IMG/VR virus record: IMGVR_UViG_3300037127_000017
Location: 1-55,852 of that record
DNA: 55,852 nucleotides
Reading direction: 5' to 3' (one strand)
Source of the DNA: a virus
Taxonomy: Duplodnaviria > Caudoviricetes
Below the pieces are notes generated by a model. That model saw nothing but the letters and a program-made list of their open reading frames with translations. It was not told the DNA's origin and made no database searches. This document shows positions 1 to 55,852 of this stretch, one piece after another. Each line of letters starts with the position of its first letter. Position 1 is the stretch's first letter. Position numbers and translations under genes: made by a program.

Positions 1-251
1 CATGAAAATACCAATCTGAATTGTAAATTTTGATTGTGTCTATGCTGGGCCAATATTGACCAAACGCTGCACCAGGCTCATCAATCAATTCAAATTTATT
101 AAAATAAATATTCTTATATTGATACAGGTCTGTATAATAGTATTTTAAAGCCGTATTATGATATTCTATTTCTTGATCGATTGTATAAGCTTTTGTAATT
201 TTTTGTGATATTAATATAATAATTATTATTACTAAAATTGCTATTATAAAT
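1..251. repeat. Terminal direct repeat, left copy (assembly circularity overlap or terminal redundancy)
   Basis: 1-251 matches 55602-55852 except G128 vs A55729. Confidence 0.97.
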
Positions 252-259
252 TTTCTCAT
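1..259 (-). CDS. 5' part of an origin-spanning secreted or membrane-anchored HExxH metallopeptidase-like protein (172 aa after circularisation, ends at 55342)
   Basis: ATG at 259 overlaps the TGA of the upstream gene (ATGA); reads MRKFIIAILVIIIILISQKITKAYT... in frame into the 55342..55689 ORF. Confidence 0.8.
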   Translation of the reverse strand, partial: MRKFIIAILVIIIIILISQKITKAYTIDQEIEYHNTALKYYYTDLYQYKNIYFNKFELIDEPGAAFGQYWPSIDTIKIYNSDWYFH

Positions 260-903
260 TTTTCTACTCCTTTCAGATTTTTTAAAATATCTTTTATCGT
301 GCTTATATTATCTTCTTTTTTTTCTTTTGGTTCTATCTGCTCTATTTGCTTATTTTGCACTATCTGAGGAATTTGTGGGATTCTTTTTTTATTTGCAATT
401 TCTTGCAGCTTTTGTAAATATAAAGGGCTTATTTCTTTTTCTTTTTGTCTTGTAGACAAGCTGTTATAATATTTGTTAAATTGTGCCCTTATTATTTCTT
501 TATTTTCAGAAAGACACATTTCTCTGTATCCTATAGCCCTTACAGCTTTTCTTGTTACCTCGTCCAAGCTTTCTAAGGCTGATTTTTCTTCATATATTCC
601 GCATCGTCTAATTTGTGTCATCACAACGTCCCAAGCTTCTGCGTCTGTCTTATGTTGTCCATTTTCAAGTTCATTGACAATTGTTCTTATTTCTGATATA
701 CTTGGCGCAAATGGCTTATTTGAAGTTGCTATATACTTATCAATAGCCATTTGAACTAAATCAAAATTTAAATCTTTTGTGTATTTATGCCATGTTTGAA
801 CCGTCATGTTCAACATGGCTTTGTCATTTTCTTTGAGAAAAGTTGGAAAAGCTGCTTTTAAAATTGTTACAATTTTTATTGCATTCTTCCTGTCTTCTTT
901 CAT
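256..903 (-). CDS. Replicative helicase loader/inhibitor (G39P-like N-terminus)
   Basis: ILKAAFP...TWH...L..AIDKYIA...FAPSISEIR and AEAW motifs; lies downstream of the replication initiator. Confidence 0.7.
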   Translation of the reverse strand: MKEDRKNAIKIVTILKAAFPTFLKENDKAMLNMTVQTWHKYTKDLNFDLVQMAIDKYIATSNKPFAPSISEIRTIVNELENGQHKTDAEAWDVVMTQIRRCGIYEEKSALESLDEVTRKAVRAIGYREMCLSENKEIIRAQFNKYYNSLSTRQKEKEISPLYLQKLQEIANKKRIPQIPQIVQNKQIEQIEPKEKKEDNISTIKDILKNLKGVEK

Positions 904-1286
904 TTTACACCTCCATGTATAATTATTCCTTTGTTTTTTAAATTATTTATACATTCTTGATAATATTGTTTATCGTGTTCTTTATAAATTGTTTCTCCTT
1001 CCTGTTTTATTTCTTTATATCCTAATTCTTTATATTCAGGACATTTTTTCCCTCTGTAAGTGCATTTTTCCCATTCTTTTGTAACTTTATAGCCTCTTCT
1101 TTTCATCTCATTCATTATTTTTTTGTGATAAAAATATAAGTATATCCAATGATACTTAAATACGTAATCAACAACAGAATGCTTTTTCCCCCAACCATTT
1201 CCCCGCATAGCTGCACATTCCCTGTGTTGTCCTAATAATTGTTGTCGAGGTAAATATTTGATTAGCTTCTCATGCCATAATCTCAT
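900..1286 (-). CDS. Pyrimidine-dimer DNA glycosylase / endonuclease V-like protein (TIGR02328 family)
   Basis: N-terminus MRLWHEKLIKYLPRQQLLGQHRECAAMRGNGWGKKH and EMKRRGY. Confidence 0.85.
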   Translation of the reverse strand: MRLWHEKLIKYLPRQQLLGQHRECAAMRGNGWGKKHSVVDYVFKYHWIYLYFYHKKIMNEMKRRGYKVTKEWEKCTYRGKKCPEYKELGYKEIKQEGETIYKEHDKQYYQECINNLKNKGIIIHGGVK

Positions 1287-1288
1287 TT

Positions 1289-2092
1289 TTAAGCCTCCTC
1301 ATACATTTCTTTTAGCATTTCGCTAGTTGTTTGTTTTTGAAACGATTTATTTCTATAATTTCCTTCTAAAACTTTTATTCTGTTAACAGGCTTTATTAAC
1401 CAGTCAAATGTAGCCGCCCAACCGTTTACATGTCCATTTAGATAATCAGATTCTTTAACCAAGTTATAAAATTCTTCTAGGCTTGTATTTTCTTCTTTAA
1501 GAAATTTTATAAATGACTTTACCCTACTCTTTCTGTCTTTGTTTATAGCTCGTATTTTTGGTATTTTTTCAGAGGCACAGATTTTATTAAATGTGTTTTT
1601 GATATTTTCATAGTCGATTTTTTTTGGGGGTAAGGGGGATATATTACTTAAGTTATTATTAGTTAAATCATTATAAGTTAAATCATTATTAGTAGCGTCG
1701 GGTTTCCCGTTTACGGTTTTACCGTTTACGGTTTTACCGTATTCGGGTTTCCCGTATTCGGTTTTTTGTTCATTTTTTACATTTTGATAAGGTGCTTCAT
1801 ATACAGTATATATATATCCGCTAATTTTCCCCTTATCTCTTTTCCTCTCTCTCTTAATGTAATTATTATTGATTAATTCCTTTATTGCACTTGCTGTTGA
1901 ATCCCTGCCATCTTTACTATGTGTTGTAAGTTCATTTAAGTATATTTGCCAATCGTCAGGCATGGATAATAAATATGATAATAATCCTTTTGCTTTCCAA
2001 CTTAAATTTTTGTTATTTAAGCAATTTCGGTTAATCATTACGTAAGGATTTCCACTATCTTTAGACATCCTGATAATACTTTTTTCTGACAT
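1289..2092 (-). CDS. Phage replication initiator / replisome organiser (HTH)
   Basis: LSWKAKGLLSYLLSMPDDW wHTH, internal repeat linker, C-terminal WAATFDWLIKP...KVLEGNY. Confidence 0.85.
   Translation of the reverse strand: MSEKSIIRMSKDSGNPYVMINRNCLNNKNLSWKAKGLLSYLLSMPDDWQIYLNELTTHSKDGRDSTASAIKELINNNYIKRERKRDKGKISGYIYTVYEAPYQNVKNEQKTEYGKPEYGKTVNGKTVNGKPDATNNDLTYNDLTNNNLSNISPLPPKKIDYENIKNTFNKICASEKIPKIRAINKDRKSRVKSFIKFLKEENTSLEEFYNLVKESDYLNGHVNGWAATFDWLIKPVNRIKVLEGNYRNKSFQKQTTSEMLKEMYEEA
1699..1765. repeat. Iteron-like 15-bp palindromic tandem repeats inside the initiator gene (putative phage origin)
   Basis: CGGGTTTCCCGTTTA / CGGTTTTACCGTTTA / CGGTTTTACCGTATT / CGGGTTTCCCGTATT / CGGTTTT, next to AT-rich 15-bp repeats at ~1650-1695. 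Confidence 0.75.
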
Positions 2093-2273
2093 TTTTTGAT
2101 ACCTCCAATGAAAATATTTAATTATAAATAATTGATTTTTTGAATTAGATATGATAATATAAGAACAAGAAATTTGAAAATCATATACTAATTTTAAAAA
2201 TCCTTTCCCTCTGCGACCAACAGAGGGATATTTATTTGTCTATTATATCACTTCTTTTTGAATATTTATAGTC

Positions 2274-2510
2274 CTATTTTTCACGTATTTTTTCTATTGC
2301 TATTACTTGTAATGCTATAGCCTCAGATAGATTGTTGGCATTTTTAGTGTCTTGTATTATTGTTTCCATTGCTTTTATTATTTCTTGCAAAGTTTTTTTT
2401 GAAAGATCATCACCAATAAATTTTTTATATTCTTTTATAATTTTTTCATCTTTTATTTTTTTATCTTTTTCGACTTTTAAAATTCTTTCTCTTATATTTT
2501 TACTAATCAT
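2274..2510 (-). CDS. Hypothetical protein
   Basis: ORF with GGGGA RBS, co-oriented with the operon. Confidence 0.7.
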   Translation of the reverse strand: MISKNIRERILKVEKDKKIKDEKIIKEYKKFIGDDLSKKTLQEIIKAMETIIQDTKNANNLSEAIALQVIAIEKIREK

Positions 2511-2530
2511 AATAACAATCCCCTTTTTTA

Positions 2531-3013
2531 TTATTTTATTTCAATTTCTTTTATTATGTTGCATTTTGTACACGTATATTTTATTTTATTTTCTTCTTTT
2601 TCAGTGATATAGCTGTGTTGGCACCATTTTAGATATTTTGATCCATCTTTTGAATATGCCATATTGCTTTTGTTATCTTGATATATAGTTTTTACTTCTT
2701 CATTATCGATAACTTTGTTTTGTAATCGTAAAGAAAATTCATTTGTATATACAGCCTTATTATACTCTTCTTCTTCTATTTCTTTTGCATCATTTTCTAA
2801 AATTATTTTTGTCATTTTGTATTTCCCAGAATTGTTAACGATCATATAACCAAATAATTCGGCTATGTTAGAAGCATTGTCTAGTAAATTGTATACGCTT
2901 CTTCTTGTTACTAACTCCATATTAGAAGCAATCTGAGTCGGAGTTAATTCTTCTTCTGATTCTAGCAAGCATTTAAATAATTGATACATCGACTCATTTA
3001 ATTTTATTCTCAT
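2531..3013 (-). CDS. N-terminal wHTH protein with C-terminal Cys/His motif
   Basis: LTPTQIASNMELVTRRSVYNLL HTH; CQH...CTKC; ATG at 3013 follows GGAGG. Confidence 0.6.
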   Translation of the reverse strand: MRIKLNESMYQLFKCLLESEEELTPTQIASNMELVTRRSVYNLLDNASNIAELFGYMIVNNSGKYKMTKIILENDAKEIEEEEYNKAVYTNEFSLRLQNKVIDNEEVKTIYQDNKSNMAYSKDGSKYLKWCQHSYITEKEENKIKYTCTKCNIIKEIEIK

Positions 3014-3150
3014 TTTCCTCCGCCCCAATCTTTTTCAATTTCTTCTTGCCAGGTTTGCACTTTCACTAGTCTTTTTTCAATATTTGCCATATAGCATACA
3101 GCTAAAGCCATAGCAATTATTAATAATATAATTATCCAAATTTTACGCAT
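3010..3150 (-). CDS. Small single-TM protein (46 aa)
   Basis: GGAGG RBS; MRKIWIIILLIIAMALAVCYMANIEK...; ATGA overlap with the next gene. Confidence 0.65.
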   Translation of the reverse strand: MRKIWIIILLIIAMALAVCYMANIEKRLVKVQTWQEEIEKDWGGGK

Positions 3151-3162
3151 TTTTATTCCTCC

Positions 3163-3438
3163 TCAATCAATTATTTCAAGCTTTTCTAATTGACATATTT
3201 CTTTAGGTAGTTCTTTTAATTCATTTGCATATAAAAGAAGCAATTCAAGGTTTTTTAATTGACATATTTCTTTGGGTAAATTTTTAAGTTGATTCCAACT
3301 TAAATCAATTATTTCAATATTTTTCAATTCAAATAATTCCTTTGGCAATTCCTCTAATCCCATTCCACTTAAATCTAAAGTAGTTAAATTATTTTCTTTT
3401 GCTTCTTTAATTTTTTCCAAAATATTCATTTTTTTCAT
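3163..3438 (-). CDS. Short leucine-rich-repeat protein
   Basis: Repeats LxxLDLSxNxLxxLPKEIxxL (LTTLDLSGMGLEELPKELFEL, IEIIDLSWNQLKNLPKEICQL, ...). Confidence 0.9.
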   Translation of the reverse strand: MKKMNILEKIKEAKENNLTTLDLSGMGLEELPKELFELKNIEIIDLSWNQLKNLPKEICQLKNLELLLLYANELKELPKEICQLEKLEIID

Positions 3439-3447
3439 TCCTCCGAT

Positions 3448-3618
3448 TTATTTTATTTTTGAAAATAATTCTTCAACTTCACTTTTAGTATATACTAGGC
3501 ATTCTTCGTTGCTTGTATCTTCTGGTATTAAAATAAAAGTTCCACTCCATTTTCCTCCAGCTAAATAAATCTTTTTTGAATAATTATTTTTAAATTTGTC
3601 TCCTCTTTTAATATCCAT
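3448..3618 (-). CDS. Hypothetical protein (56 aa)
   Basis: GGGGGAG RBS; MDIKRGDKFKNNYSKKIY... Confidence 0.65.
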   Translation of the reverse strand: MDIKRGDKFKNNYSKKIYLAGGKWSGTFILIPEDTSNEECLVYTKSEVEELFSKIK

Positions 3619-3653
3619 TATTTCTCCCCCTTGTTTTCGTAACCTTTAATTAT

Positions 3654-3682
3654 ATTATACTCTAATGAAATGTAACTGTCAA
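3654..3682 (-). promoter_or_regulatory. sigmaA-type promoter for the leftward early operon
   Basis: TTGACA-17 nt-TATAAT on - strand. Confidence 0.8.
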
Positions 3683-4231
3683 TATAAATATATAAACTTT
3701 TTTAAATTTTTTATCTCTTCCCTATTTATTTCAATATATATAGAAAAAAGATAAATTTTATTGTTTTTAGGCTTTAGAATTTAGCGAATATAAAATTACT
3801 GAATCTTAATTTAAACAAAAAAAAGAGCCTTTTTTTGGCTCATATTTATAGTTTTATTGACCTTTTTTATCATTAATTATTATTTATTAAGGATAATTTT
3901 ATACATAATGCGGCGGCTATTTATTTTATCCTTCCCTATCCGCTTATTACAGGGCTGAAACCTTTCAACCTTCGGGAAGACTTTTAATTTTACATTTTAC
4001 CCAGCCCTTTCTTTTTAGATTAGGTAATAGTGAAAAATGATTAAAATATATAATCATTAGATATTAATATTATACAATAAAAACTAAAAAAAATAAAGAT
4101 ATTTTACATGCGGATTTTTTATTTTTTACGTGTCGAAAATAAAAACACGTGAATTTTTAAAAGCCCATGAACAGGACGCGTCACGTTAATTTAACATGTA
4201 AAAATAACATGTAAATTTATTGACAATTTCA

Positions 4232-4260
4232 TTGACTTAATTAAAAAAAATGGGTATAAT
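4232..4260 (+). promoter_or_regulatory. sigmaA-type promoter
   Basis: TTGACT-17 nt-TATAAT. Confidence 0.8.
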
Positions 4261-4283
4261 ATAGGCATGGGGGAGATGGAGAA

Positions 4284-4457
4284 ATGAAAGATCAATTTGT
4301 GAAAGTATACCTTACAAAAGAAGAAAAAGCAGAAATCAAAAAAACAAGTAACGATTTAAGTATGTCTGAGTCAGGATATTTATTATTACTACATAAAATA
4401 TATAGATTAGATTTGCTTAAAAAAGGAAAAAGGAACAAGAGCGTGAAACATGTATGA
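4284..4457 (+). CDS. Small ribbon-helix-helix-like DNA-binding protein (57 aa)
   Basis: MKDQFVKVYLTKEEKAEIKKTSNDLSMSESGYLL fits the RHH (CopG/MobC-like) pattern; promoter and RBS upstream. Confidence 0.65.
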   Translation: MKDQFVKVYLTKEEKAEIKKTSNDLSMSESGYLLLLHKIYRLDLLKKGKRNKSVKHV

Positions 4458-4614
4458 TGTGCATAAACACTGCGCGTCATGTAAATAAAATAAAATAAAA
4501 TAACAAAGGTGAGGGGCCGAAACACCCTCACCAATGCAGGAAACATCTTAAAAAAGTTACACCACAATATTATCCTGCATTTTTAAATTTGTCAAGTATA
4601 GGAGGATAATTTTT

Positions 4615-5928
4615 ATGAAATCAGCAAAATTTTGGTTCCCAGTTCTATTATTAGGAATATTTATATCATTCCAATTTACAATAAAATTCTTTGAAAATAT
4701 GGCCATAAATGAATCTGAGAAAATATTGCTACAAGCAACAGCAATATTTATGATGATCTGTACTTATGGATTTAAAGTCATACAACATCAAAAAAAAGAA
4801 TTGAAAAAAAATACATGGGGAATAAGAATAATGATATTTGTTTTAATATTCTTCTCCATTTGTGCAAGTGGTGGAGCCTTGTGGAACAACAAAGAAAATG
4901 CCAAAAATTTGGCATATGTAAAAGATGAAGGATATAAGACTTTGTTAGATAAAGAAGCAAGAGAAGTTAAAGAATTAAGCTTATCAGCAGAACAAAAAAA
5001 ATATTTATCAGACAAATTAAAACTTGATAGTTCTGGATTGCTAGAAAAATATAAAGAAGATACTAGAAAAGAATATCAAAATGATATTGAAAAGATAAAC
5101 AATAAATATAATCCAGAGATCAAAAAAAGAGAACAGGCTGGATATTATAACCATCCAAGTTTAGGAAGTAAAACATTAAAAATACAACGGGATAGAGAAT
5201 TAAATGTTGTAGAACAAAAAATAAATAAAATAGCTAAAGAAAAGGTTAAAAATTTTGAAGCAAATTATGAAAATAATAAAAAATTATTAGATGAAGAAAA
5301 AAAATCTTATAATGATATAAAAGCAGAATTAGAAGAAACAACAAAATTAATATTAGAATATCAATCAGGTAAAAAAATATCAAAAAAAACAGGGTATGAT
5401 TTTTTCTTAACCTCTGTTCTTGGGAAAGGGGGATTTTACATTGCTTCATATTTATACCTAATAATTGCAATTGTATTAGAAATACTTATCCTTCAATTAA
5501 TAGAATATGTATTTAATATTTGCAAATTCAATATTTTTAGCTATTTCTCTTTTATTTTTGCATGGATAGGCAATATAAAATTTGTTTCTGGAATCTCTAG
5601 AAAAAAATTAATGAAAGCAGAAATGGGCATAAAAGCATATGATGAAAGTACATTCAAGAAAATGCCAGATCAAGAAATTATAAAAGAAGTTGCAAAACAT
5701 AAAAGACCAGATAAAACAAATAAAAATATAAACTTAATGAACAATGTATATAAAGAAATGAAAAAACATTACAAAAATACAGGAAAGATTTTATCAATAG
5801 AAAAATTAAGCAAAACTTTAAACAAAAGTACAACTAAGATTCGAGCAGCTAGAAAGATGTTAGAAGAAGAGGGTAAGTTGAAAATAATAGGGAAAAAAGG
5901 AAAAGCAAATATAATAAAAATAATTTAA
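4615..5928 (+). CDS. Membrane protein: 3 TM, long coiled coil, further TM, C-terminal HTH
   Basis: Hydrophobic N-terminal segments; K/E-rich coil; LSIEKLSKTLNKSTTKIRAARKMLEEEG wHTH; AGGAGG RBS. Confidence 0.7.
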   Translation: MKSAKFWFPVLLLGIFISFQFTIKFFENMAINESEKILLQATAIFMMICTYGFKVIQHQKKELKKNTWGIRIMIFVLIFFSICASGGALWNNKENAKNLAYVKDEGYKTLLDKEAREVKELSLSAEQKKYLSDKLKLDSSGLLEKYKEDTRKEYQNDIEKINNKYNPEIKKREQAGYYNHPSLGSKTLKIQRDRELNVVEQKINKIAKEKVKNFEANYENNKKLLDEEKKSYNDIKAELEETTKLILEYQSGKKISKKTGYDFFLTSVLGKGGFYIASYLYLIIAIVLEILILQLIEYVFNICKFNIFSYFSFIFAWIGNIKFVSGISRKKLMKAEMGIKAYDESTFKKMPDQEIIKEVAKHKRPDKTNKNINLMNNVYKEMKKHYKNTGKILSIEKLSKTLNKSTTKIRAARKMLEEEGKLKIIGKKGKANIIKII

Positions 5929-5946
5929 AAAAATAATAATTTTATA

Positions 5947-5976
5947 TTGACATACCACCAATTTTGGTGGTATAAT
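5947..5976 (+). promoter_or_regulatory. sigmaA promoter with palindromic operator in the spacer
   Basis: TTGACA-18 nt-TATAAT; ATACCACCAA-TT-TTGGTGGTAT at 5952-5973. Confidence 0.8.
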
Positions 5977-6007
5977 TATTATATAATAAATAAACGGAGG
6001 CGATAAC

Positions 6008-7204
6008 ATGGCATGGTATAATGGAAAATTTAGTTGCGGGTGTGAAGGAAGAGTGAATGTTATAGGGCCAGGAAGAGACAGAGAATGGAAAATCGAAAGA
6101 GCTTTTGCAAATAAATGTGAAGAATGCAATAGAAAAGATTTCTTAGAAAATTTAGAAAAAGAAAAAAAAGAAGCAGCAGAAAAAGCAAAAGAAATGGAAT
6201 TGCCTGAATTAACAGGAACAGAAAAACAAGTATCTTGGGCAAATACAATAAGACAGAAAATGATTGAATTAATTCAAGAAAAAAAATGTATTTATATAGA
6301 TGATAAATCAGAATTATTAAGACTTAGCGATAAAAAAGATTCATTGCACATGAGAAGAATAGGAGGAAAAAAAATAGAATCATCAAAAGTAATCGACATA
6401 ATAATAAATAATTGTACAGAAGCAAGATTTTACATAGACAATAGAGATTTTGGCTATTGTTTAGGAGAAGAATTATATAAAATAATAAAAAAGAATAAAG
6501 AAAACAAAACAGAAAATAAAATTGAAAAAGAAATTGAAAAAGAAATACAAGAAGAATTAACAGCATATCCTGAAAATTGTGAAACCAGTGTTAGTGATAA
6601 AGTAATACTAACAATAAAAGATAATAAAATCATTGCAAAATATACAAAATGCGATGAATTTAAAGAAATAATTAAAGAAAATGGTTTCTCATGGAACTGG
6701 GAAAATTATACTTGGGAAAAAGAAATAAATTTTAAAAATGGCACTATTGAAGATAGATGTGCCGAAGTTGGAAATGCTTTATTAAATGCAGGATTACCAG
6801 TAAAGTTCGACACAATCGACATAAAAGAAAAATCAATTTCAGCTGATTTTGAAGAAGAAGTAACTAGATGGATAGTACTATTCAAAACTGGCGAGTTCGG
6901 CATTTGGTTTAAAGAAAGAAATGACAAATTATACAATGCAGCAAGGTCAATAAAAAGCTCTAAATGGAATAATCCATATGTGCAAATTAAATCGGATTAT
7001 TATAAAGAAATAATAGATTTTGCAGAAGCATATGATTTCAAAATTCATGATTCTGTAAAAGAAAAAATAAACGAAATGAAAGAAAATGAGAAAAAAATTA
7101 AAAAAGTTAGCCCAAAGAAAAAAACAAAAAAAGAATTAAAAGATGGCCCTGAATCAATACTTGATTCAAATACAGATATATTAGAAGATTTGAAAGATGT
7201 TTAA
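6008..7204 (+). CDS. Conserved phage protein (N-terminal Cys motifs, LPELTGTEKQVSWA motif, possible HARP-like repeats)
   Basis: SCGC, CEEC; GFSWNWENYTW; coupled to the helicase gene. Confidence 0.55.
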   Translation: MAWYNGKFSCGCEGRVNVIGPGRDREWKIERAFANKCEECNRKDFLENLEKEKKEAAEKAKEMELPELTGTEKQVSWANTIRQKMIELIQEKKCIYIDDKSELLRLSDKKDSLHMRRIGGKKIESSKVIDIIINNCTEARFYIDNRDFGYCLGEELYKIIKKNKENKTENKIEKEIEKEIQEELTAYPENCETSVSDKVILTIKDNKIIAKYTKCDEFKEIIKENGFSWNWENYTWEKEINFKNGTIEDRCAEVGNALLNAGLPVKFDTIDIKEKSISADFEEEVTRWIVLFKTGEFGIWFKERNDKLYNAARSIKSSKWNNPYVQIKSDYYKEIIDFAEAYDFKIHDSVKEKINEMKENEKKIKKVSPKKKTKKELKDGPESILDSNTDILEDLKDV

Positions 7205-8555
7205 GATGAAAACAGAACTAAAAAAGCATCAATTAAAAGCAGTAGAAAAATTATCTAAAATAAAAATTGGTGCTTTATACATGGAGCAAGGGACTGGGAA
7301 AACAAGGACAGCTTTAGAGTTAATAAAAAATAGATTAGAAAGTAACAAGGTTGAAAAAGTTTTATGGCTATGTCCTTGCTCAATTAAATCAGAAATAAAA
7401 AACGAATTACATAAGCATATAGATATAGAGAATGATTTTTCAAACACGATATTTATTTTTGGAATAGAAAGCTTGTCAAGTTCAATAAAATTAAATTGTC
7501 TGTTATTAAGATTAGTTAAAGAATATAAAGTTTATCTAATTGTAGATGAAAGCAATTTAATAAAGAATCATCAAGCATTAAGAACCAAAAACATACAAAG
7601 ATTATCAGAAAAATGCAGTTATAAATTAATATTAAATGGCACTCCAGTATCAAGAAATGAAGCAGATTTATACTCACAATGGTATCTATTAGATTGGAGA
7701 ATACTAGGATATAAAAGTTTCTGGAGTTTTGAGCAGAATCACATGGAGTATAATGAATATGGAAGAATAGTCAACGTTTTAAATGTAGATTATTTATCAA
7801 AAAAAATAGCACCATATTCATATACAATAAAGAAAAGCGAGTGTATGAATTTACCAAAGAAAATTTATGAAGAATGCAGATATGCACTTACAGAACATCA
7901 ACAAATGCATTATATTGACATAAAAGATGCTTTTTTAATGCAAATAGATGAAGCACAACCAGAAACAATATACAGGTTTTTTACAGCGCTACAGCATGTT
8001 ACAGCAGGAAACCAAATAATAAGTCATTATGAAGATAGAATAAAAGCAGTACCATTTTTTAAAAATGTATATGATAATCCTAGGATTAAAAAATTTCTTA
8101 ACATATTGCCAGATGAAAAAACAATTATATGGTGCAAATATACCAGAGAAATAAAAGAAATAGAAAAAATATTAATAGATAATTATGGAGCTGACAAAGT
8201 GACAACTTTTTATGGAGAGATAAGACAAAAAAACAGAAGAAAAAATATCGAAAAATTTAGAGATAAAGCTAAATATTTCATAGCAAACAAAACATGTGCA
8301 GGATACGGTCTTAATATGCAATTTTGCAATAATGTAATCTATTATAATAATGATTTTGATCTGGCAACTAGATTACAATCAGAAGATAGAGTACATAGAA
8401 TGGGACAAGAAAACGAAGTATATATAAAGGACATAATAGCATATGAAACAATTGATCAAGTAATTATAAATTGTTTATACAGAAAAGAAAATTTAGTGGA
8501 AAGCTTTAAAAGAATGATAAATAAATACAAGAAAGAAGTGAAAAAAAATGGCTAA
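7197..8555 (+). CDS. SNF2-family (SF2) helicase
   Basis: MEQGTGKT, IVDES, LNGTP, AGYGLN, QSEDRVHRMGQ. Confidence 0.92.
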   Translation: MFKMKTELKKHQLKAVEKLSKIKIGALYMEQGTGKTRTALELIKNRLESNKVEKVLWLCPCSIKSEIKNELHKHIDIENDFSNTIFIFGIESLSSSIKLNCLLLRLVKEYKVYLIVDESNLIKNHQALRTKNIQRLSEKCSYKLILNGTPVSRNEADLYSQWYLLDWRILGYKSFWSFEQNHMEYNEYGRIVNVLNVDYLSKKIAPYSYTIKKSECMNLPKKIYEECRYALTEHQQMHYIDIKDAFLMQIDEAQPETIYRFFTALQHVTAGNQIISHYEDRIKAVPFFKNVYDNPRIKKFLNILPDEKTIIWCKYTREIKEIEKILIDNYGADKVTTFYGEIRQKNRRKNIEKFRDKAKYFIANKTCAGYGLNMQFCNNVIYYNNDFDLATRLQSEDRVHRMGQENEVYIKDIIAYETIDQVIINCLYRKENLVESFKRMINKYKKEVKKNG

Positions 8556-9846
8556 AATATATAAAAATGAAACATGTATGGAGGCATGTTTGAAAAGATA
8601 TGACTATATATTCCAAGAGTTTGACAACATATATTTAAGCGTTTCAGGTGGAAAAGATTCATCAGTTATGCTGCAATTAGCAGATATGAAGGCTAAAGAG
8701 AATAATAAGAAATATGACGTATTATTTATAGACTTGGAAGCACAATACCAGGCTACGATATCTCATATGGAAGAATTAATTTTAAAATGCACACAGATTA
8801 ATAAGATTTATTGGGTGTGTTTGCCACTATCTCTTAGAAATGCAGTTTCCATATTGCAACCAAAATGGACATGCTGGGATAAAAAAGAAAAAAATAAATG
8901 GGTTAGAGATATGCCAAAAAACAAACATGTAATAAATGAAAAAAAATTACAAAAATTAAATTGGGATTGGTTTGTATCAGGCATGGAATTTGAAGAATTT
9001 ATAATTGAATTTGCAAAATGGTATTCAGAAAAAAATGGACTAACCGCAACAGGTATCGGGATCAGGTCTGATGAAAGCCTTAACCGATTCACAACAATTA
9101 TAAGTGAAGTTAAGGAAAAATATAAAGATATAAAATGGACCACAAGAGTTAGAAAAAATGCAAAGCCATTAAATTGTTATAATTTTTTTCCATTGTATGA
9201 TTTTAGAACAGAAGATATTTGGGGATCAATTTTTAAATATGATTTTATATTTAACGAAATATATGAAATGATGTTTAAAAATGGTCTATCAATCCATGAA
9301 CAAAGGTTATGCCAGCCTTATGGAGATGACCAAAAAAATGGGCTTGATCAATTCAAAGCCCTAGAATATGAAACTTGGGAAAAGGTTTTAAATAGAGTAA
9401 ATGGAGTTAATTTTGGTAACATCTATGCAAGGTCAAGTTTATTAGGAAACTTAACAACTCAAAAGCCAGATAAAATGAGTTGGCAAGAATATACAATATT
9501 TTTGTTAGAAAGCATAAGATTGTATGCTCCAGAATTGGAACAACATTATTATGGCAAGATAAAAACTGCCATGAAATGGTGGGAAGAAAAAGAAGATACA
9601 TCACTACACGACATAAAAGATGCTGGAGATTTAAAATTAGAAAGTGAAAGAAAAATAGCAACATGGAGAAGGATAGCCAGAGCAATAGAAAGAAATGATT
9701 TTTGGATGAAAAGACTTAGTTTCGGAGCAACTAAATCAGATGTGGAGAAATTGAACAAATTGAAAGAAAAATATTCTAAACTTGTTGGAGATGGAAAAGT
9801 AGATAAGGACATGGAAAGATATCAGAAAGGGGAATTAATAGTATGA
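8548..9846 (+). CDS. PAPS-reductase-family / DUF3440 protein (IbrA/YbdN-like)
   Basis: SVSGGKDS PP-loop, FIDLEAQY, GIRSDESLNRF, PLYDF, QRLCQPYGDDQ, WRRIARAIERNDFW. Confidence 0.9.
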   Translation: MAKIYKNETCMEACLKRYDYIFQEFDNIYLSVSGGKDSSVMLQLADMKAKENNKKYDVLFIDLEAQYQATISHMEELILKCTQINKIYWVCLPLSLRNAVSILQPKWTCWDKKEKNKWVRDMPKNKHVINEKKLQKLNWDWFVSGMEFEEFIIEFAKWYSEKNGLTATGIGIRSDESLNRFTTIISEVKEKYKDIKWTTRVRKNAKPLNCYNFFPLYDFRTEDIWGSIFKYDFIFNEIYEMMFKNGLSIHEQRLCQPYGDDQKNGLDQFKALEYETWEKVLNRVNGVNFGNIYARSSLLGNLTTQKPDKMSWQEYTIFLLESIRLYAPELEQHYYGKIKTAMKWWEEKEDTSLHDIKDAGDLKLESERKIATWRRIARAIERNDFWMKRLSFGATKSDVEKLNKLKEKYSKLVGDGKVDKDMERYQKGELIV

Positions 9847-10370
9847 AAAAATTAACAATGCCATGTATGAAAACTGTGTTAATACCTGTCGAAAAAGTGT
9901 TCTCGAATGAGTATAATCCAAACAAGGTAGCAACACCAGAAATGAAATTATTAAAAAAATCAATAGAAGAAGACGGATTAACAATGCCTTGTGTAGTATA
10001 TCATGATAAAAAAGCAGATCAATATATTGTTGTCGATGGGTTTCATCGATACACAGTATTAAAAGATCATTTTAAAGCAAAAGAAATACCATGCTCTATT
10101 ATAGATAAAGATATATCAGACAGAATGGCTTCAACTATACGACACAACAGAGCAAGAGGAACACATCAAATTAAAGACATGAGTAAAATTGTATTAGAAT
10201 TAACTAAAGATGGATGGGATGAAGAAAAAATAAGTAAACATCTTGGTATGGATTTGGATGAAGTAATAAGGCTTAAGCAAATTACTGGCTTAAGAGAAGC
10301 ATTTAGTAATCATGAATTCTCAAAAAGCTGGGAAGAATATGAGAAAAAAAGAAAGGAGTTAATTTTATGA
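9843..10370 (+). CDS. ParB/Srx-like nuclease-domain protein (IbrB/YbdM-like)
   Basis: NEYNPNKVA, VVDGFHR, RMASTIRHNRARGTH. Confidence 0.9.
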   Translation: MKKLTMPCMKTVLIPVEKVFSNEYNPNKVATPEMKLLKKSIEEDGLTMPCVVYHDKKADQYIVVDGFHRYTVLKDHFKAKEIPCSIIDKDISDRMASTIRHNRARGTHQIKDMSKIVLELTKDGWDEEKISKHLGMDLDEVIRLKQITGLREAFSNHEFSKSWEEYEKKRKELIL

Positions 10371-10564
10371 CAAAAAAAGAATTATTTGAAGTTTTGGAGG
10401 AAGAGCATCGAAATCAAACAATATCACTTGATGAATTGCAATTGATAGAAAGCGAGGGCATGAGAATAGAATATAATGAAATAACAACAGATAATAAATA
10501 TTCATTTACTGTGAAATTAGGAGAGCAAGAATTTAATGTTTTTCTAGAAAAATGGTGGAGGTGA
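10367..10564 (+). CDS. Hypothetical protein
   Basis: ATGA-coupled ORF with AGGAG RBS. Confidence 0.65.
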   Translation: MTKKELFEVLEEEHRNQTISLDELQLIESEGMRIEYNEITTDNKYSFTVKLGEQEFNVFLEKWWR

Positions 10565-10568
10565 AAAG

Positions 10569-10775
10569 ATGAAGAAAAAGGTAGACGTATGGTTATATGA
10601 AAAGGAATATAAGATTTTAAGAGAATTATGTAATAAAGATAGACCAGAAGGGAAAGAAGGGAAAGAAGGGAAAATATCATACGGGACATTATTGGGGAGA
10701 TTGTTAATAGAAGAAAATGCAAGAAATGAACTGTTTAACACTAAAATGTTTGAAGACGAAGATATATTTTTCTAA
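10569..10775 (+). CDS. Hypothetical, possibly RHH-like protein
   Basis: GGAGGTG RBS; KKVDVWLYEKEYKILRELC. Confidence 0.55.
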   Translation: MKKKVDVWLYEKEYKILRELCNKDRPEGKEGKEGKISYGTLLGRLLIEENARNELFNTKMFEDEDIFF

Positions 10776-10785
10776 GGAGGATATA

Positions 10786-11058
10786 ATGAACTTAAATGAA
10801 AAGCATATGCAAATTTGCAAAGAAATGAACAAATTACACGAAGAAAAAAACAAAAGGTATAATAACTCTTTTAGCAAAACATATCAAAAATACGGCCTAA
10901 AATCGGCTTGTATTAGACTAGAGGATAAATTGCAAAGATTCATAAATTTGGCATTAAATGAAACGTTGGATAATGACAAACAAGAAAGTATTGAAGACAC
11001 ATTAATAGACATGGCTAATTATGCAGTCATGACTTTAATGGAAATAAGAAAAAAATAA
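10786..11058 (+). CDS. DUF1599 nucleotide-modification-associated domain protein
   Basis: KNKRYNNSF, IRLEDKLQR, ESIEDTLIDMANYAVM; AAGGAGG RBS before ATG 10786. Confidence 0.85.
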   Translation: MNLNEKHMQICKEMNKLHEEKNKRYNNSFSKTYQKYGLKSACIRLEDKLQRFINLALNETLDNDKQESIEDTLIDMANYAVMTLMEIRKK

Positions 11059-11073
11059 ATGGAGGAAATGCAG

Positions 11074-11175
11074 ATGGAAATATTAATGAAAATAATGTTA
11101 ATTAGCTCAATAATGATTTTGTCTACATTTATAGCATTTGTAATATCTTATATATTTATTCTGTATTTTTTATAA
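11074..11175 (+). CDS. Small hydrophobic peptide (33 aa)
   Basis: GGAGG RBS; single TM segment. Confidence 0.5.
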   Translation: MEILMKIMLISSIMILSTFIAFVISYIFILYFL

Positions 11176-11184
11176 ATTAAAGGA

Positions 11185-11628
11185 GTGGAAAAAGTGTATA
11201 CAGAATTAGAGTTTGAAAAAATAAAGCACAAAAAATATAAATACAAACTAAAAAGAAATTATTATTATATTCTGGAAAATAAATATATTAATATTGATAT
11301 AAAAACAGAATATATAGAAATAAGAAAAACACATAAAGATAACATAAGATATATGAAATTTTGTAAAGGCTATGCATGGGATGGTGGTAGCGGTCCTGCA
11401 ATTGACAACAATCCTATGCTGATAGCATCTTTACAGCATGATGGATTTTATCAACTAATCAGAGAAGGACCTTTAAATATTAAATTTAGGAAAATAGCCG
11501 ACATAATATTTAGGAAAAAATTAATTGAATATGGATCATGGAAAATACGAGCCTGGTGGTGTTATTTTGCAGTCAGGTTCTTTGGGAAAAGTAGCTGTAA
11601 AAGGAGGAATGAAAATGAAGAAGTTTGA
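11185..11628 (+). CDS. DUF1353-family protein
   Basis: KGYAWDGGS, ASLQHDGFY, RKIADIIF, YFAVRFFG. Confidence 0.8.
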   Translation: MEKVYTELEFEKIKHKKYKYKLKRNYYYILENKYINIDIKTEYIEIRKTHKDNIRYMKFCKGYAWDGGSGPAIDNNPMLIASLQHDGFYQLIREGPLNIKFRKIADIIFRKKLIEYGSWKIRAWWCYFAVRFFGKSSCKRRNENEEV

Positions 11629-11824
11629 CGTAGAGAATATTATAGACAGAAGAATAGTTAAGGCAATTATAGAATACAAAAGATATCATCTGTTAATAAA
11701 AATCAAGGGCACATTAGTTGTTTATATCAGATATCACAGCATAATCGACATGTCAGATAATGAGGAAGAACGAAAAATAATAATAATAACAAAAGATAGT
11801 AGTTTTTTTATAGAATACATTTAA
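11615..11824 (+). CDS. Hypothetical protein
   Basis: AAGGAGG RBS. Confidence 0.6.
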   Translation: MKKFDVENIIDRRIVKAIIEYKRYHLLIKIKGTLVVYIRYHSIIDMSDNEEERKIIIITKDSSFFIEYI

Positions 11825-11839
11825 TGGAGGAAAAAAACA

Positions 11840-12316
11840 ATGATGAGTCGCACACACTTAGCAATTGGAATATCAGGAGCTTTAATATATATGAAATTAA
11901 CTAATGATTACAATGTTAGAGAAATAATACCTGGAGCAATTTTAGGTTCTGTTATACCAGATTTGGATACTGCAAAAAGTTGGGCGGCTCAATCAATACC
12001 ATTTTTTGATGATAAATTAAGAGATTTTGGGATATTGAAACATCGTGGATTGACTCATGGAAATATAAAAGACATGAAAACAAAAAATAAAAGATTAAAT
12101 GCATGGTTTTTGTTTGTTGCAATGATTGCACTTATGATAGGTTTATACTTAGAAATATGCAATAATGACTTATTTTTAGGAATTATAATCGGTTATATAA
12201 GCCACATGATAGTTGATATGATAGCTTATTTGGCAAAAATAACATGTAAAACAGATAATATAATTTTTAGATTAACATGGATAATAAATATGGCAATATT
12301 TTTCTTAATTAAATGA
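11840..12316 (+). CDS. Membrane-bound metal-dependent hydrolase (YdjM-like)
   Basis: RTH, GSVIPDLD, HRGLTH, GYISHMIVD. Confidence 0.88.
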   Translation: MMSRTHLAIGISGALIYMKLTNDYNVREIIPGAILGSVIPDLDTAKSWAAQSIPFFDDKLRDFGILKHRGLTHGNIKDMKTKNKRLNAWFLFVAMIALMIGLYLEICNNDLFLGIIIGYISHMIVDMIAYLAKITCKTDNIIFRLTWIINMAIFFLIK

Positions 12317-12336
12317 AAGGATGAGGAGGGATAAGA

Positions 12337-12456
12337 ATGGATTTTATTATAATGACATTTGTTTTTGCTGGGGGTATATTTCTAATATTTCAATTAATTT
12401 TGAAATTAATAGATGTTTTTTTAAATAAAAGATTTGGGGGGGATAGAAATGTTTGA
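12337..12456 (+). CDS. Small TM peptide (39 aa)
   Basis: GAGGAGG RBS; MDFIIMTFVFAGGIFLIF... Confidence 0.55.
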   Translation: MDFIIMTFVFAGGIFLIFQLILKLIDVFLNKRFGGDRNV

Positions 12457-12742
12457 TGAAAGAGAAATACAAGTTAAAATGACTATTCGCGAATACAATT
12501 ATATGATTCATATATATGAATCATATAAAGAAGCGTTTGAAAAATGTACACATCTTTGGGACGGTGAGGGGTTAAGTCGTAATGAATATATAAAATTTGA
12601 TATTACAGAAAAGACAGAAGATAAATATATATTAAGGTTTTTAGCAAAAAAATGGATAAAAGATAATTGGAAAAAATTTTCAACAGACTTAAACTATCTA
12701 GAAAATGAAGATATAAATTTTATAATTGATTTGGAGGAGTAG
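12449..12742 (+). CDS. Hypothetical protein
   Basis: ORF in operon with G-rich RBS. Confidence 0.65.
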   Translation: MFDEREIQVKMTIREYNYMIHIYESYKEAFEKCTHLWDGEGLSRNEYIKFDITEKTEDKYILRFLAKKWIKDNWKKFSTDLNYLENEDINFIIDLEE

Positions 12743-12744
12743 AA

Positions 12745-13464
12745 ATGGGTTTAATAATACTGATACTTGTTTTTGCTGGTTGGCTATTCCTAGCATCTAA
12801 ACTAATTTTATCAATAATAAAAGAACCACTAATATATAGAGAAGAAATAAACAATTTGTATAAAGCATGGAAAATGAAAGATGAACAACGATATGAAGTG
12901 TGCGAAAATTGCAATGGTTTTAGCTTTTGCAATTGTAATGATGGAAGAATTAGCGCATTAGAATATATTCATAAACAAGTCTTCATTTTATATAATAAAA
13001 TGAAATGGAGATTTGAACATATTTCTTTTTTAATGTGTTTAATAAGCTGGGAAAAACGTTATATAAGAATATTGTTGAAAGAAGTAAAAAAAGTAAGTGA
13101 GGATTTGGAAAAACATATTAGAAAGATTATACAAGAGGGGGATAGTATAATGAGTGGATATAAAAGAGTACTAAATAAAGAAAAAAAGAAAAGAAAATTT
13201 GAGAATAGTTTCTTAAAAAAATTAAAGGAATTAGGATATCGACCCGTTTTTGATGGAGAAAAATACTGGAATATTACGGGGAATAATATATATGGTTTTT
13301 TTATGTTTTTTAGTGAGGAAGAAATAATAGAATATTTAAAATATTGGGGAACGGCGGAAGGTTATGAAAATGAGCTAAATGAAATTTATATGGAAAAACA
13401 CAGAAAATATTGGCGGGATGAACGAATGGATGATAATAAGACTATATACGGAGAAGGCGAATAA
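12745..13464 (+). CDS. Hypothetical protein with N-terminal TM and CxxCxG..CxC motif
   Basis: GGAGGAG RBS; CENCNGFSFCNCNDG. Confidence 0.65.
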   Translation: MGLIILILVFAGWLFLASKLILSIIKEPLIYREEINNLYKAWKMKDEQRYEVCENCNGFSFCNCNDGRISALEYIHKQVFILYNKMKWRFEHISFLMCLISWEKRYIRILLKEVKKVSEDLEKHIRKIIQEGDSIMSGYKRVLNKEKKKRKFENSFLKKLKELGYRPVFDGEKYWNITGNNIYGFFMFFSEEEIIEYLKYWGTAEGYENELNEIYMEKHRKYWRDERMDDNKTIYGEGE

Positions 13465-13487
13465 ATACAATATATGGGAGGATAGAA

Positions 13488-13721
13488 ATGAAAATTGATA
13501 AAGCATTAAGCCTTTATACAGAAAAGTTAAACAATTATGAAACTATTGATTTAAATTATTTTAAAAAAGAGATGGACCAAGAAGATTACAATGAATTCTT
13601 AGAGCTTATTTATTTTGTAAACCTTTTAAAATCTGAAAAAGAAACCAGGGATTTTAAGAAAGTTTTTGAAAAAATTAATAAATACAAAGAGGAGATTGAA
13701 AATGGCAAGCAAAATATTTAG
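13488..13721 (+). CDS. Hypothetical protein
   Basis: GGAGG RBS. Confidence 0.65.
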   Translation: MKIDKALSLYTEKLNNYETIDLNYFKKEMDQEDYNEFLELIYFVNLLKSEKETRDFKKVFEKINKYKEEIENGKQNI

Positions 13722-14391
13722 TGAAAGGATAAAAAAAATTAGGCTAGATAATGATCTGACAATGAATGAATTTGCAAAATTACTTAATGTGACAAAGAGT
13801 AGAATAAATATGTGGGAAAACAACGGTACAGTGCCTAGAGAAGATATTTTAATAAAATTATCTAACCGTTTTGATGTATCTATAGATTATCTTTTGGGTA
13901 ACGAAAAAACGGAAGGAAATGGCCCAGAAAACCAAAAACTTAAAGATATTCAGAATATAACATTAATGTGTGGGCTACCTCGTTCGGGGAAGTCCACATG
14001 GATTAAAAATAATCGCAATAATGAAATAGTATTGTCTGCTGATTCTCTAAGATGGCTAGTTTATAATAAAAGATTTTGGGAAGATGGTGAATCTTTATTA
14101 TGGTACATAGATACATTATTTCTAAAATATCTATTAAAACAAAAAGTCGACATAATTATAGATGAAATCAATACAACAAAAAAAAGAAGGAAAAGAATAA
14201 TAGATATAGCAAAGAAACATAATTATCAGATAAAGGTAATAGTATTTACCACTACAAAAGATGAATGTATAAAAAGAGCAAAACTTACAAATCAATTAGA
14301 TTTAATAGATGTTATAAACAGACATGATAAAATTTTTGAGATGCCAAGTGAATATGAAGGCATCGATTGCATAACTATATGGGAGGGATAA
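13702..14391 (+). CDS. XRE-type HTH fused to AAA_33 / polynucleotide-kinase-like P-loop domain
   Basis: RIKKIR...LTMNEFAKLLNVTKSRINMWENN...FDVSIDYLLG, then MCGLPRSGKSTW, LSADSLR, IIIDEIN. Confidence 0.85.
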   Translation: MASKIFSERIKKIRLDNDLTMNEFAKLLNVTKSRINMWENNGTVPREDILIKLSNRFDVSIDYLLGNEKTEGNGPENQKLKDIQNITLMCGLPRSGKSTWIKNNRNNEIVLSADSLRWLVYNKRFWEDGESLLWYIDTLFLKYLLKQKVDIIIDEINTTKKRRKRIIDIAKKHNYQIKVIVFTTTKDECIKRAKLTNQLDLIDVINRHDKIFEMPSEYEGIDCITIWEG

Positions 14392-14405
14392 GAAAGAGGT
14401 AAAAA

Positions 14406-14969
14406 ATGAATATTAAATATATAAGATCAAAAGGTACATGGAGAGATGTTGCAGATTCAGCAAATACAACAATAAATCGCGAGGCAGGAACAAAAGAACC
14501 TCCAAGTAAATGGAAAAGAAGAATTTTGTTATCTGAGCATTCACCTATAAGACAACTTTTATTTAAATTCAAATGGTATAATATAAAATCTTGGGTTTCT
14601 GTTCACTTTGTTAGGCATAAATTTGGTATAGAACACTGGGTAAGGACACAACGTAGTGATAGAACAAATTTAGATAGAGATACATTACCACAATCAAATG
14701 AAGTGGAACATGAATTTGAAGCAAATGCTCAGGCAATAATTAATATTTCAAGAAAAAGATTATGTATGAATGCATCAAAAGAAACACGTGAAGCTTGGAA
14801 AGCTGTTTTAGATAGTATAAAAGAAGAACAACCAGAATTATATAATGTTTGTGTACCAGAATGCATATATAGAGGTTGGTGTTATGAGTATAAATCTTGT
14901 AATTATCATAAAACAGTTGAGTATAAAAATAAATTATCAGATTACAGAAAAGATATAAATATGTATTGA
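14406..14969 (+). CDS. thyX: Short ThyX-like flavin-dependent thymidylate synthase
   Basis: EHSPIR, VSVHFVRH, TQRSDR, SRKRLC..AS.ETR, VPECIYRG. Confidence 0.75.
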   Translation: MNIKYIRSKGTWRDVADSANTTINREAGTKEPPSKWKRRILLSEHSPIRQLLFKFKWYNIKSWVSVHFVRHKFGIEHWVRTQRSDRTNLDRDTLPQSNEVEHEFEANAQAIINISRKRLCMNASKETREAWKAVLDSIKEEQPELYNVCVPECIYRGWCYEYKSCNYHKTVEYKNKLSDYRKDINMY

Positions 14970-15111
14970 CAATTACACAAAATACTTATATAATATTAAT
15001 TGTAACAAACACCTACGGCAATAGGTGTTTCATATAGCATTTTCTTAATGTTTAAATATTATAATTATTAATATTTCTAATATTATATTTATTTCTATTT
15101 TCAAGGTTTAA

Positions 15112-15141
15112 AAATAAAGTCCTTCCCGGGCTTTATTTTTA
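15112..15141. terminator. Bidirectional intrinsic terminator between convergent operons
   Basis: AAATAAAGTCC-TTCCC-GGGCTTTATTT flanked by A/T runs. Confidence 0.65.
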
Positions 15142-15147
15142 TTTAAT

Positions 15148-15909
15148 TCAATTCAAGAGTTCATAAAGTCTTTTCAAAACGATTGCAAATTCTTCCCATG
15201 TTATATTTTCTTTAGCTTCATGTTTCCCGAAAATAAGCTTTAAATCTTCTAACCATTTAATATGTTTGTTTGTTTCTTTATAATCTGTTGTTGTTGTATT
15301 TGTTTGTATATCGAAAAAATCTTCTAAAACTTCTTTTATTGTGTTGCAAAAGTCTGTTCTGTATTTTAAATCAAATGTTTTTTTCCTGTCCACGCTGTTT
15401 GTAAAATATCCACACTCAATCAATAACCCATTTGCAACAGGTTCACGTAAAATATAGAAGTTTGGCCATTTCACATTAGGTATAGCCCTTCCAACGCCAT
15501 TTCCAATAGGGGAGGGAATAAATCCACGTGATACTAATTCATCTCTAAGTTCTTGAGCTAATTTTTTTGTTAAACTATTTTTATTCCAATACCATATGGT
15601 AAAACCTTGTGTTTTTGAATATTTGCTAGCATCATGGTGTATAGACATATATAAATGTGGTTTTTTGAAATTTATTATATTTTTTCTTCTTGGCAATGAT
15701 AAATTATAATTTATGTCTGGTTCATTGATATATCCTGTTTTTATGTTTGGGTTTTCATCTAAAGAATTTTTTAGTGTATTTGCCATTAATTTATTTAATT
15801 CAAATTCTTCTATTATTGTACCATCTGAAAGTTTTAAGCCTTTTCCTCCAGTCTTTTTAAATGTGTTTGGTCCATGACCTAATCCAATCAAAATATCTAA
15901 TTCTTTCAT
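15148..15909 (-). CDS. Endolysin, N-acetylmuramoyl-L-alanine amidase (Amidase_3)
   Basis: GHG, E, SIHHDA, FYILR, LIECGYFTN. Confidence 0.9.
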   Translation of the reverse strand: MKELDILIGLGHGPNTFKKTGGKGLKLSDGTIIEEFELNKLMANTLKNSLDENPNIKTGYINEPDINYNLSLPRRKNIINFKKPHLYMSIHHDASKYSKTQGFTIWYWNKNSLTKKLAQELRDELVSRGFIPSPIGNGVGRAIPNVKWPNFYILREPVANGLLIECGYFTNSVDRKKTFDLKYRTDFCNTIKEVLEDFFDIQTNTTTTDYKETNKHIKWLEDLKLIFGKHEAKENITWEEFAIVLKRLYELLN

Positions 15910-16367
15910 GTTGTTTCCCCCTTATCATCTTTAAGCTTGCCATAAAAATTTAATAAAATTTTCGGGACTGGCAAACCAATTTCAATTAAATTTTGCAAAG
16001 TGCTAAATGCTTCATTTGCTATTAAATATAAGGCAACAATAATGCCTATAGTTCCATTAGTTTCTATATCAACACTAAGTTTATCTGTAGTAAGATTCAT
16101 GATGAAATCTGCTAGAAATCCCATCAAAATTAAAATAAAATACATTAATTTTTTTACTGCTCCTTTTATTGCCTTTTTGCTGTCAAAAAATAAATCATCG
16201 TTAACGAAAATTTTAACAATTCCTGTTATATAATCGATTAAAATTAATAAAGTAAGAATAATAAAAAGCTCATTCAGACAATGATAAATATAAGCGAAAA
16301 CACCAACTAAAGCGGCAATAAATGTTTTATGACCAACAGCAAAACTTAAATTGTTGATAATTCCCAT
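15906..16367 (-). CDS. Phage holin (holin_4 / toxin-secretion family)
   Basis: LIDYITG, SKKAIKGAVKK, IANEAFSTLQNL..IGLPVP. Confidence 0.9.
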   Translation of the reverse strand: MGIINNLSFAVGHKTFIAALVGVFAYIYHCLNELFIILTLLILIDYITGIVKIFVNDDLFFDSKKAIKGAVKKLMYFILILMGFLADFIMNLTTDKLSVDIETNGTIGIIVALYLIANEAFSTLQNLIEIGLPVPKILLNFYGKLKDDKGETT

Positions 16368-16468
16368 GTTATGTAAACCTCCTGAGATATTATATTATTG
16401 ACTTTTTTGAGCAAACATATATAATTATATTGTCCTTTCATATTATTTATGTTTGTGACTTTTCAAGA

Positions 16469-16495
16469 AGGGACGGTTTAGAGGTTCCGTCCCTA
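16469..16495. terminator. Hairpin / terminator after the tail-spike gene
   Basis: AGGGACGG...CCGTCCCT inverted repeat. Confidence 0.55.
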
Positions 16496-16505
16496 ATTAT
16501 TTAAT

Positions 16506-18791
16506 TTATCCAACATATCTAGATTTTAAATTAAAGAAACATAAAGCTCGATCTCCTATATTTGCAGCAGCATTCACAGCACGATACCATAAAGTTGGGT
16601 ATAATACAGTTGTAGAGCTTGGGATAGTGGTTGTGATCTCTTTGTATCCTCCTGCTGTTGTATTTCTGTTATAATAATTTTGGTTTCCATAACTTAAAGT
16701 TTGGTCAAAATTTTCTACAGAAACAAAAAATCTAATTGTGGAAGTATCTTCAACGAATAATTCTGTAGTAACTTTAGAGCCATAATAGCAAGGTATATCA
16801 CTTACGCCATCGGATAATTGTGGTATTAGTTCCCTTGTTTTATTTTCTCCTTGAATAGTTACAGCATAAGCACTGCCAGTTGTTCCAGCGCTATGTGCTA
16901 TTTCTGTATAGAATCCATCGTTATAAGGGATCAAATACATATTTCCACTTCCTATATCAGTAAAGTCAACTAGCCCAGTTGCGCCACCTGCCACTGCATT
17001 TGCATATGTATCATATACTTTGACTGTAGTTGTAGCACTATCATTATTGATAAAATAATCTGTCCACTCGTCAAGCGGAGTTGGTAGTGTTGTACTGGCT
17101 TGGAATTGACTCCGAGTTCCAGTAGGAATCGTTGTGGCCACATTTATTGTATCATTTGCAGTGTTTACATCTGCTGCCACAAAAGATTTAGGGAAATATG
17201 CCAAAGAACTATATCCAATATAATATGAGCTGTTTGATATATTACTGCTTGCAGCTCCTTGTCTATTACGTATAGTTGCAAGCATTCTAGGAGTCCTTGC
17301 AATATTCATAAATAGATTATAAATATATATCCAACCTGGCACATAATAAGTTGTTTGCGAAAGTGTTATACCATGGTTTAATCTTGTATCAGACACCCCT
17401 AAAGTACTCTGTGTTACATTATTTAATTTCCATTTTGCATTCAATTGCTCGCCTTCACAATAATCTAAAAATTCATAATAACCTTTCCCTGTTGCAGTTG
17501 ATAAATCATTTCTAATATCTAAAGGCCAACCCCATGCAGTTTTACAAAGTCCATCTACAACATCAAGATAAGGTCCAGTTATTCTCACTCTTTTTTGTGC
17601 ATTTGTTACACTAAAAGCTACAGGATCAAATCTGCCACTGATAAAGGTTTCGTCTTGAGGTCCGAGATGTGCGCCAACTTGATCCCAACCATAGCTCCCA
17701 CCATAACTTCCACGAATAGTAGCAGTTACAACAGCAGTATTTCCGTCTGTTGTAAATTGAAATAGAGTTCCTGGGAAAACATTTCCTCTGCAATTTGTGT
17801 TTTCTTCTTCTATAGTAACAACACAAGCCAGATTAGAATTTGAAAAAACATTACCTTGCATATATCCAGCTCCAGATTCAGCGGGGTCTATCCTAATTCC
17901 ATAATAACCACCGTTGGCGATAAATCCCTCACCAACATTATAAGCCATATATGTATCTGAACCAGTGCTTGCATCTGTAGCTTTGTTTGTAATATATAAC
18001 CCAGTTCCTGTATTTGTAGGGTCTGTAGGGTTAACAACTTGTTGAAATGCATCAATATTTTTGTACATAAACTGACTCTGAGATGTTGCTGTTATTCTAT
18101 AAACAAAACATCTACTAGAATAGCCATTTACATCATAAGCATTAACTCTAATGCCTTCAACATATCCATCTTGTTTCCATTCAATGCCATCAGTATCATT
18201 TAGAAGAGTAATAATGCTTTTGTCTCCTACCATTCGATTATCAGCTAAATCGAACTTGGCGCTAATAGCATAATCCGTTTTGGGTTGAAGCACTATTTGA
18301 CTATAGTCTGCAATTCCTTTAGCTATTTGAAATGATAATAAATCATCAGTAGCTCCATCACCAACAGCTCCAAACCATTCTGGATATATGGCAGGAGCGA
18401 CAACATCGCCTCCAGCTCCTCCAGTGCATTCAAATATTTGTATTGGTGTAGCTATTATTCTACTTTTATCAAATGTAACTATCCCAGTCCATTTTAATTT
18501 TGCACCTGATTCAAAATATAGCGTGATATCAGCTGTAAATGTAAAATCTGTTGATATAAAAAATGAGTTATCACCAGAGTTTGAAGGAAAATAAAGAACA
18601 CGTTTTTGCGATGGCATCGCAGCAATAGCACTTGTTATAGCGCTGTAATTTCCAGTAGTCCCATCACCAACTCCGCCATAATCCTTTATATTTATTCCTA
18701 GATCATTTTTTCTTTCATTAAGATAGCTATTATTGTCATTAATTGGTTGAGCTTGTATCTCGCCTGATACCGTTTGTATGCCTGTTGCCAT
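16506..18791 (-). CDS. Tail spike / receptor-binding protein with pectate-lyase-like beta-helix (putative depolymerase)
   Basis: INIKDYGGVGDG and PEWFGAVGDGATDD motifs; last gene of the tail module. Confidence 0.8.
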   Translation of the reverse strand: MATGIQTVSGEIQAQPINDNNSYLNERKNDLGINIKDYGGVGDGTTGNYSAITSAIAAMPSQKRVLYFPSNSGDNSFFISTDFTFTADITLYFESGAKLKWTGIVTFDKSRIIATPIQIFECTGGAGGDVVAPAIYPEWFGAVGDGATDDLLSFQIAKGIADYSQIVLQPKTDYAISAKFDLADNRMVGDKSIITLLNDTDGIEWKQDGYVEGIRVNAYDVNGYSSRCFVYRITATSQSQFMYKNIDAFQQVVNPTDPTNTGTGLYITNKATDASTGSDTYMAYNVGEGFIANGGYYGIRIDPAESGAGYMQGNVFSNSNLACVVTIEEENTNCRGNVFPGTLFQFTTDGNTAVVTATIRGSYGGSYGWDQVGAHLGPQDETFISGRFDPVAFSVTNAQKRVRITGPYLDVVDGLCKTAWGWPLDIRNDLSTATGKGYYEFLDYCEGEQLNAKWKLNNVTQSTLGVSDTRLNHGITLSQTTYYVPGWIYIYNLFMNIARTPRMLATIRNRQGAASSNISNSSYYIGYSSLAYFPKSFVAADVNTANDTINVATTIPTGTRSQFQASTTLPTPLDEWTDYFINNDSATTTVKVYDTYANAVAGGATGLVDFTDIGSGNMYLIPYNDGFYTEIAHSAGTTGSAYAVTIQGENKTRELIPQLSDGVSDIPCYYGSKVTTELFVEDTSTIRFFVSVENFDQTLSYGNQNYYNRNTTAGGYKEITTTIPSSTTVLYPTLWYRAVNAAANIGDRALCFFNLKSRYVG

Positions 18792-18803
18792 CTTTCCACC
18801 TCC

Positions 18804-20588
18804 CTAAAGAGTATAATTACCCCTGCTTTGTATATAAATTTTCTTTACAACTGTTGCTGTTATTCGAGCTAGATCGTTTGGTAATATTTCAACTGTATGC
18901 CAACCCCTTGTAACTTTGCCACTTCCGTCTTTTGTAAGATAAGGAACTATGTCATAATCACTTACCGCTGTGGCTGTCACTGTAATTGAAGCTGTATCTA
19001 CTGTAATAGTCATGGACAATGTAGCTGTAGCCGAATATTCATAAATGCCATAATCAATTTGATGTGTATGGCTTGGTAAAGTGACTTCATGGTCATGGCT
19101 TGGTAGAGGTACATCATGATCATGTACAGGTAAATCTACAGTATGAGAATGATTTGCCATGAAATGAGTATGAAAAGCTGTTGTCATCGTCCATATTGCA
19201 GTTGGAGATTCATAACCTTGTGAAGTTTGCTGGGATGCACCAACTTGACTCGATGTAATAACAGCAGTTCCACCTCCTGCACTGGTTACAACAGCAGTTC
19301 CACCTCCTGCACTGGTTACAACAGCAGTCCCGCCGCCACCAGTTGCTAAGCTATACGCCCGAAAGTTTGTAGTTTCATAAGTTAAAGTACATTCGTTTAC
19401 TAAAATAGTCTCGTCAGGGATATAAAATTTAATTAAAGCTGGATGCCCATCATCACAATTATCTTGGAAATCGTTTGAATCTATATTTGTACTGCCTTGG
19501 CTATATGTTTCGCTTACATAAGTCCTTTTATTCAAATCTGCATTTATATCTATTATGTCATCAACTTTATTAGATAATTCTATATCAATATCTCCAGGAG
19601 CATCTATTATGTCTCTTTTCGATATGCTAACTATTCTAGTATTTATATTTATGTTTATTTCATCATCATAAATATTTACATATTCACCAAGTCTGAATGC
19701 ATCATATGTTTTGCCTGTTATACTTGATAAATCAGCAGCTTTAACCGAATAAGTAATTTTTGGTGTTTGTAAATTACTTAATTTTGCCTGTGCTGATTCC
19801 AATAAAGTCTGCGCTGATTCTATTCTTCGATCAATAAAATATCCTGATATAGTGCCATATGCTGTAGTAGAAGCAGTTATAAAAGTATCCCCACCAGTGG
19901 AAACATCTTCTATTGTCAGTTGATTTATGCCTTCACCATATCCAAGAGGATATAATTTTGTGATAATATCCCTTGAATCTTCTTCTTTTGTAATTTCAAT
20001 TAAATTTTTGCTATACCTAATATAGCTTGATGTGGCTGTACTTGGGCTTGTTAAATTCAAATTCCATGGCGGGGAAGATGATGTATCCCATGTAAATTGA
20101 TAGTTTGCGTCAATGGTGCTAGGTGTAGCCAATACCGCACTTAATAAATTTTCATTTTCAAACTTTACAGTTACAGCAGAAGAAAAGTCAACAGTTCCAA
20201 CATTCCATCTTACTGTAGTTTGAGCAGTCAAAATGTAACTTAATATAGCTGAATAAGCATAAACAGAAAGAGCGTGATATTGAAACAATATATCATCTTG
20301 TAAAGTATTTAATACATGCTCACATTCAAAAGTCTTAAATTGTCCATCAATATTATGTGAAATCGATGTTGGCATTATTCTGTATGTATCGATAAAAGTT
20401 CCATCAGATTCCCACAATTTTATGTAATTATAAGCTACACATAAAGCAGCTTTTGAATCATTATTTGGAATAGAGAAGACTGCCCTATGAGCTTCATTGA
20501 GTCTTTGCTCATATCCAACATTAAAAGCATTGTCAAGTATAGCCAATAAATTTAAGTTTGTATCATATAATTTAATTTGTTGTGTCAT
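18804..20588 (-). CDS. Phage tail protein (Tal / prophage-endopeptidase-like baseplate hub) with HxH fibre motifs
   Basis: KNL..I.KEED..IITKLYPLGYGEG, PKITYSV.AADL; follows Dit. Confidence 0.85.
   Translation of the reverse strand: MTQQIKLYDTNLNLLAILDNAFNVGYEQRLNEAHRAVFSIPNNDSKAALCVAYNYIKLWESDGTFIDTYRIMPTSISHNIDGQFKTFECEHVLNTLQDDILFQYHALSVYAYSAILSYILTAQTTVRWNVGTVDFSSAVTVKFENENLLSAVLATPSTIDANYQFTWDTSSSPPWNLNLTSPSTATSSYIRYSKNLIEITKEEDSRDIITKLYPLGYGEGINQLTIEDVSTGGDTFITASTTAYGTISGYFIDRRIESAQTLLESAQAKLSNLQTPKITYSVKAADLSSITGKTYDAFRLGEYVNIYDDEINININTRIVSISKRDIIDAPGDIDIELSNKVDDIIDINADLNKRTYVSETYSQGSTNIDSNDFQDNCDDGHPALIKFYIPDETILVNECTLTYETTNFRAYSLATGGGGTAVVTSAGGGTAVVTSAGGGTAVITSSQVGASQQTSQGYESPTAIWTMTTAFHTHFMANHSHTVDLPVHDHDVPLPSHDHEVTLPSHTHQIDYGIYEYSATATLSMTITVDTASITVTATAVSDYDIVPYLTKDGSGKVTRGWHTVEILPNDLARITATVVKKIYIQSRGNYTL
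19261..19338. repeat. 30-bp tandem repeat encoding GGGTAVVTSA
   Basis: ACAGCAGTTCCACCTCCTGCACTGGTTACA x2 plus a degenerate third copy. Confidence 0.9.
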
Positions 20589-20600
20589 ATAATACCTCCC

Positions 20601-21443
20601 TTAAATCCATCTATGTAAAAATGAAAATGTGACTTCTGCGGTAACTCCACCGTATTCAGCATTGAAATTTAATCCGTTTTCCCCGACAGCAAGTTCTATA
20701 AAATCTCCTGATACTCCACTCAATATATTTGTACCATTTAGTTCTACAGTATAATTTTCACTATCAATTATCAATGTATCACTTCCAGAGCTAGTTACAG
20801 CAGCACTGATTGTTAATGTAGAAGAAATTCCACTCGTTTCATTTGTTATGATGGGGTTCTCTACATCTCCAGTTATAGTAATAGATAAAGGAGTCTTGTA
20901 AGTTGCATGGTTATATAATCCTGCATAATGAGGTCTGAAAGACCAGTTAAATGAAGCTCCTGCACTTGTTGCATTTGCATAATATAATCCAGAGTCATAT
21001 TCGTGTCCTTCATCATAATTATATGTTTCGTCGTATTCGTCTAATGCAGCATATGCAAAAGGCTCACATTCAAATTGCACTGTTGTTTCACCCAGCAGGA
21101 ATAAATTAGATAAACCTATATTACTAAAAATTCTCGCATTATAATATTTATCTGTTTCATCATCAAATTTTAATGTTTTTACAGCAGATAAAGTTTCTAG
21201 CCATGCTGCAATACTTCTCGCATTTGTACGTAAAGCAGTTAATGAAGAGCCAACATATTTCAATTCGACATCAAGCAATCTTTTTTCAAAAGTTCCACCA
21301 TAAAAATCATAAGTCCCATGCTTATTAGGTATAACTATTTCTCGTCGACGCATGCTTGGCAACATAGTTCTATCAATTGATTTCATTACAATATCATAAG
21401 TAAAGCTATTTATTGAATTAAATGTAAAACCAGTTCGGGCCAA
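20601..21443 (-). CDS. Distal tail protein (Dit)
   Basis: GFTFN, LKFDDETDKYYNA, FECEPFAY; directly after the TMP. Confidence 0.85.
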   Translation of the reverse strand: MARTGFTFNSINSFTYDIVMKSIDRTMLPSMRRREIVIPNKHGTYDFYGGTFEKRLLDVELKYVGSSLTALRTNARSIAAWLETLSAVKTLKFDDETDKYYNARIFSNIGLSNLFLLGETTVQFECEPFAYAALDEYDETYNYDEGHEYDSGLYYANATSAGASFNWSFRPHYAGLYNHATYKTPLSITITGDVENPIITNETSGISSTLTISAAVTSSGSDTLIIDSENYTVELNGTNILSGVSGDFIELAVGENGLNFNAEYGGVTAEVTFSFLHRWI

Positions 21444-24206
21444 TTATGTCACCCCCAACGCTCTATTACGTGATTTTTGTAAATTATATAATTCTCTAGC
21501 AATTGCTTTTATGTCTTCATCTTTTCTTACGTTAAATATAGCTCCTTTAAACATTCCTTCCATGCTTAAATTATTTATATTAGAGATAGATTGTGTTTTT
21601 TCATTCGGGTCATTTAAAGCATTAGAAACTGGTTTTATTGCATCCAGTGACGCGAGTTTTAATTTAGGTTGAAAATCTTTAATTCCTTTTGTATACATTT
21701 TCATGAGATTTGGAGACCATTCATCTGCATCTTTTCCAGGACCTTCTTCTGCAGGAGAATGGAAACCAAGTATTCTAGCTATTCCTTTCATAACATCAGT
21801 AGCTGCATTTTTAGCTTTTCTAGCCATTGATTTCATTCCTTTTATTAAATTACTTATTAGGTTTTTACCCCATTCATATGCTTTCCCAGTTACATTAGTT
21901 ATCGTGGTTTTTATTTTATTAAATAGTTCCTTTACATGTGAATTAGCCTTACTTGATTTATTTTTAATAGAGCTTGCTATTTTATTAAATATATCTGACA
22001 CAACTTTAATAACAGGTGTAAGTAATTGAGTTATAACGTTTTTAATTTGAGTGAATTTCATTTTAACAAAGTTATAAATGCCAGTAACAACTTTCAAGAA
22101 TATATCTTTAATTTTTTTAAGTACTGTAGAAATAAATAACTTCCAGAAATTAAATTTCTTGACAACGAAATCAACAAGCCATTGGAAATAATAATTATGC
22201 TCGTATAACCATTTAAAAGCATTTACAATATTATCAATTGTTTTCTTTATTAGGTTCTTTACAAAATCAAACCCATTTTTAATTGAATTTTTTATCCAAT
22301 CAATAAATGATGTTGTTTTTTCTTTTATCCAATCCCATGTTATGTTCCATATTTCCTTTAGCTTGATTCCTAATTTTTTGAAAATTTCAACAATATAATT
22401 GAACCATATCAAAAATATAGTAATTATTCCTTTGGTAGCAGTAGTAAAGATAGTTTTTATGCTTTCCCATAAAGCGCTCCAATCCCCACTCAAAATCGAT
22501 TTAAATGCCTTAAATATTTCTGTAATTATAGTGATTGCGGTTTGTATATTAACTATTATTATTTTCAATACGTTTATTACTATGTCGCGAATAGCAGGCC
22601 ATACAACTTGAAATAATTCATAAAGTTTTTCTATCCATTTTAAGAGAACTATTACAACATCTATTAATGAACTCCAATAACCAACAATCATATCAATAGT
22701 ACTTCCGGTTTCGCTTTGAAAAACTGGAAGTATATCTGACACTACTTGTTTTATAGTATCAAACATTGCTCCAAATGTAGATTCAAATTGAGTTTTCAAA
22801 TCTATTAATTTTGGTTTAACAGCGTTAAACAATTCTTTTATTTTAGTTATTATAACGCTTAATATATTTGTTTGAGTCCCAACTATAGCTAATGTGGCAA
22901 TCAATGCAGACAATCCACCAATTACAGCTAATACTGGAGTAGAAATTGCAGAAATAGCAACAGCAAACCCACCTATTATAGCAATTAAAGGTCCAATAAA
23001 GGCAATTAAACCAGCAATTATTACACTCATGTTCAAAAATTTAGGGTTAGCTTCTGCTAATCTTTGTATTATAGGTGTTATTTTTTTGGCTATCATTGTT
23101 AATTTTTCTAATAATCCAGCTTCTGCAATTGCAATGGCAACACCTTCAAGCGCTGATCTTATTTCTTTTAAAGCTCCATTTAATCCTTTCATTTGAACAT
23201 CAGCTATTCTTTTAGCTGTTCCACCAGAGTTTTCAAGTTCTGTTGTAAATTCAGATAATTGGGTTGAATTTTCATATAATATCTGTGCGCCTGTAATGCC
23301 GATCATACCAAATAAGTCTTTCATGTCTTGCGTAACTTCCTGTGTGCTTGAACCAAGTTTATTATGTGTACCTCTTAATTCGCCCATGATTTGTGATAGG
23401 CTTTTCATTTTACCAGAGTTATCAAAAACACTTAAACCTAATCTTTTTAAAGCCATTTCGGCAGGTTTAGGTGGAGCTGCTAACCTTAACATCATTTGTC
23501 TTAACGACGTACCTGCTTGAGTTCCTTGAATACCACTAGAACCAAGTATGCCAATCGCTGCTGAAAGTTCCTCTATTTTAATCCCTTGTTGTTTTGCGAT
23601 AGGACCAACATACTTGAATGATTCTCCTAGCATAGTCAAGTCAACATTTGCATTAGTAAAAGATTTTACAAGAATATCATTAAGCCCAGTCAATTCATCT
23701 ACTGTCAACCCATATCCACTCATAATATTAGATGTTATATCGGCTGCTCTTCCTAAATCAATTTGAGCCGATGCAGCAAGTTGTAATGTACTTGGCATAG
23801 CCCCAAGTATTTGTTCAGCATCAAATCCAGCCATTGCTAAGAACCCCATAGCCTCACCAGCTTGTGTTGCGCTGAATTGTGTTGTTCTGCCCAGCTCTTT
23901 AGCTTGATCTTCTAGTTTTATAAATTGTGTAGCTGTAGCACCTGACAAAGCTTGAACACGATTCATTGAGGATTCAAAGTCTGCTGCGGTTTTAACAGCA
24001 ACGCCTCCAAGACCAGCTATAGGTAAGGTTAAAAAAGTTGTCATGTTTGTTCCGATGTTTTTCATTTTGTTGCCAACATTTCTTAAATTTTGTCCCATAT
24101 TATTAGTAAAGTTACGAACAGAATTATCGGCACGCCTTAATCCTCTTTCCATACCTGATAAATCAACATTTATATTGATATTCAAGGTTTCAACGTCCAT
24201 CGCCAT
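21444..24206 (-). CDS. Tape measure protein (TP901 family)
   Basis: FESSMNRVQA, AKELGRTTQFSA, GIQGTQAGTSLR, W/F periodic repeats. Confidence 0.95.
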   Translation of the reverse strand: MAMDVETLNININVDLSGMERGLRRADNSVRNFTNNMGQNLRNVGNKMKNIGTNMTTFLTLPIAGLGGVAVKTAADFESSMNRVQALSGATATQFIKLEDQAKELGRTTQFSATQAGEAMGFLAMAGFDAEQILGAMPSTLQLAASAQIDLGRAADITSNIMSGYGLTVDELTGLNDILVKSFTNANVDLTMLGESFKYVGPIAKQQGIKIEELSAAIGILGSSGIQGTQAGTSLRQMMLRLAAPPKPAEMALKRLGLSVFDNSGKMKSLSQIMGELRGTHNKLGSSTQEVTQDMKDLFGMIGITGAQILYENSTQLSEFTTELENSGGTAKRIADVQMKGLNGALKEIRSALEGVAIAIAEAGLLEKLTMIAKKITPIIQRLAEANPKFLNMSVIIAGLIAFIGPLIAIIGGFAVAISAISTPVLAVIGGLSALIATLAIVGTQTNILSVIITKIKELFNAVKPKLIDLKTQFESTFGAMFDTIKQVVSDILPVFQSETGSTIDMIVGYWSSLIDVVIVLLKWIEKLYELFQVVWPAIRDIVINVLKIIIVNIQTAITIITEIFKAFKSILSGDWSALWESIKTIFTTATKGIITIFLIWFNYIVEIFKKLGIKLKEIWNITWDWIKEKTTSFIDWIKNSIKNGFDFVKNLIKKTIDNIVNAFKWLYEHNYYFQWLVDFVVKKFNFWKLFISTVLKKIKDIFLKVVTGIYNFVKMKFTQIKNVITQLLTPVIKVVSDIFNKIASSIKNKSSKANSHVKELFNKIKTTITNVTGKAYEWGKNLISNLIKGMKSMARKAKNAATDVMKGIARILGFHSPAEEGPGKDADEWSPNLMKMYTKGIKDFQPKLKLASLDAIKPVSNALNDPNEKTQSISNINNLSMEGMFKGAIFNVRKDEDIKAIARELYNLQKSRNRALGVT

Positions 24207-24220
24207 ATATCCACCTCCTC

Positions 24221-24484
24221 TTAAAAACTTAATCCTATCTGGTCAATATATACGCCATTTTTTTCTTCTTTTATTTCAGATTCATTTCCAATATGTGCAT
24301 TATAAAAATAGTCCCAATCACGAAACTCTTTATCCATATGTGGCAATAAAGTTACATACATATTCCACAAATTTTCTTCTAATTGTTTTTTCTTTGATTG
24401 TACATATAATTCAAAAAAATCAAAAAAATCAAGCTTTAGTATGTAATCTATATTACCATACCTCGCCATCAAGAAGTCCAACAA
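24221..24484 (-). CDS. Tail assembly chaperone, T segment (probably reached by -1 frameshift)
   Basis: No strong RBS; the -1 frame is open from the T7 run at 24517-24523. Confidence 0.75.
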   Translation of the reverse strand: MLDFLMARYGNIDYILKLDFFDFFELYVQSKKKQLEENLWNMYVTLLPHMDKEFRDWDYFYNAHIGNESEIKEEKNGVYIDQIGLSF

Positions 24485-24495
24485 TTCATAATAAT

Positions 24496-24822
24496 CTATT
24501 TCGATGGCGATTTGGTAAAAAAACTAAAAGCACTGTCCTGGAATATTTGCTTTAATATATCAATTAATGCTGATATTTCTAAATCACCAACATTTTCAGG
24601 TTCAATATTGCTCACTTGGCTAATAAATAAAAATAAATCTTCCTCGCAAATATCATAATTTTCAATAATTTTTTCTATTATATCTAGAACTTTTATTTCT
24701 TGCTTTTCTTTTTTTCCTTCAAAAGCTCCTTTCATTGCGCTGAACATATTTGCTTTTTTAAGAATTTTAATAAAAGGTTTAATATCTCTTGCCTGTAATT
24801 TTCTAATTTTTATATCTTGCAT
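24496..24822 (-). CDS. Tail assembly chaperone (G)
   Basis: Between MTP and TMP; GAGGAG RBS; ends with slippery T TTT TTT. Confidence 0.8.
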   Translation of the reverse strand: MQDIKIRKLQARDIKPFIKILKKANMFSAMKGAFEGKKEKQEIKVLDIIEKIIENYDICEEDLFLFISQVSNIEPENVGDLEISALIDILKQIFQDSAFSFFTKSPSK

Positions 24823-24900
24823 AAATAACACTCCTCATTTAAAAAAATAAAGGAAAGGGGATAAACCCCTAACCTGGTATACCAAAATTTAAACTTTATT

Positions 24901-25791
24901 TTAAGCCGAAGTAGTCCACTGCCATGTATATGTAGATGTCAAGTTATTGCCAGCTTCGTCCTTAACACCAGTTGTGATAATTCCATTGTAAGTTGTTGAA
25001 GCTGTTAAGCTGCTATCATGGTCAAGCGTAACTGTTGCGCTGGATACACTAATTGTAGCTGTAATTGTAGTTGCAGCAGTTGGAAGTATAATACTAATGT
25101 TTTCAGCTGTAAGAGTACTTGTCAACATTGGCTCACTAAATACAATAGAAACATTTGCAGTTTGTGAGCTACTTGTAGCATTAGCACTTGGGTCTGTGCT
25201 AGATACGGTTGGATTAGTAGTGTCAGCAGTTACGCCATATACACTATCAAACCAAGCTGAACCTGTAGCAGTACTATAATCATCAGCATCAGTTCGTGTA
25301 CTATATTTGAATAATCCATCATAATCCCTAGCAGTAAATTTACCATTTAGAGCAGGTGTTTGCCAATTAATTGCATCACCTTTTGTTTCATGATCGTATG
25401 CTACTTTAGCAAATTTACCTTTTAATAGCCACACATAAGTATAAGCTGTGTTGCTTCTTAATGCCCTAAATCCAAATGCAACATTTACAGGTTGATCTGT
25501 TTTTGATTCTTCCATAACTCCTGATGTGATTGTATGTCCCATTATAGCTGCATAATTTTCCTGAGATATATCAGCAACAGTAGCTTCGAGTTCCAATTCT
25601 CCAAGGCTTTCTGCTGTATCATAAGGGCCATCATCTGCAAACAATGTAGCAATTTCAGAATTTGGGTTATAAGATAAAGATATAGCTCCTTCTAATTTTA
25701 CAGGCGTTTGATAACTTACGCCGCTTGTCAAATCGCTGTTTAGGATAGAATAATAAAAATTATCCAATCCTATTAAAACTTTTTTAGGCAT
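24901..25791 (-). CDS. Major tail protein (phi13-like) with C-terminal Ig-like (Big_5) domain
   Basis: IGLDNFYY, LFADDG, VAFGFR, YVWLLKGKF; DTTNPTVSST.P...IVFSEPM...GVKDEAGN. Confidence 0.92.
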   Translation of the reverse strand: MPKKVLIGLDNFYYSILNSDLTSGVSYQTPVKLEGAISLSYNPNSEIATLFADDGPYDTAESLGELELEATVADISQENYAAIMGHTITSGVMEESKTDQPVNVAFGFRALRSNTAYTYVWLLKGKFAKVAYDHETKGDAINWQTPALNGKFTARDYDGLFKYSTRTDADDYSTATGSAWFDSVYGVTADTTNPTVSSTDPSANATSSSQTANVSIVFSEPMLTSTLTAENISIILPTAATTITATISVSSATVTLDHDSSLTASTTYNGIITTGVKDEAGNNLTSTYTWQWTTSA

Positions 25792-25812
25792 ATTATCGCT
25801 CCTTTCTAATTT

Positions 25813-26166
25813 TTAATTTGCATAGTCAAATTTATATCTTAAAGATGTTTGATAAATCTGTTGTTTTTTGTCATAATCTTCGAATACTATTCCAACTCTA
25901 TCAAAGCCAGCAGTTTTCATAGCGCTGTCAATTGCTTGCTCAATATTTGTCGGACTGTTAGTTGTCCATATGTCAATTTGATAATATATACTAGAACCAT
26001 TTTCAGCATCATCAAATTGAAGACTTGGAACACTAGTTATACGTTTATAAGATACGCATGGAATAGAGTTGAAATTTTTCGGGAAAAAATAATTTATAAC
26101 GCTTGTATATGTTGATACAGCAGTTGTAGTTAAAGCTGTATATACAGCAGATTTTATATTATACAT
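25813..26166 (-). CDS. Tail terminator / completion protein
   Basis: PCVSY, YQIDIW, AM...GF; synteny. Confidence 0.75.
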   Translation of the reverse strand: MYNIKSAVYTALTTTAVSTYTSVINYFFPKNFNSIPCVSYKRITSVPSLQFDDAENGSSIYYQIDIWTTNSPTNIEQAIDSAMKTAGFDRVGIVFEDYDKKQQIYQTSLRYKFDYAN

Positions 26167-26170
26167 ATTT

Positions 26171-26515
26171 TCACCTCAATTCACCCTTTATTCCATTTTT
26201 GATGTCCTTTTTTGCATCATCTTTATGCTGATAAAAAGCTGGTCCTAAATATGGTTTGCCTGGAAATTTAGCATTCCCAAATTCCTGCGCTTTTGCATAT
26301 TCCACATTAGTTCCAACTTTCGTTTTGACTGTATCGCCATCACTATCTTGTTTTGTTGATATGCTTCCTTTAAGTCTGCCTGTATCAACGTTAACGATTT
26401 GTTTTGACGTTCTTTCCATCTTTAAGCCTGTTTTCATAGAGCCTTTTTTGACTCCTTGTTTGACTTTATTTGTTAATGAAGTGAATCTAAATCCAGTTGA
26501 TTCTACATTAGACAT
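26171..26515 (-). CDS. HK97 gp10-like neck protein
   Basis: VDTGRLKGSI, VGTNVEYA..QEFG, PYLGPAF. Confidence 0.9.
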   Translation of the reverse strand: MSNVESTGFRFTSLTNKVKQGVKKGSMKTGLKMERTSKQIVNVDTGRLKGSISTKQDSDGDTVKTKVGTNVEYAKAQEFGNAKFPGKPYLGPAFYQHKDDAKKDIKNGIKGELR

Positions 26516-26519
26516 ATGA

Positions 26520-26843
26520 TCACTCCTTTACTAACTTACAAATAACTTCATAATGTATGTTGTATTTTTTTACACGAAGAATTAAAAAAGTATCTCCAGA
26601 TTCAATTATTCTTGTTGGAGTGCTTTTGTCTCCATTAGCAATATATGTATTTGGTTTTGTGAAAAACCTTTCTAATATATCAGAATAGCTTACACCAGAT
26701 TCTGTGTCCATAGTTTCAGCAGCTTCGAATGGTTGTCTATTGACTCGGACAGTTGCAACACTCGACCAAGTTATTTCATTATACCCTTCATTGTCATTTG
26801 AACTTGTTGCTATTTGTATTGTAGCAGTTTTATCAAGAATCAT
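26520..26843 (-). CDS. Head closure / head-tail adaptor
   Basis: Synteny; beta-rich ~107 aa with G....W motif. Confidence 0.7.
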   Translation of the reverse strand: MILDKTATIQIATSSNDNEGYNEITWSSVATVRVNRQPFEAAETMDTESGVSYSDILERFFTKPNTYIANGDKSTPTRIIESGDTFLILRVKKYNIHYEVICKLVKE

Positions 26844-27715
26844 GTTGGCATCACGCCCTTCTTATATTTATTAAGGACGCTTGCATATCTTTCTGTTATT
26901 TGTTTAGAAGTATCCCATTTGTATTGTAACTCCCCTTCCTTTAGGCTAATAAGTCCATTATTTTGCCTTGTTTGAGAATTATAAGATTCAGAAACCATAT
27001 TAATTACAACATCTTCTAAATCATATGGCAATGTTCTACTCGTTTCAGGTTCAAGAGTATATCCAGCACTATAAGACACTTCTATATGTCGAACTGGTCC
27101 AGTTATATCTCCAACATAACCAGTTTGGTATCCGTACCAAGTCCATCCAATTCCTCTGAATACAATACCCTTATCCAAATATGTTTGTATGCTGGTTTCG
27201 TATTCTGTGCCTGCTGTATAAGTAGAAGACAAAGATTTAACAGATGTAATATAATTTATAGGAAATTCATTACAAACTAATTCTTGTTGCCCTAATCCTT
27301 TGTGCCATTCAGTGTAAGTATCTTTAATAAATTTTCGATTACAATGTCTAGAAACTAAATCACTAGCACTGTTTATCCATCTTTCAATTTGATTGTCGCT
27401 ATCATAATCCCATAAATAATATGTATATGATGATATAGTTATACTTCCAGTTCGTGAAGCAGTAAAAGTTATTTGACCTAAGCTATAATCAATGGTCATA
27501 TTTGCAGTTGATAAAGTAGTGCTTGCAGTTCCAGAAACCTCTGCAAATGTTCCAAATTGATTTATTGCTAAATCAGTATTATCAAATTGGAAAGTTACAT
27601 TAGATGTATCTGTAGCATCTAGCGTTTCAGTTGACGTAACATCAGTTAAAGTGTATAAGTTTAAATATCTTCTTATGGTAGTCATAGTTGTTAGAGCTTG
27701 TGCAGATAAAGCCAT
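26840..27715 (-). CDS. Head-tail connector protein with Thr/Ser-rich insertion
   Basis: INSAS..V.RHCNRKF, IEVSYSAGY, LPYDLE. Confidence 0.8.
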   Translation of the reverse strand: MALSAQALTTMTTIRRYLNLYTLTDVTSTETLDATDTSNVTFQFDNTDLAINQFGTFAEVSGTASTTLSTANMTIDYSLGQITFTASRTGSITISSYTYYLWDYDSDNQIERWINSASDLVSRHCNRKFIKDTYTEWHKGLGQQELVCNEFPINYITSVKSLSSTYTAGTEYETSIQTYLDKGIVFRGIGWTWYGYQTGYVGDITGPVRHIEVSYSAGYTLEPETSRTLPYDLEDVVINMVSESYNSQTRQNNGLISLKEGELQYKWDTSKQITERYASVLNKYKKGVMPT

Positions 27716-27766
27716 ATATTTCACCCCTTTTCAGATGGGGAATAGGGGAAATATTCCCCATATTAA

Positions 27767-28183
27767 TTATGCTGGTGGGTTACTATCGTAATCACCAAGT
27801 ACAAACCCAGCGGTAACATTACTTGTAGTAGTTGTTGCAGCAGTAACAGAAATATAAGCTTTTAGCCATCTTTTAGCTCCTAATAAATCCATGTCAATCG
27901 TATCAGAAGTTACTACAGCAGTTGAAGTCACGCTAAGTGTATATGTAGAAGATTCATATACAGTATAAGTTCCTGAAACTGTATCAGAATCATAAACATA
28001 TACATGAAAAGCTGTATTATTTCCACTATTAGCAATAGTTGATATGAATAATTGTGCAGATGCTGCGCCTTTTGTATCTATTCCTTCGCCAGTTTCTTGT
28101 GCAGTTGTAGCAGCTGACATAATTCCTATGTAGCTTATTTTTGTTAAAGCTTGATCAATTAAATTTCTTCTTGAAATACCCAT
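27767..28183 (-). CDS. Putative capsid decoration protein
   Basis: Follows the MCP; GIDTKG, DSDT, KRWLK pattern; 38/138 Ser+Thr. Confidence 0.65.
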   Translation of the reverse strand: MGISRRNLIDQALTKISYIGIMSAATTAQETGEGIDTKGAASAQLFISTIANSGNNTAFHVYVYDSDTVSGTYTVYESSTYTLSVTSTAVVTSDTIDMDLLGAKRWLKAYISVTAATTTTSNVTAGFVLGDYDSNPPA

Positions 28184-28213
28184 CTTGTCAACCTCCTTAT
28201 AAAATTTTATTTA

Positions 28214-29410
28214 TTATGAACTATGTTTCCTGTTGTAGATTAAGAAAGATTCATCATGCCTATATCCAAAATCATGCTTCATTGTAAGCTTGATAACCGT
28301 TTGATCTCTCTGGAAAGCAGAAACTAAACTTCCGCCAGTTGTATATGAAGCTTCTTGTGAACTCATAACTTCCATACTCAACTCATCACCAATCATGAAC
28401 TCTGAGAAATCGCCCAAGAACATGTCATAATAAGTTGTTCCAGTTGTGGAGTTTGCTGTATCTATTTGATTTGAAACAAAATAAGGAATATTAAGTATTT
28501 TTCCGCCATTCATTTCTTCTCTATAGATGTATTGATTAGTTGTAGTTTTTAGGTTATAGAATTCTTGTTCTGTTTTAGAATTCATTAACCAGCCTGGGCT
28601 TTTCATTGGAACGTTTAAGAACTTTAAAGCTCCACGCATGATTGCAGGATCATCAGCGGACCATACAGCAGTAGTAGCAGAATAATTAGCTGTGTAATCT
28701 CTTTTGATTTTAGTTTTAATTCCAAGTGGAGTAAATTCAGTGCCTGCTCCATACATTGCTGTATAATCAAATTTCAAACCAGCTTGTCTTGTTATATCAT
28801 CTCTGATAATTGAGTCAGCCATAGGGTTTGCTTGTCTAATTAAATCATTAGAAACTGGAACTAATACAGTCAATTTTTTCCCTGACATTGTTTCGTTGCC
28901 GAATTCCTGTTGTGATTCTGTTGCATCTGCATTTTCGCCTTGATAATAAGCAGTTGCTCCACCAGTAAGTTTAGGAATAGAAATATTGCCTTTTGGCATT
29001 GGAACTCTTTTAGCTCCAGTTCTATTAATTATAGAATCGGATAACAATAGTTCTATTACCTCAGTTGACATTTCTTGATCAATCAAGAAACCACCATCGG
29101 CTGGAGTAGTAGAGGAAAGAGCTTTTAATGTTTCATGTAATTTTAAATCATTTGGATACATTCCAGTATTTGATCTTTCACCTTTCGCAAAACGTAAAGC
29201 TTTTTCAGGATCATTTTTTGATAGTGCTAATAATTTTGCAACTCTAGTAAATACAACACTATTATCTACTTTTTCTGCTTTTCTTTCTGATTTCTTTGAT
29301 TCAAAAACTTCATTATATTTTCTTTGTGTTTCCTCTAAAGGTTTTACTGCTTCATTGATTTCACCTTTAACAGTATCCTTTATCATATTTTTCAATTCAT
29401 CAATCTTCAT
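28214..29410 (-). CDS. Major capsid protein (HK97 fold)
   Basis: DGGFLI, AYYQGE, KLTVLVPVSNDLI, GDFS, FQRDQTVIK. Confidence 0.95.
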   Translation of the reverse strand: MKIDELKNMIKDTVKGEINEAVKPLEETQRKYNEVFESKKSERKAEKVDNSVVFTRVAKLLALSKNDPEKALRFAKGERSNTGMYPNDLKLHETLKALSSTTPADGGFLIDQEMSTEVIELLLSDSIINRTGAKRVPMPKGNISIPKLTGGATAYYQGENADATESQQEFGNETMSGKKLTVLVPVSNDLIRQANPMADSIIRDDITRQAGLKFDYTAMYGAGTEFTPLGIKTKIKRDYTANYSATTAVWSADDPAIMRGALKFLNVPMKSPGWLMNSKTEQEFYNLKTTTNQYIYREEMNGGKILNIPYFVSNQIDTANSTTGTTYYDMFLGDFSEFMIGDELSMEVMSSQEASYTTGGSLVSAFQRDQTVIKLTMKHDFGYRHDESFLIYNRKHSS

Positions 29411-29412
29411 TT

Positions 29413-30318
29413 CTAATTACCTCCTTTAATTTTGTTTAATTCTTCTTTCAAAACACCTTTGATTAATTGTTTGATTTCATCTTGTTCAATTTCTAGTTCA
29501 TCTAAAGCATCATTTTTTTCAATTTCATCAACAACAATTTCATCAAGGTTAATTTCATTTTTTTCTTCTTCATCATTTTGTTTTTCTAAAATTTCTTTGT
29601 TGCTTTTATATAAAAAAGACACTTCCTCTTTTAGTGCCTTTATTAAACAATTTGTTTCTTCAATATCTTTTTTGAATTTTTCTATAATGTCAATTTGATA
29701 TTTTTCTAAATCATTTTTAGTTAATTTTGTTTCTTTATTATCTTGTTTTACGATTTCTTTTTTCTCAATAAAAGTATCGAAATATTCATCTTTCTCAATT
29801 TCTTTTTTGAATATCTTAATATCTAATCCCTTTACTTGTTGTAAAGCCTCTGGGTTAGAGGGAACAGGAACAGCAGATAATTCAAGCAATTCTTGTTTGC
29901 TAAAATCAATCCCTTTATTTTCATCATTGTATTCGCCCTCTATAGCCTTAAATCCAACACTAACTGCATTCAGATACTTATTTTTATACATATGATAAAC
30001 AGTATCAGCAAATTTAGCATGTTCGGAAGGATTCTTTTCATCACTAGATAGTTCAGATATTTTCGGAAATTTCACATCAAATATTAAGCTTTTATCTGAT
30101 TTTAGTAATGAAACAGTTTTTCCAACTGGAAGCGTTCCATAATCATGAACTGCAAGAAATACAGGGTTTTTCATGTAATTATGAGTTTCCCATCCATCTG
30201 ATTTTATTGTATCATTATCGCGATCTTTGCTTTCAGTTGTTCCAACAAACCTTAATACACGTTCATCTTCATTTCCAACTTCTTTGACTTTAAAGTTTTC
30301 ATATATCTTTTTGTTCAT
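29413..30318 (-). CDS. HK97-type prohead protease
   Basis: DRDND.I, NPVFL.VH, AVSVGF, ELLELSAVPVPSNPEAL. Confidence 0.93.
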   Translation of the reverse strand: MNKKIYENFKVKEVGNEDERVLRFVGTTESKDRDNDTIKSDGWETHNYMKNPVFLAVHDYGTLPVGKTVSLLKSDKSLIFDVKFPKISELSSDEKNPSEHAKFADTVYHMYKNKYLNAVSVGFKAIEGEYNDENKGIDFSKQELLELSAVPVPSNPEALQQVKGLDIKIFKKEIEKDEYFDTFIEKKEIVKQDNKETKLTKNDLEKYQIDIIEKFKKDIEETNCLIKALKEEVSFLYKSNKEILEKQNDEEEKNEINLDEIVVDEIEKNDALDELEIEQDEIKQLIKGVLKEELNKIKGGN

Positions 30319-30336
30319 AAAATCACCTCACTTAAA

Positions 30337-31218
30337 TTAAAAATCTGTGTTATCGTGCAATCTATTAATCGTTTCTTGATCAATGTCAAGATTAAATAAA
30401 ATAAATTCTGATAAATAACCCTTATAAGCACCACTGCCAGACAAGAAATCGTTCCCAATTTGACTTAACGTTCCACCTTGATCAACATTTCCCTCTGCAA
30501 AAGCTGAATCCGTTTCATACAAAACTCCATCATAAAATCCTTTAGCAACAGTGTCATTTCTCGTAAATGTATATGTTTGATTAGCTGTATTGATTCCAGC
30601 TTTTTTTAATGCTGTATATTTATCACTCGTCGCACAATTAGCATTAAAAGTGTATCCATATGCTTCCGCAGCGTTTTGTTCACACCAAAACCCAGTTCCA
30701 GCAGCTTGCTTTAAAGTGTATACAACATTCCAGTTATTTGGAGATGCATCTGGATTTATCCTAAAATATGAAGTGAATTTCAAGCCAAATTCACTTAATA
30801 TATTGTCATTGTTTTCTAATACATCGCCATTTGGATCAGCTGCGCCATCAAAATATATAAAATTTGTATTCATCGTTCCTGAACTAACTATCAATGGTCT
30901 ATTAGCGCTATTGGATTGACTCCAGTTGTAATTTCCAGCTTGATCATACATTATATTTACATAACCATCTGTACCAGCACAAAATTCCTCTAATGTATCT
31001 TGATCGACAAGTCCATTAACGAATTCTATATCTTTTGTTTGGCTATCACTTGCCCTTATAACTTGCATACAATATCCTGTATAATTTCGATTAATTAATC
31101 TTTTGCTAATACATGTAATTACATTATCAAAATCAATATCAAGGCCATATGCATAAGTATAAGGATTAATAATCGGGTTTATGTCTGGGTTTATGCTTGG
31201 TTTTAAAATCGGTTCCAT
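30337..31218 (-). CDS. ConA/LamG-like (arabinofuranosidase-B-like) beta-sandwich protein, probably virion-associated
   Basis: YTGYCMQVIRASD, GYVNIMYDQAG, YKGYLSEFILFN. Confidence 0.7.
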   Translation of the reverse strand: MEPILKPSINPDINPIINPYTYAYGLDIDFDNVITCISKRLINRNYTGYCMQVIRASDSQTKDIEFVNGLVDQDTLEEFCAGTDGYVNIMYDQAGNYNWSQSNSANRPLIVSSGTMNTNFIYFDGAADPNGDVLENNDNILSEFGLKFTSYFRINPDASPNNWNVVYTLKQAAGTGFWCEQNAAEAYGYTFNANCATSDKYTALKKAGINTANQTYTFTRNDTVAKGFYDGVLYETDSAFAEGNVDQGGTLSQIGNDFLSGSGAYKGYLSEFILFNLDIDQETINRLHDNTDF

Positions 31219-31233
31219 GCAATCACCCCTTTT

Positions 31234-31641
31234 TTATGTGCCTTCTAATTCTGTTATTATTACATTTAAAGTCGAATTTGATGTAACAGCTGCGTCGGCT
31301 TCAAATCCAATAGAAACACTTGCATTGTTAAATAAGCCTCTTACATGTGAATGAACTGCATCAACACTTAACCCTTTGGTTGTAGAAACTGCTGAAATTG
31401 TAACAGATACAGCTAAGTCACTTGTAAATGAAGCAGTTCCAACTGTTACAACAGGTCTTATATCTGCGCTTATATCACTTACCGAGTCTGTTGTTATCAT
31501 TACTTCATGTAAAAGTGTTGTTGTAGTTTGTGAGCTTGGGAATGAAAGTGATAATGTTTGAGTCGTTCCAGCAGTTACACCCGCTGTAAATGTTACTGTT
31601 CCAGTAACAATCACCTTCCCGCTCCTATTTGTTCTTAGCAT
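31234..31641 (-). CDS. Thr/Ser-rich putative structural protein
   Basis: 44/135 Ser+Thr; GGAGGTG RBS; inside the head module. Confidence 0.65.
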   Translation of the reverse strand: MLRTNRSGKVIVTGTVTFTAGVTAGTTQTLSLSFPSSQTTTTLLHEVMITTDSVSDISADIRPVVTVGTASFTSDLAVSVTISAVSTTKGLSVDAVHSHVRGLFNNASVSIGFEADAAVTSNSTLNVIITELEGT

Positions 31642-31653
31642 TCAAACACCTCC

Positions 31654-32241
31654 TTATATAGCTTCTTGTATCCAATATAATATTACTGAAACTTCTCCGT
31701 CTTGCGATGAAGAGTTTTGCACTCGAAAAAGAATCTGTTCATCAGGATTCATCGTAACGCACGCATTTAGTAATGCTGGCTGGGCTGAATATGCTCCTGT
31801 AGTTCTTCCACCTATTACTTCTTGTGCAAATATTTTTCTTGTTAAAAATAAAGTGCCTGTTGCTGTAACTGTAACACCAGCTATTACGGTTAATTGTGGA
31901 TCATCTGCAAAATTTCTATTTAAATTAAAAGCATTCGTTAATGGCGTTCCTCCGTTATAACCTGGGTCTATATATGCTTCCAAGAAATATTCAGGAAAAT
32001 TAATTTGTATATCCGAGCTTAATACTTTTATCCTATATCCAGCTTCTGCAGATATAATAGTATCTGTTGTTTGACCAGCAGAATACGAGCTTACAAAAGA
32101 TACTTGATATTGGTATCCAAGCTCTTGGCTAATAGTTTGATAATCCTTGCTTTTTGAATACATTTCATTTTTATTAGTATCTGTTAAGTTGATTAAATGT
32201 CTATATATTTCCTTTGTTTGCATTTTAACCACTCTTTTCAT
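31654..32241 (-). CDS. Hypothetical beta-rich protein, possibly structural
   Basis: ORF in the head module; true start may be 32223. Confidence 0.6.
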   Translation of the reverse strand: MKRVVKMQTKEIYRHLINLTDTNKNEMYSKSKDYQTISQELGYQYQVSFVSSYSAGQTTDTIISAEAGYRIKVLSSDIQINFPEYFLEAYIDPGYNGGTPLTNAFNLNRNFADDPQLTVIAGVTVTATGTLFLTRKIFAQEVIGGRTTGAYSAQPALLNACVTMNPDEQILFRVQNSSSQDGEVSVILYWIQEAI

Positions 32242-32273
32242 TTGTATTATTAAATTTTTTTAGAATCCATTTT

Positions 32274-32420
32274 TTATCCTCGTGTTTCTAACATAAGATC
32301 AGTTTTTTTAGCCACTAATACAAAATGTTGCTCTAAAGCTTCCATGTATTTTTTTGTCATTTCATTTAATTCATTAATATGAGATTCATACTTAAGCAGT
32401 TCTACATTTTTATAACCCAT
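32274..32420 (-). CDS. Small hypothetical protein (48 aa)
   Basis: AAGGAGGT RBS; MGYKNVELLKYESH... Confidence 0.55.
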   Translation of the reverse strand: MGYKNVELLKYESHINELNEMTKKYMEALEQHFVLVAKKTDLMLETRG

Positions 32421-32535
32421 TTCTACCTCCTTATTAAACTCCACGCATTTTTATTAAACTCCACACATTTTTATCCTAAATTTTTCCTAATTCTAATTAT
32501 ACAAAACATTAATTTTGTATAATTAGACCAAAATT

Positions 32536-34557
32536 TTAAATAACAGGTAAAAGCGCGCATCTACAATTTGGCTCTCCAGGTTGCATTAATCCATTCGAAA
32601 ATGGTTTGTCAATATCAACCACTTCACCTTCAATTGCAGAATGTTCTGGTCTAACTCTATTATCTTTAGCAGTTGACCATTCTTTTTGTTTTACATCAGC
32701 TGCTTTATAAGTATTTAAAGCCCCAACGTTTACACTTGTCATTGTTTCAGTTCTTGCGATCAATGTAGCTCTATAATCTTTTGCTTCGGAATAAACAGAG
32801 CTAACTCTATCACGTAATTTTGGTATAGATTCGCCTTCATTTATTCCTTCTGTTAATGTTTTTCTTAAAGCATCTTTTGTTGTATCGTTAATTCCTTTTG
32901 CTTTTTCTAAACCTTCCTTTTCTACCCATTCTGATAATTTAGGATTAACCAAATCGAATGATATCCCTAAACCAAAAGCCGAATTTGATATCTTATAGCC
33001 TTCTTCTAAAGCTTTAAGCCATAGTGGTGTTAGTTCTGAATATAATAATTCAGCCTCTTTATCCCAATCCAGCACTGCTTCGATATCGTATTCTTTTTTA
33101 TAAGATTTCTTTAGTGATTCATTTACTTTATTTTGTTGCTTTTGAAAATATTTCTTCATTGTACTAATAAATTGTTTCTCTTGTTTTTCTGCTGTTTCAT
33201 CAGCCAATGTAACAAAATCAATTTTTTGTTGTTGTGTTAGTTCTTTTTTTTTAATGCCTTTTTCAGCATTTGGATTATTTTGTTCTAAAATTGCATCTGG
33301 TATTTCCACGCCTTCCTTGACAGGTGTTGGAATCATATTTAACGGAGTATATAAAATTTGTCCTCTATCATCTGGCAGTGGATCATATCCATTTGAAATT
33401 CGCCACTCATCAACAGTCAAACCGCCCCATTTAAGACCGTCATTATGTCTTTGCAATTCAAACTCCTTATCCTCAGGCACTACATTGTCATGCTGGACAT
33501 AAATATTAGTCCCAAAATCTGGTGTTAATTGTTTGTTGATGGTATCATCGATAAATTTAAGCTCTTTTCTCAATACATTTTTTGTATAAAGATAATATGC
33601 AGCATCTATCGTGGACCGATTGGAGTTTTCTAGTATTCCAAACAATTCTGGTGGAATACAAAAATGCTGGTTTGATAAATCCCTTAGATATTTTCTGGAT
33701 GCAACAAAATCCATATCTTTGTTAGTTTCTTTTAGAATTTTAATTTGAGCATCCCAGTTTAACCAAGCCATTTTGTCTTGATTATTATAACCACCATATT
33801 TTTGATTCCATCTTTTTTCTACTCTATCTATTGCATCATCATCTGCCCCTGGCATCATTCCGACTGCCTTAGGAATTGCATTATTCCAGAAGAAACGTTT
33901 TTGTTGTTTGGCCATGTACTCATCTGTTTCGAGTTCATCGCCAATTCCTTCCGCTCTACCCATTCCGCGTAAATATGGGTTATAAGCATCAGGTTTTTTG
34001 AAATAAACCATGTCCCTAGTAGGTACCTCTATTAATGAAGCACTTGTATTCCCCTGAGGGTAGATTTGAAACGTTTCTCTTCCCTGAGATGGGATAGCAA
34101 ATACCCAACTTGGTGGAACAGGCCATAATTGTGTAACTACATCTAAAGCATTTCGTTCTTTGATCCAAAATGCTTCTCCAGATGGCAGTAATAAATATAC
34201 CATTGTCAGATAAAACAAGGCATATTCCGTTATGGTATCGTCAAGACAAGGATTCTGTAAAAGCTTATATAACCTGTGTGTTTCTTTTTTGAATTTATTC
34301 TTATCATATTTGTTATACACGCCATAACAGGCACAACCAACATCTGATGCAATTTGATGCACAGGATTCATTCGTGGGCTTTTGCTATATAAGTCAATCC
34401 AATCTGCTGTACTTCTGCGTGGTGGCTCGCCATAACTAGGTAAAAAGCTCTGCTGGAAGCTTTGAGCGTTAGGATTGCCAAATATAGCACTTTTAACAAG
34501 GCTAATTCTTTGTTTAAATCCAATTTTTTGTTTCGGAAAATCTCGAGGGTCAAACAA
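32536..34557 (-). CDS. Portal protein fused to MuF/gp7 head-morphogenesis domain
   Basis: Portal motifs (GEAFW, FFWNNAIP, SNRST, TVDEWR), then RATLIARTET, KEWSTAKDNRVRPEH, PNCRC. Confidence 0.92.
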   Translation of the reverse strand: MFDPRDFPKQKIGFKQRISLVKSAIFGNPNAQSFQQSFLPSYGEPPRRSTADWIDLYSKSPRMNPVHQIASDVGCACYGVYNKYDKNKFKKETHRLYKLLQNPCLDDTITEYALFYLTMVYLLLPSGEAFWIKERNALDVVTQLWPVPPSWVFAIPSQGRETFQIYPQGNTSASLIEVPTRDMVYFKKPDAYNPYLRGMGRAEGIGDELETDEYMAKQQKRFFWNNAIPKAVGMMPGADDDAIDRVEKRWNQKYGGYNNQDKMAWLNWDAQIKILKETNKDMDFVASRKYLRDLSNQHFCIPPELFGILENSNRSTIDAAYYLYTKNVLRKELKFIDDTINKQLTPDFGTNIYVQHDNVVPEDKEFELQRHNDGLKWGGLTVDEWRISNGYDPLPDDRGQILYTPLNMIPTPVKEGVEIPDAILEQNNPNAEKGIKKKELTQQQKIDFVTLADETAEKQEKQFISTMKKYFQKQQNKVNESLKKSYKKEYDIEAVLDWDKEAELLYSELTPLWLKALEEGYKISNSAFGLGISFDLVNPKLSEWVEKEGLEKAKGINDTTKDALRKTLTEGINEGESIPKLRDRVSSVYSEAKDYRATLIARTETMTSVNVGALNTYKAADVKQKEWSTAKDNRVRPEHSAIEGEVVDIDKPFSNGLMQPGEPNCRCALLPVI

Positions 34558-34569
34558 GTTATCACCTCC

Positions 34570-36141
34570 TTATTTAATATAGAAATTTGGTTTTTTAAGC
34601 TGCTTTATTAAACTCTGTAATGCATCTGGAGCATCATCATGTTTTGTTGTCTTTGAATATGATTTAACCTGCTCGTTGAAATTTACATTAATCTTGTTGA
34701 ACAATATATTTCCTCCAGTTATGTCTGGCTCCATTTTCATGATTCTTATATGTTTATTTACCTGCTCCCATTGGTATAGAACTGATCTATATAAATTTTC
34801 ATTACAAAGTTTCTTTATTAATTCTGACTTTAATAAATCCTTAAATAAGTTTGATTCAAAGATAATTTCCTCAATTTGAGGATAAGATTTAATAAAAGCG
34901 CAGACAGTTTCCATAATCTTATATGGGTCGTCTCGGGATAATCTAGCATCTTTGATAAAATAACCACCGTTCAATTCTCCACCTACGACATAAGCTGAAT
35001 AATCATTCTTGCCCTCAGATGGATCAACAGCTAGCTTCAATTTATCTAATTTTTCAGGCCATTTATCCCAATATACAATATTTTTAAATTTATGATCATC
35101 AGAGTTTCGAGGTTCGTTTTGATCTTCTTTCCAGAATGCATCTTCTCCAAAAGTTTCTCTGTCTAGCATAACGTTATAATATGCTCCAGGATATTTTGTT
35201 TTATCTGGTGGCACTTTATTTGGCCATAAAACTTTTGTACCCTCTATCATTGCCATTTTATTTTCTATATAGAAATTGTAGGCATTTTCAAACCTGTTTT
35301 CATCTTTTATATTCCTATATATTTCTCTCCATCTATCCCACAAGGAATCATTTTTAGGAAAAGAAATAACCCTTTTTAATTTTGTTGTTTTCCAACTTGG
35401 GTCATTTTCTATCTTTGCCAACAAACTATCTTCACTCAATAATGTCCCAATATAAAAGAAATCTGTGTTATATTGTCCCAATCTCCCAATTTCTTCTCTG
35501 AAACAAAGTTCTAGCTTTTTAAATAAGCTTTCGCTTTCTATTGTCATCTTATCTTCTAAATCATCTAATATAATTAGATCAGGCCTAGTGTCTTTGTTTA
35601 ATCCTCTCAATCCTGATTTCCAGCCCGAACATGCCACCCACGTGCCTTTTGCAAATATTTCATCATTGTTCCATGCATGCTCTCGCTTGTTCCTGAATTT
35701 CCCGAAATCTTGTTCTATAGCTTTAGTTTGCAAAGCTTTTTTAATTTTTCCTAAAAAATTCGAGGCTATATCATTATTGGAGCTTATAAAAAATATAAAT
35801 TTCTTTTTTTGATAACAAGTTGCCCATGTTGGCATAGCAAAAGAGCAAAATGTCGATTTACCATGTTCACGCGGAGCTATTATAGCCTTTTTTTCACGTG
35901 AATTCGATTCAATTGTCTGCTTCAATTGATGAACAATAGTTCTGCTATAATCAGCAAATTCTCTTTCGAATTGATCTGGCAAATAAGCTTTGCAAAAATA
36001 TTCAGGGTAAATTTCTCCCAACATTCGCCTTAATCCGTTTACGCCTTCAAGAGGATATGCTTTTAATATATCAACTACATTTGCTTCACCAAATTCTTTA
36101 GCTACATATTCAATCAATAAATCTTTTTGGTATCCAAACAT
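34570..36141 (-). CDS. terL: Terminase large subunit
   Basis: APREHGKST, RPDLIILDDLE, YIGT, VDPS, HDDAPDAL. Confidence 0.93.
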   Translation of the reverse strand: MFGYQKDLLIEYVAKEFGEANVVDILKAYPLEGVNGLRRMLGEIYPEYFCKAYLPDQFEREFADYSRTIVHQLKQTIESNSREKKAIIAPREHGKSTFCSFAMPTWATCYQKKKFIFFISSNNDIASNFLGKIKKALQTKAIEQDFGKFRNKREHAWNNDEIFAKGTWVACSGWKSGLRGLNKDTRPDLIILDDLEDKMTIESESLFKKLELCFREEIGRLGQYNTDFFYIGTLLSEDSLLAKIENDPSWKTTKLKRVISFPKNDSLWDRWREIYRNIKDENRFENAYNFYIENKMAMIEGTKVLWPNKVPPDKTKYPGAYYNVMLDRETFGEDAFWKEDQNEPRNSDDHKFKNIVYWDKWPEKLDKLKLAVDPSEGKNDYSAYVVGGELNGGYFIKDARLSRDDPYKIMETVCAFIKSYPQIEEIIFESNLFKDLLKSELIKKLCNENLYRSVLYQWEQVNKHIRIMKMEPDITGGNILFNKINVNFNEQVKSYSKTTKHDDAPDALQSLIKQLKKPNFYIK

Positions 36142-36164
36142 AAAAAACACCTCATTTAAGCAAT

Positions 36165-36208
36165 AAAAAAAGACCATACTATTAGAATATATTCCTAATA
36201 ATATGGCC
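36165..36208 (-). terminator. Terminator-like hairpin immediately upstream of terL
   Basis: GGCCATATTATTAG...CTAATAGTATGGTC followed by a T run on - strand. Confidence 0.6.
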
Positions 36209-36219
36209 TACTTGAAGCA

Positions 36220-36414
36220 CTATTTTTTATTAAATTGTATATCTATTCTTATTGTAACATTTGCGCTATTTATTAACGCAGTTTGACCAGCACTATAAAC
36301 TAAAACTGCGTTTTTACATCTTTGACAAATAAGTCTATATTTAGCATCATCACCTTCTAAATAATGTGCTAACACCCTATAACAAAATGGACATTTAACT
36401 TTCTTTGTTTCCAT
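36220..36414 (-). CDS. Mu Com-like zinc-ribbon protein
   Basis: VKCPFC.RVL...ICQRCK. Confidence 0.65.
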   Translation of the reverse strand: METKKVKCPFCYRVLAHYLEGDDAKYRLICQRCKNAVLVYSAGQTALINSANVTIRIDIQFNKK

Positions 36415-38278
36415 ATAACAGTTCCTTTGCATTTAATAAACTATTTTGTACTGTTTTTATTATTTTCTCCATCTTTGAATACCATTTTATGTAATTGGCG
36501 CCCATAGAAATCAAATTATCATTATTTTTAATCAACTCTATTTCAAATGCTAGATGCACAGATTGAACAATATGCATCAATAATAATTGAAATGTTTCGT
36601 TGTATTTAACTGTAATGTCAATGCGATTTTTGACTATTTCATTGTATAATTCTCTTATTTGTTCTTCATCTTTCTTTAAATCTAATGTACTTAAAATTTT
36701 ATTTTTCTCTTCACAGATATTTTTTCCTTCTATGCATAAGTTTAATATTTCTTGTATATCATTTTCAGCTTTTAAAAGTTTTTCTTTAACCATTTGTTTT
36801 TCTTCTTCTTTAACTTCAAAGTCTTTTAAATTTTCTTTTATGATTTCAAGCGGTTTTTTCTCTTTATCTTTCATATATTTTGATATTGCATTTTGAAATG
36901 TGTCGATGTGAGTGCCTTGTATATATGCACCGCCCTCTGTTGCATTTATCGTTGTTCCATTAGGATTTTCAGCAATATCAACCTCATAAGCTTTTAAAAA
37001 TTCCCACCATCCTGAATTTGTTTTAACATTTTCTTTAACGTTCCCTTGTACGTGGAAAATATCTTCACCTGCACTTGAGAACGGAACATCACATGCATGA
37101 GTTTCGTCATTTTCGCCATATGCTAAATCTTGACCAATTAGTATTATAGGATCACAACCCAATTTTTGAGCTATTTTGTAAGCCATATTGGAAGATGATA
37201 ATTTGATATTCATCATTCCTTTGTCAATCCCAATCCATTTAAAATGATCAAATTTCCTATATACCATTATTTTAGGTCCGTTATAAGCCTTATAAACATG
37301 ATTAAAAAGGACTGGACAAGTTGTCATGTATACATCCTTAACTTCTTCTTCATCATGATTAGCAAAAAATTGTTCAACCGCATGTTCACGCTCTAAAGAT
37401 GTAACCATATGTGGCTTGATCCCATTATCCATCAACAAATGAAAGCTGGCGTCAACGCTAAATATCAACGCCTTGTCTTTTATATCTTTTAAAAGATGCA
37501 TATTCTTTTTCAATGACGGACCAGTTGCAACCACAACAGCAGGGTAACCCTTGAACTTATCATATAATTTATTTATTCCAGGATTTTCGACAATTTCATT
37601 CAAGTTATCTAGCATGTTTTCAACACCAATCAATGAATCGTCAGGATCGTTGCCGAAATTTTTCAAAGTTGACCAGTTTGCTTCAATTACTTTTGCATAT
37701 GCCATCTTATAATATTCTTTTCCTATACGCATTGCATATTGTGTTGTAAGTGGCTTCATTGCACCACCCAACAGCATTACTTCCATTCTATTCAGGAAAA
37801 ATTTCTTTAATTCTATTAATAATCTATTTGGATTATAGCCAACAAATAGATGCACTTTATCATTATTGATTATTGTTGATAAATCTATTGTATTCATTGC
37901 TGCTGTAAATGCTTGTATATCTTTTTCTATTACAATAACTTGATGCACATGTTTTTGTGGCCCATAAGTTTGAAGAAAATAGCCTAACTCATAACCAAGC
38001 CCAAGGCCTAGAAAAATAGGCAAACATATTTTTTTTATTTTTTTTAATTTTAGTGGTTTCCATTGTTTTTCACACCATTCATTAATTTTGCCAGTATACC
38101 AAGGTTCTTCAACGATATTGTGCTGTATATTTGCAACACAATTATCTATTTTAAAAATTGAATAATCCAGAATTTCTGTTTGTGCTACTCTTGTAGCTAG
38201 CTCTGGATATTTCAATGAAAGAGAAGTCATGTTTTTTTCAAATACTTCTCTTCTTTCTTGTCTATTTGTTTTACCCAT
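36395..38278 (-). CDS. maf: Maf (motility-associated factor; DUF115 / MptE-like) nonulosonate O-glycosyltransferase
   Basis: LGLGLGY, VIEKD, PAVVVATGPSLKKN, GIKPHMVTSLER, LGCDPIILIGQDLAY, TINATEGGAYIQG, C-terminal helical bundle. Confidence 0.9.
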   Translation of the reverse strand: MGKTNRQERREVFEKNMTSLSLKYPELATRVAQTEILDYSIFKIDNCVANIQHNIVEEPWYTGKINEWCEKQWKPLKLKKIKKICLPIFLGLGLGYELGYFLQTYGPQKHVHQVIVIEKDIQAFTAAMNTIDLSTIINNDKVHLFVGYNPNRLLIELKKFFLNRMEVMLLGGAMKPLTTQYAMRIGKEYYKMAYAKVIEANWSTLKNFGNDPDDSLIGVENMLDNLNEIVENPGINKLYDKFKGYPAVVVATGPSLKKNMHLLKDIKDKALIFSVDASFHLLMDNGIKPHMVTSLEREHAVEQFFANHDEEEVKDVYMTTCPVLFNHVYKAYNGPKIMVYRKFDHFKWIGIDKGMMNIKLSSSNMAYKIAQKLGCDPIILIGQDLAYGENDETHACDVPFSSAGEDIFHVQGNVKENVKTNSGWWEFLKAYEVDIAENPNGTTINATEGGAYIQGTHIDTFQNAISKYMKDKEKKPLEIIKENLKDFEVKEEEKQMVKEKLLKAENDIQEILNLCIEGKNICEEKNKILSTLDLKKDEEQIRELYNEIVKNRIDITVKYNETFQLLLMHIVQSVHLAFEIELIKNNDNLISMGANYIKWYSKMEKIIKTVQNSLLNAKELLYGNKES

Positions 38279-38280
38279 AT

Positions 38281-39141
38281 TTACTCCTTATATTTAATTA
38301 TTTCTTTTTTTATCTCCTCTACAGACATAAAATTATTATTATCTCCACTGTTTTTACCAATTTCTATTTCTTCATGTATTTTTTCGCCTTCTCTTAATCC
38401 AATAATTTTATATTCACAATCTAAAGCTTTAACTAAATCAATAATTCTAAATGATTTCATTGTATTCATATAAATTTTCCCAGCTTGCCAGTTGTAATTC
38501 ATGGAATGCCTTACAAGATCACAGGCTTTATCAATATCAATCCAATATCTTGTGCATTTTTCATGTGTGACAGGTAATCTTTGTACTCCTTTATCTTTAA
38601 GTTTTAAAAATAAAGGGATAACACTGCCATTGCTAAAAGCTACATTTCCATATCTAGCAATGCTAAAGCCTATATTGTCATCTGCTGCTAAATAATTAGC
38701 ATTTAAGAATATTTTTTCTGCCATCGCCTTGCTAATTCCATATGTATTTATAGGATTTACAGCTTTGTCTGTTGATATTAGCAAAGTTTTCTTTACTTTG
38801 TTCTTAATTGCACATTCAATAACATTTTCAGAACCGTTAATGTTCGTTTTTATAGCTTCTAGTGTATTATACTCGCATGCATCTATACACTTAATCGCCG
38901 CAGCGTGGATAACTTCATCGACACCTTTCATAGCAATGTTTAATCTTTCTTTATCTCTTACATCGCCGATAAAATAACGCATAAAACTAGGATTCCCTAG
39001 GGAATCCTTCAATTGTTTTTGTTTTTGCCAGTCTCGGCTATATACTATAATTTTATGATTTACAGACCACTTATTAATTAACTGATTTATATAAGCTGTT
39101 CCAAAGGTGCCAGTAGCTCCTGTTATTAATAAACTTTTCAT
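38281..39141 (-). CDS. pseB: UDP-GlcNAc 4,6-dehydratase (PseB/FlaA1-like)
   Basis: TGATGTFG, YSRD..KQ, FIGDVRD, HAAAIK, STDKAVNPINTYGISK, RYGNV..SNGSVIP, GLREGEKIHE. Confidence 0.88.
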   Translation of the reverse strand: MKSLLITGATGTFGTAYINQLINKWSVNHKIIVYSRDWQKQKQLKDSLGNPSFMRYFIGDVRDKERLNIAMKGVDEVIHAAAIKCIDACEYNTLEAIKTNINGSENVIECAIKNKVKKTLLISTDKAVNPINTYGISKAMAEKIFLNANYLAADDNIGFSIARYGNVAFSNGSVIPLFLKLKDKGVQRLPVTHEKCTRYWIDIDKACDLVRHSMNYNWQAGKIYMNTMKSFRIIDLVKALDCEYKIIGLREGEKIHEEIEIGKNSGDNNNFMSVEEIKKEIIKYKE

Positions 39142-39156
39142 AATTTCCTCTACATA

Positions 39157-39258
39157 TTAATTATTTTTTTTCTTTTCTTCTTCTTTTGGTTTTTTGGCTA
39201 TTAATGCCACAAAAAATATCATCAAAAGATAGAAGAAAAATATCCAAAAAATTATCAT
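39157..39258 (-). CDS. Small TM peptide (33 aa)
   Basis: MIIFWIFFFYLLMIFFVALIAKKPKEEEKKKNN. Confidence 0.4.
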   Translation of the reverse strand: MIIFWIFFFYLLMIFFVALIAKKPKEEEKKKNN

Positions 39259-39402
39259 TTTACGCGCATAACTTTTATAAATTCTGGAGTAGCTTTTGGA
39301 TATATATTTCCACAATAAATTTTATGATCTTCGCAAGATACATACTCGCTTAAATCTTTGCATTTTTTACATTTTATTGCCCTATTTAAACAATCACCTT
39401 TT

Positions 39403-40083
39403 TTACACTTCATCACAACCACCCCTAAAATATTCGATTATTTGTTCTGGTGTTCTTGCAAATTCGCCAGCATCCAATCCTGTACTGTCGCTTAGTTTGA
39501 AATGCCATTCTATAAAATCTGGTTGATAATTTTTGTATAATCCAAAATTAATAGTATGATCTGATATTCCATAACCATAATTTATAAAAGAATGTAGGTC
39601 ATCACTTCCACCAAATTTTATTTCGTAATCTGCTCCAGTAGCTGGGTATTTGCTTATACATAATAATTTTACAGCATTATTAAGATGCTGATACTGTTTT
39701 ATTTCTTCAATATTATCTAAACTGATATAAATTGGTAAACCACGCGGGATGTAATCAATTAAAGCTTTAGCTTTTTTGTTATTAGCTATTTTTACAAAAG
39801 GTATGTCATATTCCATCAAAAACATAAGTGATTCTTTGTCAAAAACACTAGCAGTTGTTTTTAATTTATTGTTGTATGCATATGTGTAGGCTTTATCGAA
39901 AAGATTTTGAGAAAGTGGTTTATTGTCACCAGCTTCTTTAAAAAGTTGATGTTTTATGATTATTTCGTAGTTTTTGAGCTCTTTTTGTATGTTTTTACAA
40001 GCTGTTATCATTTTTTTACAATATTCCCACCTGTTTTTATGTGTATTTCCACTGCCTAAATCAAGAATGATTTGTTTTTTCAT
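39403..40083 (-). CDS. Compact NeuB/PseI-like nonulosonic acid synthase (no C-terminal SAF domain)
   Basis: KHQLF, ASVFD, VKIA, LLCISKYPA, GISDHT, IEWHFKL. Confidence 0.8.
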   Translation of the reverse strand: MKKQIILDLGSGNTHKNRWEYCKKMITACKNIQKELKNYEIIIKHQLFKEAGDNKPLSQNLFDKAYTYAYNNKLKTTASVFDKESLMFLMEYDIPFVKIANNKKAKALIDYIPRGLPIYISLDNIEEIKQYQHLNNAVKLLCISKYPATGADYEIKFGGSDDLHSFINYGYGISDHTINFGLYKNYQPDFIEWHFKLSDSTGLDAGEFARTPEQIIEYFRGGCDEV

Positions 40084-40230
40084 TTTCTACCTCCTTAAAT
40101 AATAAAAAGACCACTTAGGTCTTTTTAGAAAGAGGGAAATTACAATAGTTTACATAAAACTCCCATTGTAAATAATTATACCCTATTTCTTTTTAAAATG
40201 CAAATTTATTCATTTTTATTAATTTTAGTT

Positions 40231-40438
40231 AAAAAAAATAGCAGATAAAATGTGTTATGACACCAAAAGCACTGAGACGGTCATATAGGTCATTGACATT
40301 CCGTTAAGCTTTTCACCACTAAGACATCTACCTATACCTGTTCTAGCATTAAAGCTACCTTATGCATTCATGTAAGGCCTGTTGTGCTACTCCTTAGATG
40401 ATGGCTACCTCTAAGCCAACATTTTTTATCTGCTATTT
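40231..40438 (-). ncRNA. Putative structured ncRNA mimicking the 23S rRNA uL11-binding domain (H43/H44) with a ~120-nt insertion
   Basis: - strand ATGTTGGCTTAGAGGTAGCCATCATCTAAGGAG...GTGTCATAACACA, enclosed by a 15-bp stem AAATAGCAGATAAAA/TTTTATCTGCTATTT ending in a T run. Confidence 0.75.
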
Positions 40439-40461
40439 ATTAATGGCATTACTATGTGATA

Positions 40462-40854
40462 TTACTTTGAATATGTTCCTAGAACATTTCTTTTTTGTCT
40501 GTTTAATGTTCTTTTTCTTAACCACATTAAAGCTTCTTCTAATTTTGTTATAGCTACAGCGTTTTCTCTGCAACTAAAATCACTATTTTGAAAATGTTCT
40601 AATCTATCAATTACTATTCCTATTAAATCTTCATTAAAAACTCCATTTAATCCACTTTCTTTTAAAGGACCTTCTTGGAAATGTATACTTCCAAGAATTA
40701 TATCATGAGCGCTTTTTATAAAATACTTATGTGGTGAATTGAAAGTGATTTCATCACTTTCAATATATGTATAATCTGTTGTTAATAAGTCATTATCCAC
40801 TTTTTTTAATTCTCCATTATAATTTTTCATATTAACTCCTTTATAATTTTTCAT
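40462..40854 (-). CDS. tad1: Tad1-like anti-Thoeris / anti-CBASS nucleotide sponge
   Basis: H.Y.I, IHFQEGP.KE.G.NGV..EDL..IV.DRL..FQ...FSCRENA.A.T.LEEALMWL.KR...R..RNVLGT, matching my recollection of the Tad1 family. Confidence 0.85.
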   Translation of the reverse strand: MKNYKGVNMKNYNGELKKVDNDLLTTDYTYIESDEITFNSPHKYFIKSAHDIILGSIHFQEGPLKESGLNGVFNEDLIGIVIDRLEHFQNSDFSCRENAVAITKLEEALMWLRKRTLNRQKRNVLGTYSK

Positions 40855-40864
40855 ATTAACTCCT
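40817..40864. repeat. Perfect 24-bp tandem duplication of the RBS and start codon of tad1
   Basis: TTATAATTTTTCATATTAACTCCT x2. Confidence 0.9.
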
Positions 40865-40995
40865 TATTCGTCCTTGATCTCCTACGATTCTTCTTAAAGA
40901 GTTTATGTATCGTCATACATTCTTTTTTTAAGCTGTTTTAACCTTATAAGCTACATGCCATATATTTATATTATACCATATAATTCAAGATCAAT

Positions 40996-41520
40996 TCAAC
41001 TAAACTCCTCTCTTAAAAAATAATAGAAGCTATTCATCATATATTTTGCAATGTATTCTTTTTTTATAAAAGCAATATGTATATTGTATCTATGCTGATA
41101 AGTTAATATAGAAGCAAAATAAGACTTTTTATTAAATTGTGTATTATAATTTCCTGTTATTATATCATTCAGATTAGAATTTTCTACTAATAATATAAAT
41201 TTACAATCCTTTTTTCTCAATAACTCATTTTCAAACTGAATTCTATTTTGAGCTAAATTATTACTTAATTCTTCTAAACTGTTTTTTCTTTCAATGACTA
41301 TTTGATTAGAAAAATACAAATCCCTATTAAAAGTTAGTTCATTTGCTTTTATATAAAAGCTGTAATCACCATAGTCAAGTTTTTTGTTTTTATATTCTAT
41401 TTTCTTTTTTTCTAAAAAATCAATTATGTGATTATTTTTTTGTTCTCTCGTGTCAATTAATACAACTAGATTTTTAAATATATTATCTATTTCTTCTTTA
41501 TTAAAATTAAGTATCTTCAT
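40996..41520 (-). CDS. ERCC4/XPF-family nuclease
   Basis: LIDTREQ, LDYGDYS, IERKNSLEEL. Confidence 0.9.
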   Translation of the reverse strand: MKILNFNKEEIDNIFKNLVVLIDTREQKNNHIIDFLEKKKIEYKNKKLDYGDYSFYIKANELTFNRDLYFSNQIVIERKNSLEELSNNLAQNRIQFENELLRKKDCKFILLVENSNLNDIITGNYNTQFNKKSYFASILTYQHRYNIHIAFIKKEYIAKYMMNSFYYFLREEFS

Positions 41521-42031
41521 AATACCACCTTTTAAACGCCTCAGCATCGATTGAAAAATAGATTGAATCGTAACATTCGCCTAAGAAAAATTTTCTTTGT
41601 GGCAATATAGTTACATACATCTCATATTTTTGTATTATTTTGTACCAAAAATCCACAGCTTTGCTACAAAGATAAGTTTCTCCGTAGATATTAAGTAATC
41701 CCATATTATTAAAACCATGCTCTAGTAATTCATGCACCGCTCTGGTCCCATGTCCTAAATGTTGATATTTTTTTCTAATAAATAATGATATTTCAGCCAG
41801 ACCATTTTCCCATTCGATATTAGTTATGCCACCCATTCCAATTAATTCATTTTTCATCTTTATTGCAAAATATCTATGATTTGAATTTCTATTACAAACA
41901 ACATTATTATAAAAATCTTCTTGCATTTCTCTTGTTAAAAAAAAAGAAGTCCTTAACCCACTTATATCATTATTCCGTTCTTGCCTTATTATTTCACAAG
42001 CTTCTTTAGTTAATGCATCTAATCTCAGCAC
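41507..42031 (-). CDS. GNAT N-acetyltransferase (PseH / RimJ-like)
   Basis: IRQERN, IGMGGITNIEW.NG.AEISLFI...YQHLGHG..A...LL.HGF. Confidence 0.8.
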   Translation of the reverse strand: MLRLDALTKEACEIIRQERNNDISGLRTSFFLTREMQEDFYNNVVCNRNSNHRYFAIKMKNELIGMGGITNIEWENGLAEISLFIRKKYQHLGHGTRAVHELLEHGFNNMGLLNIYGETYLCSKAVDFWYKIIQKYEMYVTILPQRKFFLGECYDSIYFSIDAEAFKRWYYEDT

Positions 42032-42043
42032 TGAATCGCCTCC

Positions 42044-42541
42044 CTATATATCTCGCCATCTTACATTGCCTAATATCTTTATCCTATAATTTTCAAACAT
42101 AGTTTTCAAAACTTTATTAATTCTTTGTCCTTTGCAAAACAGCCATGGGTTAATAAAATATTGTCTCCCATGACTATTTTTCCCCTTATACAATATATCT
42201 TTCTTTATCAATAAATTAATCGTCTCATAACAAACACTCCGACTTAAACCTGTTAACCTTGGAAAATCCTCTGTATTAATCTGCTTATTATTCAAAAACT
42301 TTAAACAACAATCATTATATCCAATATACGGAATTATAGAAAATAAAAAAGCCTTTTCATTCGTGCTAAGACTAGACATCAATTTCACTATTTCCTTTAT
42401 ATGGCCCTTGAAAAATGATTCCAAATTCCATACATCTGTATTTTTTAAATATTCCGTTGACTTTTTTCTAATAATCTTATCGCCACCGTTTATTTCGTCG
42501 ATTATTTCCCCATCCTGGTCTATTATATATTTTTTTGTCAA
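42044..42541 (-). CDS. RepL-like plasmid replication / maintenance HTH protein
   Basis: TTG start after GGAGG; IIDQDGEI, LTGLSRSVCYETINLLIKKDIL, YFINPWLFCKG. Confidence 0.7.
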   Translation of the reverse strand: MTKKYIIDQDGEIIDEINGGDKIIRKKSTEYLKNTDVWNLESFFKGHIKEIVKLMSSLSTNEKAFLFSIIPYIGYNDCCLKFLNNKQINTEDFPRLTGLSRSVCYETINLLIKKDILYKGKNSHGRQYFINPWLFCKGQRINKVLKTMFENYRIKILGNVRWRDI

Positions 42542-42557
42542 AATATACCTCCTTTGG

Positions 42558-42611
42558 AAAATCCGCCCCCGCGGACATAAACCCCCCAAAAAATCCGCCC
42601 CCACGGACATA
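42558..42611. repeat. Two 22-bp GC-rich direct repeats (iteron-like), 32-bp period
   Basis: AAAATCCGCCCCC(G/A)CGGACATA at 42558-42579 and 42590-42611; internal TCCG-N6-CGGA palindrome. Confidence 0.85.
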
Positions 42612-42697
42612 GGAAAAAGCCCGCTATCCATTGATATAACAGGTCTAGAGTACGTTTTTTTTGGATTTGGCCCCTCTTTTCTTATAACTCTAAATGC

Positions 42698-42865
42698 TTA
42701 ATAGGATTTCAAAAAAGAAAAAACCTTATTCGGTCCTTGCTTCGAAGCCTCTAAAAGACCGCGCTCAAACCTAAAATAATCTAACCTTGTATCATTTATG
42801 CCCTTAACCGCATAGTACTCAATTATCTCGTTTAATGCTTCCTCATATTCTCTATAACTACCCAT
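42698..42865 (-). CDS. Hypothetical protein (55 aa)
   Basis: GGGTGG RBS; MGSYREYEEALNEIIEYY... Confidence 0.5.
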   Translation of the reverse strand: MGSYREYEEALNEIIEYYAVKGINDTRLDYFRFERGLLEASKQGPNKVFSFLKSY

Positions 42866-43365
42866 TATTTACCCACCCCACATTTATAAAAATAATAATC
42901 CCAAACATATAACTATTATACAAAGAAATATCATTAATCCTATCTCCATTTTATTACTCCTTTTTATTTTGACGGAAATTTTTAAGTAGGTTACTGCCGC
43001 CCCTCGTCCGTTTATTTAGGACGTCAACACTCCCGCCCCTCTCCCCACTGGAAGCCATTCCAATAACTTACAACAGCTATATCCAGATGTTAGTATTCTT
43101 ATTAGACAAAATAAAATTTTTGTCTCATTAGAATTATTATAATATCTTCTATATGCATTGATACAACAAGGCTGTGTCGATATGCTTATTATATCTATTA
43201 TAATTGGAAAATACAATGGCTGATTTGCTTCCAACTATGTTTTTTAATGTAAATATTACTATGATTTATAACTGGAAATTGATATTGTTATTGGTTTCCA
43301 GTACTTGATTAATCTTTTAATTTCGCTTATAGTGTTGCGATGGTTTGTATGTACAATATTATTCT

Positions 43366-43611
43366 TTATTCTTTATTCTTATTATTCTTTATTATTATTA
43401 ATAATGAGATAATAAAATGAATTACAATATTCATGATAAACAGTTCTGGTATAAGTACAATTGATACGAAGGTTACGAGTGCGGTGAATGGGCAAGTTCG
43501 GCATGCATGGAATAAATCGATTACCACTCCCCTATCTAGTTTATAGCAAAAATACAGTGCAGATGCTGTGAGAAAATATGCCAGAATATGTATGCTTAAT
43601 AATATGAACAT
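43366..43611 (-). CDS. Small membrane protein (81 aa)
   Basis: AAGGAGG RBS before ATG 43611; hydrophobic segments. Confidence 0.6.
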   Translation of the reverse strand: MFILLSIHILAYFLTASALYFCYKLDRGVVIDLFHACRTCPFTALVTFVSIVLIPELFIMNIVIHFIISLLIIIKNNKNKE

Positions 43612-43679
43612 GGTCCCTCCTTTTTGTGTGAATTTTTTTGAGTATGATGTGGATGATTTTTGATGATATACCCCCCTGG

Positions 43680-44195
43680 TTAATCGGTTGTATCTTCTTC
43701 TATTTGTTTGGTTTCTGGTACAGATTCTTCGAGTTCTATTGCTTCTGCTTTGAGTTTTTGGAGTCTGGTACGTTCTAGTGACTCCTTGATTTCTTCGGCG
43801 GATAGTTGTTGTTTTTCTGATACATGAGTGATAGTCTGATTTTGGGCGAAGTATTTTGGTTGAGTACGTTCGAGCCACCAGGCTGATGCTGTCCAGTGTT
43901 TTTTGTCCTTGGCTGCTGTTTGAATATTTTGGACATTTCTCATAATTGCTTCTGATTCGGCAGCTTCTATTTTGTTCACGAGATCGACGCAACATTCTTC
44001 GAAGTCGGTTATTTCCTGGTTATTTTCTAGCTTCTCTTTTGCTTGATGTCCTATTTTTTTCCATTCATAGAATCTTTCATTTGATACGTTCACGTATTTG
44101 CATGCATGCCTTACATAGTTCCCGTTCCTGATTAACGTTGCGAGTTCATCGACAATTTGTGGAGTTAATTTTCTATTTGCATTCATTCTTACCAC
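43680..44195 (-). CDS. terS: Putative terminase small subunit (HTH)
   Basis: KLTPQIVDEL..LIRNGNY...AC......FYEW, AE...V..I..AA...W.A.AW.LER. Confidence 0.7.
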   Translation of the reverse strand: MVRMNANRKLTPQIVDELATLIRNGNYVRHACKYVNVSNERFYEWKKIGHQAKEKLENNQEITDFEECCVDLVNKIEAAESEAIMRNVQNIQTAAKDKKHWTASAWWLERTQPKYFAQNQTITHVSEKQQLSAEEIKESLERTRLQKLKAEAIELEESVPETKQIEEDTTD

Positions 44196-44197
44196 CT

Positions 44198-44344
44198 CTA
44201 TTTATGAAAATAATTTATTTTGTCCTTTAGCTCATTTATTCTTTTGTTGTCCTGATCTTTGATATTTTCCTTTATTAATTTTAATAGGATTTCTTTATCC
44301 TTTTTAGTAAACAACATTTGTTCATCTATTCCTTTGCAACTCAT
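44198..44344 (-). CDS. Small hypothetical protein (48 aa)
   Basis: AAGGAG RBS; MSCKGIDEQMLFTKKDKE... Confidence 0.5.
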   Translation of the reverse strand: MSCKGIDEQMLFTKKDKEILLKLIKENIKDQDNKRINELKDKINYFHK

Positions 44345-44345
44345 T

Positions 44346-45515
44346 TTAATTCTCCTTAACAGCTTTTTTATTTGTGTATTCTTCCCATCTTTTTATTATT
44401 ACATCGCAGTATTTTGGATCAAGCTCCATCATATAACAATTACGATTAAGGTTTTCGCATGCTATTAACGTTGATCCTGATCCACCGAACAGGTCTAAAA
44501 TATTATTGTTGGTTAATGATGCATGATCTAATGCTGTTTCTACAAGTTCTATTGGTTTCATTGTTGGATGAAGTTTACTATTTTTGGGCCTATCTATTTT
44601 CCAAATATTTGTCAAGTTTCGGTCATTTGAAAATAGTTTCCCTTTCTTTGACCACCCAAACCACAATGGCTCATACCCATTCTGATATTTTCCTCTTCCC
44701 ATAGAGAAGTTATCTTTTTCCCATATAATTGTAGTGCTACAATTCATTATATTGTCGGCTTCCATAAACATAATTCTACCGGGTGGGCCTGGTGGTCCTG
44801 CCATATAAATGCAACCATCTACATATTCACTTAATATTCTGATAAATTTATTACAAAAAACTTTGAAATCGTTCTTACTCATGTTGTCATTCTCGATTTC
44901 TCTTTGCTTAAATTTAGGATGTTTTATATTGCCATAATTAATATTATACGGCGGATCAGTAAAAGACATTTGAATTTTATTCCCGTTTAACAACTTCTTT
45001 ACATCGTTTTCATTGGTGCTGTCTCCACACATAAGCCTATGATTACCTAATATAAAAATATCACCCTTTTGGCTTGTTGGTTCTTCGATCTCATCTACTT
45101 CTTTTGATAAATCGAAGTCATCTGCATCCTTTTCTTGTTTAAATTCTAGTGGTTCGAATCCAAATGGCTTCATATCAAAGTCAAGTTCTGTTAATTCATA
45201 TAGTTCTAATTTCAGCTTTTCATTATCCCATTCACTGAAATCTGCTGTTTTATTGTCTGCCAATCTGTATGCTTTTACTTGTTCTTTTGTTAAATCATTG
45301 GCTCTCAATATTGGGATTTCTTTTAAGTCTAGCTTTTTGCTTGCTTTGTACCGAGTATGGCCACATATAATTACATTATCTTTGTCAACAACGATAGGCT
45401 GTTTAAATCCAAATTGTGATATACTTTCTGCTACTTTATCAATTGCTTTGTGATTAAACCTTGCATTTTGTTTATAAGGTTTAATTTTATCAATTTTCAT
45501 GTATTCTATTTTCAT
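44346..45515 (-). CDS. ParB-N domain fused to N6/N4 DNA methyltransferase
   Basis: IKPYKQNAR, FGFKQPIVVD, GHTR, YRLADNK; TDPPY, HPTMKP, DLFGGSGSTL. Confidence 0.93.
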   Translation of the reverse strand: MKIEYMKIDKIKPYKQNARFNHKAIDKVAESISQFGFKQPIVVDKDNVIICGHTRYKASKKLDLKEIPILRANDLTKEQVKAYRLADNKTADFSEWDNEKLKLELYELTELDFDMKPFGFEPLEFKQEKDADDFDLSKEVDEIEEPTSQKGDIFILGNHRLMCGDSTNENDVKKLLNGNKIQMSFTDPPYNINYGNIKHPKFKQREIENDNMSKNDFKVFCNKFIRILSEYVDGCIYMAGPPGPPGRIMFMEADNIMNCSTTIIWEKDNFSMGRGKYQNGYEPLWFGWSKKGKLFSNDRNLTNIWKIDRPKNSKLHPTMKPIELVETALDHASLTNNNILDLFGGSGSTLIACENLNRNCYMMELDPKYCDVIIKRWEEYTNKKAVKEN

Positions 45516-45605
45516 CTTATTTATCCTTTTATCATATAGTTTTTTTATATAAAAAAAAGATGCTACTTTTGCAACATCTTTTATAAAATATCTTTTAAGT
45601 TCAAC

Positions 45606-46667
45606 TTATCCACATCCTTGATTCCATACCAGCATAATATTTTTATTAATATGCTCTGCATTTTTACATTGCTTTTTTTCGTATCCTAGCGACTGAAATA
45701 AAGGCATATTATACACAGGGTTAATATAGCCCGTTTTAAAATGAAAGTCGTCATATGGTGTATTTTTATCGATTTTTTCGGTATCTGTAAAAGCATACCT
45801 GTAATAACTATGTAATACATCATCTCTGTGTTTTATAGGGAAATATTTAGCATTTCCCCTATACGTTTCTAGTATTTTATCAAGCTTCTTAAGTTGTTCT
45901 ATTGCCACAACTGCTTGCATTTCAGTCATTCTGAGATTAAGACCAAGTGCTCTTTCATACCCTTTTATGCTAAATCCTTGTGATTGCATATCATTTACCA
46001 CTGCTTCTGCATGATTCATAACTAACCTTGCTTTGAATGCAGTTTCGCTGTTATCTGTTAATATTACCCCGCCTTCTCCTGTTGTTATATGTTTATGTGT
46101 ATTAAATGATAAAATCCCAACATCTCCAAGCGTTCCAGCAAATTTATTTTTATACTTTGCTCCTATTGCCTGTGCTGCATCTTCTATTACAACAATATTA
46201 TTTTCTTTTGCTATTTTATTGATTCTTTCGACATCATAGGTATGTCCAAATAAATCAACAACAATAATTGCTTTTGTATGTTTTGTTATTTTCTTTTCTA
46301 TATCATCTGCTGATAGACAAAAATAATCTTCTTCGATATCAGCAAAAACTGGTGTGTATCCTGCCCATATAGGTATGCTGGCACTGCAAGTCATGGAATA
46401 TGGCGTTACTATTACTTCACGATGTTCTTTTTCAAAATTAAATTCACACGTTGCCACTAACGCTATCAATAACGCTGATGTTGCGCTGTTACAACATATA
46501 GCATAATTAGAATTGAATTTATCTGATATTTTCTTTTCCAATTCTTTTATGTTCTCACCGCCCTGAAATCCTGCGGAATAATTCCCCATATAGCCAGAGA
46601 GCCCAAATATACCCTTTTTAAATAATTTTTTCATTTCTATAATTTCTGTATCAAATTTATTTAACAT
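45606..46667 (-). CDS. DegT/DnrJ/EryC1/StrS PLP sugar aminotransferase (PseC/LegC-like)
   Basis: NSATSAL, IEDAAQAIGA, SFNTHKHITTGEGG, GLNLRMTEMQA. Confidence 0.92.
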   Translation of the reverse strand: MLNKFDTEIIEMKKLFKKGIFGLSGYMGNYSAGFQGGENIKELEKKISDKFNSNYAICCNSATSALLIALVATCEFNFEKEHREVIVTPYSMTCSASIPIWAGYTPVFADIEEDYFCLSADDIEKKITKHTKAIIVVDLFGHTYDVERINKIAKENNIVVIEDAAQAIGAKYKNKFAGTLGDVGILSFNTHKHITTGEGGVILTDNSETAFKARLVMNHAEAVVNDMQSQGFSIKGYERALGLNLRMTEMQAVVAIEQLKKLDKILETYRGNAKYFPIKHRDDVLHSYYRYAFTDTEKIDKNTPYDDFHFKTGYINPVYNMPLFQSLGYEKKQCKNAEHINKNIMLVWNQGCG

Positions 46668-46786
46668 TTTATCAATCCTTTTTTTGCAATTAAAAAGACT
46701 GCCCTGGGGGACAGTCCTCTTATATACATCTTTTCTTTTCTAATATACTATGAGCTTTCACTTATTATTATATCATACTTTTTAAA

Positions 46787-47665
46787 TTAATCAAGCTCAT
46801 CTTCAAGAAATAATTTCAAGTATGAAACTGGCGTCATAAATATGTTTCCATTGTTGCCAGGCTCTACTTTGTCGAATATGCCAACTAGTTCACCATATGG
46901 ATTATATACAGGTCCACCAATTGATAAGTTTATTCCATCTTCACCTTGTTCCCCTATATCTCCATTTAACCTGTTGTCTGTGTCGTTGTTAAGAAGGCTG
47001 TATAATACTCCATTTGAACTATATTCATAATTAATTTTCTTTATTTCTCCATCACTTATTTGATTAGCTACCAGTAGCTCATTGCCAGGTGTTTCTGTTG
47101 ATGTTATCAATGTTGTTTTGCTGTATTTCTTTGCATTTTTATCTGCAAGTTTAACAACAAATTTATTTTCATGTCCTTTTGTGTCTACCATTGCACAAAG
47201 CCTGTTTTTATTTCCTCTGAAATTGATGATATCTATATCATCGTCATTCCAGAGATATGCTTTTAATTTACCAGGCCCTAAATCTCTTGATCTTTTCATT
47301 ACTTCCCAATTTGTAGCTATTTTGCTTGGCCTGACAAAGAAGCCATTGCCTAAGGCTATTTCTTCTCCTTCGATAACCTTATAAATTCTTACACTTGCTT
47401 TTTTCAAACTTTCCATATTTCCATAATTATTTGCACCGAATGTTGCTATTTTGTTCTTTCCGTCCCAATTTACAGTAAATCCAAATTTCTCAAGTAAGAA
47501 TCTTAATGGTGCATATGTAGAGCCATCAACATTTATCATTTTATCGCTTATGTCTTGTTCTCCTAAAACACTTTTATATGTACAATCTTCCCATGTTCCT
47601 GCTGCTATTGCTATTCCGCTTATTGCAAAAATTAATACTAAGCTTAATATTAATACTTTTTTCAT
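46787..47665 (-). CDS. Secreted protein: copper-amine-oxidase N-terminal (stalk) domain plus degenerate trypsin-like domain
   Basis: Signal peptide; DGSTYAPLRFLLEKFGFTVNWD; GNGFFV...IATNWEV; SIGGPVYNPYGELVGI. Confidence 0.7.
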   Translation of the reverse strand: MKKVLILSLVLIFAISGIAIAAGTWEDCTYKSVLGEQDISDKMINVDGSTYAPLRFLLEKFGFTVNWDGKNKIATFGANNYGNMESLKKASVRIYKVIEGEEIALGNGFFVRPSKIATNWEVMKRSRDLGPGKLKAYLWNDDDIDIINFRGNKNRLCAMVDTKGHENKFVVKLADKNAKKYSKTTLITSTETPGNELLVANQISDGEIKKINYEYSSNGVLYSLLNNDTDNRLNGDIGEQGEDGINLSIGGPVYNPYGELVGIFDKVEPGNNGNIFMTPVSYLKLFLEDELD

Positions 47666-47733
47666 TTGTTTTCCTCCTAAAAAATTATAATTTTAAGGTA
47701 ATCTGTAGGAGGATATAATATCATATATGTTTA

Positions 47734-48576
47734 TTATTGTCTATATATGAGTGTATTAATTAAGGCTTGTTTTGCATCTTCTGCTGTGCATAGCAATTCC
47801 TCGTTATTTTCGAGGAAATTATATGCATTTTCTATAACTCCATACATTGCTGTATCAAACATTGAATCGACTTCATCTTTAAATTTTCTTTCTTCTTTCC
47901 AGTGATAATTTTCCCAAAAAATTTCTATCTCAAATACTCTATAATTGCATTTAATAAAATCAATGACTATAGTTTTCTTAATCCATGCATCATTTCCAAA
48001 CAAATAATTTAAGGTATCAGCTATATGTGAAAACGTGTGTATTAATCCTCTATTGTATTTGACTGTTATGCCGACTAATTTTCCAAATTTTTTTTCATCT
48101 ATGTTTTTCTTTAAATCTTTATATTCTTGAATAAATCTGCGAGTATAATTTACCAACAAAGGTATTTTTGCTTTCTTGTACAGCTTTATTATTTCTTTTA
48201 TTTGTTCTGTAGTTTCACATAAGGGCTTTTCACAAATCACTAATTTAGCTTTTATATCATATTTTATTATATCCTTTAAATTCTGATAATGCATATCATC
48301 TGATGTTGCTATTATTATTATATCCATTTTCTTATTACTAAAAGCCTTTAGACTTTCGCTTATTTGCCATTCATCAGACAATATATTATCTTTTAGCGAT
48401 ATGTCTATTGCTTTTATCGCTTTTGTGATATCCTTATCTACAAATCCTATTATTTCAAAGCCCTTATGTTCTTTTAAAGCTTTATAAAAAGATATTATTT
48501 TATTTTCATTCCCACTTCCATTTTTATCGGCTAGTATAGATTGATTTCCTGCACCTACAATCAATACTTTTTTCAT
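47734..48576 (-). CDS. Gfo/Idh/MocA NAD-dependent oxidoreductase
   Basis: LIVGAG, IIIATSDDMHY, VICEKP, VNYTRRF. Confidence 0.9.
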   Translation of the reverse strand: MKKVLIVGAGNQSILADKNGSGNENKIISFYKALKEHKGFEIIGFVDKDITKAIKAIDISLKDNILSDEWQISESLKAFSNKKMDIIIIATSDDMHYQNLKDIIKYDIKAKLVICEKPLCETTEQIKEIIKLYKKAKIPLLVNYTRRFIQEYKDLKKNIDEKKFGKLVGITVKYNRGLIHTFSHIADTLNYLFGNDAWIKKTIVIDFIKCNYRVFEIEIFWENYHWKEERKFKDEVDSMFDTAMYGVIENAYNFLENNEELLCTAEDAKQALINTLIYRQ

Positions 48577-49529
48577 TATTTTTTTGCCTCTTCCCTTTCA
48601 ATTTCCCTCATCAATTCTTTGTCTTCTGATCTGTGTATCTTTAAATAATCTATGTATCCAGGTTTAATTTTAAATATTTCTTTGATTGTCTTTCCTTTCA
48701 TTTTTCCAAAATTTAGTTTATATGGTTTTTTGATTTTATCTTTATTCTTTTCTTTCCATACTCTTAGCTCATCAAAGTAATCTTTCCTAGATATTTCTTG
48801 AACTTTTGTGTAAAAATGCGGGTATGTTCTTAGTGCATTGACAACATCATATGGAGCTAATTCAACTCTGTATTCAAAAGAATAATCTATAAGAGTTCTT
48901 ATTAATTCTAAATCTTCTTCTGTATCTAAAGTAACTGAATATTCGTCACCTCGTTCGTGTTGTTCAGCATCAACGTTATTAACTTTGTAATTTTCACTAC
49001 CTTTTGGATTTAAGTACATCCAAGTTGCAACGTGTTCTCTGTCTACTTCATTATCTACTTCCATATCAACCTTTTTAAGCGTTTCCATATTATATATTCT
49101 TACGTCATATCCTTGTGGGTAGCTTCTTGGATATACATTAGTTGTTATAGTATTGCTGGAATCTTCTAATTTTAAATGCGATTCTATACATTTATCAAGT
49201 ACATTCCAATGTTGAAGAGGACAATCAGCTGTCAATTCGACGATTATATCTGCTTTATATTCTTTTGCACAATCTAAAACCCTTTGTAATACATCGTTTT
49301 CTTCGCCTTTAAATGTTTCTATCCCTGCTTTTTTGCAGATTTTTAGTATGCTGTCATTTTCTTCTTTGTCTGGCACTGCAACAACAACTTCATTGATAAA
49401 TTTAGATATTTTAATTCGATCTACCATGTACTGTATAGCATATTTACCGCCTAAATCTACTATTCCTTTGTCTGGAAGTCTGCTACTTCCATTTCTACAT
49501 TGTATTATTGCTACTATATTTTTACCCAT
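48576..49529 (-). CDS. SpsF/PseF-like cytidylyltransferase with C-terminal FGKxKG mini-domain
   Basis: AIIQCRNGSSRLPDK, GEENDVLQR, TADCPL, YPQG, REHV, TLDTEED. Confidence 0.88.
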   Translation of the reverse strand: MGKNIVAIIQCRNGSSRLPDKGIVDLGGKYAIQYMVDRIKISKFINEVVVAVPDKEENDSILKICKKAGIETFKGEENDVLQRVLDCAKEYKADIIVELTADCPLQHWNVLDKCIESHLKLEDSSNTITTNVYPRSYPQGYDVRIYNMETLKKVDMEVDNEVDREHVATWMYLNPKGSENYKVNNVDAEQHERGDEYSVTLDTEEDLELIRTLIDYSFEYRVELAPYDVVNALRTYPHFYTKVQEISRKDYFDELRVWKEKNKDKIKKPYKLNFGKMKGKTIKEIFKIKPGYIDYLKIHRSEDKELMREIEREEAKK

Positions 49530-50728
49530 TACAATATCCTCTCCTTATTTTCTTGTATGAATTCATCATATATTTTCTTGTATTCTTCTTTTTGCTTTAT
49601 CCATGGATTATCCATCCATTCATTGTATTTGAAATGACTTTCTTCTCCATATTCTGCCCATTCTTTTATTGTTTTTGGTCTTTTCCAGCCTTCTGCTTCT
49701 GCTTCAATTGCCATCTGTGTATTTGGAAGTGGCATAAAAAATGTTGTAGATAATTTTAAGTTTTTATTGATTTTTAACATTTTTTTGTAATATGATATTG
49801 TTTCTTTTAAATCTTGTATGGTTTCACCAGGCACACCAAATATAGCACCAGAAGCGACATCTATATTATAATTACTTAATTTCTTTATGCAATTTTGGTA
49901 TACTTTTAAATTATCTTTCATTTTATTCATTCTTTTTGCTATTTTGTCGCTTCCAGTTTCTAGACCTATTGTTAATTGTTTTAATCCTTTTTTCATTATT
50001 TGATTTAAATCTTTTTTATGCATTCTTAATATCTCATCAGCTCTAGCATCTGCTATCCATTCTAAATTATGTTTATTTAAAATATCAGCTATATCATTCG
50101 CCCTATGTCCCCTTGTAAACATTGTAGCATCAAATATCACACATTCCTTAAAATCATACTTTTTCATCAAATTATTTATATCAGCCTCAACAATATTTAT
50201 CGGTATTTCTTTCCATTTTCTTTTTTTTATATTTGCGCAAAAAGTGCAATTGCCTGGACAACCGTATGATGTTATATACATAAATCGTTTTTTTGGTGAA
50301 ATATATTTATTTAATTGCACCAAATCCCAATTTATTTCTACATGATTCCACGCTTCCCCTTCATAATATCCAGTTATTTTTTTTATATGTTTCGGGAAAA
50401 CTCCGCCATCATTCAAAAATGATTCTACAAAAGGCCCTCCCCATGTGATTTTTGCTTTTTTATTTTTGTCTAAAATATAATCAGTTAAATCATTGGCTCT
50501 TGTGACTTGGTAGCCTGCGTATACAGAAAAATAAAACTCTTGTTCACCTGAATTATACATATTTATTTCCCTGTATACGTCTTCAACTACCCTTTCATCT
50601 ATTATATCAAAAAAATTGTCCGTTGTTTTTTCAATGAGAGAACCCACTTTCAATAACGAAAATGGGTAATAGTGATAATCTTTATTTGGTTCAAGTTGCG
50701 GATATACCCCAACTATTATTTTGCTCAT
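49529..50728 (-). CDS. B12-binding radical SAM enzyme (class B methyltransferase-like)
   Basis: ITWGGP, TSYGCPGNCTFC, IGLETGS, FGVPGET, FMPLPNT. Confidence 0.88.
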   Translation of the reverse strand: MSKIIVGVYPQLEPNKDYHYYPFSLLKVGSLIEKTTDNFFDIIDERVVEDVYREINMYNSGEQEFYFSVYAGYQVTRANDLTDYILDKNKKAKITWGGPFVESFLNDGGVFPKHIKKITGYYEGEAWNHVEINWDLVQLNKYISPKKRFMYITSYGCPGNCTFCANIKKRKWKEIPINIVEADINNLMKKYDFKECVIFDATMFTRGHRANDIADILNKHNLEWIADARADEILRMHKKDLNQIMKKGLKQLTIGLETGSDKIAKRMNKMKDNLKVYQNCIKKLSNYNIDVASGAIFGVPGETIQDLKETISYYKKMLKINKNLKLSTTFFMPLPNTQMAIEAEAEGWKRPKTIKEWAEYGEESHFKYNEWMDNPWIKQKEEYKKIYDEFIQENKERIL

Positions 50729-51578
50729 AATTTCTTAACCTCTTTTCAAACACATCATTCATATATTTTTTGTTTAAAAACACTTCTCCCCTAATATGTG
50801 GTGATATGAATCCACCAAATGACCTCTTAAACTTCGATATATTGAGGTCTTTTTCGCTTGGATTATGATATAAGTTATTATAAGATTGTTCCCCTAATAT
50901 GTAGTATTTTATGCCTCTAAGCTTTAATTCGTGAATTGTGTGATGCTGGAATAAATACCCTATATTACTTTTATGTTTTTGACAAGACATGCCATAATAT
51001 GCCTGATTTTCGTATATATATACTAAATTATAAGCTTTTTCGCTCATAAATAGTATTGCATTTCCTCTTATAATGAAATATGATATTATATCAAATAATT
51101 TAGGAGGTCTGACAATTTTACCTGCTACATCAAAATAACATTCCTTGAATTTTTGAACACAATATCTTATCTTTTTTTCATCAATTGTTGAATCAATTAA
51201 GCAATAAGTATTTTCCTTTTGAGCTTTATTAATACAATATTTTGTGCCTTTTTTCAGCTTAGAAAACTTGAATTCATCAATATTGATAACTTGGTTATAT
51301 GTTACAATAGGCAAAAATCCATAATGTTTCACCAAGTTATGATTATTTATGTTTAGCTTCTTAATCTTTTGCTGAATATATAAGTTCTTGAGGTATATCT
51401 TTAGTTTTATTTCAAATTCCTTATCAAATTTTTCTATGTTTGTATATATATTAATTTCTTGTCCTGGAACACACTCAATACTTACATCTCCAAATTGAGA
51501 ATATATATTTGTGTTGCTAAATTTGCTGTTTTTTATGTATTCTTGCCAGTATCTTGTATTAAATAATTTAAAATCCAT
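50691..51578 (-). CDS. FemAB / GNAT-fold acyl or aminoacyl transferase-like protein
   Basis: K.KKGTKYCINKA, AYYG, YLFQHHTI.ELK.RGIKYYILG, ISKFKRSFGG. Confidence 0.7.
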   Translation of the reverse strand: MDFKLFNTRYWQEYIKNSKFSNTNIYSQFGDVSIECVPGQEINIYTNIEKFDKEFEIKLKIYLKNLYIQQKIKKLNINNHNLVKHYGFLPIVTYNQVINIDEFKFSKLKKGTKYCINKAQKENTYCLIDSTIDEKKIRYCVQKFKECYFDVAGKIVRPPKLFDIISYFIIRGNAILFMSEKAYNLVYIYENQAYYGMSCQKHKSNIGYLFQHHTIHELKLRGIKYYILGEQSYNNLYHNPSEKDLNISKFKRSFGGFISPHIRGEVFLNKKYMNDVFEKRLRNYEQNNSWGISAT

Positions 51579-51854
51579 TTCAGCTCCTTTTTAAAAAATT
51601 AAACTCCCTATTTAGGGAGCCTAATTTAAATCGTATAAAAAAAATTTCTTTAGCTATATATATTCTAACATTTTTTTGACTGAAATAATAGAGAAAAAGC
51701 ATAAAATTTTATGCTTTTTCTCTGCCAAACACTAAAAATAAATAAAAAATCTCTCCAAAAGGAACTTGTTATTATTACAATTCTAATTATATTACATCAT
51801 TATTCGAATTACAATACATTTTTATATATTTTTATATATTTTTATTTATTACTA

Positions 51855-51890
51855 TTGACTTTTATATTATACTGTAGTATAATATAGTTA
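51855..51890 (+). promoter_or_regulatory. sigmaA promoter with palindromic operator (copy 1)
   Basis: TTGACT-17 nt-TATAAT; palindrome TATATTATACT-GT-AGTATAATATA. Confidence 0.85.
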
Positions 51891-51927
51891 GAGGTTAACG
51901 AAAAACAAATTTCAAAGGAGCGATATT

Positions 51928-52062
51928 ATGTCAAGCACTAACAATGAAATTAAGAATTTAGATCAAAGGGATATCGATAGGCTAATAAAAGAGATAAGAA
52001 GTAATACACTTAGAAAAGAATTTGTAAAGAAAATATTTGAAGCAATAAAGGGGGAAAAATAG
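51928..52062 (+). CDS. Small hypothetical protein (44 aa)
   Basis: AAGGAG RBS downstream of a strong promoter. Confidence 0.6.
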   Translation: MSSTNNEIKNLDQRDIDRLIKEIRSNTLRKEFVKKIFEAIKGEK

Positions 52063-52191
52063 ATGGAATTAGAATATGTATGTTTTGATTGTCTGCACGA
52101 ATGGGAAACATCTGAACAATACCCAGTTTGTCCAGAATGTGGGCAAAACGAAGAAATTGGGATATTAACAACTGAAATAATGATGGATTAA
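52063..52191 (+). CDS. Small acidic zinc-ribbon protein (42 aa)
   Basis: YVCFDCLHEW...VCPECG. Confidence 0.65.
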   Translation: MELEYVCFDCLHEWETSEQYPVCPECGQNEEIGILTTEIMMD

Positions 52192-52192
52192 T

Positions 52193-52219
52193 AAAATAGA
52201 GGGGAATCCCCTCTATTTT
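52193..52219. terminator. Bidirectional intrinsic terminator
   Basis: AAAATAGAGGGG-AAT-CCCCTCTATTTT. Confidence 0.8.
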
Positions 52220-52680
52220 ATTATTATCACATCTTTATACTTTTCTAAAATTTTCTGATCTATTAAAAAAACCCTGTGTGTATCTGTTTTCATTTTTTTT
52301 GCTACTTCCTTATTATATCCACTTTCCCCTTGTTGTAAATTTAAATATTTGAAATTACATACTAATTTTTCCTCTGGAGTTAGATATTCATTCAGAAAAT
52401 TTTCAATATTATATTTTAAATTGATTAATTTTAATACTTCTTCTTGTATTTCCGTTATTTTCTCTAAATATTTCAAAATAACTTCTTCTGTAGGATTGCT
52501 TGTCTGATTTGTAGGAGCTGTATATATATCTTTTAATTTTGCTTGAGTTCTTTCATAACCTCCTAAATTAAGCAGCTCCATTGTTTCTTTAAGTGTATCT
52601 TTATGTCTTTTAATTTCTTGTTTTAAAAATGGATATCTTTTCAGCATTTTCCTAATACTTGCCTTTTCTTTTTTATTCAT
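52213..52680 (-). CDS. RinA/ArpU-like late transcriptional activator
   Basis: LKRYP, TSNPTE, IENFL..LTPEEK.V...KY, C-terminal HTH; position at end of the early operon. Confidence 0.7.
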   Translation of the reverse strand: MNKKEKASIRKMLKRYPFLKQEIKRHKDTLKETMELLNLGGYERTQAKLKDIYTAPTNQTSNPTEEVILKYLEKITEIQEEVLKLINLKYNIENFLNEYLTPEEKLVCNFKYLNLQQGESGYNKEVAKKMKTDTHRVFLIDQKILEKYKDVIIIK

Positions 52681-52682
52681 GC

Positions 52683-52955
52683 TTACCTCCTTGTTTTATA
52701 CAAATATGTATTCATCGGTTGTTTCCTAAAGCTATATTTTTTGTTTTTGTGGTCTGGAAACATTTCCTCAAAATCACAATTTAAAAATTCAGCTATTTTT
52801 TTGGCATGTTCAAATTTTATTGATGTAGAAGTTATTGACAATATTTGATATATCGTTCCATATGGTATGTCTACAGCCTTGGCAAGTTGTGACTTAGTTA
52901 TTTGGTTTAATTCTAAATAATAATTTATTTTATTATTCTTTAAACTTATTCGCAT
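52683..52955 (-). CDS. XRE/Cro-like HTH regulator
   Basis: ITKSQLAKAVDIPYGTIYQI...AKKIAEFLNCDFEEMF. Confidence 0.85.
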   Translation of the reverse strand: MRISLKNNKINYYLELNQITKSQLAKAVDIPYGTIYQILSITSTSIKFEHAKKIAEFLNCDFEEMFPDHKNKKYSFRKQPMNTYLYKTRR

Positions 52956-52957
52956 TT

Positions 52958-53407
52958 TTATTCCCCCGATTCTATATTTATATTATTTAAAAAGTAAGCT
53001 CCTAAGCTGATTGCATCAGCTATATTATCATCTGTTATTTTTATATTATAATCTTTTTCTATTCTATTTATTGTCGCTTCTTTTTTCTCTCTCCCCTTAT
53101 GCTGACTTGGAGCTATCACATGATACAACATCTTCATTTCTTCTAACTTAAATGTTATTGCATGTCTTAGTCCAGCAAGTTTTCTTGATGTTGCTCCATT
53201 TCTTATAGCCAGACTTTCCTCTAGACATACAATTTCTATATCTTCAAGTTTAATAATCTGTTCTATTTCTTTTACAATTGTATATATTCTAGTTTCTAAA
53301 ATGTTTTTAGGAAATGTTTTTATTGTGTAATAATCCAATAATTTTTTATTTTGAAATATAGCTATCCCTGTACATGACAGGGATTGATCAATGGCTAAAA
53401 GTTTCAT
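52958..53407 (-). CDS. RuvC-like Holliday junction resolvase
   Basis: LAIDQSLSCTG, VCLEE, PSQHK, DDNIADAI. Confidence 0.85.
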   Translation of the reverse strand: MKLLAIDQSLSCTGIAIFQNKKLLDYYTIKTFPKNILETRIYTIVKEIEQIIKLEDIEIVCLEESLAIRNGATSRKLAGLRHAITFKLEEMKMLYHVIAPSQHKGREKKEATINRIEKDYNIKITDDNIADAISLGAYFLNNINIESGE

Positions 53408-54009
53408 TTACTATCACCAGCTTTTTTTTGCAATAACAATATAAGCTCATCATATTGCTTTGAATTTAAATCTTCTTTCTTTTTTATAGAGAACTTTTTC
53501 TCTATAAATTTCAATATATCTTCTTCTTTAGCATTTACTGATTGACTTATAGCAAACAGCCTTTTTAATTGTGCTTCTGTTACTTTTTTTGTTTTATTTT
53601 TTGATTGTTTTTCTGAATAATTATCACTATCACTATCTTTTGTATCGTCGATTAACAGTAGACCATTTAGGGCATATTTTCTTGCATAACTTGAAGCTGC
53701 TCCAGTGACTTGTGAGTCGTCCATTCCTTTTTTTGTTAATGGTTCTCTGGCATATGCTGTTGTCTCTTCAATAATCTCTCCATTTTCACTATCTTTTATC
53801 TTAGCTGTAGCAACAATATAATATCTTTCTCCGATAACTTCCATCTTATCTGAGACAATTATAGTTGCCTTAACTTCTTGCAATAATGGCTTAACTGCTT
53901 TTAGTATGTCTTCGCAGTTTCTATATTTGTATTTTCCAAAGTTATTAAATTGTGTTTTAGGAGCGTTTAATTTTCCTTGCACGAACAAAAGTTTTTGATA
54001 TCCACTCAT
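53404..54009 (-). CDS. erf: ERF-family ssDNA-annealing recombinase
   Basis: APKTQFNNFGKYKYRNCEDIL, KGMDDSQVTGAASSYARKYALNGL. Confidence 0.93.
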   Translation of the reverse strand: MSGYQKLLFVQGKLNAPKTQFNNFGKYKYRNCEDILKAVKPLLQEVKATIIVSDKMEVIGERYYIVATAKIKDSENGEIIEETTAYAREPLTKKGMDDSQVTGAASSYARKYALNGLLLIDDTKDSDSDNYSEKQSKNKTKKVTEAQLKRLFAISQSVNAKEEDILKFIEKKFSIKKKEDLNSKQYDELILLLQKKAGDSK

Positions 54010-54052
54010 TTGTAGACCCCCTATATAAATTTATTTAGTTACTCCCCCAATA

Positions 54053-54433
54053 TTAATAAAACAATTTCCCAAAATCTTCTCTGTCTTCTTCCTCATAAAA
54101 GCTTCTCAGAATATCTTTAAATGAATATTCCTCTCCCCTTGAGCTTTTATATTCTGTTTCTTCTTGTAGAAACTTTTCCCAACATTCATCGCAAATCACT
54201 TTTCCTGCGATGAAATCATTTTTCAATGTTGTTTTGCCACATTCATGGCAAGGATAAAACAAACCTGCATATTCAGCAAATACCTCTTTCATTTTTTTAA
54301 GTGAAATTGTTTTATCTGTAAAAAGTTTTACCGCTTCCAGTAGTGCTTTATCCACTACTTTTTTGTATTCATCAAATGTAAATTTTTCTTGACGTGAAAC
54401 GACCAATGTGTTAGAATCTCCTTGTCGGAACAT
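54053..54433 (-). CDS. Hypothetical zinc-finger protein
   Basis: CHECG...ICDECW; GGGAGG RBS. Confidence 0.65.
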   Translation of the reverse strand: MFRQGDSNTLVVSRQEKFTFDEYKKVVDKALLEAVKLFTDKTISLKKMKEVFAEYAGLFYPCHECGKTTLKNDFIAGKVICDECWEKFLQEETEYKSSRGEEYSFKDILRSFYEEEDREDFGKLFY

Positions 54434-54495
54434 ACGTGTTCCCTCCCTTCTATAGCTATAGGAATCTTGTGTATAGAGGCTTTAATTAGCCTCTT

Positions 54496-54717
54496 TTAAA
54501 TTGTAATTAGCTGATTAATTGTTTCCTTGTTAGATGTGTAAAATAAGAACCCTACTAATGCAATTCCTACAATTGAAATTGCTATAATTGTTTTTTTAGT
54601 AGCAGGCTTTGAATCATTGTATTTTTGTAATAAAAATTTTCCTATTAATGCTAATCCTAAACTTTTTAAAACAAGCTCTATGACGTTATTATACCACATT
54701 TCTTTTAATAAATCCAT
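54496..54717 (-). CDS. Small membrane protein
   Basis: AAGGAG RBS; two hydrophobic segments; first gene after promoter copy 2. Confidence 0.65.
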   Translation of the reverse strand: MDLLKEMWYNNVIELVLKSLGLALIGKFLLQKYNDSKPATKKTIIAISIVGIALVGFLFYTSNKETINQLITI

Positions 54718-54775
54718 GTAAAACCACTCCTTTTATGATTTTTTAGATTTAAAAAATTTGTTTTTCCTCATCTCT

Positions 54776-54811
54776 TAACTATATTATACTACAGTATAAT
54801 ATAAAAGTCAA
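54776..54811 (-). promoter_or_regulatory. sigmaA promoter with palindromic operator (copy 2; identical 36 bp, inverted)
   Basis: Reverse complement of 51855-51890. Confidence 0.85.
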
Positions 54812-55074
54812 CTAATTTTTTGATGTCTTTTTTTCATTTTTTTAAAATGTTTTTTTAATAAAATTATAATTTCTTTTTTTCCAAAATTATTAATTAATAA
54901 TGTGTATAGCGCTTGAATATTGTCAATTATTTCACTTCCCCATTTTGCTTTATTTTCTATTGTTTTGTTATATTTCCAATTAGACGCTGCTTCTCGTTGT
55001 TCCTCGTGTTCCTCTCTTATTTTGTCTTGCTGCTTTTCATTGTTTAAAAAAGGACATTTATTATATAATTTCAT
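54808..55074 (-). CDS. MazG-like NTP pyrophosphohydrolase-fold protein
   Basis: KIREEHEE..EA...SEIIDNIQA resembles the EExxE...ExxD pattern. Confidence 0.5.
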   Translation of the reverse strand: MKLYNKCPFLNNEKQQDKIREEHEEQREAASNWKYNKTIENKAKWGSEIIDNIQALYTLLINNFGKKEIIILLKKHFKKMKKRHQKIS

Positions 55075-55325
55075 TTTCCTACCTCCACAAAAGTATTATC
55101 GACTAAATCATTCTTTTTGATTAATATTTTTTCTAATCTGTCTTTTAATTTAATACTTACAATAAATTTATCTTCAAATGTATGAGTTATTTTCCCTTGA
55201 AATTTATGGTTTTTTCTATTTATTTTGTAATAAAATTCTATCCATTGCCCTTTTTGTATTGAATTTAAATAAATATCAGCTATCCCATTTTTATTAATAC
55301 AATCTTTTTTATTTTGTGTAAGCAT
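55071..55325 (-). CDS. Hypothetical protein
   Basis: GGGGA RBS; ATGA-coupled. Confidence 0.6.
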   Translation of the reverse strand: MLTQNKKDCINKNGIADIYLNSIQKGQWIEFYYKINRKNHKFQGKITHTFEDKFIVSIKLKDRLEKILIKKNDLVDNTFVEVGK

Positions 55326-55341
55326 TTTTTATCCCCTTTTT

Positions 55342-55852
55342 TTATAAATATTTTTTTATAACTTTGTACGTATTTTCATAATACTCGAATTTTTTATTTA
55401 AAACTTTATAATTTGCAAATATCTCACAAAAATTTTCTTCGTGATCTATGCATAACCTCAAATCAGCATTTTGAAAATCTTGTATAACTTTTACTTTATC
55501 AAAAAATTCCATTTTGTTGTATATTCCATGAGCTAATTCGTGCATTAATACTTTATGAATTAGTTGTTTTGTTGTTGTTTCCTCCTGATTTAGGTATCCA
55601 ACATGAAAATACCAATCTGAATTGTAAATTTTGATTGTGTCTATGCTGGGCCAATATTGACCAAACGCTGCACCAGGCTCATCAATCAATTCAAATTTAT
55701 TAAAATAAATATTCTTATATTGATACAGATCTGTATAATAGTATTTTAAAGCCGTATTATGATATTCTATTTCTTGATCGATTGTATAAGCTTTTGTAAT
55801 TTTTTGTGATATTAATATAATAATTATTATTACTAAAATTGCTATTATAAAT
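55342..55852 (-). CDS. 3' part of the origin-spanning HExxH metallopeptidase-like protein
   Basis: VLMHELAHG plus downstream EENFCEIFA; frame is open to the window end and continues at 252-259. Confidence 0.8.
   Translation of the reverse strand, partial: FIIAILVIIIIILISQKITKAYTIDQEIEYHNTALKYYYTDLYQYKNIYFNKFELIDEPGAAFGQYWPSIDTIKIYNSDWYFHVGYLNQEETTTKQLIHKVLMHELAHGIYNKMEFFDKVKVIQDFQNADLRLCIDHEENFCEIFANYKVLNKKFEYYENTYKVIKKYL
55602..55852. repeat. Terminal direct repeat, right copy
   Basis: Identical to 1-251 except one substitution. Confidence 0.97.

Follow-up and report, generated by a model that had tools for sequence, protein, structure and literature searches.

The window, i.e. the whole stretch of 55,852 nucleotides analysed here from a Caudoviricetes virus (IMG/VR record IMGVR_UViG_3300037127_000017), carries a non-coding element on its minus strand, running from position 40438 to 40231. 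Directly upstream of it, across a 23-nt gap, lies an open reading frame (ORF) of 130 aa on the same strand (40462–40854), recognized as a Tad1 homologue from its matches to PDB entry 8kbb ‘Thoeris anti-defense 1’ (E = 6.4e-29, 104 bits), to Pfam PF24729 (28.6 bits, for a cut-off of 27) and to phrog_2428 (E = 1.5e-41). Two promoter-like sites, both of them consensus matches only (10/12 each in a consensus scan), are found on the minus strand around this arrangement. The one located 5′ of the tad1-like ORF (40970–40999; TTGAAT, 18 nt, TATAAT with TG) is likely to be the start of a transcript that would run into the RNA element. The next one (40175–40204; TTTGCA, 18 nt, TATAAT) opens the unit of a NeuB-like gene, and thus the element seems to end its own transcription unit. 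No tRNA or tmRNA gene was detected in the window by ARAGORN.

[quoted passage not shown] Read from 5′ to 3′ on that strand, and in 23S numbering, the element starts with the 5′ arm (40424–40438) of a closing stem of 15 contiguous base pairs that stands in the place of H42. A single unpaired A separates this arm from a 25-nt H43-like hairpin (positions 1057–1081, including the 1067 loop; 40398–40422), which was delimited from the sequence, its 23S match and the covariance model R1 described below, and in which positions 1070 and 1072 are G and U, respectively. Then come the 1082–1086 mini-hairpin CUAAG (CTAAG in the DNA; 40393–40397), closed by a C–G pair, and GAGU (GAGT; 40389–40392), which corresponds to positions 1087–1090. 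An inserted domain of 121 nt (40268–40388) follows, and is in turn followed by a UUUG linker (TTTG; 40264–40267), by the upper hairpin of H44 (positions 1091–1103; 40251–40263), GTGTCATAACACA, with a U1092–A1099 pair, C at 1095 and A at 1101, and by the 15-nt 3′ arm of the closing stem (40236–40250), complementary to the 5′ arm. The end of this last arm overlaps a terminator-like run of eight T (40231–40238). When folded in isolation, the inserted domain returns an AGCAC/GUGCU (AGCAC/GTGCT) closing helix and the same three hairpins as had been named from inspection; its architecture and end sequences are shared with the nearest relative, L047. Neither a pattern search nor inspection by eye revealed a sarcin-ricin-like motif in it.

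Some details of the first description had to be revised. The insert had been placed at 1089–1090, and the Rfam bacterial consensus locates it between 1090 and 1091; likewise, GAGU, which had been counted as a change, is the bacterial consensus itself. The C at 1095 had gone unremarked. The 15-bp stem in the place of H42 and the terminator-like U run were both recovered, and the combination of this stem with eight T corresponds to the layout of an intrinsic terminator (stem, then U run). A simple terminator scanner did not list the stem, because its loop limit is 8 nt. All of the expected pairings are present in the window element, i.e. H43, the closing pair of the 1082–1086 mini-hairpin, and the H44 pairs 1087–1102, 1091–1100 and 1092–1099. 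The combination at 1072/1092/1099 is U/U/A, and A1067 is retained. The single-sequence fold has a z-score of only −1.38, a statistic that is uninformative for RNAs with tertiary structure.

The resemblance to 23S rRNA can be detected directly in bacterial genomes. Indeed, a 51-nt piece of the element (40375–40425) matches 23S rRNA in 5426 of 5426 Escherichia coli genomes (82–88% identity; median of 7 places per genome), albeit with weak E-values (0.07–0.3 against 28 Gb), and all five listed rows are annotated as 23S rRNA. At gathering score, no Rfam 15 model matched anywhere in the window, those of GOLLD, ROOL and the leader families included, and an E-value search (E up to 10) of positions 40050–40650 placed nothing on the element, the LSU model included. 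The element is thus not an already named motif of Rfam 15. A search of the window's own record with the LSU model was also negative, and no other LSU segment lies in the window; a genuine 23S gene or fragment (RF02541) was accordingly rejected, the element having neither a gathering-score match nor an LSU gene around it. The relatives presented below behave similarly: L032 reaches only 18.4 bits with the LSU model (gathering score 50), L010 has no Rfam 15 match, and L098 shows a weak LSU match at the GAC and a tRNA, and nothing else. No Rfam 15 family corresponds to a phage GAC-mimic RNA, and no earlier description was found in the main texts of openly accessible papers.

To place the element among its relatives, a covariance model (R1) was used whose seed comprised 22 other members, the window and L047 being excluded. 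R1 matches the window element over its entire length (model positions 1–170 of 170) with 105.3 bits (E = 6.9e-31), and this is the sole significant match in 55.8 kb, the next one reaching 10.1 bits (E = 0.27); real 23S GACs score 46–62 bits with the same model. A first IMG/VR pattern scan had yielded 45 loci, of which R1 recognizes 42. It also matches all 23 loci taken from metagenomes and, out of 23 loci on genome contigs, 10 (with 11 elements), in addition to two real 23S genes. Among the matches listed in a further scan, 88 of 93 new loci were recognized (at least 88), and more than 118 IMG/VR contigs, a lower bound, match one pattern alone. The covariance search proposed with the initial annotation thus returned homologues with covariation and, judging from these matches, the same RNA is present in well over a hundred other phages. 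Ninety distinct complete elements were extracted. They share a common plan, composed of a variable closing stem, an H43-like hairpin, the 1082–1086 mini-hairpin, an insert in H44, a UUUR linker and the H44 loop.

The family was found in gut, freshwater, marine and wetland metagenomes, as well as in cultured phages in which the element is unannotated (Pseudomonas phages pf16 and UNO-G1W1, Aeromonas phage 4_4572, Cronobacter phage GAP32 and Xanthomonas phage XacN1). In pf16, which infects Pseudomonas putida, the element occupies positions 29407–29613 of NC_041881.1, flanked by tRNA-Asn and tRNA-Pro; the host of UNO-G1W1 is P. fluorescens. These cultured phages were recovered with typical members as queries; the window element itself, used as a blastn query against INPHARED phages, gave no match. 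As for public sequencing runs, a single match was listed, to a DNA run of a wetland metagenome that may be the source of the window, and none to an RNA run. With the GAP32 copy as query, the full-length element was absent from E. coli genomes, and 151 genomes of the Flintibacter family contained only the known prophage copy, which differs from the GAC of the 23S rRNA of its own host, Flintibacter muris. Three features absent from real 23S rRNA form the signature of the family, namely a helix-closed insert at 1090/1091, the UUUR linker (among the first 39 members, UUUG occurs 31 times, UUUA 7 times and UUAG once) and A1101 (86 of 90 members); the window element displays all three.

The H44 inserts are diverse in size (approx. 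23–400 nt, the shortest cited being the 23 nt of L016) and fall into recognizable classes. In class A, a hairpin containing a covarying pair precedes UAAGG (13 of 90 members). In class B, an exact 12-mer of the sarcin-ricin loop (SRL), matching that of E. coli, is presented in hairpins with covarying stems, in eight distinct contexts plus L010; this copy also matches, weakly, the part of the archaeal LSU model that covers the SRL (8.4 bits, E = 3.5). When the inserts were compared with the E. coli rrn operon by blastn-short, the SRL (L010 and L032) was the only rRNA piece retrieved, and all other hits were at chance level. Most members, the window included, are devoid of an SRL copy. Two different copies of the element can be present in one contig (L058, L026). 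Lastly, some members (L140/L180, L163 and L188) have no insert, so that the core alone appears to suffice.

The family alignment strongly argues for a conserved fold. Pairing cells amount to 85.9% (versus 68.6% in shuffles), and the covariation score of 0.494 (versus 0.170 when shuffled) was reached by none of 500 shuffles and exceeds all slid controls (at most 0.194); RNAalifold independently returns the same helices. The closing stem covaries at all 12 pairs counted, the closing helix of the inserted domain covaries as well, and each secondary-structure pair of the family GAC (H43, 1082–1086 and H44) is either invariant or covarying, the H43 pairs being invariant in 22 of 22 aligned members. 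Among the 90 elements, the closing pair of the mini-hairpin is U–A in 42, C–G in 36, C–A in 3 and A–U in 1 (8 unparsed). The same switch from U–A to C–G distinguishes E. coli from Haloarcula marismortui (PMC2952862). Since such concerted changes keep the pairing of the GAC across 90 distinct relatives, selection acts on the fold, and the proposal of an RNA that maintains the secondary and tertiary pairing of the GAC through compensatory changes, rather than of a decaying rRNA fragment, withstood this comparison.

The tertiary contacts follow the same pattern. Positions 1072, 1092 and 1099 form the C1072.(C1092–G1099) triple, stacked on G1071.(G1091–C1100), as described in PMC2952862 and PMC8614978. 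In the 90 elements, this combination is C/C/G in 61 (59 parsed, plus L140 and L180, for which the pattern was one register off), U/U/A in 21 and U/U/G in 8, with no discordant case, and G1071 is retained in 89. Both triple classes occur within insert class A (L002 versus L033) and within class B (L096 versus L155), which indicates that the triple switched more than once. Moreover, in 13 new U1072 elements, retrieved with a pattern lacking the 3′ half, U1092–A1099 was found in 13 of 13. Both triples, or the isosteric U.(U–A) in the second case, thereby appear to be preserved. Positions 1067 and 1095, which the Rfam bacterial 23S consensus prints in capitals, are less constrained: among the 90 elements, 64 have A at position 1067, 25 have G and a single one has C, and A1095 is found in 81 of 88 (tally of the listed loop types), the window having C. 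The fold, rather than the contacts with factors, is thus under selection. The first search pattern itself fixed part of the uL11 contact surface (1073–1090), and among elements found without this pattern, AUCAU at 1077–1081 is present in only 35 of 50. Several members even exhibit a second insertion in the place of U1078, within the same strand. As for H42, it is replaced throughout the family by plain helices of 4–16 bp without sequence conservation, which makes binding of the uL10 stalk base unlikely; the suggestion that the RNA could bind the stalk is thus not supported.

The genomic context points to tRNA genes rather than to any protein-coding partner. A tRNA gene lies within 300 nt of 40 of the 90 elements, always on the same strand (40/40), whereas 21.5 would be expected from random placement within the same loci. 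The gaps can be minimal (1 and 3 nt in L002, approx. 3 nt in UNO-G1W1). By contrast, 163 flanking ORFs included no recurrent protein neighbour, the largest cluster comprising four ORFs, all of them from close relatives, and no Pfam family was detected in more than three of 140 flanking ORFs (MazG in three, CCA-adding enzyme in two, RlaP, cREC_REC and NADAR in one each). In XacN1, a 2′–5′ RNA ligase adjoins the element. No ribosomal protein family appeared among the 25 families listed, out of 35, for these 140 ORFs, and Acb2/Tad1 was not among the Pfam families with at least two members. Hence, the anti-defence context put forward initially is only partly sustained: the gene upstream of the window element is indeed a Tad1 homologue, but this neighbourhood is not a trait of the family. 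Similarly, a U run follows the closing stem in 10 of the 90 members (versus 2 of 90 upstream control windows), so that the terminator of the window is a local trait rather than a defining one. Finally, a uL11 gene (PF00298) was found in none of five phage records, and an EF-Tu-type GTPase gene (PF00009) likewise in none of five, each set including two records that are at least 90% complete; the partner of the RNA would thus have to be a host protein.

From these results, the window element very probably belongs to a family of RNAs mimicking the GAC fold. It is well supported that the locus encodes a stable non-coding RNA of the phage that acts in trans, and that the family to which it belongs is large and unannotated. 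It is equally well supported that this RNA reproduces, in free-standing form, the three-way junction of H43 and H44 and its loop–loop tertiary contacts, with an ordinary helix instead of H42 to close it and an additional, lineage-specific domain within H44. The best overall explanation, to which we attach a probability of roughly 45%, is that the RNA acts in trans as a decoy of the GAC and thereby binds uL11 of the host. In this phage, the RNA would be transcribed behind tad1 and end at its own closing stem and U run; in many other phages, the element is set flush between tRNA genes, and tRNA processing would therefore release it. The RNA would then act as a molecular decoy of the ribosomal GAC site. 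The isolated GAC fold is known as an autonomous binding site of ribosomal protein uL11, and for this reason the RNA should capture host uL11 away from ribosomes. Ribosomes short of uL11 still translate but fail to support RelA activation, as in relC/rplK mutants, and the capture of uL11 might consequently blunt the stringent response during infection. In the relatives carrying the SRL, both halves of the factor-docking site would be presented by the same RNA. We consider the chances of uL11 being the ligand to be about even, and a role in controlling RelA or the stringent response to be unlikely.

Several observations sit uneasily with uL11 capture. The second insertion that replaces U1078 might disturb the uL11 site, AUCAU at 1077–1081 is incompletely retained, and depletion of uL11 would slow the translation of the phage as well. 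The failure of the Rfam LSU model to recognize the window's own element also counts against it. In addition, capture of uL11 explains neither the UUUR linker and A1101 nor the inserts, with their large size, diversity and partial conservation. A broader and more tentative formulation is that of a ‘ribosome decoy’, by which a phage RNA would rebuild the factor-docking site in trans from within tRNA arrays, and would either take uL11 or GTPases or neutralize immunity or toxins. This would be the rRNA-level counterpart of the tRNA arrays that replace or shield tRNAs.

Among the alternatives, the one that the class B copy of the SRL and the RNA-repair and tRNA neighbours fit at least as well as they fit uL11 capture is that the RNA titrates or inhibits a toxin or immune effector of the host that recognizes the folded H43/H44 (and the SRL in class B). 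Along with tRNA arrays and RNA-repair genes, it would then form a ‘translation-protection’ set of the phage. We regard it as possible, though the odds are clearly against it. The GAC and the SRL are both known toxin targets: Tre23 ADP-ribosylates H44 at bases 1095–1098, and VapC-mt20/26 cleave the SRL (PMC8661411). The exact 12-mer within covarying hairpins, the tRNA genes and, rarely, RNA-repair or nucleotide enzymes in the vicinity, and the position of the window element after an anti-defence gene all agree with such a role, and the variable 1067 and 1095–1097 would suit inhibitors that cannot be modified. However, Tre23 is an interbacterial toxin, the counts of neighbouring genes are small and the SRL copy is missing from most members, starting with the window. 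We know of no anti-phage system that targets the GAC, and stoichiometric competition with tens of thousands of ribosomes would be poor unless binding were far tighter. In another reading, the RNA would directly bind EF-G, other translational GTPases or RelA, and so reprogramme translation or signalling independently of uL11. Munishkin and Wool reportedly observed in 1997 that EF-G binds isolated oligoribonucleotides of both sites, but isolated RNA fragments bind factors weakly. The bases in contact with factors are also the least conserved (26 of the 90 members have G or C at 1067, and C1095 is found in the window), and the SRL is again lacking from most members. We thus hold direct factor binding to be decidedly improbable, even though class B RNAs unite the GAC and the SRL, which together form the factor-binding site (PMC8661411).

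The constancy of the core and the great diversity of the inserts could instead mean that the GAC module is a compact, nuclease-resistant handle, perhaps protected by uL11, and that the variable insert is the real effector. The existence of two different copies on a single contig and the conservation of some insert motifs, such as the class A hairpin, are in line with this reading, which nevertheless appears improbable: some members have no insert at all, 23 nt would hardly make an effector, and a mere handle would require far less strict preservation of the triples and loop–loop contacts than is observed. Much less probable still is a purely cis-acting function, as a terminator, as a 3′ UTR stabilizer of the tad1 mRNA or as a leader for a downstream gene. 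The closing stem and U run of the window do resemble an intrinsic terminator behind tad1, and an ORF starts approximately 20–50 nt downstream in a few loci (L008, L006). Yet the scarcity of U runs in the family, the location of 40 elements in the midst of tRNA genes, where there is no ORF to control, and the absence of a recurrent neighbouring gene all speak against it, and a terminator needs no covariation of GAC tertiary contacts. The probability of a captured and decaying piece of host 23S rRNA, or of a functionless assembly contaminant, is practically negligible. Such sequences do occur, since Paenibacillus phage Pd_22F and several small ‘phage’ records contain insert-less stretches with true 23S flanks. 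In the family, however, the changes are concerted, the signature is foreign to real 23S rRNA, the F. muris prophage copy differs from the host GAC and the window holds no further LSU segment; as far as sequence analysis goes, a decaying 23S piece is refuted by the covariation.

Compared with the GAC of 23S rRNA (the ‘58-nt’ domain that binds uL11 and thiostrepton), the phage RNA shares the H43 hairpin and its 1067 loop, the 1082–1086 mini-hairpin, the H44 hairpin and its 1095 loop, the 1071/1072 triples and the same natural covariations. It differs from the ribosomal H42–H44 in being free-standing, phage-encoded and outside any 23S gene, in the exchange of the H42 kink-turn for a plain variable helix, in the insert at 1090/1091 followed by the UUUR linker, and in having A instead of U at 1101 and freely varying 1067 and 1095–1097. 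Autoregulatory leaders of ribosomal proteins (L10_leader; the L1, S8 and S15 sites) mimic rRNA binding sites, and are therefore also extra-ribosomal RNAs that imitate a protein-binding site of rRNA. These leaders are cis-acting 5′ UTRs of cellular ribosomal protein operons and reproduce local features only, whereas the phage RNA is a nearly complete copy of a tertiary domain, located by tRNA or unrelated genes with no ribosomal protein gene nearby. A leader was rejected for the window element, which lies 3′ of tad1 with a U run and another promoter-like site behind it, and no uL11 gene was found in the five records searched for it.

Large structured phage RNAs of unknown function, GOLLD and ROOL, are often found near tRNA genes, as is the present family, with which they have no sequence or model match; they are not rRNA mimics. 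GOLLD and ROOL form homo-oligomeric cages according to PMC12286853. The decoy role proposed for the GAC mimic, i.e. the imitation of a cellular RNA to capture its protein partner, would bring it closer to other phage RNA decoys, from which it differs by imitating a ribosomal RNA domain. Such decoys include RNA anti-CRISPRs, which mimic CRISPR repeats, and pseudo-ToxI antitoxin RNAs. The ‘ribosome-in-pieces’ oligoribonucleotides (thiostrepton and sarcin-ricin domains) are laboratory constructs that fold and bind their ligands alone; unlike these man-made fragments, the phage RNAs constitute a natural gene family with insertions of its own, and class B unites the GAC and the SRL in one natural RNA.

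If the reading as a GAC decoy holds, this would be the first natural free-standing copy of a functional centre of ribosomal RNA used by a virus. It would imply either a new route by which phages reach host translation or the stringent response, or an unknown class of defence striking the GAC or the SRL. The family represents a natural mutagenesis series of the GAC fold, with two tolerated insertion sites, a triple switch and a free 1067, from which RNA structural biology and studies of thiopeptides and uL11 could benefit. It also points out an annotation gap, as the loci of the element in cultured Pseudomonas, Aeromonas, Cronobacter and Xanthomonas phages are unannotated. Element loci are currently either blank or covered by spurious ORFs, as for example in UNO-G1W1.

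On re-reading of the window, the minus-strand element at 40438-40231 proved identical to the sequence quoted in the initial annotation. From its 5' end, it consists of the 15-nt 5' arm of the closing stem with one unpaired A, a 25-nt hairpin, and the motifs CTAAG and GAGT; 3' of these lies an insert of 121 nt, with AGCAC/GTGCT as its closing helix, and it is followed by TTTG, GTGTCATAACACA and, at the 3' end, the complementary 15-nt arm, which merges into a T run. No ORF of at least 30 aa lies wholly within 40438-40231, and ARAGORN detected neither tRNA nor tmRNA in the window, whose IMG/VR virus record (55.8 kb) has an estimated completeness of 53%.

The initial annotation likened this element to the GTPase-associated centre (GAC) of 23S rRNA. 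Indeed, 51 nt of it (40375-40425) match 23S rRNA in 5426/5426 complete genomes of E. coli (identity 82-88%; median of 7 places per genome), albeit with weak E values (0.07-0.3, 28 Gb searched); all five matches listed are annotated as 23S rRNA. On the Rfam bacterial LSU model, the core of a relative (L032) falls at positions 1092-1151, that is, on the GAC (18.4 bits, E 0.0014), whereas the same model gives no match on the window's own element, which counts against the likeness. In detail, the comparison needs two corrections: GAGU at 1087-1090, read as a change, is the bacterial norm in the Rfam consensus, and the same consensus puts the insert between 1090 and 1091 rather than at 1089-1090. 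The rRNA numbering of the phage RNAs used here is that of an alignment to the E. coli stretch and the Rfam consensus.

Relatives were present in every collection scanned by pattern: three IMG/VR scans returned 2, 45 and 4 loci, 185,579 species genomes and the metagenomes 23 loci each, and a fourth IMG/VR scan, with the H43 5' half alone as pattern, at least 118 stretches. The choice of patterns, the first of which included positions 1073-1090, shapes which variants were recovered. Strict extraction, for which an element needed its core, an H44 hairpin and four or more contiguous closing pairs, gave at least 168 core hits, at least 117 complete elements and at least 90 distinct complete ones. 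That a covariance model would find homologues was borne out: R1, seeded with 22 family members but neither the window nor its nearest relative (L047), matched 40235-40439 (-) over the full model (105.3 bits, E 6.9e-31), with no other significant match in the window. R1 also matches real 23S genes, though with lower scores and over approximately 80 nt: two genomes of Latescibacterota reach 59.3 bits, and those of the Flintibacter family 46-62 bits. The model recovers 42 of the 45 loci of the largest of the first three IMG/VR scans, 23/23 metagenome loci and, among the matches listed for the fourth IMG/VR scan, 88 of 93 new loci; in genome contigs, it finds 11 elements on 10 contigs. L133 is missed by R1, yet complete by pattern extraction; L120, also unmatched, is divergent, and L153, L182 and L183, without an R1 match, were rejected as chance pattern matches. 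Four phage records at least 90% complete carry one copy each. Two contigs, L058 (from a Cand. Limenecus MAG) and L026, each hold two different members within approximately 1.2 kb and with unlike inserts; one contig can house paralogues that differ in their inserted domain.

Covariation was evaluated on the 22 members, using a structure written from the rRNA model and 500 shuffles. Pairing cells amounted to 85.9% versus 68.6% in shuffles, and the covariation score (0.494 versus 0.170) was reached by 0/500 shuffles, structures slid by 1-3 columns scoring at most 0.194. The closing stem displays both-side changes at 12/12 pairs and the insert-closing helix covaries at 4/5 pairs; H43 pairs are invariant among these members, hence uninformative either way. 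RNAalifold, given no structure, returned the same helices.

The tertiary signal is stronger than that of secondary structure. According to passages of PMC2952862 and PMC8614978, C1072 of rRNA pairs with C1092 and bonds to G1099, an arrangement that stacks on the G1071.(G1091-C1100) triple; the 1082-1086 mini-hairpin has U-A as its closing pair in E. coli and C-G in H. marismortui. Among 90 distinct elements, positions 1072/1092/1099 read C/C/G in 61 (59 parsed, plus L140 and L180, where the pattern began two bases early), U/U/A in 21 and U/U/G in 8, with 0/90 discordant, these covariation counts being inflated by kinship and not phylogeny-corrected. The 1082/1086 pair is U-A in 42, C-G in 36, C-A in 3, A-U in 1 and unparsed in 8, and G1071 is retained in 89/90. 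U1092-A1099 also accompanied U1072 in 13/13 new elements of the metagenome scan, whose pattern lacked the 3' half. Since both triple classes occur within insert class A (L002 versus L033) and within class B (L096, L098, L133 and L048 versus L155, L131 and L104), the concerted switch arose several times. As far as aligned sequences can tell, secondary and tertiary GAC pairing is shown to be preserved by selection, and the concerted changes proposed for the window's element hold across the family.

Variation falls elsewhere. At position 1067, 64 of the 90 elements have A, 25 have G and one has C; G1068 is replaced by A in 19/90, and 1061 can be U, A or G (n=90). Of 88 elements with a parsed H44 loop, 81 have A at 1095 by tally of loop types (the window has C) and 75 have A at 1096, and 1097 is free. 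The H44 and 1067 loop bases are capitals in Rfam's consensus of real 23S. In the phage RNAs, the known contacts of thiostrepton and EF-G are thus relaxed and the fold-forming bases fixed. Among 50 elements found without the first pattern, 1077-1081 reads AUCAU in 35, the other 15 showing a single change, the loss of one base or, in place of U1078, a second insertion. Such a hairpin in the H43 3' strand was seen in L114, L129/L143/L177, L147/L166, L149/L152, L162 and L187; on this evidence, insertion is tolerated at a second site, U1078.

The shortest insert has 23 nt (L016) and the longest approximately 400 nt, and they fall into classes. That of the window shares its closing helix, three-hairpin layout and 3' end with L047 only, and a pattern search found no motif like the sarcin-ricin loop (SRL) in it. 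Class A inserts (13/90) finish with a small tetraloop hairpin, one pair of which covaries, and then UAAGG. Class B inserts (approx. 280-400 nt) carry the exact SRL 12-mer AGUACGAGAGGA, which matches that of E. coli, in a hairpin with stems that vary yet stay paired. It was seen in eight distinct contexts, one of which has a single G variant, and also in L010; a weak match to the archaeal LSU model falls in its SRL region (8.4 bits, E 3.5). Because the 12-mer sits in the inserted domain, class B RNAs unite GAC and SRL mimics in one molecule (L032, L096, L098, L108, L115, L135, L141, L155 and L010). At the other extreme, insert-less 'mini-GACs' of approximately 80 nt with their own closing stems occur on phage contigs (L140/L180, L163, L188). 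The H43 3'-strand variant of L140/L180 is that of Flintibacter 23S, and these two may be more recent captures.

Five cultured phages carry the element, left blank or mis-called in their GenBank/RefSeq records: Pseudomonas pf16 (R1 88.8 bits, between tRNA-Asn and tRNA-Pro), Pseudomonas UNO-G1W1 (L200; 96.7 bits, flush between tRNA-Trp and tRNA-Arg), Aeromonas 4_4572 (85.1 bits, 20 nt ahead of tRNA-Met), the Cronobacter jumbo phage GAP32 (83.4 bits, intergenic) and the Xanthomonas jumbo phage XacN1 (79.6 bits, directly after a 2'-5' RNA ligase gene). Two further Pseudomonas phages, Astolliot and Milchi, were matched in part by blastn alone. In UNO-G1W1, a 35-aa 'hypothetical protein' CDS (PP551948.2, 70501-70608) lies antisense over the element and is probably a spurious call. 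An insert-less GAC near the record end of Paenibacillus phage Pd_22F (L196; MZ092003.1, approx. 83.9 kb), with flanks running on like true 23S, is probably no member but an artefact of assembly or a piece of host rRNA. In cellular genomes the element is rare: the ten contigs with it among 185,579 species genomes are mostly gut Clostridia MAGs, the isolates being Flintibacter muris DSM 110149 and 'Bacterium D16-76'. Only the known copy was found among 151 genomes of the Flintibacter family (1/151), and none in E. coli genomes.

A tRNA gene lies within 300 nt of 40/90 elements, against 21.5 for random placement in the same loci, and within 100 nt of 34/90; 40/40 of the tRNA-near elements are on the tRNA's strand. 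The L002 closing stem is separated by 1 nt from the tRNA before it and by 3 nt from the one after it. Judged from sequence comparison, these relatives are shown to form a free-standing, strand-specific RNA family that is phage-encoded and often placed in stable-RNA operons; in tRNA arrays, RNase P and 3' tRNA processing would release the RNA. In the window, promoter-like sites lie before the tad1 ORF and after the element, and 8 T directly follow the closing stem; since these sites flank the unit and the stem and T run end it, transcription likely begins at the first of them, crosses tad1 and continues into the RNA. A comparable U run follows 10/90 members versus 2/90 control windows.

The RNA would act in trans by offering its GAC fold to some component of the host, and uL11 ranks first as its putative ligand because the isolated GAC domain is an autonomous high-affinity site of uL11, because the fold rather than the factor contacts is kept, and because insert-less members exist. 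Capture of uL11 would yield relaxed ribosomes, as in relC mutants. Neither uL11 nor an EF-Tu-type GTPase was found encoded in the five phage records searched for each (0/5 and 0/5). A factor sponge ranks lower, as does a scaffold for the inserts. So do rRNA debris and a role in cis only. The prophage copy in Flintibacter departs from the 23S GAC of that host at position 1101, in the 1082-1086 loop and along the 3' strand of H43, and is thus not a recent copy of host rRNA.

Nearly as likely as uL11 binding is a decoy or inhibitor of enzymes attacking GAC or SRL sites. According to passages of PMC8661411, Tre23 ADP-ribosylates H44 at 1095-1098 and VapC toxins cleave the SRL, and class B copies exactly these targets. 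The anti-defence setting of the initial annotation stands in part: a clear Tad1 homologue lies upstream of the element, but no protein family recurs among the flanking ORFs of the 90 elements. Rfam 15 holds no family for a GAC-mimic RNA, and no earlier description was found in the full-text literature searched, mainly the main texts of open-access papers. The nearest known things are the 23S rRNA domain itself, r-protein leaders imitating rRNA sites, GOLLD and ROOL (ornate RNAs of phages) and other types of phage RNA decoy; the GAC-mimic RNA belongs to none of these.

A few neighbours, though rare, share a theme: among 140 flanking ORFs, MazG was seen three times, CCA-adding enzyme and HD domain twice each, and RlaP, cREC_REC (cyclic-phosphate processing) and NADAR once each. 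L002, the phage contig with the window's closest core relative, has a suppressor-type tRNA (anticodon tta, 7988-8068) directly before the element and a tmRNA at 5544-5840, a pair that may point to recoding of stop codons or to rescue of translation. In the window, a 10-bp hairpin with a T-rich tail (40103-40127, -) follows a promoter-like site (40204-40175), precedes a NeuB-like ORF that starts at 40083, and may be a leader, an attenuator or a small-RNA end; an Rfam rimP-leader match there was at chance level (E 0.71). Three sugar-pathway genes flanking the element (38281-39141, 39403-40083 and 41507-42031, all -), encoding a PseB-like dehydratase of polysaccharide biosynthesis (Polysacc_synt_2, E 3.2e-79), a NeuB-family protein and a GNAT acetyltransferase, suggest a phage-borne nonulosonic acid set of pseudaminic-acid type. 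Just upstream of the tad1 unit, 40996-41547 (-) encodes an ERCC4-type nuclease (Pfam E 3.3e-14, phrog_3490).
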